Shown here: in pieces, positions 1 through 64,000 of the stretch
Numbering within the stretch: the first letter of the stretch is position 1
Layout of the letters: each line of letters begins with the position of its first letter
Source: Calcarisporiella thermophila CBS 279.70
Taxonomy: Eukaryota > Fungi > Calcarisporiellomycota
Assembly: GCF_041956535.1 (NCBI RefSeq)
Contig: NW_027192195.1
Span: 660,150 to 724,149 of the forward strand
Direction of reading: 5' to 3'
DNA: 64,000 nt
Translations under genes and position numbers: made by a program
The notes under the pieces: model-generated
Database searches by the model: none
The model's input: the letters and a program-made list of their open reading frames with translations, nothing else
What the model was told of the DNA's origin: nothing

Positions 1-1449
1 CAGTTTGTCCTTCTCCTCTGCCCCGTTTTCTTCTCGTCCACGGCAGATACTTATGCCGCCCACCAGGTTTTACCAACCTCGGGGACACAAACCACCCAAA
101 CACTACCGCCATTGTGAATCTAACCATGATCAAGCTCACAATCACCGAGAGCGTAAGCATCATGACGACATTGGCTGCAATACATCCTACAGTATCGCGT
201 GAGATAACACCAACAGCATAGCGTCCCTCGAGGCAATCCATTGCATCTTTTGTTTCAGGACGTGTTGCGAAAGCAGCAGTAGCATCGCGACCGAGCCCTC
301 TTAAAATTCGCTCGTGAACAGATGTGCCGAAATAAGGATCACCGTGCTCGAGATACAAGCTCATGTTAAGAACCAGATTATTCAGCACCATAAGGCGAGT
401 ACGAGGATCAAGATGATTTGGAATAAGATCTTCCCATTCGAAAAATAGAGCACCTAAAGGCCGCAAAACCTGTCTCAAATCACCCAAAGGAATGCACTGT
501 GGCGCTACTATCCACCCTCCATACGGACTATACACTATGCAGCTTCTGTTATTAAGCGCTCGCATATTCCTGTCATATAAGACACAGCTTCCACCAGTTG
601 CATCAAATAGCCCAGAGAGATCCACTCCCTGATAATCTTTTAAAAGTTCAATCCCATAATGTGCAAGGAATATTCTCATATCATTAAAGCGATAAAGTTC
701 GCCATGCACAGAAACGTCCTCTCGCCACACCTTTACAGGCTGACCCGCAGGTCCCGGCTGAGTGTAGGAAAAGGAGACGCGTTTCTCGGGACATAAGAGA
801 GGTTGCAGACCATAGGTGATGAATCCCAAAAGGCCACAAAATATTAGAATAATAAAACACAATGCAACCTGTATGGAACCATTTATAAGTTGGTTAATAT
901 GGGTCGCTTTTGTTACAATACTTTGGTGAAATCGATACTTACTTTTTCTCTCCATGCCTGTTGCACCAATTTGTTTTTTTTTCCACAACACGTCCTCAGC
1001 AAAAACCCTGGCACGCAACATGTCACAAGCCATGAAAAGAGTGTCCAAATACCCAGTGGGACTTCCCCTTCTTCTCCATTACTCGGCTGCTCTTTGTTAT
1101 TCGGAGCTACCATTGGTCTTCGCACCGATCTGGCTCTGTGAATCTCTGAGCCATCACGAATCAGAGGTTGGCGTGAACGGTGTCGATCTGGTCTTATAAG
1201 AGAATGTGTACGATCGAACTGGCGATTTTCAGCAGTGTAATTTTGTACTCGAAGAAGCTCTCGGTCATGAATACGATGAGATTGCTGTACAATTCGAGTA
1301 TGAGAATGGGGAGGCGGTGTTGGCTGCTGACGGTTAACTTGCTGCTGAGAAGGTAAAGTATATTGTGAGCGATGAGCTGGATCACTCTTATGTATAGGAC
1401 TGGTTGGATATTGAGTATGGTTGTGATAGCGAGATCTCTGGCTACTCAT
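1..1449 (-). CDS. CHS3: Chitin synthase, class IV (Chs3-like), 5' part; runs off the window start. Exons 1449-943 and 868-1
   Basis: RTHSLIRPDR and W..FSWLVTCCVP..LL....QQAWREK|VALCFIIL motifs. GT-AG intron 942-869. Exon 2 is open to base 1 with the luminal region (GRDAT, CL..RY.VG.I..DTVGCIA) and a TM segment (RFTMAVVFGW). The catalytic domain lies outside the window. Confidence 0.85.
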
Positions 1450-1741
1450 TATTTAAACACGCTCTAATAAAGATTAACAGAATTATGAAGAGAGAGAAGA
1501 AAAGGAGAGAAGGAATTTTCTAATAATATTCAGAAGAATTACGAGGTTATAAGGACCAAAATGGAACAGAAACCATCATAAAAGAGGAATTGAGCGCAAG
1601 GCAGCAAGGAATAAAGATGCACGGTAACTGAAGAATGGAAATTTGTTAATCTCGTCCTGATTTGGAAAGCTCGAAATGTACACGTTACAACTTACAATTT
1701 TGCACTCGAGATTAAAAAATTATTATTGATATTGATATTGA

Positions 1742-1786
1742 TCAAAGATGGTATTCTACCATAATATGGTAGAATACCATCTTTGA
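1742..1786. repeat. Perfect 45-bp palindrome (22-bp arms, 1-nt centre)
   Basis: TCAAAGATGGTATTCTACCATA-A-TATGGTAGAATACCATCTTTGA; arms are exact reverse complements. Confidence 0.97.
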
Positions 1787-1998
1787 ATGTACACGATTTC
1801 CTACGGAAATTCATCATTTGTTTAGAAAAGAGGCAAGCTAAACTTTAATTCGACCGGTACTAAGTTTCTTATATGGGCTATACAGTATCGAGATATAGAA
1901 TTGTAGAATGAATGAACTAATGGTTATCTATTAATTCCTTTATAAGCAACCAAATATCCACAGCATAATAGAAATAATATAATCAGATACATTTTAAT

Positions 1999-3499
1999 GC
2001 TAATTTGATGGTGGTTGCGATGAAGGAGTTAGGAGATTGTGCGACATAGTATTCTATACTGATGCAAATTATGGCAAGCATACAATCGTAGAACTTATAA
2101 AGCTGGCTTCGTAGTAGCACGATAAACGATAAATATAAGCAACAATAACTCTCTGTGATGTTCAAGGACTGTTTGATGTATCACCTAATGTTTACCTAAA
2201 ATAAAAAGTAGATGTTTGAATTCTACTCTTACTATGGCTGACTTACATATTTAATGATATGGTATGGCATCCCGCTGACCACCTATTTCCCTTGATAATA
2301 GCTTTGATTAAGGCTTCACAGATATTTCAAGTCTATAAATGATTAAGACTTTCCATTGGGCGAGTAATTAGTCATTTCCTGCTGTTCGTAGTGGCTCGCT
2401 AAAGAAAGACTCCAGCAATATTCCACAAAAATAAAGTTGCCAGTGGATGAGAACTTTTAATGATCCAATGCATTCTCGTGAAACATATATGGCTACGAGG
2501 CTGGTTTAAAATGCCCTCGAAGATATTGAAAAGACCGATTTGACTATGTAGTTAGATTTTTATGGAATTGTACACGATCCTCTCTTCAGCGAGTCCCTTT
2601 GAACGCCATGAATTCCTTAATCGTTTGTACAATAGCTGTTTCTAATCCCTTTTATGCTTGATAAATATCCCTAAAACCCTTATAAAGAGTTATTGTTGAA
2701 ATATTCACGTGATCTGCTGGACATCATATCACATCGAAAGGTATGAAGTGCAATGATGAGGTTGTCACACAAATATTTCCGCACGAATTACAAACACTTC
2801 AAACAACTTTCCAAAATAATCGTAATTGTCGGGCTTCGCAGAGATTTACTGTATTGTTTTCATCTGTACTCTTACGAAGACAACTCGAATGTGCAGCTTG
2901 ATCATATGCCTGCCATAATATCGTCACTGCAATACAATCTAATAGAGCAGCACAAATATTAATATATGGCATTTTACACCTAATATAATGCCATTCTGAA
3001 AACTAAACATTTAATCACAGTCAGGTAATTCCTGTAGCCTAGACATCAATCTGGATTTCTAACCCAGGCTTGCTGGTGGTGTTATAAAACGTAATTCGAG
3101 TAGTCATACCATGACATCACGACCTTCATTCCACTAGAGTTTCTCCAAAATCATGCCATAGCAGTTTCCAAGCTGGAAGAACTCGAATAAGCGGACCACA
3201 TTTGTCACATCCTTAAGTTGTAGTGCACATAGATTGAATAAATTTCACGGTTAAAGAAGATAGCGTATCTAAGTAGCATAACTACCTGCAACTCTTGGAT
3301 TTCGCTTCCATCGCCAAATTTTACTACCAAAACGTAATCACAATCTCGGCGTCGAAGATGAAATGCACGCGAATGCCCATTCTGATAGTATGAGTGAACG
3401 ATATTTAACGCGTATATGAATATATCAATGGTTAATGTCATAGATATGGATGAAAATGTCTTACGTGTCCTAATAGAGTAATTAACTCATAGCCATACT
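1999..3499 (-). pseudogene. Decayed kinase half of copy A
   Basis: Out-of-frame kinase N-lobe (MLRFAMKYGYE, VLVVKFGDGSEI, VVRLFEFFQLGNCYGMILEKL). GAG>TAG at 3136-3134. Catalytic lobe absent. Terminal SQPPSN* remnant at about 2020-2000 matches the end of copy B. Confidence 0.75.
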
Positions 3500-5361
3500 T
3501 CATAGCGAATCGTAGCATTGTGAAAGCAACAGGCCTTCTTCCCTGCTATCATCGGTACCACCTCTGTCGCGCTCTTTGCCCTTTCTTGAGAGTTTCATGT
3601 ATGGAGTGTATTTTGTCACTGACGGACAAGATTTGAGTCCAGGCTGTGGTCCTGGAAATCGATCTAGGATATGAACTCAAATTAATAATTCTAAATAGAA
3701 AGATGTGTGTGAAAACTTGCCTTTACTTATATGGCCAGGTTGTCTTCGAAGACTTAAGTAATTCAGCATCGCATCTCGGACAGGTCCACGGAGGAAGCTA
3801 CTAATTTTGAGGATGTGTTCAAAGTTGGCAACTAGAACATTGTCGATTGTTAATCGTCCTTTAAGTATTTGCTCTTGAAGACAGAAGTTGAATTTCACAA
3901 TATCGTTGCGGCGTTCGCGGACAGGGTGCATTTCCACGAATTCAAAATACCCATTTGTTGATAGCAGGACTCCATACACTCGGAGTTTCTCAACATGTAT
4001 ATCAGCTATAGGTCGAGCCATTATTTCTAAAGAACGCCGCAGTAGTTGTGCTAGTTTGCGAGTGTCTTTGTGTGCTGACTCCATAGGATCTCTTGGACCC
4101 TCGACCTCAACAATGAATATTGGGATTTTCTCATCGCCATAATCCAAAACACCGCTGCAGAGATCAGCTTTAGGTTTCCAGATCTGGTTGACCTGGATTG
4201 AACATTGCTGTTGAACGAAAATCCGAGCAATTCCTGCCGTGCGTAGTGGTATGCCAAAGAGAGGCTCAAGCACTGTCCCACAAAAATCTAACTCCACGGC
4301 CGATCTAGCGTATCCAATGGCCTCCAGCGCATTGCATACCAGACTTGTAGACAGGTATTTCTCTCGAGGCGGGAACTGAATATCCAACTCTCTCCAGTTG
4401 TCTGCAGTCACTTTGGGCGGTGTGGTGCTGAGGGCTATGTTCTGGGTGGTTTGCGATATCGTCTATAAATCGTATATTTTCAAATTTTAATGTATATCCG
4501 TTCTACACATATGCAACACACTTACCCTAAAAGCTCTTTCGAATACTTTAATCACCTCTTGCCTTTTGTTCTCTGTTATCAGGATAGGAAATACGTAGCG
4601 CCAATCGAGCGAAAGGAGGTCGTGTGGGGTGGGAGCTAAGAGACCCCTCAAATGCTCGGTGAATGAATCGGAAGCTTCACGCAAGGTGTTACTGTCGAGA
4701 GTCTCAGGTGGCCAACGTGAAGCCAAATCATATCGAAATATATGTAGGGCAGCCATGGTAAGGGAGGTATTTAAATATCTACGAATAAAGTTAACCTCAC
4801 ATTAATCTGTTGAATAGTGCAGAGATTTACATGGCTGTGCTTTTAGCATCTTCTCTGCTATCACGCTGCCAAGTTGAATAAATGCAACGAGCGTATGTTT
4901 GCCATATTTTCGCGTCGACAAAACATTCTAGAGAAAGAGGCATAGGTGTATTAATATATGTATGCTTTGATATATATAAAGTAAAACGATATTCCATACT
5001 CGATGTGATATCATCATTTAAACAATACACTTGGTCGAGGTTAGGTGAATCCCAATCAAACACTGGAGTTATAGTCATTGTTGCACACTCTGTGGTCTGA
5101 GTTGATAAGGGAGTTGAAAATGTAATTCGCGGACTTTCTCCCTTAGATTGAGTCTCAAGTGGTATGTGGGGCATTATGGAACTAATTGCAACATTATTCG
5201 ACGTTCTTGTTTTCACTTTTTTCCTCGCTTGCTGAACATCATTCTCTCCTGTTAATAATTATATACAGCTCTTCATTCTAGTTAAACAAACAGATATTTT
5301 TCTCACCCTTTACTTTTTGCTTTTTCGTTAATGCAGTCTGCAATCTGGTCTTCGGAGGCAT
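3500..5361 (-). CDS. Copy A: PD-(D/E)xK restriction-endonuclease-fold protein, nuclease-only derivative of the nuclease-kinase gene
   Basis: ATG 5361 (MPPKTRLQ..). Spliced frame stays open through canonical introns and the nuclease (KADLC...IPIFIVEVEG...HKDTRKL). A 19-nt shortfall versus copy B near 3530 shifts the frame to TGA at 3502-3500. Confidence 0.65.
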
Positions 5362-5738
5362 ACAGACAGCCTTTTAATGTCGAAAATATTAGTCTTTATA
5401 CCAAGAAAATATCTAGTTTTGTGACAGGCATTTCAAATTAATAAACTATCAAAAAGATATGAATTTTATTCCTTAAGGGAACCTTAAACCTCAGGTTAAT
5501 TTGAAAAAGTTTAAAACAATTTTCAATTATTATGATAGATTTAGAGCTCTCAATGCACACGCTTGCCAACAAAAATCGAACATTTATTTTCGCAAAGGAG
5601 CATACTACATTATTATGTTTTGTAGTGAGACTCGTGTGTATCCTAGAAAATATCGAGATATACAGTAATATGGATATAGACAAGTAGGCAAATTGCCACA
5701 ATAGAGTATAAGTACTAAATATCAGAGCGAGTTTATTG

Positions 5739-8702
5739 CTAATTTGATGGTGGTTGTGACTCGGGTGTCGGGATATCGAGCGGTATCTTTTGTTCTAGAT
5801 ACTTCAACACATCTAAGGCAGTAGGACGCTTACTTGGAGAGCTATGGATTAGACGTGGTCCAAGTGGGCCTGCGAAGGTATTGCAAAAATTGGTTACATA
5901 TACCAGTGCATAATAAATGGGTCCCAACTCACCAAGACTTGATAACAAATACATATATTGGAGGGTTCTGCCTGCACTGTAGATGTCCGCTGGATATCCA
6001 TGCGGCTCACCTCGATCGACCTCTGGAGCAATGAACGTGTCAGTACCAGCATTACTGATGGTGGTCGCATCTCCAATTTTCTCGGCTAGGTTAAAATCGA
6101 AGAGAGCCCATCTATCAAACAAGAATGGCACATAATTGTCAGAAGAGAATATCCTTTTAGAGAGGGAGAAAATAACAGCAGTATGCAAGCAATGGTGAAT
6201 AATGTAGAGTGCTTAATGAAGTACCGGTTTCTCATAGGGCTGTATCCAAAATTGTCAGGCTTAATGTCGTGATGGACAATTCCTCTGCTATGGAGAGCAT
6301 GGAGTGCCGAAAACAGATCCTTAACATATCTCTCCTGTTTCGGTAAAATCAAGGTGGAGGTGATAGAAAATCAGCAAATAGCAATGGCACGTGTAGTTGA
6401 AGAAGCGAGTAGTCATACCATGACATTATGATCTTCATTCCGCTCGAGTTTCTCCAAAATCATGCCATAGCAGTTTCCAAGCTGGAAGAACTTGAATAAA
6501 CGGACCACATTTGTCACATCCTTTGGGTGTAGTGCATGCGAGTTAAATAAATTATACGATTAAAGATACCGAATCGAAGTGGCATAGCTACCTGCAACCC
6601 TTGAAGATATTGAATTTCCCTTCCATCGCCAAACTTTACTACCAACACGTAGTCATTATCTCCACGTCGAAGATGGAATGCACGTGAACGACCGTTCTGA
6701 CCATTTAGATGAATCACATTAAATGCGTATATGAATAGGTCAATGGTAAGCGTCATGAGTATAAAAAAATGCCTTACATCTCCTAGTAGAGTAATAAATT
6801 CATAGCCACACTTCATAGCATGACGCAGCATGGAGAAACCAACTTTTTGAATATCACCATGGTATTCTTCCTCTCCGTTATCATCGTTACCCTCTTTGTC
6901 TCTTTTTATGCCCTTTCTTGAGGGTTTCTTTTCTGGAGTGAATTTTGTCGATGATGGGCGAGATTTGAGTCCAGGTTGTGGTCCTGGAAACCGATCTAAA
7001 ATATGAACTCACATTAATAATTCTGGATAGATTTGTGGTGTGAGTGTGAAAACTTGCCCTCACTTATATGGCCAGTCTCTTCTATAAGTTCTAAGTAGCT
7101 TAGCATCGCATCCCGAACAGGTCCACGGAGGAAGCTACTAATTTTAAGGATGAGCTCAAAATTAATACGCTCAACTCTCTCAATTTGTAATCGTCCTTCA
7201 AGTAATTTCTCTTGAAGACAGAAGTTGAATTTCACGATATCGTTGCGGCGTTCACGGACAGGATGCATCTCCACGAATTCAAAGTAGCCATTTGTTGATA
7301 GAAGGACTCCATACACTCGGAGTTTCTCAACATGTATATCAGATATAGTTCGAGCCATTATTTCTAAGGAATGCCGCAGTAGTTGTGCTAGTTTGCGAGT
7401 GTCTTTGTGTGCTGACTGCATTGGATCTCTTGGACCCTCGACCTCAACAATGAATATTGGGATTTTCTCACTGCTACGAACTATGCCACTGCAGAGATCA
7501 GGTTTAGGTGCCCAATTCTGGTTGACCTGGATTGAATATTGCTGTTGAACGAAAATTTCGGCAATCCCTGCCGTGCGTAGTGGCTTGCCAAAGAGAGGCT
7601 CAAGCACTGTCCCACAAAAATCTAACTCCACGGCCGATCTAGCGTCTTCAATGGCCTCCAGCGCATTGCATACCAGACTTGTAGACAGGTATTTCTCTCG
7701 AGGCGGGAACTGAATATCCAACTCTCTCCAGTTGTCTGCAGTCACTTTGGGCGGTGTGGTGCTGAGGGCTATGTTCTGGGTGGTTTGCGATATCGTCTAT
7801 AAATCGCATATTTTCAAATTTTAATGTATATCCGTTCTACACATATGCAACACACTTACCCTAAAAGCTCTTTCGAATACTTTAATCACCTCTTGCCTTT
7901 TGTTCTCTGTTATCAGGATAGGAAATACGTAGCGCCAATCGAGCGAAAGGAGGTCGTGTGGGGTGGGAGCTAAGCGACCCCTCAAATGCTCGGTGAATGA
8001 ATCGGAAGCTTCACGCAAGGTGTTACTTTCGAGAGTCTCAGGTGGCCAACGTGAAGCCAAATCATATCGAAATATATGTAGGGCAGCCATGGTAAGGGAG
8101 GCATTTAAATATCTACGCATATATTTAAGTTAACCTCATATGAATTTGGTGGAGTGCAGGTATTTACTGGACGGTAATTTTATCCTCCTCCGTCTTGTCT
8201 CGCTGCCAGACTAAATAAGCATTACGAGCATATTTTTGCCATAATTTCGCGTCAGCAAAACATTCTATAGAAAGACGAGTATGTGTGGTAATATATGTGC
8301 GCTTTTTGTATCTATTATAAAATGATTTTTCTTACCTGACTTGATCTCATCATCTAAATAATACACCTGATCAAGATTGGGAGAATCCCAGGTAAGTTCA
8401 GGTGATATTTCTTTTGATGAGGACTCTGTGATCTGAGTTGCTAAAGGAGTTGAGAACTTAATTCGCGAACTCCCTCCTTTAGATTGGATCCTTTGTGGTG
8501 TGTGGGGCATTATGGAACTAGTTGCAACAACTTCTGTTTGTGATGACTTTGTTTTCGCTCTTTTCCTTGCTGGCTGATTTTCATCTTTTCCTGTAAATAA
8601 TATATATGCCTTTTCATACTGGTAATAAACAAGCATATATTGTAATTCCTCACCCTCTGCTTTTTTCTCCAAAGCATGTTGTAGTCTTGTTTTCGGAGAC
8701 AT
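5739..8702 (-). CDS. Copy B: intact PD-(D/E)xK nuclease + Ser/Thr protein kinase fusion (Crinkler-type/Spok-like architecture)
   Basis: ATG 8702, basic N-terminus PARKRAK. Nuclease KPDLC...IFIVEVEG. Linker FPGPQPG. Kinase motifs VVK, REI, HHDIKPDN, DFNLA, GT.TFIAPE, DIYSAG, RPTA. Multi-exon with canonical GT-AG introns. Confidence 0.8.
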
Positions 8703-10017
8703 ACTGTCATCCTTTAATATCGAAAATATATTTTTTTGATTTGATAACAAGAGATTCTTTTCGCGTTTCCTGACTGAAGCATATTTATTTTTAATGGGAA
8801 ACTTTCAGATAAAAACAAACGAAAAATTAATAGCCTTTACTATTGATATAATCGGATCGGATCCTCACACTTATTAACATTCATACATTTTTTCAAATAA
8901 CTTTGATTTAGTAGATTTATACTCTTTACAGCATCGGGATATATTAGTCTATGGGATATAAGAATAGACAAAGTGCAAAATTGCCACAGTGTAATAAAAA
9001 CAATATATTCACATTCGTTTCCGACCCGCTAGTTAGGAGATCATGTAGCATTGAATATTATGCGGATACAATATCACGGCAACCATATATCGTAGAAAAT
9101 ACAGAGCTATTAACGTAATAATGCAGGCGGAGAAAAATATACTTTAATTCATTGCGTGAGATTAGAGGGTCTCCACGTCATACCAAATTATATACTGGGC
9201 AGTCAAGGTGAGGAAGGCATACAAATATCTAAGAATACATTATAAAAATGCATCTTCGTTAAGCCAAAGGTAATAATGCAAATTCGTCAATGCTGTTATG
9301 CCTTATAACCTGTTCAGTGGTTTGGCCAATCAGTGACTTTGTTAATTGTCGAACGCGTAGATTAAGGCGATTTTGTTTATAAAAGAGATTATTCTAAGTA
9401 TTTTGCATGCAGGATGACCATTGGCAGAAAAATATGTGATTATAGCAATGCCTTACTTTACACTTTTAAAAGTGCTAGAAAAAGTTGTTGAGATTTGGTT
9501 TCGAAGAGATCGATCTCACTAAAAGTGAATGGGTCTTAATTATTCCGAAAGTTGTTAAATATTCCAGAAAGAGGGCAATAATCGGATAATAGATCTAAAA
9601 AAGCTGGCTATAAAATGAGTAAGAGGTCTGAAAGGACTTGACAACTTGGCTGCAAAACTACTTAAGAGGTGGTCAGACTATGGAGATGTACAGTATGATA
9701 CGAGGCAATAGATAATACAAAAAAGTATATAATATTGAATGAATCCTTTTGCCATTTATTCTCAATATCAAGGCAGAGAGACTTAGAAATGAAAGCTACT
9801 TTTATGTTTCTGTATTCTTAATGAAATACACATATAAACTGAAGATGAACAAAAAATACGATAGAAATATTATACGTATATAAAAGAAAATGCAGGCGAA
9901 AAAAAAAAAACTGAACTTTGCATTCAATGAGCTATGGTATATGACGATAAAAGATAAATAATAATAAAACATGGCGGCAAGCAAATAATAATAATAAGAG
10001 AAAAGAAAATAGGTGGA

Positions 10018-11708
10018 TTACTCCTTCTCCCACCAAACCTCGTTATTTTCTTCACAGCACACCATTCTGGCGACCTCTAACTGATCCCCGTTTGAAGTTG
10101 ATATAGAGATGGAGCCCGCGACGGACCGAAAATCACCACTTGCTTCCTTGAGGATTTCTTGAGAATCGGGCAACTCAATCCGTACCGCTCCGTTTCCCAG
10201 CACTTGGAGGGGCAGTGGGCCCCATTTCCCGAACCAAGCTCGATCGATTTGTGAAGCGAGCGGGCTATCTAATGAGAGGTCCACCGCTTGGCCATCTATC
10301 CGGACGTTCTTCTCTTCGAGGGAGCTCCCCGCGGAGGGGTAAACCACGCGCTCGGATCGCGACACGCCGACAATGGTCCAGCATGCCACGTCTGGAACCG
10401 AGATTCCTGATTCGTCGGTGGTGCTTTTTGTGGTTTTGAGGGTTGCTAAATTCAGCCAAGAGCCGGCGCGATCTTCCTCATCTTCCCCACTACACGAAGA
10501 AATATTGCCCACGGGGACATTGGCCGTGAAGAACTCTCCTGGATTGGCAACGCTCTCCAGTGCCACCTTGTGCATTTGGCCCACCGGGCCCCAAGCATCC
10601 TTCACAGCACCGCGCTCTACTTTTCTCACCCGTACGTGCATCTCCGCGCCTTCGCATTGAAGCACCACTTCCGTGCCATATACTAAGGATTCGCCTCGGC
10701 CGTGGAGGGTCAGCGCGCTCCACCCGGCGGCCGACACCACCAACTGGCCTCCAGCAGACATCTTGACGAACTTGGTGCGAACCGTTTGAGAGTTGATGCG
10801 ATTAAAGAGGGCGATCTGGCTTCCCATCGGAAGCGAGCCACGGGCGGCGGAGGAAGAGGTGGAAGATGAGGAGATGCTTGCAGATTTTTTCGAGGGTTTG
10901 GAGATAATCGTGATGGGACCGGTCTGGACCCGGAGATCCTCTGTGAGATCAAGACGCAGCCGGAAACGCTTGGCTTTGTCGGTGACATGGAGGTTTTTGA
11001 AACGGGTAGTGTGGGTGGAGTCGAGGGGGAGAGTTTGGGCGATGTCACCGACTGAGGCAGAGACCCGCTCGCATGTTAAAGGCCCCCCAACGGTAACGGT
11101 GGGCGGGGGACATAGGAAGCGCTTCTCGGAGCCATATGATTTTTGAGCAACGGAACCGTGCATGCACGTGATAGTCACTGGTTGAACCTAAAGTGAGATA
11201 AGGAGGTTAATGGGCGAGGAATTCAGGGCTGACAAGGTGCGCATGGACTTACATTCGCAACTGGCCAGTACTTTGCTTTCTTGGTTGCCCTCTCTCCGGC
11301 CTCTTCTTCGTCATCCTCACCCTCCTCTGTCTCTTCCTCAGATGACCAGATAGAAGAGGGGGGAGAACTCCTCTGCCGTTTTACGGTGGAGGAGGCAGCA
11401 GCTGACCGCGTAGTTGCCAAGAGGGATGCTATTGCATATTCGTCTGGAGTCAAGTCCATCTCCTCCATGACAGGAGAGGGAGATATCAGAGAGGCGATAG
11501 ACATGGGGGAAGCGGTCTTGGGTCTTGGCACGGCGTCTACGTGATTAGACTCCTCGATTGCGTTGAGGAGGGCGCTGAGGCCACCCGTGGAGGGATGCGG
11601 GGGCGTTGGCTGGAAGTGGCGCCAGCGCTTGTGGTTAAAGAAGGGGTCGTGATTCATAGTGCGGACGGTGGTACGTGTTGCGCTCGTAGCGCCTGTAATG
11701 GCTGGCAT
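10018..11708 (-). CDS. CSL (CBF1/Su(H)/LAG-1) family transcription factor, fungal Cbf11/Cbf12-like. Exons 11708-11253 and 11187-10018
   Basis: LAG1 DNA-binding motif H.SVAQKSYGSEKRFLCPPP, I.IISKPSKK, beta-trefoil GSQIALFNRINSQTVRTKF, CWTIVG. Low-complexity N-terminus. GT-AG intron 11252-11188. Confidence 0.93.
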
Positions 11709-11789
11709 TCCTGGGCGGTGGCTGGCTAACAGCAGTGAGAAAATGCAGTCTACGCTATGCAAATGGGATGGGATGGAGGGGAAATGGAA

Positions 11790-12308
11790 CGTGGGAAGAG
11801 GTGTGAGAAAAAAAGGAGCAGCAAGAAGGGGAGGATAATAAGGACCTTTGGGTTGGTTGATGATTTTTCACGTTAGAAAGCTGAGCTGAAAAAATAAAAA
11901 ATTTTTTTTTGTTGACATACATTTTCCTTAAAATCTTAAATGAAAAAGCCTTATCTCGCCTTCATCTGCTCGAATTGCGCCGGTTTTTGATCAATAAGAG
12001 GAGGCCCGCACCATCGCGCAAATCTGGCCGCGGCCCCTCCTCGCCTTCTTCTCGCCATCCCTGCGGTCAGCTCCCGCCGCCCCCACCGCGACCGGCAAGA
12101 GACAAGGCGAGGGGATTTTCTTATCTCGACACATCTATAACAATTTATTTATAATTTATTAACTCGGCCAGCGGATGGTGTCACCATTATCATCTCCATC
12201 ACGCTAATCCATTGGGTATCTGAAATCCAAAATCCTCCGGATGACACATTAGGCAGATTGCTAGATCCATCGCCCCTAGCTTCCGATCCCCACGGTTTTT
12301 CTCACACC
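11790..12308. promoter_or_regulatory. Cluster of CSL consensus sites (YGTGRGAA) upstream of the CSL gene
   Basis: CGTGGGAA 11790-11797, TGTGAGAA 11802-11809, TTCTCACA 12299-12306, near-match TCCCCACG 12287-12294. Confidence 0.55.
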
Positions 12309-14470
12309 GTGGAGGCTAGTCAGGTCGCTGCAAATCGCCATGCTTCGCGCCGGCTTTCTTGGGCTTTGACACCCCCGACGGCCGCAAGCTGGCTACCGCA
12401 AGCCGTCTAAACAATCAGCCCATCCAGCCTTATCTCGAGCCCATCTAAGCATGCATCCCATGCCAGACCGCCAGCGGCACCTCTTTGGCCCAAGGGTAGC
12501 TAAGCAAAAGGGGTTTTTCCGCAGGTTTATAGAGGATAGATCTCCCGATGTTTATCGCTGAAATAGGAGTCTAAAATCCAAGGAAAAATCGCGCTGAGAA
12601 ATTAGTATAAGCATCGATGAGATCATACCAATCGGTGACTGGATCCGAGCTTTTCCGTGGCTTCGTGCTCTATCCGATGAGTTAGATAACCGCAAGGCTG
12701 TATCAAAACTGCGTGTTCAGACCCTCTCCGCCTCTTGGCATTTTTCAGCGGGATCTACAAAACCCGCAGTGAAATGAGAGCGTCCTCATACAACCACTAA
12801 TGATAATATAATCACCAGGAGCGATTCAAAATCTTGTTCTTTTATCAAGCATCTACATTTAAAGTAGATGAATGTAGAGAGAAATTCGGAGCAGAGCTAT
12901 TAGATGAAGCGCTACTCCCTCACCCAATCTCAAATGAGAATGGGCTGCCTTGTAAGTCCATAACCAAATACTAGTGCAAAACAATGTTTGTTGATCAAGC
13001 CAACGATATCAGTTTCCAAACAACGAGCATTGACCTCTAAATGGCCATACTTTTTTTTAGTTCGCTTAAGACAATCGAGGCTAATACTGAGTTTTCTCAG
13101 AAAAACACATCTAACTGGGATATAAACTATCTCTAAATGAGTTACCTAGAATGGAATTTAAGGGTTAAAATAGTATTTCATCAAAATGCTTTTTACCCCA
13201 AAAGAGTTTTGACAGATGCCATATTCTGAAGGGAAGATTCCACCAAGCCGTTTATTTTCTCAATAAATTTGCGTTGGTTCAAAGTTGAGAAATAATCCTG
13301 ATATCAATACACTTTCCTTAGGGCAAAATTTGTGAATTACCATGAACGCGCCCGGGCCGGTCGCATTTCATTGAGATATCAGAAGACGCTACTACTATAA
13401 GATCTTCGCAAGATGTCTTGATTTTTGAAATCCAGGGGTGAAATACTTCTCTCATTTCTTAGTAGATCGAAGGCAATTGGACCATGTCAACTCCCGATTT
13501 AATAATTTGGGAATATCAGAGACATAATAAGCGGAAATCCCGTCGAAGATTTCACGCTACTCAATATACTGGCTTTATATCAGTGACCAAGATGACGAGA
13601 ACTTGAATATCAATCAAGCATAGACAAGCTGAAGGCACCTCAGAAAGAGCAAACGTGAAAGACTATCTCTGAAGATAAGCTTCTTATATCCCCCAAAATA
13701 TATATTTCCCAGCGTGATTGTATTAGTTCAAGGGTGTTTTTTTTGGAAACATGTCGAGCACCTTAGCAGTCGCTTCCTGAATGACCCTCATTTATCTTGG
13801 TCACACCCATCTACACTAGAGAAAAACCAGAAAAATTCTAGTATTCTTGATGAACTTCAATGGAGCGGCTTAGAATTAGCGTAACCTATTTCAGATAGCG
13901 TTGGAGGTATGAGGGGACTTAATTTGGATTGCCTGGTTACGAGTGTAGTGGCGCATTTACTAAATAGAAGGCCAATTTCCAAGGGACCCAAACCCCCCCA
14001 GAGCAGTCAACTTAAGCTTACTATCTGGGTCTATTAGAGTTTCCATAAGCCCTTTCTACCCCAATTAGCCAAATGTAGGGGGATGGGCTACCAAGTGGTG
14101 TGAGTAAACAAGGTGTGCAAAAAAGGACATGAGAGAGAGTTCAAGAAAGCTAGGTTATAGATGGCTGTGCAGAAAATAGGGAAAGTAAAAAGGAAAAGTG
14201 CTTAAGGTATAAAGTAGATTTCACACTGCATCTTATTTTCGCTCGCAAATTTTGTATTTCATTTTAACATAAATTTTAATTTAGATTCAGTTTTGTGACA
14301 TCTTCAAATCTCTATACCCTTTTAGTAAAATCCGCATCGACCAAGTGAAAAAAATAACCCTTGGATGCGTGAAAAAGGTTCTAGTCAGCGGACAAACGCG
14401 AACATCGAAGAGAAGTAGGAAAGAAAAAAAAAAACGAACATTGAAACTGCATAGACTCCATAGATCCTAA

Positions 14471-15909
14471 ATGGGCCACGTAAAATCGACTCTTCATAGT
14501 CCCAAAAAGTCCAAAAGCCAACAAGTTCTCTCATCAAAACCCTCATTCCCGCCACGAGTTCGCGCTAGCGAAGTCTCTGCGACTAATGCAACATGGTCTT
14601 CATTAACTACGCCCTCCATGCCGCAAGCAGCGGCATCTGCACCTGCATGGGCGGGGCACAGCCCTACGGAATCAGATCCAAATTTAGGAGGAATTAGCTA
14701 CAGACTCGTGGACGGAAGGCGTTTGTTGAACGTAAGAGGTAAGTTTTCCGCAGTTCCAAGGAGTGGATTTGGCGAGGATTTGTGGGTTGAAATTAACGAT
14801 TATCTCCGTGGGTGGGATCTGTTCTGTTTTGTTCACGTGCTGAATAGGATTGAAATACATGCTTCCGCATGATGAGCTTGAAATCGATCGGCTACAGATG
14901 CAACACTATATATTTCGATATCTATTCCAAGGGTTAGTACTTTAGTGAATTGCTTTATGAGAAACGGTCTATTCATAGGCATTTTTTATGTCACTAGCAA
15001 CTTCTCTGCTCCGGTTCATGACTTATTACGATCTGGAGCAACGGTGTTGGACGCAGGGTTAGCTTATTGGATCTGAAGCCGTAATTTGTGCTCATTGTGA
15101 CAAATACTCTTTTATGCACTCATTGATAGATGTGGGCCGGGATCTTGGACCATGGAAATGGCCACCGAATTCTCTAAAACGATGTTTATTGGGATTGACA
15201 TCGCAAACTCCTTTCCAACCGCTATTGTTCCGCCAAATTGTACCTTCCGGATAACAAATATGGTGGAGCCGCTTCCGTTCGAAAATGCAACCTTTGACTT
15301 TATCTATATGCGATCGATGGCACTCGCGTTCACAAAAGAGCAATGGCCGCTTGTATTGTCAGAGCTGATGCGCGTATTAAAGCCAGGCGGTTACTTAGAA
15401 TGGACAGAGCAAGACCTAGAATTTAAGCGGAGAGGTCCCATTTTTACAAAATGGAATGATCAAGGTAACCTTCCCCATAGGGACACTTCCACTTGTGCTA
15501 TGCTATTGTTATTCACGCTTTTGCCTATTTCTCTGCAGTCCTCTACAGTCTCCGTGCTCGCGACATCTCTCCCACCCTTGCCCGTAGCCTGCAACGCCAC
15601 CTCCAATCCACACAGTCTGCCACCAACGTTCGCAAAACCTATGTATCATTACCGATTGGGCGCTGGGGGGGCCGGTGCGGAGATCTGGCGCGATCTGATT
15701 TCGAGGCCGTCATGAAGGCGCTCAAACCTTCTCTCCTAATTGCACTTGGAATTTCTAGCGAGGATTATGATTCGATGTGTGAGAAGAGTTTGGTTGAGTT
15801 TGAGGAGTACAAGACCTATGGAAACGTGTATGTATGTACGGCGGAAAAGGTGGGCGAGCACACTCCACCTTCAGAAAAGGAAGAGGGTAATGATTTGGTT
15901 AAGGAGTAG
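14471..15909 (+). CDS. SAM-dependent methyltransferase, LaeA-like
   Basis: YRLVDGRR..YMLPHDELEIDRLQMQHY, NFSAPV, VLDAG|CGPGSW, GIDI, LPFENATFDFIYMR, RVLKPGGYLE. Four introns. Confidence 0.88.
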
Positions 15910-16359
15910 TGCTTTTTTCCCATCCCATCCTTCTTGTCGGCAATATTCGGTAGTATTGATAAGCATTTTGGCGTTATTATCTTTATTGATGTTATTTCAC
16001 ATTTCCGTTGATGGATCTTTCTCCACAATTTTGCGTTTGAACTTTTTTTTTTTGTTTTTTTGTTAATATCCTCTCTCTCTTCCTCTTTTTTTGTTCTACC
16101 CCCTCTCGTCCTCCTCCATTAATCCTTTATAATTCGCTCTACTGCTGTTTGGACTTTTGTAAAAACTACTTTTTTTCACTCTGTTTTCTTGGTTTGTTTT
16201 TCTCTCTATATTCTTTCTCTATTTTAATTCATATAGTTTCACTTTCCCTATTCGGTTTTATTGATACTAATGAAGAGATAAAAAGAAGAGTAAAGCCAGC
16301 CGTAAATTACCAACATTACATGAAAAAAAAAATGGATTGCAGAAACGAATTTACTCAAA

Positions 16360-18953
16360 CTAATCATCATCCTCGTCATTTTCTTTTCTTCTCTTAGCTT
16401 CTCTTTCCTTCCCGTCCTCACCATCTTCCGCCGCCTCCTCTTCATCATGGTCGCCCTCTTCCTCATCGTCGTCCTCGTCATCCTGCTGCATTTGCTGCTT
16501 CCAGCGATATGCCATATCCAGTAGGTTCTTCACAGGCTTCCTAGCCTCGTCATCCGGGAAGACATACTCATAGTACTCTTCGAATTGACCCTCTGCGCCT
16601 TCAACACGTCGCCGTTTCTTAATCACTCTCGGCATTCTTGCCTTGACGGCCTCACTTTCTGCCTCGGTGCCATGCTCTGCTTCAAACTCACGCCATGCCT
16701 CCAGTAGCAGCACACGATCCTCCTGCAGCCCAGCATCCTTCATACGCTTGTAGGCCTGGTTGTATACGTTCCTTGCGCGCTCCACTGGCGATAGCTCATC
16801 TTCTCCCTCCCCTTCAGCCCCGGCAGGAACGGACAGTTCAAACCGTGCATAGGAGTTCCAAACTTTCACATGACTTGTTCTCTCAAGAAGTCGTTCATAC
16901 AGCTGCCGCGTGCGCTGATACTCTTCCTCCTCGAATTCAAAGTCAATATAGCCCTTCCACAGCACTTCGGGCATATCGAGTACAGGCTGTTTAACGGCTA
17001 GCTCAAAGATCGCTCGGGCACGTTCCGTCTCCTCAAGTGCATGTTCAAGCTCTGCAAATTGAATCCACGTGGCGCAATTGGCAGGATTGTACTCGAGATA
17101 CTTGGTGTAGAGAGTACGTACGCGGTCAAATTCTTTTAACTATTATTGACAGAAAAAAAGAACCGAGTTAGAACCCCAATCGACCATGTCCTCAATGTTC
17201 TAAAAGACATTACACTCATCTCAAGTTCAATATAGCCCTTGAAGAGTTTATCCTTTGGACACATGCCGATAGCTCGTCCTAGTGCCTTGCGTGCATCACT
17301 TAGATTTAACTGACGCACTTCAAACTGGGCATAAAGTAACCAGATCTTTGCGAAAGTAAACTCTTTATGTGGTATAAGACGTAGACATTCTGTGTAAATA
17401 TCGCGTGTACGAGTATAATCTCGCGTCTCCAGCTCTTCATAGAGTGCATAGTTGATCCATAGATAGATATAGCGGCGCCAAAATCTCTTTTCCTGAATTA
17501 TCAAACAAAAACACGTAGTTAGGTATCAATCTTTACTGCAAGCAAGCAAATATAAATCAATCTAATTACATTTAAAGGTGGGGCTTGAGCAATGGCACGC
17601 TCGTACACTTCTCTTACCCGCTCAGCATCCCCTGTGCCTTCTTCCAAGCGAGCATAATCAAACCAGACGTCATAGTTTTTCGGGTTTTCTTTAAGCTCCT
17701 TTAATTGTACTTTAATTTAGTAATCAGCGTGCCTCCATCTAATTTAATTTTTGTCCCTACCTCCTCATATTTGATCCTTCGCTTTCCAATTATCACGTCT
17801 TCCATCTCATCTCTCTCGCCGTACTGACGCTCGAAATTAGTGTACTGCTTGTATAGGGCCTCGCTCTTGGACCGCGGAAGTCGTTCAAGAGCGTACTTGT
17901 AAATAACTCTGGCGCGATCATACTAGATAAAATACAATTAGCCAATCTAATATTTGCTTCAAGTATATGGCTTGGTACATACCTCACGCATCTTTGTCTC
18001 GAATTTCGCAAAAGCAATAAATACCCTTTGGTCCGCATGGGCATCCCCTAGGTACTCAGTTGCCCGCTGGTATATTGAGCGCACCCTTTCTGGGTCATTG
18101 AAGTCTTCCTCAAAATGGGCCCACTTGAGCCAATTCTTTGGCTCAGGATGCACACTAACAAATCTTTCATAAATAGCTCTGGCCCGCTCAGTCTCACCAT
18201 ATCGCTTCTCCATTTTCACATACGCAAGCCATGCATCCTCCGCTGGCTCCCATTGCATCCATCGCTCGAAAATTTCACGCGCACCGCTAATATTTCCAAG
18301 CATTTCCTCCATGTATACGTATTTAAACCATAATTGGTCGACACGAGGAAGAAGGCGAACGGCGCGATCGAATAGATTACGTGCATGGTTCACATTACGA
18401 TTCTTCATTTCCATTTCACAATAATGGAGGTACAAAGTGGTATTACGTGGTTCAACATCCAGAGCGCGCTCGTATACCGACCGAGCCCTAAATTAAAGAA
18501 TGCTGATTTAGCTTTGTTCAGAAATGCAAATTGGTCCACTAGCACAATAGCATACCTATCGAGTTCTTTCTGACTTTCCTCCCATTTTGCATATTTGAGC
18601 CAATTTCCAACGTTCAGGCGATTCCGCCGAATGATGTCTTCGTATTCTTTACGTTTACGCTGGCGGTATTCAGATAATTCCTCGAGATCAGAAATCTTTT
18701 GCCTAGGCGCGGGCTTTACGGCCTCTTGACGTTCCTTGGCCTCACGCAGAATCTGCTCTGCAGTGATCTGGATCGGGGCCGGGTTTTTGTTCTTGACCTG
18801 TATAAGCAATAATCACGGTCAATCTATGTCTTTAACACTCGACATCCAAATTGCGCAGCAAAAATGGTGCAATGAAAAGCACGTAATAGTGGTAAATAAA
18901 AAGAAACCGCCTATTACCTTAGGAGGTCGTCCGCTCTTGGCACCTCCATCCAT
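16360..18953 (-). CDS. CLF1: Pre-mRNA splicing factor Clf1/crooked neck (HAT repeats)
   Basis: [73 protein letters not shown]; acidic tail. Confidence 0.96.
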
Positions 18954-19138
18954 GTTAACGGTGGTGTACTTCAAATCTCTGGAAAAGTTAAGGTTATATC
19001 TTGCCTATTTCTTTAAAAACCCAAGCCACGTTCAATCTTCATTTGTTTTTGGAGCCTATATGATTGAACCGTGTCCCTTCACGAAATAGTGCGTTTTGTA
19101 AAATATCCTTCTAGCATTCCTTTGACATTTCTCCAGCG

Positions 19139-21598
19139 ATGGATCCGTACGAGGAAGTGAATTCATCGCTACCGAACGATCGTGATTTGGGTGGAGAGGA
19201 GGAGCCGGAATGGGAGTTTGCCGAGCGCATGGATAATCTTGAAAGCGAACTCGAGCCACCCCCGCTAGATTTCTATGGAGTGTTGGGGGTGAGCCGAACT
19301 TCGTCTGAGGAAGAAATTAAGGACGCGTATCGCCGATTGTGCCGAGTTTTTCATCCGGATCGGGTATCATTTTTTTGCTGACCTCGACTTTTGCTGAAAA
19401 ACTATACTGACACGATTCTTTATCATTAGCACGTCGATGAAGAAAAGCGTAAAATGGCTGAATCTAAATTCCATGTGATACACAAGGCTTATGAAGGTGG
19501 GTACTGGCGATATTGTGCGCATTTTTTAGATCTAATTTGAACTGACTTGTTGTATCCTGTAGTACTGACTAACCCTGGGAAACGAACGATCTATGATGCA
19601 TATGGCGAGGAAGGTTTACAAACCTCATGGGAGCTTGGACCACGGTTGAAGACGCCCGCTGAGGTGAGTTGCACATTACAACTAATTATATAGGTGAACT
19701 TTCCTAATTAGTTACGTACCTAGATGCGCGAAGAATTTGAGAAACAGGCTCGTCTAAAACGTGAAGCCGAAATCGAAAATTTGGTTCGATCTAAGGTACT
19801 GGAAAAGAAATAATGTTCGCAGCAATAAACCGAGATGGGCTGCTCTAACTTGCGATTATTAGGCCAAATTCCAACTCGGGGTAGATGCTAGTCAAGTCTT
19901 TAACACGTACCAGGCGCCAGTGCCTGGCTTCGCCACCGCCGGCCGGAAACAAGCACAAGTCGGGATCCTTGGCCGTTTATCGCGGGTTGAAATCCAGCAG
20001 CTGTCAATGAAGCACTCGTTTGAGAGCCCACTAGGCTCGCAGACACATGGGATCGTTGGTGGATCGATGGTTGCCCGGAATGGGATCGGAGGGGGCAACT
20101 TAAGTGGTGCGGTAAGACACACTTTCTCGCCACGACTATGGGTAGAGGCGGGCGCTTCGATTATGAAGCCCAGGGTAATGCACCTGAAAGGTTTTTATAG
20201 CATCGATTCAGATACGTGAGTGATAATCACCCCTATCGAAATATACGAGTGCATTTTTTGATCTCGCCTTTGGACATATCCCGCCCTCTAGGTTCCTGAA
20301 TGCACAAGCCCAAGGTTATTCTTTGTACGCACCGCCGATACTCGGCATCACGGCAGGTCGCCGTATAGGAGAAGGAGTGACAGGATTCCTTACATACAAG
20401 ACGGGGGTATGGTCACTTGGACCCTGGGGTGCAGGATACAGCAACATGTTCCGTGGAGAGAAGTCTGCAGTCTCTGTTGGTGTGAGTGGAGTAACGAAGA
20501 GTGGAAGGAACTATACCATCGAGCTTCAGGTTTGTATATCTTTATATATTCTCAGCTCTAATTGGATTAATTCCTAACGTACTTTTACTTTTTCGCTAGA
20601 CTGGAATTGCTCAATCTTACATTTCGGCAGATTATAACTGGAAACTCCCAGACAGCGTCCGACTACGTGTCAATGGTGCCCTTACCACTGTGGGGGGCAT
20701 TCAATTTAGCGTTGGTGGGGACCGGCGTGTGACCAAACATGCTAGAATAGCCATGGCAGTGGAAATGGGCTTGGCCACTGGTGTATGCCTTAAATTTATG
20801 GTGACACGTTTGGGCCAGTCTCTTGTATTGCCAATCATGCTCTCGGGAGACTTAGATTTGAAGCTAGCTTTCTGGGCCGCAGTGCTGCCGTCGTGTGCAT
20901 ATTTGGCAGTAGATCGAGCTGTGCTTAAACCAAGGAGAAGAAAGAAGGCTCAAGAGTATGTGTACATGGTTTACACAACCAATTTGTTCCATCTTTAAAG
21001 TTTTTTTTTACCATCTCTTCAGGCGTTTGGAGATGCTCCGGGCTCACCACGCTGAAGCAATTGCACACAGACGACGTGAAGCTGAGGAGGCAACGCGACT
21101 ACTCTTGGATATGGTCACCCGGAAGGTAGAACAAGAGGAGCGGCGAAATGGTATACAATATATAAACTTCGAGCAATTATAAATGTGTAGTAACGAGCGC
21201 TCCTCTCCCCTCTCTTTGTTTTTCTTTAGGACTTGTGATTGTCGAGGCCGTTTACGGAAATCTTGACTCTCCCAAAGACCAGATGAACACCGACGGAGCC
21301 AACCCTACCGTCATTAACGTTACGGTTCCTGTCCAAGCCCTCGTGAACAATTCTCAATTGATCATCCCAGGTGGATACTCGAAATCAAATATCTTAGGGT
21401 TCTATGACCCATGCATGGGCGAAAAGAAGCATCTTCGTATCCGGTATCGTTTCCAACACAAGCTCCACGAAATCACGATTGAGGATCGGCAATCTGTAGC
21501 ATGCCCTTTAAGATGTAGGTGTTGCTACCTCATTTTTCATCTACCACTGTACTTATATATTTATATTCACCTAAATAGCGCACATCGTTGACAACTAA
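19139..21598 (+). CDS. DNAJC11: DnaJ subfamily C member 11 (J domain + DUF3395-type C-terminus)
   Basis: [26 protein letters not shown] domain. C-terminal [32 protein letters not shown]. Spliced end SHIVDN* at 21598. Confidence 0.92.
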
Positions 21599-21986
21599 TA
21601 AGCACCGAAGAATTCCTGGTTTTTTTTTTTTTGTTTGCTTCTTAATTCACTTTGGGTGATCCTCTGTGGTTTGTTGGAGAGAAAGAGAGGAAAATGATAA
21701 ATCTACAAAATAGACAAAAAAATTATATAATTATAAAAAAAAATGGCTCGAAGGTTACAGAGTAAACATTGAAATGTCAATATAGGATTGCACGCAATAG
21801 GAAGGAGAAAGTAAAATAAACCAAGAAAAAATTGCGCATGAAGGGAAAAAAAAAAGAGAAAGTCAGCAAAAATAACAATTTTATAAAAAATAAAAAAATC
21901 AAAGAAAAAAAAGACAATAATCTCAAAATAATACATAAAAAAAACAAATAAATATGTTACTAAATCCCATGGATACTTATATATTT

Positions 21987-24900
21987 CTATTTTCCACCAC
22001 TAGCTGCTTTCTGGTGTCTCATGACGCTTCCACCCCCACCGCTTCCATCGCTACTAATCCCTCCACTTGACCCACTTCTACCTTTTCGATGCGACTGTAT
22101 GGGTGTGTTGCCTATCCGTGGAGACTCACCACCCACCCCTGCCACGCCCAACTCCCGAAATGATGAAATCGAGAGCAGGATTGCGACTTCTTTTGTAGAG
22201 CGTGTGACCGCCGAGAGGGCCGCAAGCGTGGATTTTGGGAATTGGAATTCGTCCACGCTGAGCGATATTGTTTTGACAAGATTGGCTGTTTTAACGATGG
22301 CCTACAAATGAAACTTTTAGTCCCCCAATACCGAAAGACATATTCTTTAGGAGAGGCCAAATTACCTTGACGAATGCATTTGTCTCGACATAAAATTTCT
22401 TTTGTAGGCCGGGTTCCTCTTGGTTATTCCGCATTCTTACTACGAGCTTTTGTAGCTGCTGGGCCATCTCATTCGCATTTGCGGAATGTCGTGCCAAATC
22501 GCGTAGCTGGAGCGAGAGGGGCTCGCTGGCGTTTATGGCGGCAGAAGGAGGCACTTCAACTTCGTCACCATCGCCTCCACCTCCGCCACCGCTATTCTCT
22601 TCGCTCATAGTGGCACTAGAGGGAGGACTTTTGGAGTCTCCAATTGGAAATCCGCTGACGAGAGGAGATATTGGCGGCAGAGAGGGTAAGAGAGGGGAAG
22701 AGACTGTTGAAGCATTAGGAAAATGAGACCCATTGGGTGAGGAGGAGAGAGGGGAGCCTAAATTAGTGGGTGAAGTCAAGCCCTCCCCATCTACATTTCC
22801 AGTAGAAGCCCGCTGGAGAGTCCCTTCTACAACCTCCACTAATAGCGGCAGGGCGTTCCGTGCCGCACTCGTCGCTGCCTCAACCATGTCAAAAAGAATC
22901 CGATCTGTGTCGGTGTCGACTGCATTAGCCATCGCCGCACCGCTTGCACTTGCAGCTGGGCTGATTGGGATCGAATTTGGAGATGGGGAGGGAGGAGGTT
23001 GAGGCTGCATGGAAGAAGGCTGACCGCGTGATGTAGTGCGTACCCGTCCGCCACGTACCGGGGATGGATGGGGAAAACTGAAGGTATTAATCCCTCCGCC
23101 GCCAACTGCAGTAGGTAAGGATGAGGATAGATTGAGAACTGGTGAAGCGGGTGCAGGACTTGAAGCGCCCGCTAGCGCGCCAGCTTGATTGGCCGGTCCC
23201 GGAAACCCGAAATTTCCATAATCTAAAAGATTCATTGAAGTAGGGGTGTAGTCGGTTAAGAGCTGCGAAAGAGACTCCCAGGCTTGTTGCACCTCCGCGA
23301 TGGATCCATGTGTAATCAATAGAAGGTGTCTCAGCAATCTCGAGTCAACGGCCCGCACGAGAACTCGCATGTGTTGCTGGAGAACAACCACTAATTGACG
23401 AAACGCCGATGTACAGGCGACGCATGCTTGTGATACATCTTGACATGTATTCGCATCAGGCACCCGACTTTGTGCCATTTGATCGAGTCGATCCAGTGCG
23501 AGAGTAAGGTGTTGAAGCGCGTTATTAGCCGGATCCAGCACTTTCAAAAGTGGCTGCGACAATTTGGTGTCTGAACAACATTTAACACACTGCCGCGCGG
23601 CACTGTAGGTCTGCATCAGCGCAAAGAGGATAGAGCGGCTGGCTTCGATCAGCCGAATATTCTCAGGGGAAAGAAACGAGCTTGGTGGGAGACGGGATTT
23701 TCGCTGAAAATACGCCTCTGAAACGCGCTTACCGTAGCCGGTCGTGGACCCCTGACTACCCACCGAGCTAACTGAATCCTGGGAAAGGGCACGCGAATGA
23801 TGTTTCACCCCCAAAAGTTGATGCTCATCTGAGGTGGAACGCTTGTGGTGAGTATCAGACTCGGCATCGCGCGCAGCAGATTTAATCGCGCTCAGTCGGA
23901 GCTCATCGTTTGAGATGGAGAGAGCACGACGCTGCATATTGAGGTCGAACTTGTTAGCGCCAGGAGATCGAGCGAGCGAATGTTTAGGATTATCAGGGGA
24001 AGTCGACACTAGGGATTCGAATGATGGCGAGCGGTTCGCGCGAATTACCGTTAAAAACTCTTTACTCTCCCCGACATCCTCAGAACTAAATAAACCTTTC
24101 GTCATTAGAACGGGGAATGTTTTTCGAAGCAAATTAGTCAAATATGCCAACCCACCTACTAATACAATCTTCGTCTCCAATCTCAGATGCGCCTGTTAGT
24201 ATAGATAAAATTCTTAGTAACAAAAAAAACAAGCCAGGCAAAATATCATCAAAACTCTAACCTTTGTGCTGCCTCAAATATCCTTTTAATCTATTCAGCC
24301 ATGACATATCGTCTCCGTCTGGGGGCTCAGAAAGTATCTCCTTTGGAGGAAATTCAAGTGGATTATGATCCAGCTTAAGAGCACGTAGCTTCTCCATCTC
24401 GCCAATATAAGCCGGTAGCTCCTTTAGCCGATTGCGAGAAACACTAAGAACTTTCAGTGACATTAAAGAACCAAAATTGGAGGGTAGCCGAGGGATTTTA
24501 TTGCGGCTAATGTCGAGGATCTCCAGATTGGGTATATTGCATAACTATATATTAACAAGAGCGAGATTAAATCATCATTTCTAAGTATGAGCGAAAAAAT
24601 GTCATTTACCACAAGAGGAAATGTTTTAAACTTGTTCGATCTCACACTCAAGTACCGTAATCGTGAGAGCTTAGCGATCTCAGGCGGAAGCGAAACGAGG
24701 TCGTTATGCGCTAGCTCTAGCTTTTCAACCTCATCTGCTAAAAGCACGATTTCTGGAGGGAGTTCTTCAAGATTACGATGACGAAGATTAAGTTGAGTTA
24801 GAGGTTGGCCATTGGCATTTTCGCGCTCTTCTGCAATGACACGAAGAAAGCGATCGCGAGCAGATTCTGCAATTCTAGGTAAGGTTTCGGTTGTGGTCAT
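21987..24900 (-). CDS. SOG2: RAM network leucine-rich-repeat protein Sog2
   Basis: N-terminal LRRs, NPLEFPP, SEAYFQRKSRLP, EASRSILFAL.Q, D.RLLRHLLL..HGSIAEVQQAW, L..VTRSTKEVAILL. Confidence 0.9.
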
Positions 24901-26970
24901 CTCAAAAAACTCTAATTATAAAGAGAAGAAAAAATGTTGCAAAGAAATCTGATCAATTGCAGAAGGGCTCTATTATATCATCGTCGCATTTACTGTTCTT
25001 TCTTGTGCAGAAAAACGAACCCTTTAAGTTGCAAATTCTGAAATAATTCAGTAATCCTTAGTTGGTAAATCAGAATCAGATTAATGAAGCGAGCGAAGAA
25101 ACATGAGATAACTTTATGCTAAAAGATACTAATATAATACTAGTCTAAAACCTTTCAAAGCAGTATCTGAGCGCTATCATCAGATATACTTGAAAGTAGA
25201 AGGGTATACGGAAGTTTGGGGTACGATAGTTTGGAAATATCATACTGTAATGGAGATGAATTGTTGGCTTGCATAAACTTGGCTTGCGAAACCTCTTCAC
25301 ATTCTAAAAATATCTTGAAATATCATGAATTTGGGTGCCAGATATCAGACGCTGAACAAAACCCGAACATAGTGTTGATTTCAATCACCAGTTCGTAGAC
25401 AAGATTAATAACATCCTAAGATGTTGAGTAGAGCAATGTGCATGAGATATACTGATAAACCAGTGGAGTTAAATCAAGCTCCATGTAGATTCCTAGCAAA
25501 ATTAATGTGAAGTAATGCATATCTAATTGCTTAATGCTATAATTTTACTATTAAATTGTTTAAATAGATCTAAACAACCCAAAGATCTTCGCATGTCTTT
25601 AAATATTCGGACGAGCTATGTAGTGGACATGGGCCCTGATAACTTTTAGCATCACATCTTTGATGAAAGCGTTGGCATTCTATTGTCCACCATTTATTCT
25701 CGGGGATCGTGTAGACACTTGAAATTAAGCTCATATTCAGGTGTTCATTAGATCCTCTTTGTGAGGAACGAAGTTTCGCGTGTTGAAAATTTGTAATCCA
25801 AACAAATCCGATAATCCAATTTAGGTAATTAAGGATCAGGGCTATTAAACTGGCAAGTTAATTTGATATTTAAAGACCAGTACAGCCTAAACATAGAATA
25901 GAGATGGGCTTATTTTTCTCTTGTAATATGTTTCAAGGTTATATTTTCCCATTAAAGCCCAACAAAGAAAAAAGAAGTCAGATGGTTTGTACAAACAGGT
26001 ACAAAGCAATATACTCCTGAACAAAGCTAATACGAAAAGGCTGAGTGCTTCTTGATTTTTCAGGGTAGCGAAGTAAATCTTTGTGGAAATATGCTAATCT
26101 AATAGGAGTAGGACAATACGATTGTAATTGATTACAATGATTAGGAGATTGGAATAAATCATACAAACCCAACATCTTGTATCAAACTCTTGATAAACTA
26201 TAAATTTCTCTAACCTTTAAAATATAATATATTTAAATGGAACCATGGATTAAATAGTATGGAAAATATAATAATAAAACCTTTATATATAGATCTTGTA
26301 ATCGCTATCTAAAAAAACCGTAAACAAAGCTAGAAAGAAGCGTAAAAATGCCTCTCGGTATTTATTTCAAGTGTATTGCGGCATCACTATACTTATTGAG
26401 TAAAATATAATTAGCAAAAACTGGAAGGAGTATCCGTGGAACGAGTAACAAACTAAACGACTCCTACAAGTTAAACCCAATATGAAATCCAGTACATTCA
26501 ACTTAGTTTCCGGCTAATAGTTCATCCCTGGCAATATTAATGATAGTCTTCTTAATTCTCGAAATCATCTTTCTAGTCCAATTACGTCGTATGAAATAGA
26601 GATGCAATCTTTATTCTCTTTTTCTTCTAAGATTGTTCAACCCTAACGACATATAGTCTTGTGAGCATAAACTTTGTGTTAGGAATTCCATATTTGAAAG
26701 GATACGAAGAGTCTAGATGAACTTCCTATTTCAGAGATTTTCTATAGCTTGTTATTATTTCTTGAAAAAATCCATGATCAAGAGTATTTATTTCATGATA
26801 AATCTTGTACATTTTTCAGATTCGAATGTGCTTTAATTAAACAATACATTTTCTATTATATTATTAAGGAGGATTTTATGTTTTTTACAAATGGAATATG
26901 ATGAATATACAAATGCCGATCTTATGCATTAGGGTTGCTCTGTGAATCTATCTGAGGTCGATGTTCGCTC

Positions 26971-28299
26971 TCAGTCGAGAGAGAGCTGACTTAGTTTAAT
27001 TGCATCCACTTCCCGCTCGGTTAATTGCATCCCGAAATATTGGCCCAATATTACCTGTCGTTCTACTTCTGTATCTATGCGCCGTTCCTCCACGCTCTTT
27101 CCGTTCCGCAGTACCTTCAACTTGTCATTCATTAGGGTCACACGTCCGCGTAAATCAGGGGTTGGCCTCGAAGCAATGACATTGGATGCAAAAAGTGCAG
27201 GGACTGAGACACAATAAACCGCTTTGGAAATATTGACAAAATCTGCATGGTACACCTCCTCATCTGTGAAAGCATATAGTCGCTGCCACCCGTCAAGTCC
27301 ATCTCGGGTGTAGTTCAGCATCCACACTTGCCCTTGATCAGTTCTTCCTCCGCTAATAGGGGTGTTTTTGGGGCGACGGGTCTGTACAAGCGACAAGGGT
27401 TCAAGAGTAAACTTGTAGATGTCATTTGGAAGGCCTGCCTCATGATATTCCTAGTAGATGTGAATTGCAATAGGTCAGCCACGCGGTTCGTCTTGCACCA
27501 CTGCAGTACCAGCATGAAAGACATTGGACATACCTTATTCAGCTGTATCGGGAGAGGTGCTACCGGTGCCGGGCTTCCGAAGCCCACGTCAATTAGATAT
27601 TGCGTCCCTTCGGAATCGATCCAAAATATTATCATGTGGCCGGCTGCAGGAATATGGAGCCCAAATTCCAAGCCCATGACTTCGGTAGTTACGCGAGCAC
27701 AGCCGGTCCAAAGTGGATCGAACTTGAGAGCGCGCAGCACAGCGGCAAACAATGTATTTTGTTCGTAGCTAATTAATATCAAAGAAAAGGAAGTGGATTT
27801 AGCGATTATACCCAGCTAGCTTGAAGAAAGGCATCGAATTCCTACCAAAACCCAGCCAAATTTCGGTCCATAAGTTTATATATCAAATCATCCAGGTTTA
27901 TATTAACACGCAGATCCACCATTGGTGGAGGTCGTTCGACTTTCTTCGGCACGCCATCCTTTGAGCGTGCATCGTTGTTGGGAAGCTCAGGGTCGAAGTA
28001 CAAAACTCCAATGTTTCCGAAAGTGAAATGGGTGACATGTGCTTTCATCAATGTGGTAAGCGTCTCTAAATTTGGCTATTATAGTAATATTAGATCAATA
28101 TCAGATTGCCAATCAGATTGAATGCTCAAGATATTACGGGAGGAAGTTTGGCTCCCTCTAGGGATGCATCTATGACTTGCGGGCCTTCATTTTCGATGAC
28201 TGGCACTAGTTGCCCGTCTACTACTTGCAATCCAATGTGACGAAGGTATTGTGCAAGTTGGCGAGAATTTAATGTTGAAAGTGGTTCGTCAAGGTACAT
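26971..28299 (-). CDS. Arylamine N-acetyltransferase family protein
   Basis: YLRHIGL, PNLETL..LMKAH...FTFGN. Catalytic triad seen as GFC|YEQN (Cys codon split by an intron), GHM and YLIDVGFG. Reading frame intact after splicing. Confidence 0.9.
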
Positions 28300-29059
28300 A
28301 GTGAGAAATTGTAGGTCCAATTGCTAAAAAGTTTGGAATTCAATGCAAATTTGGTGGTTTTAGCGTAGCAGATTGATCATGAATGCGAGGTATATATAAC
28401 CACCGAAATAGAATTGCATAAAACTGACTAGCTTACTCAGCCAAACAACTCACGAAAATAGTAACTCTAATTTAGCCTACATTTTATCCGCAGTTCCGTG
28501 CTCATATTAAGGACCCGTGAATTGGGCGAATTTCTATTGGTCATTTCAATTAGCACTCACCCGTACTTAAGCTTTCACATCACTCGCAATCCGGATAAAA
28601 CCTGTCTATACCCAAAGATAGTAATGAAAAAGAAAACCTAAGTAGCTCAGCTACAAAGGCGAGTCTTCCACTAGGAGAGTTGAAATATGAAGCACATCGG
28701 AATGCTCTTAAACATGTCCCGAAAATACAGATTTGGGTTACAGCTACACATTAGTTGTTGTGCTAATTTACAACAATAATTCAATACCCATTAAAACTGC
28801 TAGGCCTCGTATATATATTTTTACCTAGCGGCTTTTACCGACGCCGCCTCTGATGATGACGACTCAGCAGTCGATAATCTGCTATGTGAATGGATGCATG
28901 GGGTTCTTGCATTTATATATTCATTCTTATCGGATTTAGTTTTGATTTTGCACTTCTGAACTCTCTTGACCCACGGTTTTTTTAAATACCCTTTTTAAAA
29001 TTCTTGTCTTCTTTTTTGTTATTGCTTACTCTACTGCGTACATACAAAATATAAGTAAT

Positions 29060-29341
29060 CAGGATGGCATGATGGTACCAATTTCTTCATGATTTACGGA
29101 GGAGAGTGTGTTGATGAATGCAGATAACATAGCTTATGACTGGCTAACAGGAAAAGTTGGAAATAAAACTAATGATGGCAGTGTTGAAGAAATAGAATGG
29201 ACTCCAAGCCTGGAGGAATATTTAATACAAATAATGACGGATATGGAAACGGGAAGACTGATACCTATGGATGAAGGCTGGATAGTTAGAATCGAAAAAA
29301 GCGGAGAGAAGTGTTTAGTGAGAAGGGTAAAGCCTTGCTAA
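29060..29341 (+). pseudogene. Possible SMI1/KNR4 (SUKH)-like fragment
   Basis: IAYDWLTGKV...PSLEEYLIQIMTDMETGRL resembles the SUKH C-terminal S(L/F)xE(F/Y)L helix. No intact upstream frame (stop or frameshift near 29090-29125). Confidence 0.3.
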
Positions 29342-29750
29342 AGGTTCCCTTCGTCTTATGAATTATGCTGCAAGAATACTCACAGTGAACAAGCTTCCCT
29401 TTTTAATGCATCTCTCTTAGAAATGGTGGCTATTTGCAATACACTTAATTTTGCAATTTGACATTTTTCAAATGATTCCAACATTCCTTCAGCCAAAAGA
29501 CGTTCACACCTGGATTGCATTATTATCTCATTTTAAAAATTTAAGTGCAAAGTGTAAAATGCAGCGACTCGTCTCTACTTTGCATATTCGAAGAAAGACG
29601 GGAATAATTTGGTATATCTAATCATAATGGGCTTATTATGTCACTAATCTGGAAAACTATAATGTTATGGAGTTTTTCGAGAACAACAGTCACAACTTTT
29701 GTTGTCCTTTTTTTTGTACATTATTTCGTTAACTATATGGTGTAGACATT

Positions 29751-31893
29751 ATGAATATAGCAACATTAAGACCATATATACGATTGTCTTGTTTTCTCTC
29801 TAGATCCTATTCACGTCGCTCTCTTTACACATCATCAGTCGTAGGCCATGATGTAGTTAACAACTCTACACCAAAGACGACTGCGGATAACCCTCCAGCA
29901 GCTCGCACACGCCGCCACCTCGTATTTGATAACCGATCCCCTTCATTTGAGGATTTCTTGCGCAATGCAACAGGTTCAATAAAGCCCTCGACAACAGGAG
30001 AACACACACCCAATTCAGTGCCATATTTAGGGATGCCTACAGCAAAGCTTGGCGAGGGTTCGAAGTTTTACATTGAAGTTTACGGATGTCAAGTAAGCCT
30101 GGATTGTCATAAAGAGAGGTTAAAAATGGATATCTAACCGATTTTTATTAAGATGAATGTCAATGACACTGAAATTTTACTCTCTATTCTGAACAAATCT
30201 GGTTATCAGCGGACAATGTCGTTAGAAGACGCTGATGTTATCTTTCTTATGACAGTACGTTGCAAAGGTGTTCTTTATTTTACCAATAGTTTATTAATGC
30301 TATCTTACAGTGTGCAATTCGAGAAGGAGCTGAAAACAAGATCTGGCAACGCTTGAACTACTTCAAACATCTCAAGACTAAACAGAGGCCAGAGCGGCCT
30401 CCCCTTGTAGGAGTACTCGGCGTAATTATTAATGGACTAGAACAGGGCATGCTCAACTCTATTGACCCAATCTACTTGTCGTTCATTTAGTGCATGGCGG
30501 AGCGTTTGAAGACGAAATTGCTTGATTCAGACAAAATGGTAGACATTGTGTGTGGACCAGATGCATATCGCTCTATACCACACCTCTTAACCCTGGCAGA
30601 AACGACCCATCAAGGAGTCGCCAATGTGATGTTGTCTGCGGATGAAACCTACGCAGATATTATGCCTGTGCGTTTGAATGAGGATGGGGTGAGCGCCCAT
30701 ATAAGTATTATGAGGTAATTCCTCCGGGCTATTTCCCTGGTTCGAGCGTGGTTTAAACTTTGCGATTCCCTTGTGTAGAGGGTGCAACAATATGTGTAGC
30801 TTCTGCATCGTGCCCTTCACACGAGGGACCGAACGCAGCCGACCCGTAGATTCGATAGTGGATGAAGTGAGAAAGTTGAGTGAAAAGGGGGTGATGGAAG
30901 TAACCCTCCTGGGTCAAAATGTCAATTGTAAGGCCAAATGCATCCGATCCTACACCTTCCCTTTATGATGACCTTTTCCTTGGTACTTCTTCAATAGCCT
31001 ACCGCGACACAAGCGAATCCTCCTATTTTATCCCGCAGGGGATTGGATCCGACCTCAGCAACCCGGGCTTCTCCACTATCTATCGCCGCAAAGAGGGTGG
31101 CCTTCGATTCACCGAGCTCCTAGATCGTGTTTCCCTAGTGAATCCAGAAATGCGCATCCGATTCACCTCCCCTCATCCTAAAGATTTCCCCCACGAACTG
31201 CTGCACCTGATTGCAGAGAGGCGCAACATTTGCAGCAACATTCACCTCCCTGTCCAGTCAGGCAGCACCAGTATGCTTGAAAGAATGAGACGAGGATATT
31301 CTCGCGAGGCCTATCTAGAGCTCGCACAAACGATTAGGAATATCATCCCCGGCGTGACATTAAGCACGGATCTGATCGCAGGCTTTTGTGAAGAAACAGA
31401 GGAGGAGCACCGGGATACCCTCAGCATGATGGAGGAGGTTCAGTATGAAATGGCCTACATGTTTGCCTACAGCATGCGTGAGAAGACCCATGCACATCGC
31501 CGCCTAAAGGATACTGTGCCTGAGGAGGTAAAGCTGCGTCGTCTAAGGGAAATTATCGAGACGTTCCATCGGCGGGCATTGCCACGAAATCAGGCCCTGA
31601 TCGGATCCCGACAATTGGTCCTCATCGAAGGGCAAACCAAAAAGGGAACATGGCAAGGCAGGACGGACGGGAATCACAAATTCTTTATGGAGGATGAGTC
31701 TTTAGGCGGAGTGGGAGGTGACCAAACTGGATTTGGACCCGGTGATTATGTGGAAGTGAATGTAACCGGTGCATCGAGTACAAGCTTGAGGGGAGTGGGT
31801 ATCCGAAGAGTTGGGCTCCAGGAGTTCTACAAGACCGCCTCGCCTATCGTCGGAGGGTTAGAGACACCAAAAACCATGGAATACGGCATTTAA
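29751..31893 (+). CDS. CDK5RAP1: Mitochondrial tRNA methylthiotransferase CDK5RAP1/MiaB (UPF0004 + radical SAM + TRAM)
   Basis: YGCQ|MNVND, T|CAIRE.AE, LG|[24 protein letters not shown] (CxxxCxxC), [24 protein letters not shown]. Arg/Ser-rich presequence-like N-terminus. Confidence 0.96.
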
Positions 31894-32274
31894 CAGAGGC
31901 CAGTTTATTCTACCACCTTAATTGTGTCATCTCTAATATTTAAAAATATAGAAGGCATAAACCCCAACGGTATATTAGGAGAGAAAGAGAAAGAAAAAGA
32001 AAGAAAAGATAAAAATAAAGATAAAGGAAAAGTGGGACGCAAGAAAAAAAAAGGCAATCAAGTGAAGAAGAATAAATTTAAAAATTACAAAAATTCCTAT
32101 GTTAAAGTAGGAAAATAAAAAAAAAATAACATATGGAAGTTTAATATTTTTTTTTTCGAGACTGAATGGAAGTATATAGCATCACCCTTTTGGGGAGGAG
32201 GAAAGAAAGCAAAAAAAAAAAGTGAAAGCCGGTAGATTTGCTACCAAAATTGTGTATTCATTGATAGTATAATA

Positions 32275-33934
32275 TTAATCTGACATGAGCGACGTGTTCA
32301 TGTCGTTATTTGGCTCGAGCAAACTATGGATTGTAGAAAAAAGAGTTGAGTCATAAGTGATTGAAATGTAAAATGGCCACATTCAAATCCAACCTGTATT
32401 GCCTTAACAGGATACATTCTCCGCCGTTTTCCAAGTCAATGTTGTACTGGTAGAAGTACCCCTCCGAAGTGACGACCATAACTTGAGGGGTGGTGCTAGT
32501 GTGTCCAGGATAAAATGGGAATACGTCAAGAGACAATGACATAAGAGAAAAAACATGGACATAAACTTACTTGCTCAAAGCAACCACACTTCGAACCCCG
32601 GAGTTTGGCAGTTTTAGGAAGGCAAAATCACGCAACGGTTGCCAGATGTCGGTAACCGCTTCTGGGAGGTATGAGCTCAGGCCGCCTGCAAGATTCCGGC
32701 CTAAATGCAATGACTGCCGCCGTAGCATCGCCCTATCCATGGCATAATTCAAATCAGTTTTGCAACTATAAAGTATAGTAGGTTCCGGAATATACACACC
32801 CCACGCCACTCTTTTTCCGTCCTTGAGAATTGTCGAACGAGTGAGCCGGTGGCTCGTTCGCACCCAATTTGAAAATGTGCACGGTTTCCGTGTCGCTCGA
32901 TGCGCAGAGCAGCGTGCTCACTAAGTTGAAGGAAATGCAGTGAATGCGTGCTGGGTACGATCCACGCCGGAATTCAAAGAGCTTGTTCGCGCCTGGGACA
33001 GAAAAGACACGAATGACGGTGCCTTTGTCGCTCGCCGTCGCCACCATCGTCCCCTCTGAGTTGATGGCCACACACGCAATCGGACTTTTGTGAGCCTGTA
33101 CGATGTTGACAACTTGCAGTGAGATTGCGTCGAAAAGCATAACATCGCCCGAAGCTATGTGGTGCATGCCGTCTCGGCCTGCTGCAGAAAAGGGTGAAGA
33201 GGGGGAAGGGGTTGGCGATGGATAGACTATATAACAGTTGTCGCTGGATGGAGAGAGTGCGCAAATTGCTTATGAAGAGGAGAAGAGATTGGGAGCCAGT
33301 CCTAAGCAAATTGAGGGTTTGCAATTCTTACCATTAGGATTGGGGCCGGTTTCAATAGTGTGAAGCAGTTTCATGTTGGAGATATCATAGACGTAAATCT
33401 GCTCCTCCAAGAGCACGATGAGTCTTCGCCTGTTGAGCTTAACGGCCAAGATAGAGGTCGGGAATGTTAATTCGCAAATGATCGATTGACGCTAAGAGCC
33501 GATGAAAGGCAGGTTAGCTCTAGATTGTCCCATTCACCAAAAAATGAAGCCTCACTTTTGTGTTTGTTATCTGAAGTCTACGAGGAGAGAGGGCAGGTTG
33601 GTCACCAGCGCCTACGAGGGCAACAAGTGAGGTGCAGAAGAGCATCTCAACAATTCCCATTCCGCCATCGGCTGCTCAACATGGATGATTAGACGTGCAC
33701 TTTTGTATCAGGAGAAGAGAATATGTTACCTTTGGAGAAGCATTTTCCAAAAGGATCGCAGTTGTAGATCTTGTAGCCATTCTTTGTACCCACGGAAATA
33801 CAGCTAAAATCAGAGAAAGCGTAAGTGATTGGTTGGCAGATCTAGGGGTTGAGATGGCCATGGATACTATACCTAAAATCTTGGTTGAAATTAATGAAGA
33901 GCAGCTCTGAGCTGGATCGTGTGCCCAAATTCAT
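32275..33934 (-). CDS. ATG18: Autophagy PROPPIN Atg18/WIPI
   Basis: NFNQDF|[44 protein letters not shown] lipid-binding motif, [11 protein letters not shown]. Confidence 0.96.
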
Positions 33935-34376
33935 CGCGGATGCGTGAAACGAGCCAATGGGTAAAGCAAAAATTCAAAAGCGAAGAGATGGATGAGAATG
34001 GGATGCTAATAAGAATTATTAAATTGGTGATATATTGTTCTTGTCTGAAATTACTTTTTTTTGAACTAAAGGTATGATAGTGTCCACTTTATTTCGCGTA
34101 GATGACATAAGTATCCCGTGAGCGATAGATCAGATACTTCTACGTTTGGATTTTACTGTCTCAATATCTTCTTTCTTAACCCCACACACACATCAATCGC
34201 AATGAAAATTTGAAACCGCACACCTTTACGCTCCACAGCATCCTAGAATCTTTTTTTTATTCTTTCCATTCCCTAATACTTTACTCTTCTTACCTATATC
34301 GCCCATCAATTCTCCCTTTACCTAATCACGCAGCCTCTTTTCTCCCTGTGTGTTGCTGCAGAGCTGAGTCGTGCTT

Positions 34377-37300
34377 ATGGTCTCATCAACTTCAACTCAT
34401 GGTTCTGGGAATCTAAAGAGCAGCTCACCCGCTCCTCCCTACAAATCGCCATCTAATTCACCGCCTAGCGAAACAGCACGAATTCACTATGAAGCCCTTC
34501 GGAGATACCTCTCTAGCCAGCCTAATCAGAACTTGACGCAGCGATCGTCTGCAAAAGAAAAATTGACACGTCTAACAAGGAATCAGTTCCACGAACTGTC
34601 CGTCGACGTCTACGATGAACTGATGAGACGTCAGAATGATGCGGATAAAAGTACCTTTATTTCATCTTCCAATGGGCCGTAATATTCTTAGCATTGACCC
34701 ATTGTTATCCCATTAGTTCCCTTTCTTCCTGTTCGTGACGATTTTCACCCCAAAAGAAATCAGGCTAGACAAAAGCTGGCTACCTTGCCGAAAACTAGAT
34801 TTCGAGATTTGGCTGGTGATGTCTTTTTTGAGTTGGAACGGCGGCATCCTGAACTGAAAACAATGGTTAGTGTTGTTATTATTGATTCCTTTCCAATCCC
34901 TAATCAATGTGCGTGAAACGTCTAGTTCAAGGAGCCCGAATATACTCGTGCACCACCCCCACCACCCCCTCCCCCTCCCGATGAAAACAAGCCAGCTTTA
35001 AATACTACCCCATCTCCTACCCCACAGCCCTCGCAAGCCTCCAATATCGTCCCAGTGAAGGGCACCATTAATGTTGAAACGGTTGACGTCCCCTACACCA
35101 TTCCTTCGACACCTAGCACGCCTGGGCTACAAGACAAGCGCCCTTCTCCTAGAGAACCCTCCTCTAACTATAACAACTATCCTACCTCATCCTCTTTGCC
35201 CTCTCCAAGTCATTATCAACCGCCTCCCGCGAAAAAACATATTAATGCAGATAAACCTGGCAGCAAGAATGGAGCCAACATCCAATCCCTTGACCACCTT
35301 ATGGAAGACCTAGGAAATATGATAAAAAGAGAAGAGTTCTGTGCCTCACAGCCCGGCCAACCTCCGCTGCCAGCCTCTGAAAAATCCGAATATAGTAGAA
35401 AATCAGAACGAACGGTAAGCTTGCTATTATTGCTCCAGCTTGACTGGCTTCCTTCTAACCTGTTTATCATAGACGGCTTCCTCTAATACGGCCTCGAGCT
35501 TTGGTGGATACGAACACATGAATCCGAGTGATTTCGAACGGATTCGCGCCGATTATGAACTTCGAATTTCGGCCATGCGAAAGAGAATCGGACAGCTGGA
35601 GAATCGGATGGCTGTAAGTATACAGGTGCTTTTTTAATTCAATCCCAATGCTCGGCTAGGTACTATTGTGTTTTTCTTTATCTAGCAGGAGAAAATGGGC
35701 GGAAAAGCCGACCATTCGCGGCTCCAGCAACTGGAGACCCTTCTTACCCAACAGAAGCAGAGCTATCAGCAGCAAACCGCCACTCTGAACAAACTCCAGG
35801 CTGAGTTTGACAAATTGCAAGAGGAATACAATGCCCAACTAGAGGCAAGTTTTGCACGTTCTCCACGGGTTCTGTTCGGCCTATACTAACAGGATGACTA
35901 CATGTTTCCTCTAGGTCGCCAATGATATTAGGCAAGAGGTGACCGCATTGTTGGAGGAGCTTAAAGAACTTTCTAATAGAAACGACGAGTTGATGGGCGA
36001 AAAGCAGATCAACGAGGATAATGTCAGGATGCTCACTAGAGAGGTGCGGCTTAATTTTAGCACATTATTATGTGGATGGTGGAAGCTGATCCCATTTTTT
36101 GATCCATACCCGACCCCATAGATGAAGGAGCTGAAATCTAAATATGACCAAGTGAAGGCCGAATTGCGCAGTTTGCGCCCTACCGACTCAATGATGCGCG
36201 AATCTCCAAAAACCGACATCGTCGCAAGTAATAACATTAAGCCCTCACCCAACGGCATCATCACACGATCCCGGATAATTTCATACCAGCTTGCGGTGGA
36301 TGGGCTCTTACGTGCTGGGCGGTAAATTTCCTGTGCAACTCCAAGGAGTGAGGGAGGAGAAGATCTCAGTCTAAATTTTATTTTACGTATTGTTGATTGC
36401 AGATCCAACACGCCCACTAGTGTCCTTATGGCAATGAAATCACTCGTGATTGCATGCAAAAATATCTCAGAGGACATCGAAGCACAAGAAGAGCACCTGA
36501 GCCCGGCGGTGGATCCGGAGCGGGTCCAAGAATTCAAGACCAAACTCTCCAACAGCCTGTCCAACCTCATGGTCTCTGCCCGCAACCATGCCACGGGCGG
36601 TGGACTGTTCCCCGTGTGTCTGCTTGATGCTGCCGCTGAACATCTCACCATTGCACTAGTGGAGCTTATCAAACTAGTCAAATTGGCGGATTCCATGGAG
36701 GAGGAGGTGGAGGAGGAGGAGGGAGAGGGCATGGAGAGAAAACCCAAGGACCGGAGTTTCATGTCAAGCTCTCCGACGAATAGTCAGAGCTCGATTGCCT
36801 CTCCCCATACTCCCAACAACCAACTTCCGGCGGAAAACGGGGTTTGGAACTCTGTCGGCCTGAAGTCGAAGCAGTCGGACACAAGCCTAGGCGGAGGATA
36901 TGGGGAAGATGAGCACTTTGGCAAGGATCCAGAAGCAACCAAGGTATTTCCGTAATGGAGGAGTGCATTCAAGAGAGAAGATCTAGTTGACATACGTGTA
37001 TCTATTTTTTTTTTTGAAGGAGTATATCGAGGGCCAAACGGATTCCATTGTTCATGCCATTCAGACGATGCTTTCGGCGCTTCGCGCTGCCAACTCAGGG
37101 GCCGAGATCATGTCCAAGGTGGAGCCTGTTTTGCACATTGTGAACAACATTACCAATGCGGCCCGGTCCCATTTCTACAAGTACGACGGCGACCTCTCGC
37201 AGGCGGAGAGGGTGCTTCGTGATCTAGAGGAGAGCCGGGACAAACTAGTATCCTTAGCGCGTCCCCTGAGTCGAAATGTAGGAGGGATGGATCCAGCTGG

Positions 37301-37382
37301 CGAAAGGGCCGCCAAACAGCATGTGGCGAGTGCTGCCTTTGATGTGGCTAAGTGCACGCGGGAGTTAATTGGCCTGTTTTAA
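34377..37382 (+). CDS. SPA2: Polarisome scaffold Spa2 (SHD/GIT repeats, coiled coil)
   Basis: [27 protein letters not shown] and [30 protein letters not shown]; [10 protein letters not shown]; [12 protein letters not shown]-terminus. Confidence 0.92.
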
Positions 37383-38474
37383 AGAGGTGGACCGCCTCCA
37401 ATTCCTCGGTCCCCCCTGCCTCTTGGTGGGCGGGGGCTGGGAGGACGAACTCCCCTCCCCCTTTTCCCTTGATCACACCAGTACTATCATTACTTCCATT
37501 TTGTATATAAGTGTAAGTTTGTTCTACTCTCCTTTTACTTTTCTAATCAGGAGGCTCTCTTGGATCTCCCCTTTGCGCGTACTTTACTACCTTCTTGTGT
37601 TTACCAGTCATTTGTCATGTTTTTTTTTGCTAGTTGTGTTTTCTTATCGCCTCTTATTGTTGAGTATATAGTGTTATATTAATGAATGACAAGTTCACGC
37701 TTTCTTACAAGGCTCTGGCTCGTTCTCTACAGAAAATCAAAGATTTGGCAAGATTGGTAGATCCATGGCGGTATTGGGTCGAAGGATTCGATTCGCTCTA
37801 TGGAAGCCATGTCATTCCATAGTGAAATAGAGTCTAGAAAAAGAGTCAGAACCCTCCGCTACTTTACGAAAATCAACTAGGATGGGGATCTATCCGGTTC
37901 CTGCGTAGAATATGGGGGGGGGGGGGTAGAGAGAACTCTCCTATCTCGTATCCCCATCTTCTTGAAAATCCTCGTTGCTCGACGCATAATCAAGTTAGTG
38001 TTCTTTAGCCTGTTGACCCAGCTTCCCTCAAGTATCGAAAAGAAAAATAGAAAGGCTGCCGAGCCATCCACTGTCAGGCCACTCGTCTTCAATACCGTCT
38101 CTACAGACCAAGGGAGCAAGCTCGAATCACCCACGTATCATCGCTCCTTCTCAGGGGGAGACATGCGTCCTACCGTGCAGTCTGGAGGGAAACAAGGCAC
38201 TGATGGCATGGAGATAGCCGGTGGCTCCGCACCCAACAGCAGGATAGGTGGGCTTGCCATTTTCCCCTTAAGATTTGATGGGCCCCTCTCTGCCAAGATA
38301 ATGTGCGACAAGCTTCTCTGCTGCCCAATCAGCGGAGCCTTGGGGCCTCGCTTTCATTTCTTCGTTCTATTTTTGAACACATCAAACCTTTTCCTTTTAT
38401 TTCCTCTCGCCCTTATCTCCAGAGTAACACTCGTTTTACATTTATCCTCTTCCCACTCCCCACCCCCCTATACT

Positions 38475-39713
38475 ATGGCACCCGTACCCATAGCCGATGT
38501 GGTCATTACCGGCCTGTCGATGTTGGCCGGCCTGGTGATGATGGGCATGGTTCTGTATTTCCGCTGGCAGAAGCCCGATGTTGTCAACACCCCTTCATTT
38601 CACCTCAGCCTCTGGATTGGCCTCGCGGTAGTACTCAATGGGATCTTCTTCATACTGCGCTCCAATCATGAATTTCTCGATGATGTGCTGCTGCAAAACT
38701 ATGCGCTTGTCCGAGTGATGTTCTGGAGCAAGTTCGTGTTTACCCTATGGTTCGCATTCTTGATCGCATGCATAGCCATTGATTTGCAGCTGTCTTTCAT
38801 TCACCGCAAAGCCGACTTGCAACGGATTCAGCGATTTTACGCGCCGGTTTCCCTCGCGGCGGCCGTCATCATCACGATTCCTGCGTTGGCCAAGGGAATA
38901 ATGAGGTGGGATAGCCAACGAGTAAGCCCCTCTCTATTCTGCCCAATGGGGCGGGCATTGGAGCGCTAACTTTGTTTTGCTTGATAGCATTTCTTCAATG
39001 ACAACTGGAGTAACTCGGAGCGTATCTTGTTTGAGATTTTTGGATTCGACCTCTGGCTTGTCCTGGCCATCATCTACAGTCTAGGCGTGGTGGTAGCAGT
39101 GGTGGTGAAGGTCCGGCGAGAGCTTCGCCACACCAAGGAGAACCCCGGCTACAACGAGGAGGTCCTGCGCAACGAGTGGCTTCTCTACCAGTTTGTTCTC
39201 TTTGTTGCCCTCTACCCAATGGTCCTGGTCATCACCCAGCCCGCCGCGATTGTGACGGTGTGGCTGTATATTGGCGGCAAGGGATACATCCCCTATTTTG
39301 CGTTTTCCAGGCGTGCCGCCTCCGTCCTCGTGGCCTTTCAGGGGATTCTTAGCCTCGCCGTCTTTCTGCTTAACCCCTCGCTGAAGCGCGCGCTTTATGG
39401 AGACGCCGCCTCCCCATTTCAGGGTGCGAAGCCGATGGCCAGCGGGAGCGAGCGGACTGAACACAACTTGCCTTCCGCTCCCCACCCTCAGCCCGACTAT
39501 CCCTCAAATGAGTACGCCTATCGTCAGGACCAGTATGGCAACATGCCCCATGCGTATAGTGATAGCTACGAGCAGCCGCAGCAGCCTTCTGGGTATCCAG
39601 CGCACCCTGCCGCTATGAAAGGCTGGCAGGCCGGATCAGGGATGGAGGCGATGAGGGGGGCGCCAGTGCCTCCCAGGCATATGGAGGAAAGCACGCAGTG
39701 GACGCGGGACTGA
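38475..39713 (+). CDS. Orphan 7-transmembrane GPCR-like protein with Pro/Gln/Tyr-rich tail. Intron 38922-38988
   Basis: Seven hydrophobic segments; TM3 end CIAIDLQL, TM6 LYP, TM7 QGIL..AVFLLNP, reminiscent of cAMP-receptor/Git3-like GPCRs. Confidence 0.65.
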
Positions 39714-41936
39714 GTCTAAAAGGATGCACAAAAAGCACCCCCTGGCCCTAGTGCCAAAAAGACCTCTTCCTCCTATCATCCTATATTGAGCTTCTTGTAC
39801 TTTGTTTTATAAGTCATGATCATGATACCTTACCCCGGTCTTTTTTTTTTCCTACCCTAGACCTGCTCTCAAGCACTCTCAGCTTTCCCTTACATGCTCT
39901 TACTCTTAATATTTACATATCTTCTATTTTATTCATTGAACACAGCTGATACTGTTTAATACACGTGTATTTCTTTTTTCTTTAATTGAGATGCCCTATC
40001 TACGACTTGAGCACAAAAAAAAAAGATTCGAAGGGGGGGGGGGGTTCCGCACTGTGATTCAAAATTGTCGCACATACACGGAGGGCTTTGCGTCCACCGG
40101 CGAGTATGAGAGTAAGAATAAAGATTGCGATAGGTGGCTCAATGCCGCGCTAGGCCTATTCAAGCTCCTCCCTGATGGGAGGAGATAAATTTTCCAGGAT
40201 CCGCGCTGTTCTTCAGGAGGGCTTTGGACAAAAAGATAGTTTTATATGACCAGAAACATAGAGTATTAAGGGGCCCCGTCGTCGGCGCAAGGAGCTAGTG
40301 CAGCCAGACCGTGGGTCGCCGGCCCGCTCCTATGTGCGCGAGGATAGGGGCGGAGCCAGTGGCTCACTCAGGCTATCGCAGGGAGGAGACAGAGCTGGGC
40401 CAATGTAGGGGCCACGTAGCATGCCGATTTGCTTACGCCCGTCTCTCCTTGCTCTCCTTCCTTATCTGCTTGATTGCGGATTTCCCTTGTAGGGCCCCGC
40501 TAGTCCCTCTTTGTTATTGTGCAGCGGGGACTTGTTCCTCTTTAGGATCGCCCCAGGCACGCGCTTCTGTGTGCGTCATTGGTGCGTCTGATCTCATTGC
40601 TGAGAAAGGGATTTTCCCGCCTTTCCGGGGATCGGCATGGGATAGCCCGTGCGATATTTGGCGAGCGGAGGGGGAGCGAGCGGAGTGCGGCCACCCAGGC
40701 TCGCAGGTGGGGGGAGAGCGCGAGGGTCTGGCGTGCGGCCTGGCCTGGAAACTTTCACATGGCGGCCTCCCTAATCGGCGCCGCTTGTGCTCCTGCCGCC
40801 CTCGCCCTTGTCTTTCCCCACCACCCCCCACTGCCTAAAATGTATGCCTCGCTGTGTTCGGCAATTCCTTTGTTTTCCGATGGGGAGGAGGGAAAGAAGG
40901 TTCATGAGAACAAACCGACTGAGGTTGAAAGTGTGTGCTAGCTGGCCCGGTGACTGCGGATACAAAGGAAACCTTGTGAGGCCTTCCCTGGGCTGGCCGT
41001 CGGAGGCGGGGGACGACGGTTGGGAGCTGAGCCGGCGGCCGGCGGCGGGCAAGCCGTGGGGCAGTTTGGACAGTGCGGCGGGGCGGAGCGCAGCCCGGCA
41101 GGCTGGCAGGGCAGGGCAGGGCAGAGGCGGCGGGCCGGACAGGCCCCATTTTTGAGTTTGATTATCAAAGATGAAGAGATAAAGCCGGGCAGAGCCAACG
41201 GCTCGGCCAAATAGGCACAAGACCTCAACCTGCGACCGTGTCTGAGCTCATTCGCCAAATAGAGTTTGAAAAATTTTCCAATCTCCCGCTTTCCTCGGGT
41301 CGCTTTCTTTTTTTTTTTGAGGCGCAATCGCCAACGGTCGTTTCGCACCGGTCCCTTCGCGCTCTCCGTCTCCCCAAATTCGATTTTTTTTTTCTCTCTC
41401 CTCCAAAGTGTGGCGAGTATTCTTATTGAGAAACTCTTTTTTCGCGCAACTTTTCCCCCTCAACTCTTTTCTCTTCCCCCCTCCCTTACTCAGGCGAGGA
41501 CATGCTTTTGGCAATTTAAACTTGAAGTTTTACATATACCTCAACTATACTTTATTACCTGCGCTCATCTCCGTTCCCCTCCCTCCCCCTCCTCTTGATA
41601 CCATCCGGATTTCACGCCGCCCCCATCCCCCCCACGCATTCCAGCCAATCTTTCGTTTTGATCAGGGGAGTTTGACCACAAATCCCATCCCATCAACTCT
41701 CCTCCTGCGTCTTCGTGCCGCTTAATTATTTATCTTAGCACCGAACTAAAAGGTAAATAAATCAACCCCCTGATTTGATTCGATGGATCATGGGGGTCCC
41801 CTATTGTGCTGCGGTGCAAATAATCATGGATGGAGGAATTAGTTAATCGAGTCCCGATATCCCCTCTCCATCTGTCCCTAGGTTCCTCAAAGCTTCAGCT
41901 CTCCCTTTCGCTCGTGAAGATAATGCCCTTTTGCCT

Positions 41937-43349
41937 ATGAGCGTCACTGAGACTTTCTACGGGTTCATTGAATCGACACAGGACGCCCTGCTGCTGTTTG
42001 AGGCGTGCCGCAGGGGCATCTTGCCAAGAGTCTGTCGCCGGCTGCAGGAGAAGGAGCGGAAGCTCGTGCGCTCCGGGAGCGTGTTCATCTTCGACGAGCG
42101 CGAATCGGGCATCAAGCGATGGACCGATGGGCTGGTGTGGAGCCCCTCGCGCATCCTTGGCAACTTCCTTGTCTACCGCGAGCTCGAGAAGCGCGGCCCC
42201 GCGGGAAAGCGCGGGAACCTCTCCTCCCCCGACCGGCAGCACACCCACCGCGGCAGCGACCCCGACCTGCAAACGGAGCGCGACCGCGAGCGCTCGCTGG
42301 TGGGCTCGCTCACAAACTCGGAGCGCTTCAAGCGCGACGGGCTCATCAAAAAGACCATGTCGATCGTTGTCAACGGCGTGAGCCAGCACCTCGTGAGCTA
42401 CTACGCAATACAGGACGTCCTCGCGCGCCGCCTCGTCACCCCCACCTCCGTCCCCGAGCTCGCCGGGCTTGAGCTCTCGCCCGACCTCCTCCGGGAGCAA
42501 AATTTCCGCGTGCCGCTCACGCCCACGCCCCCCGGCCACGACGCCTACGCCCACCCGGACCCGTTCGCCTCCCCCTACCGGCCCGCGCAGCAGGCACAGC
42601 CGCAGACCCCGCACCACGCCCACGTCCTCCCCCCCTCCCTCTCGCACTCGCACTCGCACTCGCACTCGCACCACCACCACCATCACCACTCCCAGACCTC
42701 CCCCATCGCCGGCGGCCAGAGGCCTCTGTCGACCTCCTCCTCCTCCTACTACAAGCCGGAGGCCGGCGACGACCAGGGCGGCGGATCCGCCTTCGCCCCC
42801 TTCGGCGCCTCCTCCATGTACGGCAGCTCATTTGGCGACCTTTACTCGGCCGCGGCGGCGGCGGGCGGCCACCCCGAGGTGAAGCCCGACACCCAGCCTG
42901 GCTTCGAGTACGATGGGTATGGAAACGGGGCCCCCACCTCCACCAGCTTTACGTATATGCCCTCCCAAGGCAACCTTCTGGGCAACGAGCCGTCGTGGAA
43001 CCGTGCGCGACAGGGAGAGGAGGCTCGGCCGCGCGGAATCAACGGGTATCCGATGCGCAAGGGTGACCACGCCCCCCCCGCCGGCACCGCGACCGGGGGG
43101 GAGGGCGGGTGGGGCGCCGATGGGTCTGCGGGTGCCGACTACTCCACCCACGGTGCACAGCCCGGCCTCTCCATGCTCCCCGCCCCCTCCTATCCGCAGG
43201 ATCGCCATGCCTATGGCTACGGAGCCAGCGCGGGCTTGGGCGGTGGCGTGAGCGCGGGCGGTGGCCGGCTCAACAGTGGATCATGGGCCATGCACTCTTC
43301 AAGTATGCCGGTGTACCCCGGGCAGCCATACCCCCCGGATTCACATTAG
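41937..43349 (+). CDS. gti1: WOPR (Gti1/Pac2) transcription factor, Gti1/Wor1/Ryp1-type
   Basis: TFYGFIESTQDALLLFEAC, SGSVFIFDE..SGIKRWTDGLVWSPSRILGNFLVYREL, GLIKKTMSI, HLVSYY. Probable 5'UTR intron about 41753-41881. Confidence 0.93.
   Translation: MSVTETFYGFIESTQDALLLFEACRRGILPRVCRRLQEKERKLVRSGSVFIFDERESGIKRWTDGLVWSPSRILGNFLVYRELEKRGPAGKRGNLSSPDRQHTHRGSDPDLQTERDRERSLVGSLTNSERFKRDGLIKKTMSIVVNGVSQHLVSYYAIQDVLARRLVTPTSVPELAGLELSPDLLREQNFRVPLTPTPPGHDAYAHPDPFASPYRPAQQAQPQTPHHAHVLPPSLSHSHSHSHSHHHHHHHSQTSPIAGGQRPLSTSSSSYYKPEAGDDQGGGSAFAPFGASSMYGSSFGDLYSAAAAAGGHPEVKPDTQPGFEYDGYGNGAPTSTSFTYMPSQGNLLGNEPSWNRARQGEEARPRGINGYPMRKGDHAPPAGTATGGEGGWGADGSAGADYSTHGAQPGLSMLPAPSYPQDRHAYGYGASAGLGGGVSAGGGRLNSGSWAMHSSSMPVYPGQPYPPDSH
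42642..42689 (+). repeat. (TCGCAC)n/(CAC)n coding repeat (SHSHSHSHSHHHHHHH)
   Basis: Read directly within the WOPR CDS. Confidence 0.9.
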
Positions 43350-44098
43350 TTGCTTACTCTGCGGCCAGCCTTGTTTTTCTGACACACTTAAGGGTTTAGG
43401 ATCTTTTACGTTGACTCTTCTTTGCACGCACACGCTCTCTCCTATCTATCTCTATACGCGTTCTCTTTATTTTAAGAAAAAGAAATGATCGCTGGTTCAT
43501 GTGATACCCGTTCCTTCTTATTTTCTCTATCTTTATATCATTCCTCCTTATATTCTATTTTGAATAAGTTTTTTTTTTCCCTCCCTCCCGAATACTATAT
43601 CATAGTGTGCTGGTTCATGTGAGAGAATATATGTGTTTGTTTATTTAGCGTTTTTTTTTTGCCTCCCCCTTTTTTCTCTTCTCCTCTACCCTTAATTATA
43701 TTTATAATAGCTCTCTTCTCATTTCCTCTTTATTGATGTATGATTATCCTTTTTCGAATCGATTTTTTCTTCTTTTTTGTGTGTGTCTAGCGTACCACTC
43801 CCTCTTTTTCGTTTCTATTGCTCTTTTATCTTTTTTTTTTTACCTCCCTTTATCTTTATTGAAGTTGTCATGCTCGCGTGTATTTTGAAAGATGTCTTTT
43901 TTTTTTCTTCTAAATGTGTAGTTTTTCTTGTTTTTTTTTTCTTTTTTCCTTTTTTCTTTCTTTTAGTGTATGAGTGAGACTGCGCGACAGAGTGGAGAAG
44001 AGAAGGAAGAGAGGGAGTGTATTGTGTATATATAAAAAAGTGTTTTTTTTTGCGCTAGCAAAGTCTTGCTTTTCATCCATCGAGAAAAAAAAAAGAGC

Positions 44099-45178
44099 TT
44101 AGGAGATCAGAATCACCCAGCCAAGCACGAAGTAGAAGAGGAATAGAGGATAGGAGGCGAGGGCACGGCGGTTGGCGAAGTGTGAGCCAGAAAGAAAGTT
44201 TAGAGAGGCTACCGAGCGAGGAGGCGGGGCGAGTTAAGAAGAAAAAAAGAGCCAAAAATAAAGTTAGTCGTGCCCAAGGTTTTGGGGAGAAATGCAAGAG
44301 GCATGAGATCCGATGCTTTACCATAGGCAGACCACACGTAAGCGACAAGCACAACCGGTAGCCGGATGAGGATTGCGCGGAAGAAAAGAGAGACGAGCGA
44401 AGAGGCCACCAGGGGGAAGAGACAGTAGCCGAGGACGCACACCGCCTGAAAGAAGGATCTAGGTTATATTCGAGCGGGCTAAGTTAGCGGCGGCCCAAGT
44501 CACGAATAGGACAGATATAAGGGCGGAGGAAGGCTGGCTACTTACACGGCTCCGCCCAGTAGTTTGGCATTCAGCGTGACCACCGCTGCACCACACCAAA
44601 CGATGACGAACACGCCGGTGAAGACAATAACGGACTGGTCAGGAGGCGCGGTGATACTCAGAACTCTACAAGGGACGAGATTTAGAGTCGGGAATGGGCC
44701 CGGAAAGCGCGAGGGGCTTACTTACATTGCAAGGGAAAGGCACAGAAAAAGAGGGCCCCACAAATCCCCTGTAAAATACTCAATGTTAATTCACTGGATC
44801 CGCTCATCTTTACCGGAATACACTGTGATATTGATTAGCATTGGAGTACCTACAGTCTCTCAAGACATCCCCGCGGCCCTTTGGATAGAGAACTTGCTTC
44901 ATTTTTTCGCCAATGTTTCTTAAATCTCGCATGATGGTTGTTGTCACCGGCTCATCTAATGTCTCAAGCTCGACTCCAGTATTGACATAGGGGCTATGTT
45001 GGGGGATTGGGGTGGGATTAGGGCTGGAGCCAATGTTTCCAGAGACAGGTTTGGTATCGACCGGTTTAGATGAGAGATCATAGTCGTCGGCTTCAATAGT
45101 AACGTGATGAGACAATGAAGGGGTCTCCTCGGTAATGAGAGGATTGGACGAGAATGGATTGGAGTATGGATCGGTCAT
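44099..45178 (-). CDS. YIPF6: Yip1-domain protein (YIPF6/Yip4-like)
   Basis: TLDEPVTTTIMRDL, LRD|WDLWGPL, VTLNAKLLGG, SFFQAVCVLGYCLFPL, RRALASYPLFLFY. Confidence 0.92.
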
Positions 45179-46429
45179 AATAGCGGTGCTAGCGAGTATT
45201 AACTTTGAATGCCCAAGAGATTTTTCCTTCAACGCGAATGGGACGAGTAACTCGCGTGGCTTAGGGAGTTATTAGAGATGGTGGCAAAAAAATTCCAGGT
45301 ACAAGATTTTACCATGCACTCGAGGAAACCACCCTTGGAAAACTATTCTGGGTTACTCCAGGTATGCGTGATAAATGCTTTACAAAGTACGGAGAAAGAG
45401 GGGCCTATGGTCTCCTATAATTTGTATAATACACCAAGAGATATTGCCCTGATCACATGTAGATATAATGCTATTTTGAATCTAGTATTCCAAGTTGTGC
45501 AAGTGTGATCTCGTTTTAACTCACTCTGACCACTATACTCCTCTCAGAGCGCTATTCTCTGCTACTTCTTCAGAGGATATGTAATGGAGGATCGGGTCTG
45601 GTATATCTTATTTTCTACGGAACTAGGCTTCATGGCAGCTGAGATGGTGAAGTTTTCAGGAATAAATCCAATTTGTTCGAATTAGCAGTGCTACTTTTTC
45701 TTCCGGCTGCCTTAATTTGCTTTATTTTATAAACTCTACTGAACAAAACCTTGCCAGAAATTTCTCGGAGTCTACCTCTCTAATGGCGTCATGTATATCA
45801 GGGCATGCGGGAGCTTGTGTTCTGATTTCTATCTCTCAGTTGGGGTATCTCAGGGTGGCGGGGGTCGGGATGGAGTATCGGTAGGACTCAGCACCGATGC
45901 CAGAATAACCTCTTGCATTATATTTTTTTCTACTGCTGAGAAGCATAGCAAGGAGGATATGAAGGAAGCCTAAGGAAATAGGAATGAAAAGGGTAAAAGG
46001 ATGCAGGGTATTCTAGCTTAAAAACATCAATATACAACAAACAACCGAAAACAATTTAAGGGTTTCACTAGCTCATTGTAGCGCGTCCAGTATTCTCATT
46101 GATTTTTGGTAAAAGCAGAAAAAATGGAAACAATAAAATGCATGTAATGCTCGACGCACTTTGTCAATCTCCTCTAAGATTAAGAAAACGTGTCCAGAAC
46201 GATAAGATTAAGAGGGAGCAGTCACAGGGTTGGCCATAGAAACACCGAGAGAGAGAATCCAAGGTTGAATTGACACCAATTCTTTGTGAAAATGCTTTTT
46301 CTCTGATCCGTCTCCCCTCGTGCGGCCTTGTCCCGTTGACCTACTCTGTGATCTATTATTGTTGTTATAGCAGATTTTGTGCAAATCGGCAGTTGTTTTC
46401 ATTAGTTTTCCCACATTGTTTCTTGGATA

Positions 46430-49400
46430 ATGTCCTTGTTCCAATGTATAGCAACCAATAATGTTGAGCTTGCTCGCACACTCCTACGCAATGTGCGCTG
46501 GTCCAATCACCCACAGGAGGGCTCACCTCGCCTTTCCGCTGGCAGCGGAAGCTACCAGAGACACTCCCTACAAGGCTCTTCCGGAAAATACTTGTGTGAT
46601 CCAAACAAGCGATCCACGTTAGGCAGAACGCCGCTTCACCTTGCTGCATCGAAAAACCGTGTAGAAATTGCAAAGCTTCTGGTGGAGTGCCCGGCTGTGA
46701 ACATCAACCTACAAGATCTGGAAAATGGCTGGACTGCATTGCACAGGGCGCTCTATTCGGGAAATCTAGAGATTGCGCTGATATTGATGTCAAGAAAGAG
46801 CATTGATCTTCACATCAAGGTAATCACTGCTTCTATCCCTATTCTCTCCCTAGTATGATAAGGGTAGTGGCATCTAATCGTCGGATTCATAATGGTCGAT
46901 TTTATTAGGATTATGATGGCAATACTGCATTCGATCTCCTTAATTCCACCGTTGAAGGTACGGCCCCGCCTCTTACCATCACGGAGGGCGACGAGCTCTT
47001 CACGTGGGGACTCAACGCCAACTATGTCCTGGGTCACCCTGACTCGGACAATCGCACATTTCCTGAACATGTACACTTTTTCAATACCACTATACACGCA
47101 GACCTTGCTCGCATGTCAATACGCGAAATTGCCATGGCAAAAATGCACACTGCCGTGGTGACTTCCGAGCCCATGGATAATCTGTACTTGTGTGGGTTTG
47201 GGCGTGGAGGCCGGCTTGGCCTTCGCGCTGAAACACAGTTGACCCTTAAAAGGGTGGCCGGACTGAATGCCCAGGTCAAGACGGTGGCTCTGGGAAGAGA
47301 TCACACCGTGGTGGTGACAGCGAAGGGAGATGTCTACACATTTGGAAGTAACCGACATGGCCAACTAGGATATGTGGTGGATGTAGCCGAGAACGAGGAG
47401 CCTCTACAACAAAGCCCCCGAAAGGTGATCGCCACCCTCAAGAAGGAGATAATCTTGGGTGCGGCGGCAAGCCGTGTGCACACGGTGGTGCACACAGAGA
47501 CAGACATGTATTCGTTTGGACTGCACCAGGGTCAACTTGGTAAGAAGCGTGGCATATTTATTTCAAGTCTCCACGATGATACATCTTCTCACACCCCCTC
47601 TCCTCCCAATCTATGCTGTAGGATATCCAAAAAATACACACAGCGATATCCAACCGGTTCCTCGCAACATGTTCGTTGCCCCTTCAGGCCAAAAGATCCT
47701 TCAAGTTGCTGCAACCGAAAAGGCAACGGCCTGCTTATTATCCACTCACGACGTTCTCGTCTTTGCCGATTACAGCTCACACCGAGTCATGTAAAGTCCT
47801 CCTTTCTCATATCTTAATGATGACTTTGTGATCACTGATTAATGTTGCCGCTACAGATTCCCAATGGAGCGATTCCCACCCGAAATATCCGTTTACCGCC
47901 ATGAGCCCAACTACATTGTCAGAATTCTGTCCGGGGGGGACCAGTTTTTGGGAGCAGTTTCCTCTACCGGTGATTTCTATACATGGTCGACAAATGGTTT
48001 TGGTGCTTCCAGCGGTGATCACCCACTCCCTCGTCGCAATCAGCGTCGCCATGCTGTCTCGGATCCGAAGCGTGTATGGTCGCTCCGAAAAAAGCATTTC
48101 GCCGTTAGAGACGCGGCGATTGGCCAAGATGGCGCGGTTTTGATTGCCACCGAGAGCGGACACGTCTTTTACGGGGTTCCCAGGAAGGAAGTCAAGCGTG
48201 ACAAGAGCGGGGTGGGGAAAAAATTCCACAAGTTTTCTCGGGTGCAGTATTTGCAGCGCGTGGTGATGGTTAGAGCAAGCCCTCAGGGAGCCTTTGCCGC
48301 AGTGAAGAGCAATGTACTACGGGAGGCATTGTCTGTTCGAAATACGGCGATGGATGAGGATCTGAGAAAAGTGTTGACTCACTTGAGCCTGGAAGAATCT
48401 GCGAATAAGGGGAGGGAAGAAATGAAGGAAGAAGGGGCTGACGATGCGGATGGGGAGAATGAGGAGACGACAAGCGGAGGGAGTGACAGTGAGAATCTGC
48501 CTGCAGATAGTCTGACCAAAAATAACACCGAGAAAAAAGCTACAAGGCATGGCAGCGGAGCTAGAAGCTCAGCACACACCGTCGCCATGCCACTTGCGAA
48601 CATACACAAGCTGTGGGATAGCCAACCTCCCCTTCCTTCAAAGGGTGGCGATTTTGCATTTCTCGTGGAGGGGCGTCGTGTGTGGGCGCATCGGGCCATT
48701 CTCGCGGCCCGAAGTCGTGTCTTTTTGGAAGTTTTCCGAGAGACAGACCCAGCTCGCCAGCGTGAGCTTGCTGCGGAACTCGGCAGTGTGCGGTGGTGTG
48801 ACGAGGGATTGGGGGGGCGTCGATACCTTGAGCTTCAACTGGGAGGCGGATTTCTCATGCAGTCAATATTGCTCTTGCTTGAATATCTCTATACCGACCG
48901 GTTTATCCCAATCTGGCAGCCATCGCTTTATAATTCTCAACCTCACTCGCTCAAGCTGTCCGAGGAGGATGCTCGCATTGCGCAGACTGTACTTGCGGAT
49001 CTCAAGCGGTTGGCCCGCATATTGGAGCTGCCCCTACTGAGAAACGCTCTGCACTCTTTTTCTTGTCGCCCAGCGCCCTCTCTCACCACTGATCTCGCCA
49101 AATTTTGTCCTCTGGTTATTCGAAGTGCCGGGGAGGGAACATGGGAAGCAGAGACGGCTGGGAGCAATGGGGAGTATCTTGCCGATACGTACATCCGGCT
49201 TGCAGACGGTGTCGTGCAGTGCCACGAGATCATACTAAAGAGGCGGTGCCGATTTTTTGATGCGTTGCTGGATACTGAATGGGTGCGGCATCGCTTGGAT
49301 GAGGCCCGGCGTCAATACCCTGTTTTGCTGGGGGCCAAAGTCAGCAGCGGACACGCTTGTGGGGACCGAAGCGGTGTGGTGGTCGACTTGGCGCATCTAC

Positions 49401-51444
49401 GGTGGGAAGTTTTCCAATATGCGCTGCGAAATCTGTATGGCGCAGAAGGCAGCGAGGCTCTGCAGGAAGTGCGGTGCGAGACGTTGGATGGATTCATCGA
49501 GCTACTTTTCGAGATCCTTGCTGTTGCGAACGAACTTCTCCTCTCTGAGCTCAAGGAGGCGTGCGAGGCGGTCATTTTCAGGTTTTTGCATCTACGGAAT
49601 GCAGTAGCCATTCTGGAGATCGCCAGTACCTATGAGGCATCGCAGTTGAAGCAAGCGTGTCTGAAATACTTGTGTACCAATTTGGAGACGGTCCTGGAAT
49701 CCCGCCTAATCGACGGCTTGGCGCCGGAGCTGCTGGCTGATCTGGAGGCCGAGTTGCGTGAGCAGCAGCTGAATAAGATGCCAGTATCGCGAGGCGGAAA
49801 GCTTATCCCACCTGTACCCGAGGATATGCCAAGCGAGGTGGAGGACGTGTGGGACGGGACTGGTACGAAATGGTATGATGCAAGGAGAGAATCGGCGGTC
49901 CTGTCCTCCTCTCTCGAGGCTAAACAGGAGATTGCCGTCGGTTCATATCGCTCCATAGCGACCTCATCCTCGATCGCCGACGAGGACGGAATAGAGCTTC
50001 CTAGTGCCCTGGACCACGAGGAGCCAGGAGACACCGAGGGGGCCTCCGACATGATCTTCCGTATGGATTCCGATTCACCCGCACGACATCCGGCTTCTCC
50101 GGCATATAGCCAGCGCAGAGACGAGGAGGAATTCACAGTTGTGATGCGAAGGAGAAGATCGTCGGCATCTCCACTTGCTAAATCACCTGGCCTGCGCTCC
50201 CATCCGCAACCAATGGCGGATTTGATGTCTCCTGCCGCTTCAAGCTCCATTGGCGATGGGTCTCCGAGGAATGGATCGAATGTAAACGGAAACTGGACAC
50301 GCACCGAGGCTACTGAGTCGTAAGTTCCATGCTTTTGCCCCTGGAATCCAAAACTTCCCCCTATTCACGACGAATAATATTTATATTCTATATATTTAGG
50401 CCGAAGGTCGATTTTCGAAAAATCATGGAGGAACAAGGAAGTGGCCACTCGGCTCCTTCCACCAGACACTCCAATGCCGTTTCCAATCTATCCCCATCTA
50501 AACCTGACAACTTTGCAGGCAAAGTGCAGCAAAATGCCCCCACCTCGCCCTCTGCTGCCGTCCCAACGTCTCCTGCTTCCACATATCTGACCCCTGGTGC
50601 AGGATCTTCGCAGTGGCCAACATTGATGTCTTCTACAGTGACTACACCACCCCGGCAAGCATCATCGAAACCTTCGCAGCCGCCTATGTCCGTCTCAAAG
50701 CCCTCGCACTCTACTTCAGAAGAGGCGGCACCATACGCCTTCAAGCATAAGCTTTCTCAGAAGGAGCGGCGCAGGCTGGCTAAAGAGGAATCCCGAATGG
50801 AGCCTAATGGCCAGCGGAAGCCAGCGTGGGTCGGATGGAATGTGCCTAAGCCGGAGTCAAACTCTGCTGGCGCTGCTGCGGGTGGAAATGCGCCCGCTAA
50901 GAGCTCCTTTTTGGGAATACAGATGCAGCAGTTAAAGACTGAGAAACGGGTGAGCGCGAAAATCCACCCCTCTGACGCCAAATCCGGATGGTCTAGGTAA
51001 GTCTGGTTTTGTTTGGGCTAAGAGCGTGGTGGCTTGCTGACGTTCTCTCCACCCTTCCATAGCCATAATCCATGGGCCAACGATTCTGGTGTGGATAAAT
51101 TCTCAGGAAGGGAAACCGCCGGCCGCTCCGCCTCAATAGATGCCAGCCATTCCGCGCTCGAAGCACGGCCGACCTATTTTGTCGCCCACCGCCGTATCCG
51201 CCGCCCATCTCAGCCCTCTACCTCCAATGCCCTGGCGGTTGCCAGCAGCCCGCCATCCTCCTTCGCCTCGATTCAGAATCAGCAGCTGCTTGAACAGCAG
51301 CTGGCACGTCGCACCCGCAAGAAGAACCTTACTCGTATACAATACGAGGAGCGCGCACTCGAAGAAATGAAGATCCACTATGCCTTGCTGGCCGAGATGG
51401 GAAGTGGCGAGTGGTATACATGGACAATGATAGAGGAGGAGTGA
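46430..51444 (+). CDS. IBTK: Ankyrin + RCC1 + BTB protein (IBTK/btb1-like Cul3 adaptor)
   Basis: GRTPLHLAA and DLENGWTALHRALYSGN (ankyrin); TWGLNANYVLG, CGFGRGGRLG, TFGSNRHGQLG (RCC1); two BTB domains (AHRAILAARS, CHEIILKRRCRFF); KLSQKERR. Confidence 0.9.
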
Positions 51445-51796
51445 GTTTAGACCTTTGTTTTTTTTATTTTTCTCTCTCCTCAGGGTCCACCTTGAATTTT
51501 GTTTTATACTCTATTCTCATACACGTGGAACTAAAATTATTTTAATTAATTTAATTTACTCTTTTATGAATACGGGAATCTAAACTCAATGTAAGAGGGA
51601 TCTGGCGGGACGTCGCCCGACCTCCTTAAATCAGCCCCTATTTTGGCTCAGGAAAGAAGGCGGGGTAACATCCCGCAAAGCTTCTGCATCTATACATAGA
51701 AATGGGAGCACGAATTGACAGAGATCTACGATGAGCCTCAACTCCTCGTTTTCCCCTCCACCCCCCCTTCTCCCGATAAAACTTGAGCAGAACTCC

Positions 51797-53561
51797 TCAA
51801 GAAGCTGCTTTTCTTCCTTCGCTGAGACCTTCCATTAGCACGAGCCGAATGTCGGGGTTCCTTTTAGCTCGGTCATAGATTGCCAACTTCCTCATCGATA
51901 ACATATAGATGGCCTTCATGAACATGCTTTCAGAATACCCCCGTTCCTGAATCGTTTTGTTCACCTCCGACTTTAGTTGCTCAAGCGTCATCACTCCTCC
52001 CGCCTCACGCAACACTCGGACAATAGTTGCCGCAAGGACCACGTCCTGAGACGGGCGGAACCACACAGGCAGATCCGGTATGTTCTGATCGGAAATGATA
52101 GTATCAACTAGGAAGCCGTTGATTTGACTTTCAGGGGGATGTAGTTAATAGGGTGGCCGTGCATGAAATAAATTGCTTAAGCTCACCTTATAAGATCCAG
52201 CTCTCGCTCCAAACTTAGTGATATTTCAGTGTCTTTTACCAGATCCTCCACGGCCTTGTAACATTGTTGCTACAAACATGGTCACAGCAAGCTTAGTCAA
52301 AGAGAACAGTAGATAGAGTCCAGTTGTTCATTCGTACCATCATGATGGACACTTTGCCCCTGCTTTCACCTCCTTTCAACCCTCGCATGTCTTCGACTAT
52401 CTCCTGAATTCGCTCAAATGCTTCTTCTCCGGGAGCGCTGTTTGATTTCGTCCGAGTAGGAGTCTTTGGGGCCACTTCGGCCATGGCTTTTCGCCGTTTC
52501 TCGACCACAGATGCTAAGGGGGAGAGCAGCGCGACCGTCAATTTTTTAATCTTCAGATTCTAAATGAATGGATCGACGCCGATGCTTACCACATTCCTCT
52601 AGTCGTTTTCGTTTTTTGGACAGCTCTTCTTTCAGTCGCGCTATTTCCTCATCCTCTATTTGGTTTTCTTTCTCCTCGGAAGCGTCCACATCCTCAGACT
52701 CCTGGGCTTGCTGTCGAAGATGTGCATTCTGATACTCCTGTATTTCTTGCTCTAGTCTTTCCATCTAAGATACAAAACCGATTTAATAAATTGGACATAT
52801 TGAGGCACAGAGGGTCAGTGAAGTGGCCAACCTCTTCGTCCTTTTCGCTCAACATCTTTTCCAGGTTTTGAATGTCCATCTGCTCGCGTTTTATTTCCTG
52901 CTCGAGATCCTTGGAGCTTTTTTCGTTCAACGGCGCCTTCTTGGTTAGAACGGTCAAGTTGTTGTCTTGCTAAATGGTGGATAAAATAGTGATTTAATGT
53001 GGTTTATACTTCAACAGTGAGCCAGAGTGCCTCTTCATACCTCGTTCAATTGCGACTGCAATTCTGCAACATAGATTTGCATGTCAGAATGTTGCCGTGC
53101 CAGATAGTGGATGCGCTCAGTGGTCTCCGACAAGTCACTATATAATATACATTCAAAAAATTGAGTTGCTGCAATTTGCATATTGGAGGCAAAGCATTCG
53201 TACCAGATCTTTGCAAGCTGATTAGCCGCGGTCAAGAGTTTCTCTGTGTCAGACATGCCTGTGGTCTGCCCTTTGACCTTTAAAACAGGCTCCTCATCCT
53301 CCCTAGCTCAATGGAATTAATAAGTGATGCTACAGCTTTCATAGAGGCCGAATGGGCTGCTTACTTTGCCTGATCCCCTACCGCACTCACCGGCATGAAC
53401 AATTTTGTTTCATGGAGTTTGGCACCGCGAATGACGGGCTTTACGCGGCTCTCTGGAGATAGCAGTGCCTGCACCGTACCCGATTCAAGGGTGGGGAATT
53501 CAAGCGATGCCATCGCTTGGGTCATGTTTAATATCTTGTCAAGATGCGCAAGAATGGCCAT
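51797..53561 (-). CDS. SPC34: DASH/Dam1 complex subunit Spc34 with a long coiled-coil and winged-helix-like C-terminal extension
   Basis: LAHLDKI...MASLEFP...ALL....VIR.AKLHETKLF; DTEKLLTAANQL..C.....ERI..L; EIKREQMDIQNLE match the Spc34 pattern. Eight exons splice in frame to the stop at 51797. Confidence 0.72.
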
Positions 53562-53714
53562 AGTGTAAAATTCGTGTTCTCTAAAGGGCGTGAATAAAAA
53601 TTGCGCGGAAAAGTCGCGTAAAAAAAATGGATATGTGATGGCTGGTGGCGCAGATTTTAACCATTTTGTCCACTGCAATTTAGCGGAGAGGAATAGGATA
53701 TAGAGCATTGAGCC

Positions 53715-54602
53715 ATGAATACAACACGATCTTCGATAATGTCGGATGCTTCATCCGCTACCATCATTCCACTGTCTCTACCGAAACGGTCGTCCGCAGC
53801 ACCTGTACCCGCAAGCGGCGTGTCTTTCATTCTAGAGCGGCCGCTGAACAAAACTAAATCTAGCGAGGTATGCATCGCATTTCTTAATAATGGAGCAGCC
53901 ATGAATTGCGGCCACAGGAAAGATCCGGGCGCTTAACATAGCATCCATTCCAATGTCTGAAACCTAATTGTCTAAATTCTTGCCTTCCCTTCCTCTTCCT
54001 TCCATTTTTTTTATTACTGCAGGTCAGCTTAGCATCTTTCTCATTTCTCTTCTCTGAAATGCTCCAATACGCCCAAAAAAGAGTGCATGGCATCCAGGAT
54101 CTGGAGAGACGCCTAAATGAATTTGGATATCGGGTGGGACAACGCTTTCTCGAGCTCCTCATGTGGCGGGAGCGGCACGGCAAGCGGGAGACACGGGTGC
54201 TCGGCGTGCTCTATTTCGTGCATACCGTGGTGTGGAAGTGCCTGTTCGGAAAGCAAGCAGACTCACTGGAAAAGAGTACGGAGAACGAGGACGAATGTGG
54301 GTATTTCCTGATAGCGCATGCAGGTAGATTTGCTCATCCTCTGTGAATTGCTTTGCATATGGATAGACATGATTTCCGACAACGATCCGCTGGTCTCCAA
54401 GTACATCTCGGTGCCCAAGGAGCTCTCCCAGCTGAACTGCAATGCGTTTGTGGCCGGAGTTGTCGAGGCAATTTTGGACGGATGCCAGTTTCCTTCCAGA
54501 GTCACCGCCCATACCGTCCCCATCGATGGATATCCACTTCGCACCACCATCCTCATCAAACTAGACCGAGAGGTCCTGTTACGTGAGGAACAGTTAAAGT
54601 AA
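53715..54602 (+). CDS. TRS31: TRAPP complex subunit Trs31/TRAPPC5
   Basis: [10 protein letters not shown]|[54 protein letters not shown]. Confidence 0.96.
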
Positions 54603-54899
54603 AACGACACCTTTTGTTTTTGTTTACCTTATCTTTTTTTATGTCATATATATACAATGCTGCAAGTTGGGGTGTAATAAAAATGATGGTTGAAAAAAAA
54701 AGGGAAGGTTGCTTTATTAAAGAATCGAAAAGAGCAAAACCAAATTTAAAAGATTAAAAGAAAAGAAATTCACCGCCCCGCCCCCGCAATGATAAACAAC
54801 AAATAATATATATTTTATATACTTAGACCCATGACCTAAAAATGATAAACCGATGCTGATAATCCATTAAAAAATGTAGGCGGGAGGACCAGCTGGACT

Positions 54900-56006
54900 T
54901 TACTGTTTGTCCTCCTCAGCATCCTTGGGCTTCTCGGCGGGCTTCGCCTCCTCGGTATCCTCCTGTAAATCCGAGGTCCAGAGGGTCAGGTTGTCGCGCA
55001 GCAGCTGCATGATAAGTGTGGAGTCCTTGTAGGATTCCTCGTTGAGGGTGTCGAGCTCCGCAATCGCGTCATCGAATGCTTGTTTTGCGAGGTGGCAGGC
55101 GCGATCGGGCGAGTTCAGAATTTCATAGTAGAACACGGAGAAGTTGAGCGCGAGGCCGAGGCGGATCGGGTGCGTGGGCGCCAGCTCCGTCTGTGCGGCA
55201 TCTGTGGCCTGCTTGTACGCATCATGCGCATTGGTTGCAGCATCCTTGCGAGTGTCGCTCGTGAGGAACTCGGCCAGGTAACGGTAGTAGTCGCCCTTCA
55301 TCTTGTAGTAGAAGACCTTTGACTCTCCGTTGGAAGCGGCGGGGATCAAGTGATTCTCAAGCACTTTCAAGATGTCCTCGCAGATTTCATTCAGCTCCTT
55401 CTCGACCTTCTGGCGGTACGTCTTAATCATGGCGACGTGCTCCTGGTTGCCCTTGTTTTCCTCCTTCTGCTCGATGGAGGAGATGATACGCCAGGAAGCA
55501 CGGCGGGCGCCAATGACGTTCTTGTACGCGACGGAGAGAAGGTTACGTTCCTCGACGCTGAGTTCCTGGCCGCTGGCAGCCACCGCTTTCATGCTCTCCA
55601 CCATCTCTGCACAGTGGATAGAGGTCAGATGATGTTCAAGAGTAAATTCAGAAGAGGGAGCGAGGGGGAAGTAGCCCCCCAAAAAATAGGCGTGTTGTAA
55701 GTGAACGTGTTACTAACCTTCGTACCTAGAGAGAGATGAGTTAGAATCCACCCATCAGGTGCACATAAGAAGTAAGATATATTTACCTCTCGGACTGCTC
55801 AGCCAGTTTAGCGAGGAAAACCTGATTTTCGCGCTCCTGCCAAGATGAAATGGGGAAATTGCGCCATTAGTACACGAGATTCAAGAACCGGGTGGGCACC
55901 ACCGGCAACATCTCTCTTGCTAGGCCCCATCAATAACTCGCAAGGAACCCTCGGCTCCCTTCGCGAGTTAAAGGGAGGGAGAAAAATAAATACTTACAGA
56001 GGACAT
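54900..56006 (-). CDS. BMH1: 14-3-3 protein (Bmh/Rad24-like)
   Basis: [69 protein letters not shown]. 9-nt first coding exon and 8-nt microexon. Confidence 0.97.
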
Positions 56007-56259
56007 TTTGAATCTTGATGTCAATTAGTTGGAAAGGTGATGAATAAAGAGAAAACGATGGAAGAAAAATTGTTGGAGTCACAAGTGAAGAAAAAAATTC
56101 GATGGTGATATAGGGCGGGGGTGAAACTTCTACGGGCACACGATCCACCACAGTTAATCCAGAAAAATTCCAATTTGCCTGTCGGAGTGACCACTAACTT
56201 TGAATTATTTTCCTCTACTAAGTTATTCAAGCACCAGGAGCTAGTTTCGTTGTTCTATA

Positions 56260-59178
56260 ATGCAGGAGGTAATGTTAGAGAAGCAGGCCCATTCTTTTAA
56301 TTCCCATACGGCAGTGTACTCATTTTTTTTCTGCGGGGTGCGGGCGGAGCTAGGTCGAAGTACAGCCTCGCGACATTTTTCAGCATTTTATCCGAGTCGA
56401 CCGCAAGGGCCAGACATTGCTTTGGTGGTTTTCGACAAAAAACAAGAACATTTCCTTCGGCCTATACAAGAGAGCAATCCCCGGTGAACTGACCAATCTT
56501 CTGTCCATTTCCACCAGCAGCCCCGGCCTAAGCAGCAGTTCATCTGTGTATAGTCGCGATTCGGGCGATGGAGAGTCTCCGGAGCCCCCCATTCCCTCGA
56601 CCCCCGGAAGCCTGGGCCGCAAGAAAATGAGTTCAGCGTCTTACAAACTCGCCCAGGCGGAGCTCATTGAAGTCATCCCTATCCAGCATTACGACTCATT
56701 TTCCAACACCATAAAGGGGCAATACACCGTGAAGGAGGAGGGCACCTATGTATTATGCTTCGGTAGGAAAAATAGCATAGCTTGTGACGCGAGAATGGAT
56801 TGACGATATCCCCCGTTGTCTTTTGTAATTTTTCAGACAATACATATTCCCGCAACACACCCAAAAAGCTCACTTTCTTCGTTTCGCTCTCGAATGGTAA
56901 GATATTGCCTTTTCTAGCCATGGGCCCGATGCTAACGAGTTGTTTGGTACTCTGCTTGCCTCTTAGGAGAATTAGGACAAGTTGGCTCGCAACCTGAGGT
57001 GTCTGGGTGGATTCTGAAAAAGAAACGCAAGAAAATGCAAGGTAACCCTTCTCAAATTCAATCGCTGCCTGAGTTCTTCGACTGAATATGCAATTTTGCA
57101 TGGCCTCAAGGTTGGGCCAAGCGGTGGCTCGAACTCGACCAAGGAAACCTCTCTTATCGTCTTCACCCACAAGGGGTTATCCGTGGGTCCATCCAGCTGG
57201 CCATGTGCACGGTTGCCGTCTCTCCGCATCAAAACACCATCCACGTGGACTCGGGAACAATAATCTATCATCTTCGGGCCCTCACTAAAGAAGACTACGA
57301 CATGTGGGTCAAGGCGATCCGATCCTCAAAGCGAAGCTCGATGGACAAGTCGATCATGAACTTGGAAAACGGGGTGCGGTTGTCTGGAGAGTCTAGGACC
57401 TCTTCCTCATTTTCCGGCGAGTCGGAGGAGTCCCCCTCGGCAGCCCCGGAGCTAAATGGGATGATTGCACGGATGGAGAGGGATTTCTCAAAAGTTGCCG
57501 AGCTCATCGCGAAGGTCTCGCAGCGAGATCCGGCCGCAAAACAGCTCAGCGAGGAATTCCGGATATTCACGGCGAGTAAGGAGCGGATGGTGGAGAGGGT
57601 CCGCAAGGAGATGCTGCAGTGGGCCTCCGAATCGGGGAAGAAGCAGGTCGTCACGCCTTCAGTGCCGGGCGGAAGATCAAGACCGGTGTCCATGCTCTCC
57701 ACCATGAGCCATGACGTATTCTATGACGCAGACGAGGACATCCTCAACCTTGACGAGAAGGAGCAGGACGGGCAAGCGGAGGCCGAGGACTCCGACCAGA
57801 TGGTGCCGACGGTCGAGGAGGAAGAAGAGACAAGGGCCGATCTGGAGGAGCAGCTCAAGCGAAACGCCGAACTCCGGGCCGAAGTCGATGCGGAGGTCAC
57901 CACCCTTGCCGCCCCGACTAACTTCACGCGGCGCCAGCTCCTCCCTCACCCGGTTTGCGGCGACGAGGTTTCGCTGCTCTCGATCCTGCGCAAAAATGTT
58001 GGCAAAGAGCTCTCCGCGGTGTCGATGCCCGTCTCGGTTAATGAGCCGCTCAATGTGCTGCAGCGCCTCTGCGAGGATCTCGAGTATTGCGAGCTGCTTG
58101 ACAAAGCAAACCAGCTGGAGGATAGCATGATGCGCCTTGCCTATGTGGCTGCGTTCTCCGTGTCCTCCTTTTCGAATACCCAACACCGCATTGCCCGCAA
58201 GCCGTTCAACCCTCTGCTTGGCGAGACGTACGAGTGCGTTTTTCCCGAGAAGGGCTTCCGGTTCATTTCCGAAAAAGTGAGCCATCATCCGCCCATCATG
58301 GCTGTAAGTTGGTTTTGGAGTCGCTCGCTGTGCCTTCCCTATTTTGGAAGAATGAAAATGGCGCCCTAACTTGGAATCTGACTCTTTCTCTCTCTCTCTC
58401 TCTCTCACTCCAGTGCCATGCTGAGTCGCCCAACTTCACCTTTTACCAGGATAACAAGGTGAAGACGAAATTCTGGGGCAAATCGCTCGAGCTCATTCCC
58501 AGCGGGGTCGTGCACGTGCGACTTCCCCGCCACGGCGACCATTTCACCTACACGAAGCCCTCCACCTGGACCCGCAACATGCTCGGCGGGACGCGCTATT
58601 TCGAGCACATCGGAGAAGTCCGCGTCACCAATCGCACCACCGGCGAGTACGCGGACCTCACGTACCGCGAGTCCGACTTCTGGGGCAACAAGCGCAACGA
58701 GGTGGAGGCGGTCTTGCGGCGGAGAGACGGGACGCCATGGCGCACTCTCCGAGGCAAGTGGAACGAGGGGCTGGCGCTGGAGGTGGGGGCGGACGATTTG
58801 CACGTGCTTTGGCGCGCCAAGCCGGCGTTCCCCGGCCAGGAGTCCTACTATGGCTTCTCCCGGTTTGCAATCCAGCTGAACGAGATCACCCCCGATTTGC
58901 GGGGCAAGCTGCCGCCGACGGATACGCGCTATCGCCCCGACCAGCGGCTGTTCGAGGAGGGCAAGGTGGCGGAGGCGGATGCGGAGAAGGAGCGGGTCGA
59001 GCGGCTGCAGCGCGAGAACCGGAGGCGGCTCGAGGCGGAAGGCCGAACGTGGGTGCCGCAGTGGTTCGAGTTGCGCGAGGATGACTACGGCGAGGAGGGC
59101 AAGAGCTGGCAGTATCGTGGGCGGTACTGGGAGACCCGGGAGCAAGGTACTTTTGAAGAAAAGATGCGGCTGTGGTAG
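56260..59178 (+). CDS. OSH3: Oxysterol-binding protein Osh3 (GOLD + PH + FFAT + ORD)
   Basis: MQE|VEVQPRD..WWFSTK.KNISFGL (GOLD), LKKKRKKMQ|GWAKRW (PH), VFYDADE (FFAT), KPFNPLLGETYE, EKVSHHPP, LPPTDTRYRPDQR. Confidence 0.95.
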
Positions 59179-59769
59179 ACACGCCTGGGCTCCACCGAGG
59201 ATCGGAGATTGGGTGGGGGGAGGGGGGGGAGGAGAGGAGCTTTGTTATCCACCATTTACATGACTTGAGCACATCCCATTTTCTTACTACACGCTTGACT
59301 CTTATTTTTTGCTGTTGTTTTCGCATTTGCCAAACCGTGTTGTTATCACTCTATTCTGTTTGTATATTAGTCATTGATACATACATATATATATATATAT
59401 TTTTCTTTTCTATGAAGCTTCCCCTAGAAATAGAAATAAAATAAAGGCAAGTTCAAATTAAAAAAATTAGAGCGCAATGCAAACTAGCAGGAAAAATAAA
59501 CGGCACATACAAAGAGATGGATAGATAAATTAAAGAATATAATATGAGATTCACAAAATAGCAGTTGGGAGACAACATACAACATAACAGCAAAGATATC
59601 ATGCTTAGCACGGGGAATCAATACGAATATTAGAGCATGGAAATGAAAAAAAATTTTTTTTAAAAATCGCCGCGAAATGGTAGAGAACTGTTTTGGTTTT
59701 GGTGAGCATGAGCGAGGCCCATTTCTCCTCCCCACTCTGCCTCCCATCGCCCCGCGCCCTTCTATTTCA

Positions 59770-62202
59770 CTAGGCTGCCGGAGCATCTTTAAGGGGGACC
59801 ACGCAAAAGGCAAGTGCACCCATGGCCAAAATCAACTGCACAGCACGGAATCGTTCCATATCCTCCTTGCGCTCCAGATTCCACGTCTCAACTTTTCGTG
59901 GCGCCGCCGGCCGCTCCCTCCGCTTCATCCTCTCCTCCTCGTACAAGTACTCGTAGTATTCCTCGTCCACCTCGTTGTCATCGTACCCCTGCTCGCGTCG
60001 TTTCTTTCGAACCAAGTCCTCCAGAGCGGCAAATGGACTCCACTCCTCGTTGACAGGAGTCCCGCGCGGTCTTCCCCGGGACATCTCCGCCAAATTCCAG
60101 TCGTAGCGTGACAGATTAGCGAGAGGGGGGCTCGGGGTTATCGGAGAAACCATCCCGCCCGTTGCTGCAGCATTGAAGCTGCCGCTTGCGGGAGCTTGAA
60201 TGGGCTGCACGGGGCGTACACGGCAGGATCTCACCGTCTCTCCATACTCAAACTCGGGGACGAGAGACTGCCTTCTTCGCTGCTCGACCATCTCACGGTT
60301 TCTCCACTCCGACAACGAAGGGACCACTTGCCTCCTTGGTGTAGCGGGCGCGCGATGTTTACGCACATAGGCCCCAATCTGCGGAATATTATCCCATGCA
60401 TTGCGGAATCCTCCCGGTTCGGCTTTTTCTGTCGGGCGGGTGGAAGCAGCGGCGACCCCGGCAGGCTTTTCGGAGCCGAAGCCGGGGGCCATGGTTTGCT
60501 TTAGCCTAGCATTTTCATATTCGTTGTGCCAAACGCGACTCGTAGGAGCAAACGGGCGTGAATCGGCCCGTTGTTCCCAGGGAAAAATGGGAGTAATGGG
60601 TTTTCGCGGCGGTGCGGCAGGGTCATAGGGTGGAGGACCGCTCCTGGGCTGAGTAGGAGGTTGCAACTGGTGCCTCGGTTGGTGGCCTAAAGACATAGGT
60701 GGTGGAGGATACGACATGGGGCGCGGTTCGAAGGATGCTTTTGCTTGCGAGGGGCTAGGAGCGGAATCAGGGGATTGAAGGGGGGGCTGAGGGCGATGGT
60801 GGAAATGGTGTTGATCGGCTTGGCTAGAGGGATAATGATAGGGCGAAGGCTCGTGAGGAGGATGCTGAAAAGAGGGCTGCGGCTGGTGCTGGGCTGGCTC
60901 CGAAGCGAAAGACCTAGGGGCCACTCCAGAAGGCCAGTGCTGCCTCTGCCCTGAGGAATCCTGCTCTCTCTGAAAACCATAGGGATGCACATGTTGCGGC
61001 CAATCGTAGCGCGGGAGCTGATGATCACGGTGGTGTGCTGGAGGTTTTGTGGCCGGCGTAGCATACGATTCGCTTTCTTCGCGCTGGGCTCCTAGCTGCG
61101 TCTCGAGCGGCTTTACAGCTTCAAGGATGTCTGGCACATCCCACACATTGGATACTTTAATATTCTCCCAGTCCGGCTGAGGACCGGCCACTTGCTAAAA
61201 CACCGAGAAGAGAATCATGGCCACAGAGTTAGCTATGAACAGAGTTGGCATCCATATGGGGGAGGGGGGGCAAAAAATATTTACTTCTCCACGGGGATAG
61301 TGCTTGTCGTATACGTTCCACCACTTCTGCACCAAGTCCACCAGGTCCTGCGAATTTCCACGGGGAAACACAGAGCCATCCGAAAATCGACTCCATAGCC
61401 AAGGCTTGTCCGTGCCAATATAGTGGACGATGGCAATATCGTTTCGAAAGACACGATAGGCAGGCGAATAGCTGTTTGGAAATGGGGGGTTACGAGACAT
61501 CCATTCGGGCGGAGGGGCCAAAGAATTAGGTGTAGGCATACCTGTAAGCAGCAGAAGGGGTTGTGTTGTAAATAAAAGGGAGGCGGTGCGAGACATCGCT
61601 GGTCGACCACTGGCTGAAAAACGAGTTCAGAAGACCCTGATCGCCTCCTGTACCAATGGCAAAATGAAAAAACAAGAATTAGTATTTACAAGAAAGCTGC
61701 GCGATCGGCCATGGGAAAACCCACCGTCAAAGCTGCCCTGATCCGAGGCAGCCGACATCAAAGCCTGAAACCTCTCTTCCCCGGTTTCCGCGACAAAGAC
61801 TCCAGAGTTAAAGCAGTCGGGCCAGCCTGCGTCGGGAGCGGCCGAGAAATCCGGCCGTGAAAACAGCTCGTCCACATTGCGTAGAGGCAGGGTGTCGGCG
61901 TCCAGAAACACAAACTTTCGCACCCCCGGCAGGTGAAAAGCATGGAGTTTGGTGAGGGAAAGCGAGAGATCAGGGCGACCGAGCAGCCGGAGATTGGAGT
62001 GGCTGCGGGAGTGTATAGGCGGCACCTCTACAAGCTCATCCCATACTTGGGCGAGAGTGTCGCGATGGTGCGGGGAGAGCAAGGGGGTAATCATACATAC
62101 AAGGCGGTGAGTGGTGCCGTGATCGCGGAGGGCATGTCCGAGCACAAGCCCACCCTGTACATAGCGATCATTGGCGACTAGTGTGACAAACACCTCCGAC
62201 AT
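59770..62202 (-). CDS. GLG1: Glycogenin (GT8) with long Pro-rich C-terminal extension
   Basis: FVTLVANDRY..G.LVLGHAL, FLDADTL, AAPDAGWPDCFNSGVF, SFDG|GDQGL, YNTT..AYSYSPAY (autoglucosylation Tyr), VHYIG..KPW, PIFPWE, NAWD. Confidence 0.93.
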
Positions 62203-62658
62203 AGGGATGGGGGAGGAGGAGCGGGAGGGAAGAATTCTCTCGTAGGAAAAGGCGGAGATATCACCAGAAATAGAATCGAAATCTTTTTTTTTTGCACCAA
62301 CGCGTAAATAGTAACCTAACCTACGGCAGATCCCCAACCCAGGGACGTTTCGGGGGTAGATGACGTTTTATGCAGAAAACAGTAACAAAAAGATTTCCAG
62401 ATCGAGGGCCTTGAAGGCATGTCAATAGCACGGAGGCCCCGTTTTTTATCATAAGAGAAGGCCGAGGCCAAAGGACGACGAAGTCTTTGTCAATTTCGAA
62501 AATTGAAATTCGGCCTCGAGGCATAAACAACTCTACCCGAGGAAGGTTTACGCTTTGCATTAAGTAAGAGGGACTCTGGCCCACAGTCAAAGGTATTAAG
62601 CGAAAATCGTTTCTATTTTATCTACACTCTATGAGGAAAGAGGGGTGCTCGCGGCGAT

Positions 62659-63268
62659 CTAGTACTGCGAAGCCATCTGCTGGCATGCCTTCAAGCTGTC
62701 CAGATACCACTGGCAAGCGCTGACATCGTTGCCGTTCGCCTCCAGGCACTTTGTGAATGCCTTGGCGTCCGCCTCGCAGCTGCTGGCCACTTGAGGTTGC
62801 TGCTGCTGCTGTTGCCAAGTCGGCGCCTGGTAAACAGGGGCTGGGGCCGGCTGCGCTTGAGGCTGCGCTTGGGGCTGTGGGTCGGAGGATGAGGAGCCGC
62901 CGCTGAAGAGGGAGGTAATTCCGTGGCCAATGGTGTGACCCACAGCGGAGCCTACAGCAACTCCAGCAGCAGTGGTGGCCGCCTATTTGGGGAGGATCCA
63001 TCGAAACAGGGTGAATCAATGCAATCCGCAGGAGGAAGCGTCAGAGAAATAAAAGCCAAACCTGAGCAAGGAGACCGGGCTGGCGCTGCTCGACAACCGG
63101 AGCGGGAACCTGAGCGGGGGGAGCAGGGGCCATGGCATGCTGAGGTTGATGAGAATGGGGCTGCTGCTGGGGGGGCGGGGGCGGGGCGGCCTGACGCGCA
63201 GGCAGGGTGGAGGCGCTACGGGTTTGCTGGGCAGGGGCTGGGGCAGCGCGACGGGTTTGGCGAGGCAT
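62659..63268 (-). CDS. MIX17: Mitochondrial twin CX9C protein Mix17/CHCHD2
   Basis: MPRQTR.., QPGLLAQ|AATTAAGVAVGSAVGHTIG, CEADAKAFTKC-x10-CQWYLDSLKAC. Confidence 0.95.
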
Positions 63269-63802
63269 GGTTCCGAGGAGGGGGGAGAGGGGGGAGCGAT
63301 CGGGATGGAAAGGGGAGAAAAATAGAGAAAACACAATCACGGGAGGCCGTCGAGAATTAGTAAACAGCGAATCGAAACTCGAGGAAGTCGGAGTGCCAAA
63401 CGCGGCCAAGCCAACTCCGAGAGTCATTGCGCTTGAACGAGGAGGAGGCTGTTGGCTGGGGTTGATCTGAGGTCATTCAGAATAGGCCATGGCGGGCCTC
63501 TGTCCCCGCGGGCCCGGTTTCGGGATCGCGTTGGAGCTTGGGCCGTTTTCCCTCGGCCCAGATTTGGCTTTGGTTCATGGAACCTCCTATCATCGCGAGA
63601 TTTGCAAACCCTATCGCATCTTCTCGCCCCGGCCCCACACGATAGCTTCGATGCGAGGCATCGCTCCTCATCCCATAGAAAAAAAGCCGCCATTAGATAC
63701 TTTTAATTCCTCTCGAGTCATAACAATGAGATAATTAACATGAAGGAGGAAGGTGTGCAAACATGGATGAGATGAATAAAAAAAAAGGCGATGAATAATT
63801 AT

Positions 63803-63848
63803 GGGGGATAGGGGGGAAGGGGGGAAGGGGGAAAGGGGGGAAAGGGGG
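63803..63848 (+). repeat. Poly-G tract array (G5-6 runs separated by short A-rich spacers)
   Basis: Six G-runs read directly. Confidence 0.8.
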
Positions 63849-64000
63849 AGTTCCCTCCAAGATCGGAATACATAGAGATGTCAGCAAATAAATGATAATA
63901 CAATGCAACGATAAGTTATGCTTCACTGATGCAACGCTGAATCCGCACTGTGCACACGCAAGATGCGATGGCGCTCTGGCTGAGGGGAAATGCCCACGGG

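Follow-up and report, generated by a model that had tools for sequence, protein, structure and literature searches.

A tandem gene pair of a kinase family so far known only from Calcarisporiella thermophila: an intact copy beside a probable young pseudogene

The window analysed here, a 64,000-nucleotide stretch of the genome of Calcarisporiella thermophila CBS 279.70 (contig NW_027192195.1), carries a tandem pair of related genes. One of them, copy B, is intact and codes for an orphan central domain followed by a protein kinase, while the kinase-encoding half of the other, copy A, is broken. Copy A is probably a young pseudogene of a birth-and-death family, standing beside the intact B, a reading to which a probability of about 0.6 is assigned. 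The host is an early-diverging fungus of the Calcarisporiellomycota, as the first-pass annotation of the locus had supposed from the DNA letters.

Organisation of the locus

The principal features of the pair, numbered from the first letter of the window, are as follows.

5739..8702, minus strand: copy B, intact, with 11 exons; its translation equals VTP21DRAFT_9372 (745 aa)
3110..5361, minus strand: copy A, homologues of B exons 1-8, frame open for 519 codons
2021..3096, no strand assigned: filler of about 1.08 kb standing in for kinase exons 9-11 of A
1951..2020, minus strand: surviving 3' end of A, with the final 25 nt of coding sequence and the 3' flank
5362..5738, minus strand: spacer of 377 bp from the B stop to the A ATG
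4250..4780, minus strand: A/B conversion tract (B side about 7585-8115), from the alignment and dS

Positions 3097-5389 (A) and 6406-8729 (B) align over 2347 columns with 82.6% identity as a tandem minus-strand pair, the homology reaching only about 28 bp upstream of the ATG. This alignment and the exact gene model of B bear out the description of the locus as twin copies, one intact and one damaged. The legible neighbours code for a subtilase, a BBE oxidase, TCP-1, methionine synthase, a UDPGT, an RRM protein and a Zn-cluster transcription factor. An association with transposons was considered and dismissed, the neighbours being ordinary genes and the filler having no other copy in the genome at the DNA level.

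The gene model of copy B and the protein regions that it encodes are given below.

8702-8654, 8590-8336, 8264-8168, 8112-7860, 7796-7058, 6995-6778, minus strand: B exons 1-6
6696-6592, 6520-6419, 6334-6225, 6111-5933, 5869-5739, minus strand: B exons 7-11
7058..8112, minus strand: orphan central domain (B exons 4-5, aa 135-465), putative PD-(D/E)xK-like fold
5739..6995, minus strand: basic linker and eukaryotic protein kinase (B exons 6-11, kinase aa about 525-745)

Translation of the 11 exons reproduces the public C. thermophila protein VTP21DRAFT_9372 exactly. All ten introns are of the GT-AG type, with the exception of intron 5 (GC-AG). The N-terminus is hydrophilic and basic and includes the NLS-like stretch PARKRAKTK, in agreement with the earlier description, and the proteins may act in the nucleus. 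Neither a signal peptide-like N-terminus nor an LFLAK/HVLVxxP motif was found in the four full-length family proteins searched; the lack of a signal peptide and of an LFLAK header had been noted from the sequence.

The kinase domain

The kinase region of B matches the Pfam protein kinase profile PF00069 with an E-value of 2e-20 and 73.7 bits (gathering cut-off 31.7), and the positions K558, E564, HHD629, N634, DFN650, APE673 and R717 are invariant across the four full-length paralogues. On this profile match the domain is a genuine eukaryotic protein kinase, and with all the catalytic residues kept it looks catalytically competent and complete, as had been ascribed to B. A sequence search with the kinase region recovered three paralogues and, beyond them, only generic kinases at 25-40% identity. 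The HMM of DUF6826 has no match in this genome, a result of little weight as the model was silent in the control genomes too.

The central domain

The central domain probably adopts a restriction endonuclease-like fold of the PD-(D/E)xK type with a D...ExE site, as judged from its conserved residues and the ESM Atlas model. Seven of its residues (E275, D277, D318, E336, E338, H348 and K349) are invariant in the family. In the motif KPDL...IVEVE, D318 is spaced 17 residues from E336-V-E338, with a Glu at the Lys position of (D/E)xK, and H348/K349 sit on the helix that follows. The secondary structure predicted at D318, E336-x-E338 and the next helix fits the beta-beta-alpha-beta portion of a PD-(D/E)xK core. 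In four of six neighbour sets, the proteins structurally nearest to the Atlas model of the domain are of the HSDR_N/PDDEXK type, with TM scores of 0.38-0.47 when normalised by the query and up to 0.75 when normalised by the target. The score of 0.75 was reached over 185 of 201 residues with a bacterial protein that bears the name type I restriction enzyme R N-terminal domain; clusters with PF04313/PF13588 give lower TM scores to the same model. For two paralogues the nearest named feature cluster is PDDEXK_12 (scores 0.79-0.80), which is taken at the level of a lead only.

Searches by sequence and by profile did not tie the domain to a nuclease family. The Pfam, PADLOC, PHROGs and NCBIfam HMM libraries returned nothing consistent for it, and a profile search of the PDB gave no relevant match. 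Run with the central exon on 1.84 billion representative proteins, phmmer returned two C. thermophila proteins and no others, and a profile built from six paralogues found no relatives outside this species. A word-indexed search with aa 100-480 of VTP21DRAFT_9372 returned only the query itself; this is a weak blank, since known paralogues were missed as well. The HMMs of PF25545, PF20516 and PF20713 have no match in the genome and carry little weight, being silent in the control genomes also. Alignment of the family profile with hhalign to an HSDR_N profile of 34 sequences (HsdR of E. coli plus 33 bacterial loci) gave a probability of 1%, a weak negative in view of the small depth of the query profile (Neff 1.8). 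The AlphaFold2 models have a pLDDT of 38 (central exon alone) and 34 (aa 130-470, run on a paralogue alignment of 11 rows) and are too poor to use; a Foldseek comparison of the former with the PDB gave a meaningless TM of about 0.15.

The PD-(D/E)xK nuclease proposed in the first-pass annotation is putative: the invariant D...ExE and the HsdR-N-like neighbours of the Atlas model speak for it, no sequence or profile method matched, and neither the hhalign result nor the AlphaFold2 models confirm the fold. The foremost alternative, which we consider unlikely though deserving of serious attention, is that the domain is not a nuclease and that the family consists of lineage-specific nuclear kinases whose N-terminal domain serves targeting or regulation, A being a dead duplicate and the likeness to Spok and Crinkler proteins superficial. 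Besides the blank searches with the HMM libraries, the PDB, hhalign, PF25545 and PF20516, it draws on the Glu in place of the canonical Lys, on the low overall confidence of the Atlas model (pLDDT 0.55, pTM 0.39) and on the ordinary housekeeping nature of the adjacent genes. It does not readily account for the recurrence of HSDR_N/PDDEXK-type neighbours, the fit of the predicted secondary structure around the acidic residues or the PDDEXK_12 lead, and the loss of the Lys is itself compatible with a nuclease, a D...ExE active site being used by BamHI.

The gene family and the decay of copy A

In this genome the family comprises five intact copies and no fewer than five decayed ones. The intact copies lie on contigs C5 (B), C2, C25, C15 and C8 and share one 11-exon layout, and the decayed ones include A, the relics in its filler, the copies on C23 and C29, and a fragment that lies downstream of the C15 gene at a distance of 2.5 kb. 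Judging from the searches above, the family is so far known only from C. thermophila. The remains of A and its lesions are listed here.

5361-5307, 5248-5000, 4927-4831, 4778-4526, 4462-3721, 3663-3465, 3381-3286, 3211-3110, minus strand: A exons 1-8
between 3532 and 3531, minus strand: 19-nt frameshift deletion in A exon 6, from the alignment to B
3502-3500, minus strand: premature stop in A exon 6, from the 19-nt frameshift, after 519 codons
3136-3134, minus strand: in-frame TAG in A exon 8, CGG in B
2198-2632, plus strand: family fragment in the filler (aa 130-302), with many stops
2377-2439, minus strand: family fragment in the filler (aa 275-295)

Copy A retains the ATG (5361) and, at each junction projected from B through exon 8, both a donor and an acceptor. 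Exons 1-5 carry three indels (+6, -6 and +3), all in frame, and the acidic motif residues of the putative nuclease are untouched. A second deletion, of 9 nt, lies near 3300. Below 3097, A has no homology to B except at 1951-2020, where the final 25 nt of its coding sequence are 96% identical to B and run into the 3' flank. The filler contains scrambled, stop-ridden pieces of the gene's own family on both strands; neither these nor the dispersed family figure in the first-pass annotation. Both the parts of A described earlier as intact (start, splice sites and acidic residues) and the lesions described at about 3530, in the 9-nt deletion, at 3134 and in the lost C-lobe are confirmed by the A/B alignment.

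Comparison of A with B indicates that A was under long-term constraint as an open gene. Under neutrality about 13.5 indel events would be expected in exons 1-5, against the three observed, and the probability of finding no stop is 0.011 on the assumption that half of the observed differences are random. The dN/dS values are 0.31 for the N-terminus, 0.48 for exon 5 and 0.35 for the kinase remnant, the last indicating that the kinase part of A was also constrained until recently. The dS between A and B forms a mosaic (0 in exon 4, 0.055 in exon 8 and 0.5-0.85 elsewhere), which points to repeated gene conversion between the two. The tract that spans exon 4 and intron 4 and enters the first part of exon 5 is about 99% identical, with a dS of 0.

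Two features of A run against its reading as a pseudogene. Its disabling lesions both fall in the kinase part, as would be predicted for a gene reduced to a toxin, a distribution that by chance has p of about 0.09 and is not significant. At the family-invariant sites of the central domain A is no more derived than B, with three derived changes in each.

The history that we propose would begin with one tandem duplication giving rise to A and B, after which A would have been held as an open, constrained gene through most of its existence. A recent rearrangement would then have wrecked its 3' half and inserted scrambled family fragments, and the frameshift and the stop would have come later; it is this order of events that makes a young pseudogene the most likely status of A. 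At best A would now yield a truncated transcript prone to NMD, for with B-like splicing the stop at 3502 precedes the retained introns 6 and 7, and gene conversion with B continues.

The first-pass annotation had regarded A as a maintained toxin that depends on the kinase of B, in a module like the Spok drivers, and its statements on the literature are correct. In Podospora the nuclease domain of Spok kills and the kinase domain gives resistance (PMC6660238), and the truncation Spok3(1-490), devoid of the kinase, is toxic unless wild-type Spok3 gives protection in trans (Vogan et al. 2019, PMC6660238). Transferred to this locus, A would supply the poison alone and be tolerated through the kinase of B in trans, as an addiction or drive pair, and such a pair would fit the tight linkage and continuing conversion of A and B, the confinement of the lesions of A to the kinase half with the 519-codon frame left open, and the HsdR-N-like neighbours of the Atlas model, HsdR being the best match of the Spok nuclease domain as well. 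We nevertheless regard it as improbable. The dN/dS does not separate the two halves of A, the clustering of the lesions is not significant, the filler is family debris and the stop lies ahead of two retained introns. Moreover, decay is not peculiar to A but is seen in several copies, and the copy on C23, which carries stops and frameshifts, lost its 5' end and kept its kinase end, showing that decay is not aimed at the kinases. The family proteins also lack the Spok cysteine cluster, have a kinase of the ePK rather than the ELK-like type and found no Spok-family match by phmmer among the 1.84 billion representative proteins. We know of no sexual cycle described for C. thermophila, and there is thus no evident stage for meiotic drive. 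A still more doubtful variant takes the family as an independently arisen toxin/antidote system of the Spok kind, with an REase-like poison and an ePK antidote, in which A would be a toxin-only allele restrained in trans by B as an addiction module.

Least probable of all is that A gives a truncated, non-toxic protein (N-terminus and central domain) that would act on B and its paralogues, whether as regulator, decoy or dominant-negative partner; the open frame, the retained splice sites and a conversion that keeps the exon 4-5 region near-identical to B, which would preserve a homotypic interaction surface, could be cited for it, but neither dN/dS nor the family-invariant sites reveal A-specific constraint and the arguments for a pseudogene apply equally.

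Significance

Should the central domain prove to be a nuclease, the family would be a sequence-orphan group that follows the nuclease-then-kinase logic of the Crinkler REase-kinase toxins and of Spok, with the kinase presumably controlling the nuclease, and by analogy with these systems it may have a conflict-type role. It would then back nuclease-kinase fusions as a recurrent eukaryotic design, that of a DNA-damaging protein under its own control, and copy A would be a natural truncation for probing protection in trans. To our knowledge, there is almost no functional genetics in the Calcarisporiellomycota. If A is a mere pseudogene, the locus is a clear case of birth and death with gene conversion in a family of fast turnover, and otherwise ordinary.

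Comparison with known systems

The FunK1 kinases (Pkinase_fungal, PF17667) are, like the present family, lineage-expanded in fungi. The catalytic-loop region of the paralogue P0002 scores 28.4 bits against PF17667, just over the cut-off of 24.1, and VTP21DRAFT_9372 falls under it with 16 bits; the family differs in that its match is confined to about 80 of 387 positions of the profile.

Of the structural neighbours of the Atlas model that carry a name, the N-terminal nuclease domain of HsdR (HSDR_N PF04313/HSDR_N_2) is one of the closest, with no profile similarity to the family by hhalign. Unlike HsdR, the present domain is eukaryotic, encoded by an intron-bearing gene and not fused to a helicase.

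Calcarisporiella thermophila is, as far as we know, a free-living thermophilic fungus with no known host. The family proteins lack the signal peptide, the Ubl header and the LFLAK/HVLVxxP motifs of Crinklers, and Pfam finds in them matches of the kinase type only, the Crinkler domain being absent. Crinkler-type proteins with REase and kinase fusions exist, PiCRN8 being an example (Zhang et al. 2016, as reported through PMC5289972). In that account the CR/CRN C-termini have, as probably here, an REase-like domain followed by a eukaryotic-type kinase, and a predicted nuclear action and an expanded, fast-evolving family are common to both. There the nuclease is proposed to act as the toxin, under regulation by the kinase.

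The Spok proteins of Podospora and other Ascomycota show no detected sequence similarity to the family (phmmer with the central exon), and a pattern search of the four full-length family proteins did not find their cluster C-x3-C-x13-C-x5-H-x7-H, which in Spok lies upstream of the kinase. The Spok kinase is ELK-like, whereas the present one is a standard ePK with HxDxKPxN (HxDIKPxN) and APE; Spok has D...ExK against D...ExE here, and its QxxxY was not seen in the family-invariant columns. Spok has a coiled coil at the N-terminus, and the N-terminus of the family is NLS-like and basic as judged from its sequence. The family differs further in its ten introns, its host outside the Dikarya and the lack of a known drive phenotype. 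What the two have in common is a single polypeptide of about 700-750 aa, the order of N-terminal region, PD-(D/E)xK-like domain (putative in the present family), disordered linker and C-terminal kinase, a known or putative nuclease domain nearest to the HsdR type, multiple gene copies, and a truncation that removes the kinase and leaves a potentially toxic N-terminal half.

Organisation of the tandem pair

In the genome assembly (28 Mb, 116 contigs) the window corresponds to G000:C5:660150-724149. Comparison of the window with itself identified two gene copies, A and B, as a tandem direct duplication on the minus strand.

Features of the tandem pair (window positions, minus strand)
8702-5739: copy B, intact gene
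5361-3110: copy A, homologues of exons 1-8
8702-8654, 8590-8336, 8264-8168, 8112-7860, 7796-7058, 6995-6778, 6696-6592, 6520-6419, 6334-6225, 6111-5933, 5869-5739: exons of B, from the mapping of P0001
3097-5389 (A) with 6406-8729 (B): main match, 82.6% identity over 2347 columns
1951-2020 (A) with 5689-5759 (B): second, short match pairing the 3' ends
7057-6996 (B) and 3720-3664 (A): intron 5, GC-AG with donor GCAAGT, conserved between the copies

The public protein of B (P0001, VTP21DRAFT_9372, 745 aa) matches the gene letter for letter, its 11 exons mapping with zero mismatches to the window; intron 5 is the only one of the ten with GC-AG borders, the others being GT-AG. The N-terminal segment, hydrophilic and basic, carries PARKRAKTK, the paralogues start MPPKRA...KQKRGKKP, and a putative nuclear localisation signal can be read here. 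A protein kinase occupies the C-terminal third (PF00069, E=2e-20), and in it K558 (beta3 Lys), E564 (alphaC Glu), HHD629, N634, DFN650, APE673 and R717 are invariant in all four full-length family proteins; the kinase is thus complete, as the first-pass annotation had held. Its guess of an early-diverging fungus was also right, since the species is placed in the phylum Calcarisporiellomycota.

A short conserved minus-strand element (TGTGGCAATTT..CTTGTCTAT-like) follows the stop codon of B (5640-5700) and, in a looser form, that of A (1930-1990), and recurs about 250-290 bp upstream of the B ATG (8950-8990). It may act as a terminator or in regulation, or may mark where a third tandem copy, since lost, had its 3' end.

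Preserved and disrupted features of copy A

The exons of A were obtained by projecting those of B through a global alignment; the joined model served only for frame length and stop position, and searches with window sequence used single exons or P0001 as the query. The ATG at 5361 is kept, as are donor and acceptor at all junctions up to the exon 8 donor, with the uncommon GC donor of intron 5 among them. Length changes in exons 1-5 are all in frame (+6, -6, +3), and all the invariant residues of the central domain are retained (E275, D277, D318, E336, E338, H348 and K349, B numbering). The lesions comprise a frameshift caused by a 19-nt deletion between 3532 and 3531, an in-frame 9-nt deletion near 3300, a TAG at 3136-3134 (CGG in B) and, in the main alignment, the loss of all homology to B below 3097. 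With B-like splicing, 519 codons are open before a stop at 3502-3500. The first-pass description of the locus, with start, splice sites and acidic residues kept and each lesion placed where it is found here, was borne out in every detail. A patch just before the IVEVE strand is strongly divergent (7470-7560 vs 4135-4230; SGIVR-SSEK vs SGVLDYGDEK, plus A314K) and directly follows a near-identical A-B conversion tract.

The 1078 bp between 3097 and 2020 are unique genome-wide at the DNA level. They contain, on the plus strand (2198-2632), a degenerate version of family residues 130-166 and 246-302 interrupted by many stops and, on the minus strand (2377-2439), a piece of family residues 275-295. 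Scrambled debris of the family itself has thus taken the place of exons 9-11 of A. Below this segment A retains the last 25 coding nucleotides and its 3' flank, with 96% identity to B over 1993-2017. On the sequence evidence the replacement is not foreign DNA, and its structure is that of a footprint of messy rearrangement or ectopic repair, not of clean domain loss.

The central domain

By sequence, the central domain (exons 4-5, residues 135-465) is an orphan. A phmmer search with the 243-aa central exon against 1.84 billion representative proteins returned only P0001 and its paralogue P0002, a six-paralogue profile had no match among shorter proteins, and comparisons with Pfam, PADLOC, PHROGs, NCBIfam and PDB gave either nothing or inconsistent matches. 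The DUF7924, PDDEXK_12 and DUF6826 HMMs did not match the genome, a result of little weight since control genomes were equally silent. An HsdR N-terminal profile built from 34 domains of bacterial genomes aligned to the family profile (hhalign) with 1% probability. Two AlphaFold2 models of the domain reached pLDDT 38 and 34, and Foldseek with such a poor model gave a meaningless result.

The positive evidence comes solely from the ESM Atlas model of P0001 (overall pLDDT 0.55), whose structural neighbours were taken over residues ~135-470. They are a cluster of hypothetical Mucoromycota proteins (TM 0.59), an Ascomycota DUF7924 cluster (TM 0.53) and four bacterial/archaeal sets. Two of the four bear the name of type I restriction enzymes or of the N-terminal domains of their R subunits; of the two unnamed clusters, one carries HSDR_N and PDDEXK_3 and the other has no common Pfam family. 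One bacterial/archaeal neighbour aligns over 185 of 201 residues, with a target-normalised TM of 0.75. By language-model features the nearest named cluster is PDDEXK_12 for P0001 and P0002 (scores 0.79-0.80, lead level only). D318 and the invariant E336-x-E338 lie on predicted consecutive strands, followed by a long helix with the invariant H348/K349, a modelled arrangement that fits a PD-(D/E)xK core with Lys replaced by Glu; BamHI likewise has Glu in place of this Lys. A nuclease fold is plausible and rather probable, not established, while the reading that the domain is not a nuclease at all, with which the blank sequence searches would agree, appears unlikely.

Selection on copy A

Nei-Gojobori dN/dS between A and B
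Exons 1-3: dN/dS 0.31, dS 0.85
Exon 4: dN/dS undefined, dS 0, three non-synonymous differences
Exon 5: dN/dS 0.48, dS 0.18
Exons 6-8 (linker and kinase N-lobe remnant): dN/dS 0.35, dS 0.37
Exon 8 alone: dN/dS ~1.2, dS 0.055

The kinase remnant of A is no less constrained (0.35) than the remainder, which argues that A remained complete and under selection during most of the period after duplication and that its lesions are recent. The mosaic dS across exons indicates repeated A-B gene conversion. At sites where three outgroup paralogues agree, derived residues number three in A and three in B for exons 4-5, and five and one, respectively, for exons 6-8, hinting at relaxation in the kinase remnant of A on counts that are far too small.

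Introns outside the conversion tract set the neutral rate (K=0.34, 0.0146 indel events per nt), at which about 13.5 indel events would be expected in exons 1-5 of A under neutrality throughout; three were observed, all in frame. The probability of no stop there is 0.011 if half of the observed substitutions were random and 0.09 if a quarter were. Given this indel deficit and the absence of a stop, the 5' half can have drifted neutrally only if its constraint was lost recently.

Distribution of the family in the genome

Six-frame genome searches with the central exon and the last kinase exon, followed by tblastn on 10-kb loci, identified the following copies.

Family members
Intact, shared 11-exon layout: B (P0001) on contig C5; P0002 (749 aa) on C2; P0003 (750 aa) on C25; P0004 (760 aa) on C15
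Apparently complete: locus L019, G000:C8:1232900-1235700, at the extreme end of C8 (1,236,294 nt); no full-length protein model among the search matches
Decayed: A, the window copy
Decayed, 5'-truncated: L023:4120-5690 (G000:C23), keeping the second half of the central domain and the kinase, with frameshifts and an in-frame stop
Decayed: fragments with a stop on C29
Decayed fragment, residues 99-194: L020:8595-8935 (G000:C15, ~733.1-733.4 kb), same strand, 71-73% identical to P0004, 2.5 kb downstream of the intact C15 gene
Decayed: relics inside the replacement DNA of A

Paralogues are 42-52% identical to B. They sit in AT-rich stretches (33-41% GC vs 47% for the window) among ordinary neighbours (subtilase, BBE oxidase, TCP-1, methionine synthase and others), with no consistent transposon association among the flanking genes. 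The C23 truncation is the mirror image of that of A, and C15 presents another full-copy-plus-fragment arrangement. About 2.6 kb from the C29 relic, an ORF at L024:630-2018 (G000:C29) matches D5_N (primase/helicase N-terminal-like; Pfam, E=3e-7) and is possibly what is left of a virus-like or mobile element. Runs of N adjoin two paralogues, L089:1390-3808 (G000:C25:224789-227207), ~1.4 kb upstream of the intact gene, and L090:7990-8296 (G000:C8).

Interpretation of the locus

We consider A, with a probability of about 0.6, to be a recently formed pseudogene; its family, of putative nuclear REase-like/kinase proteins, would undergo birth-and-death evolution with gene conversion and has so far been found in this species only. 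A would have stayed complete and under selection for most of its history, before kinase exons 9-11 were lost to rearrangement or ectopic repair with family debris.

The first-pass annotation had instead proposed a poison/antidote pair with A as a toxin dependent on the kinase of B, an attractive claim that gained no positive evidence and is very improbable. The confinement of the lesions to the kinase part is suggestive, not significant, given P = 0.09 that both disabling lesions (n=2) fall in the remnant (397 aligned positions vs 923 non-converted upstream), and dN/dS is alike in both halves. Moreover, with B-like splicing the stop lies upstream of the retained introns 6 and 7, which, if the usual NMD rules hold in this fungus, would mark the mRNA for decay; A-B homology ends 28 bp upstream of the A ATG; the upstream spacer is just 377 bp, including the 3' end of B; and other family copies decay differently, the C23 copy having lost its 5' end yet kept the kinase end. 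What stands of that interpretation is the parallel in nuclease-kinase architecture, which is reasonable with one structural lead behind it.

Comparison with Spok and Crinkler proteins

In Spok proteins a coiled coil and an unknown domain are joined to a PD-(D/E)xK domain with HsdR as its top HHpred match, a Cys/His cluster and an ELK-like kinase. Killing is lost with the nuclease mutation K240A; kinase-dead D667A and truncated Spok3(1-490) are toxic, and both are rescued in trans (PMC6660238). [quoted passage not shown]

The B family differs from both in sequence, the phmmer search with the central exon (1.84 billion representative proteins) having matched neither. Unlike Spok, its four full-length proteins have no Cys/His cluster in a pattern search and the kinase is of the ordinary ePK type (PF00069), not ELK-like; unlike Crinklers, they carry no LFLAK/HVLVxxP header, in agreement with the first-pass annotation. 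On these sequence features the family cannot be filed under either. It shares with both the same domain order, and perhaps with Spok the HsdR-like fold, and by analogy may work like these systems.
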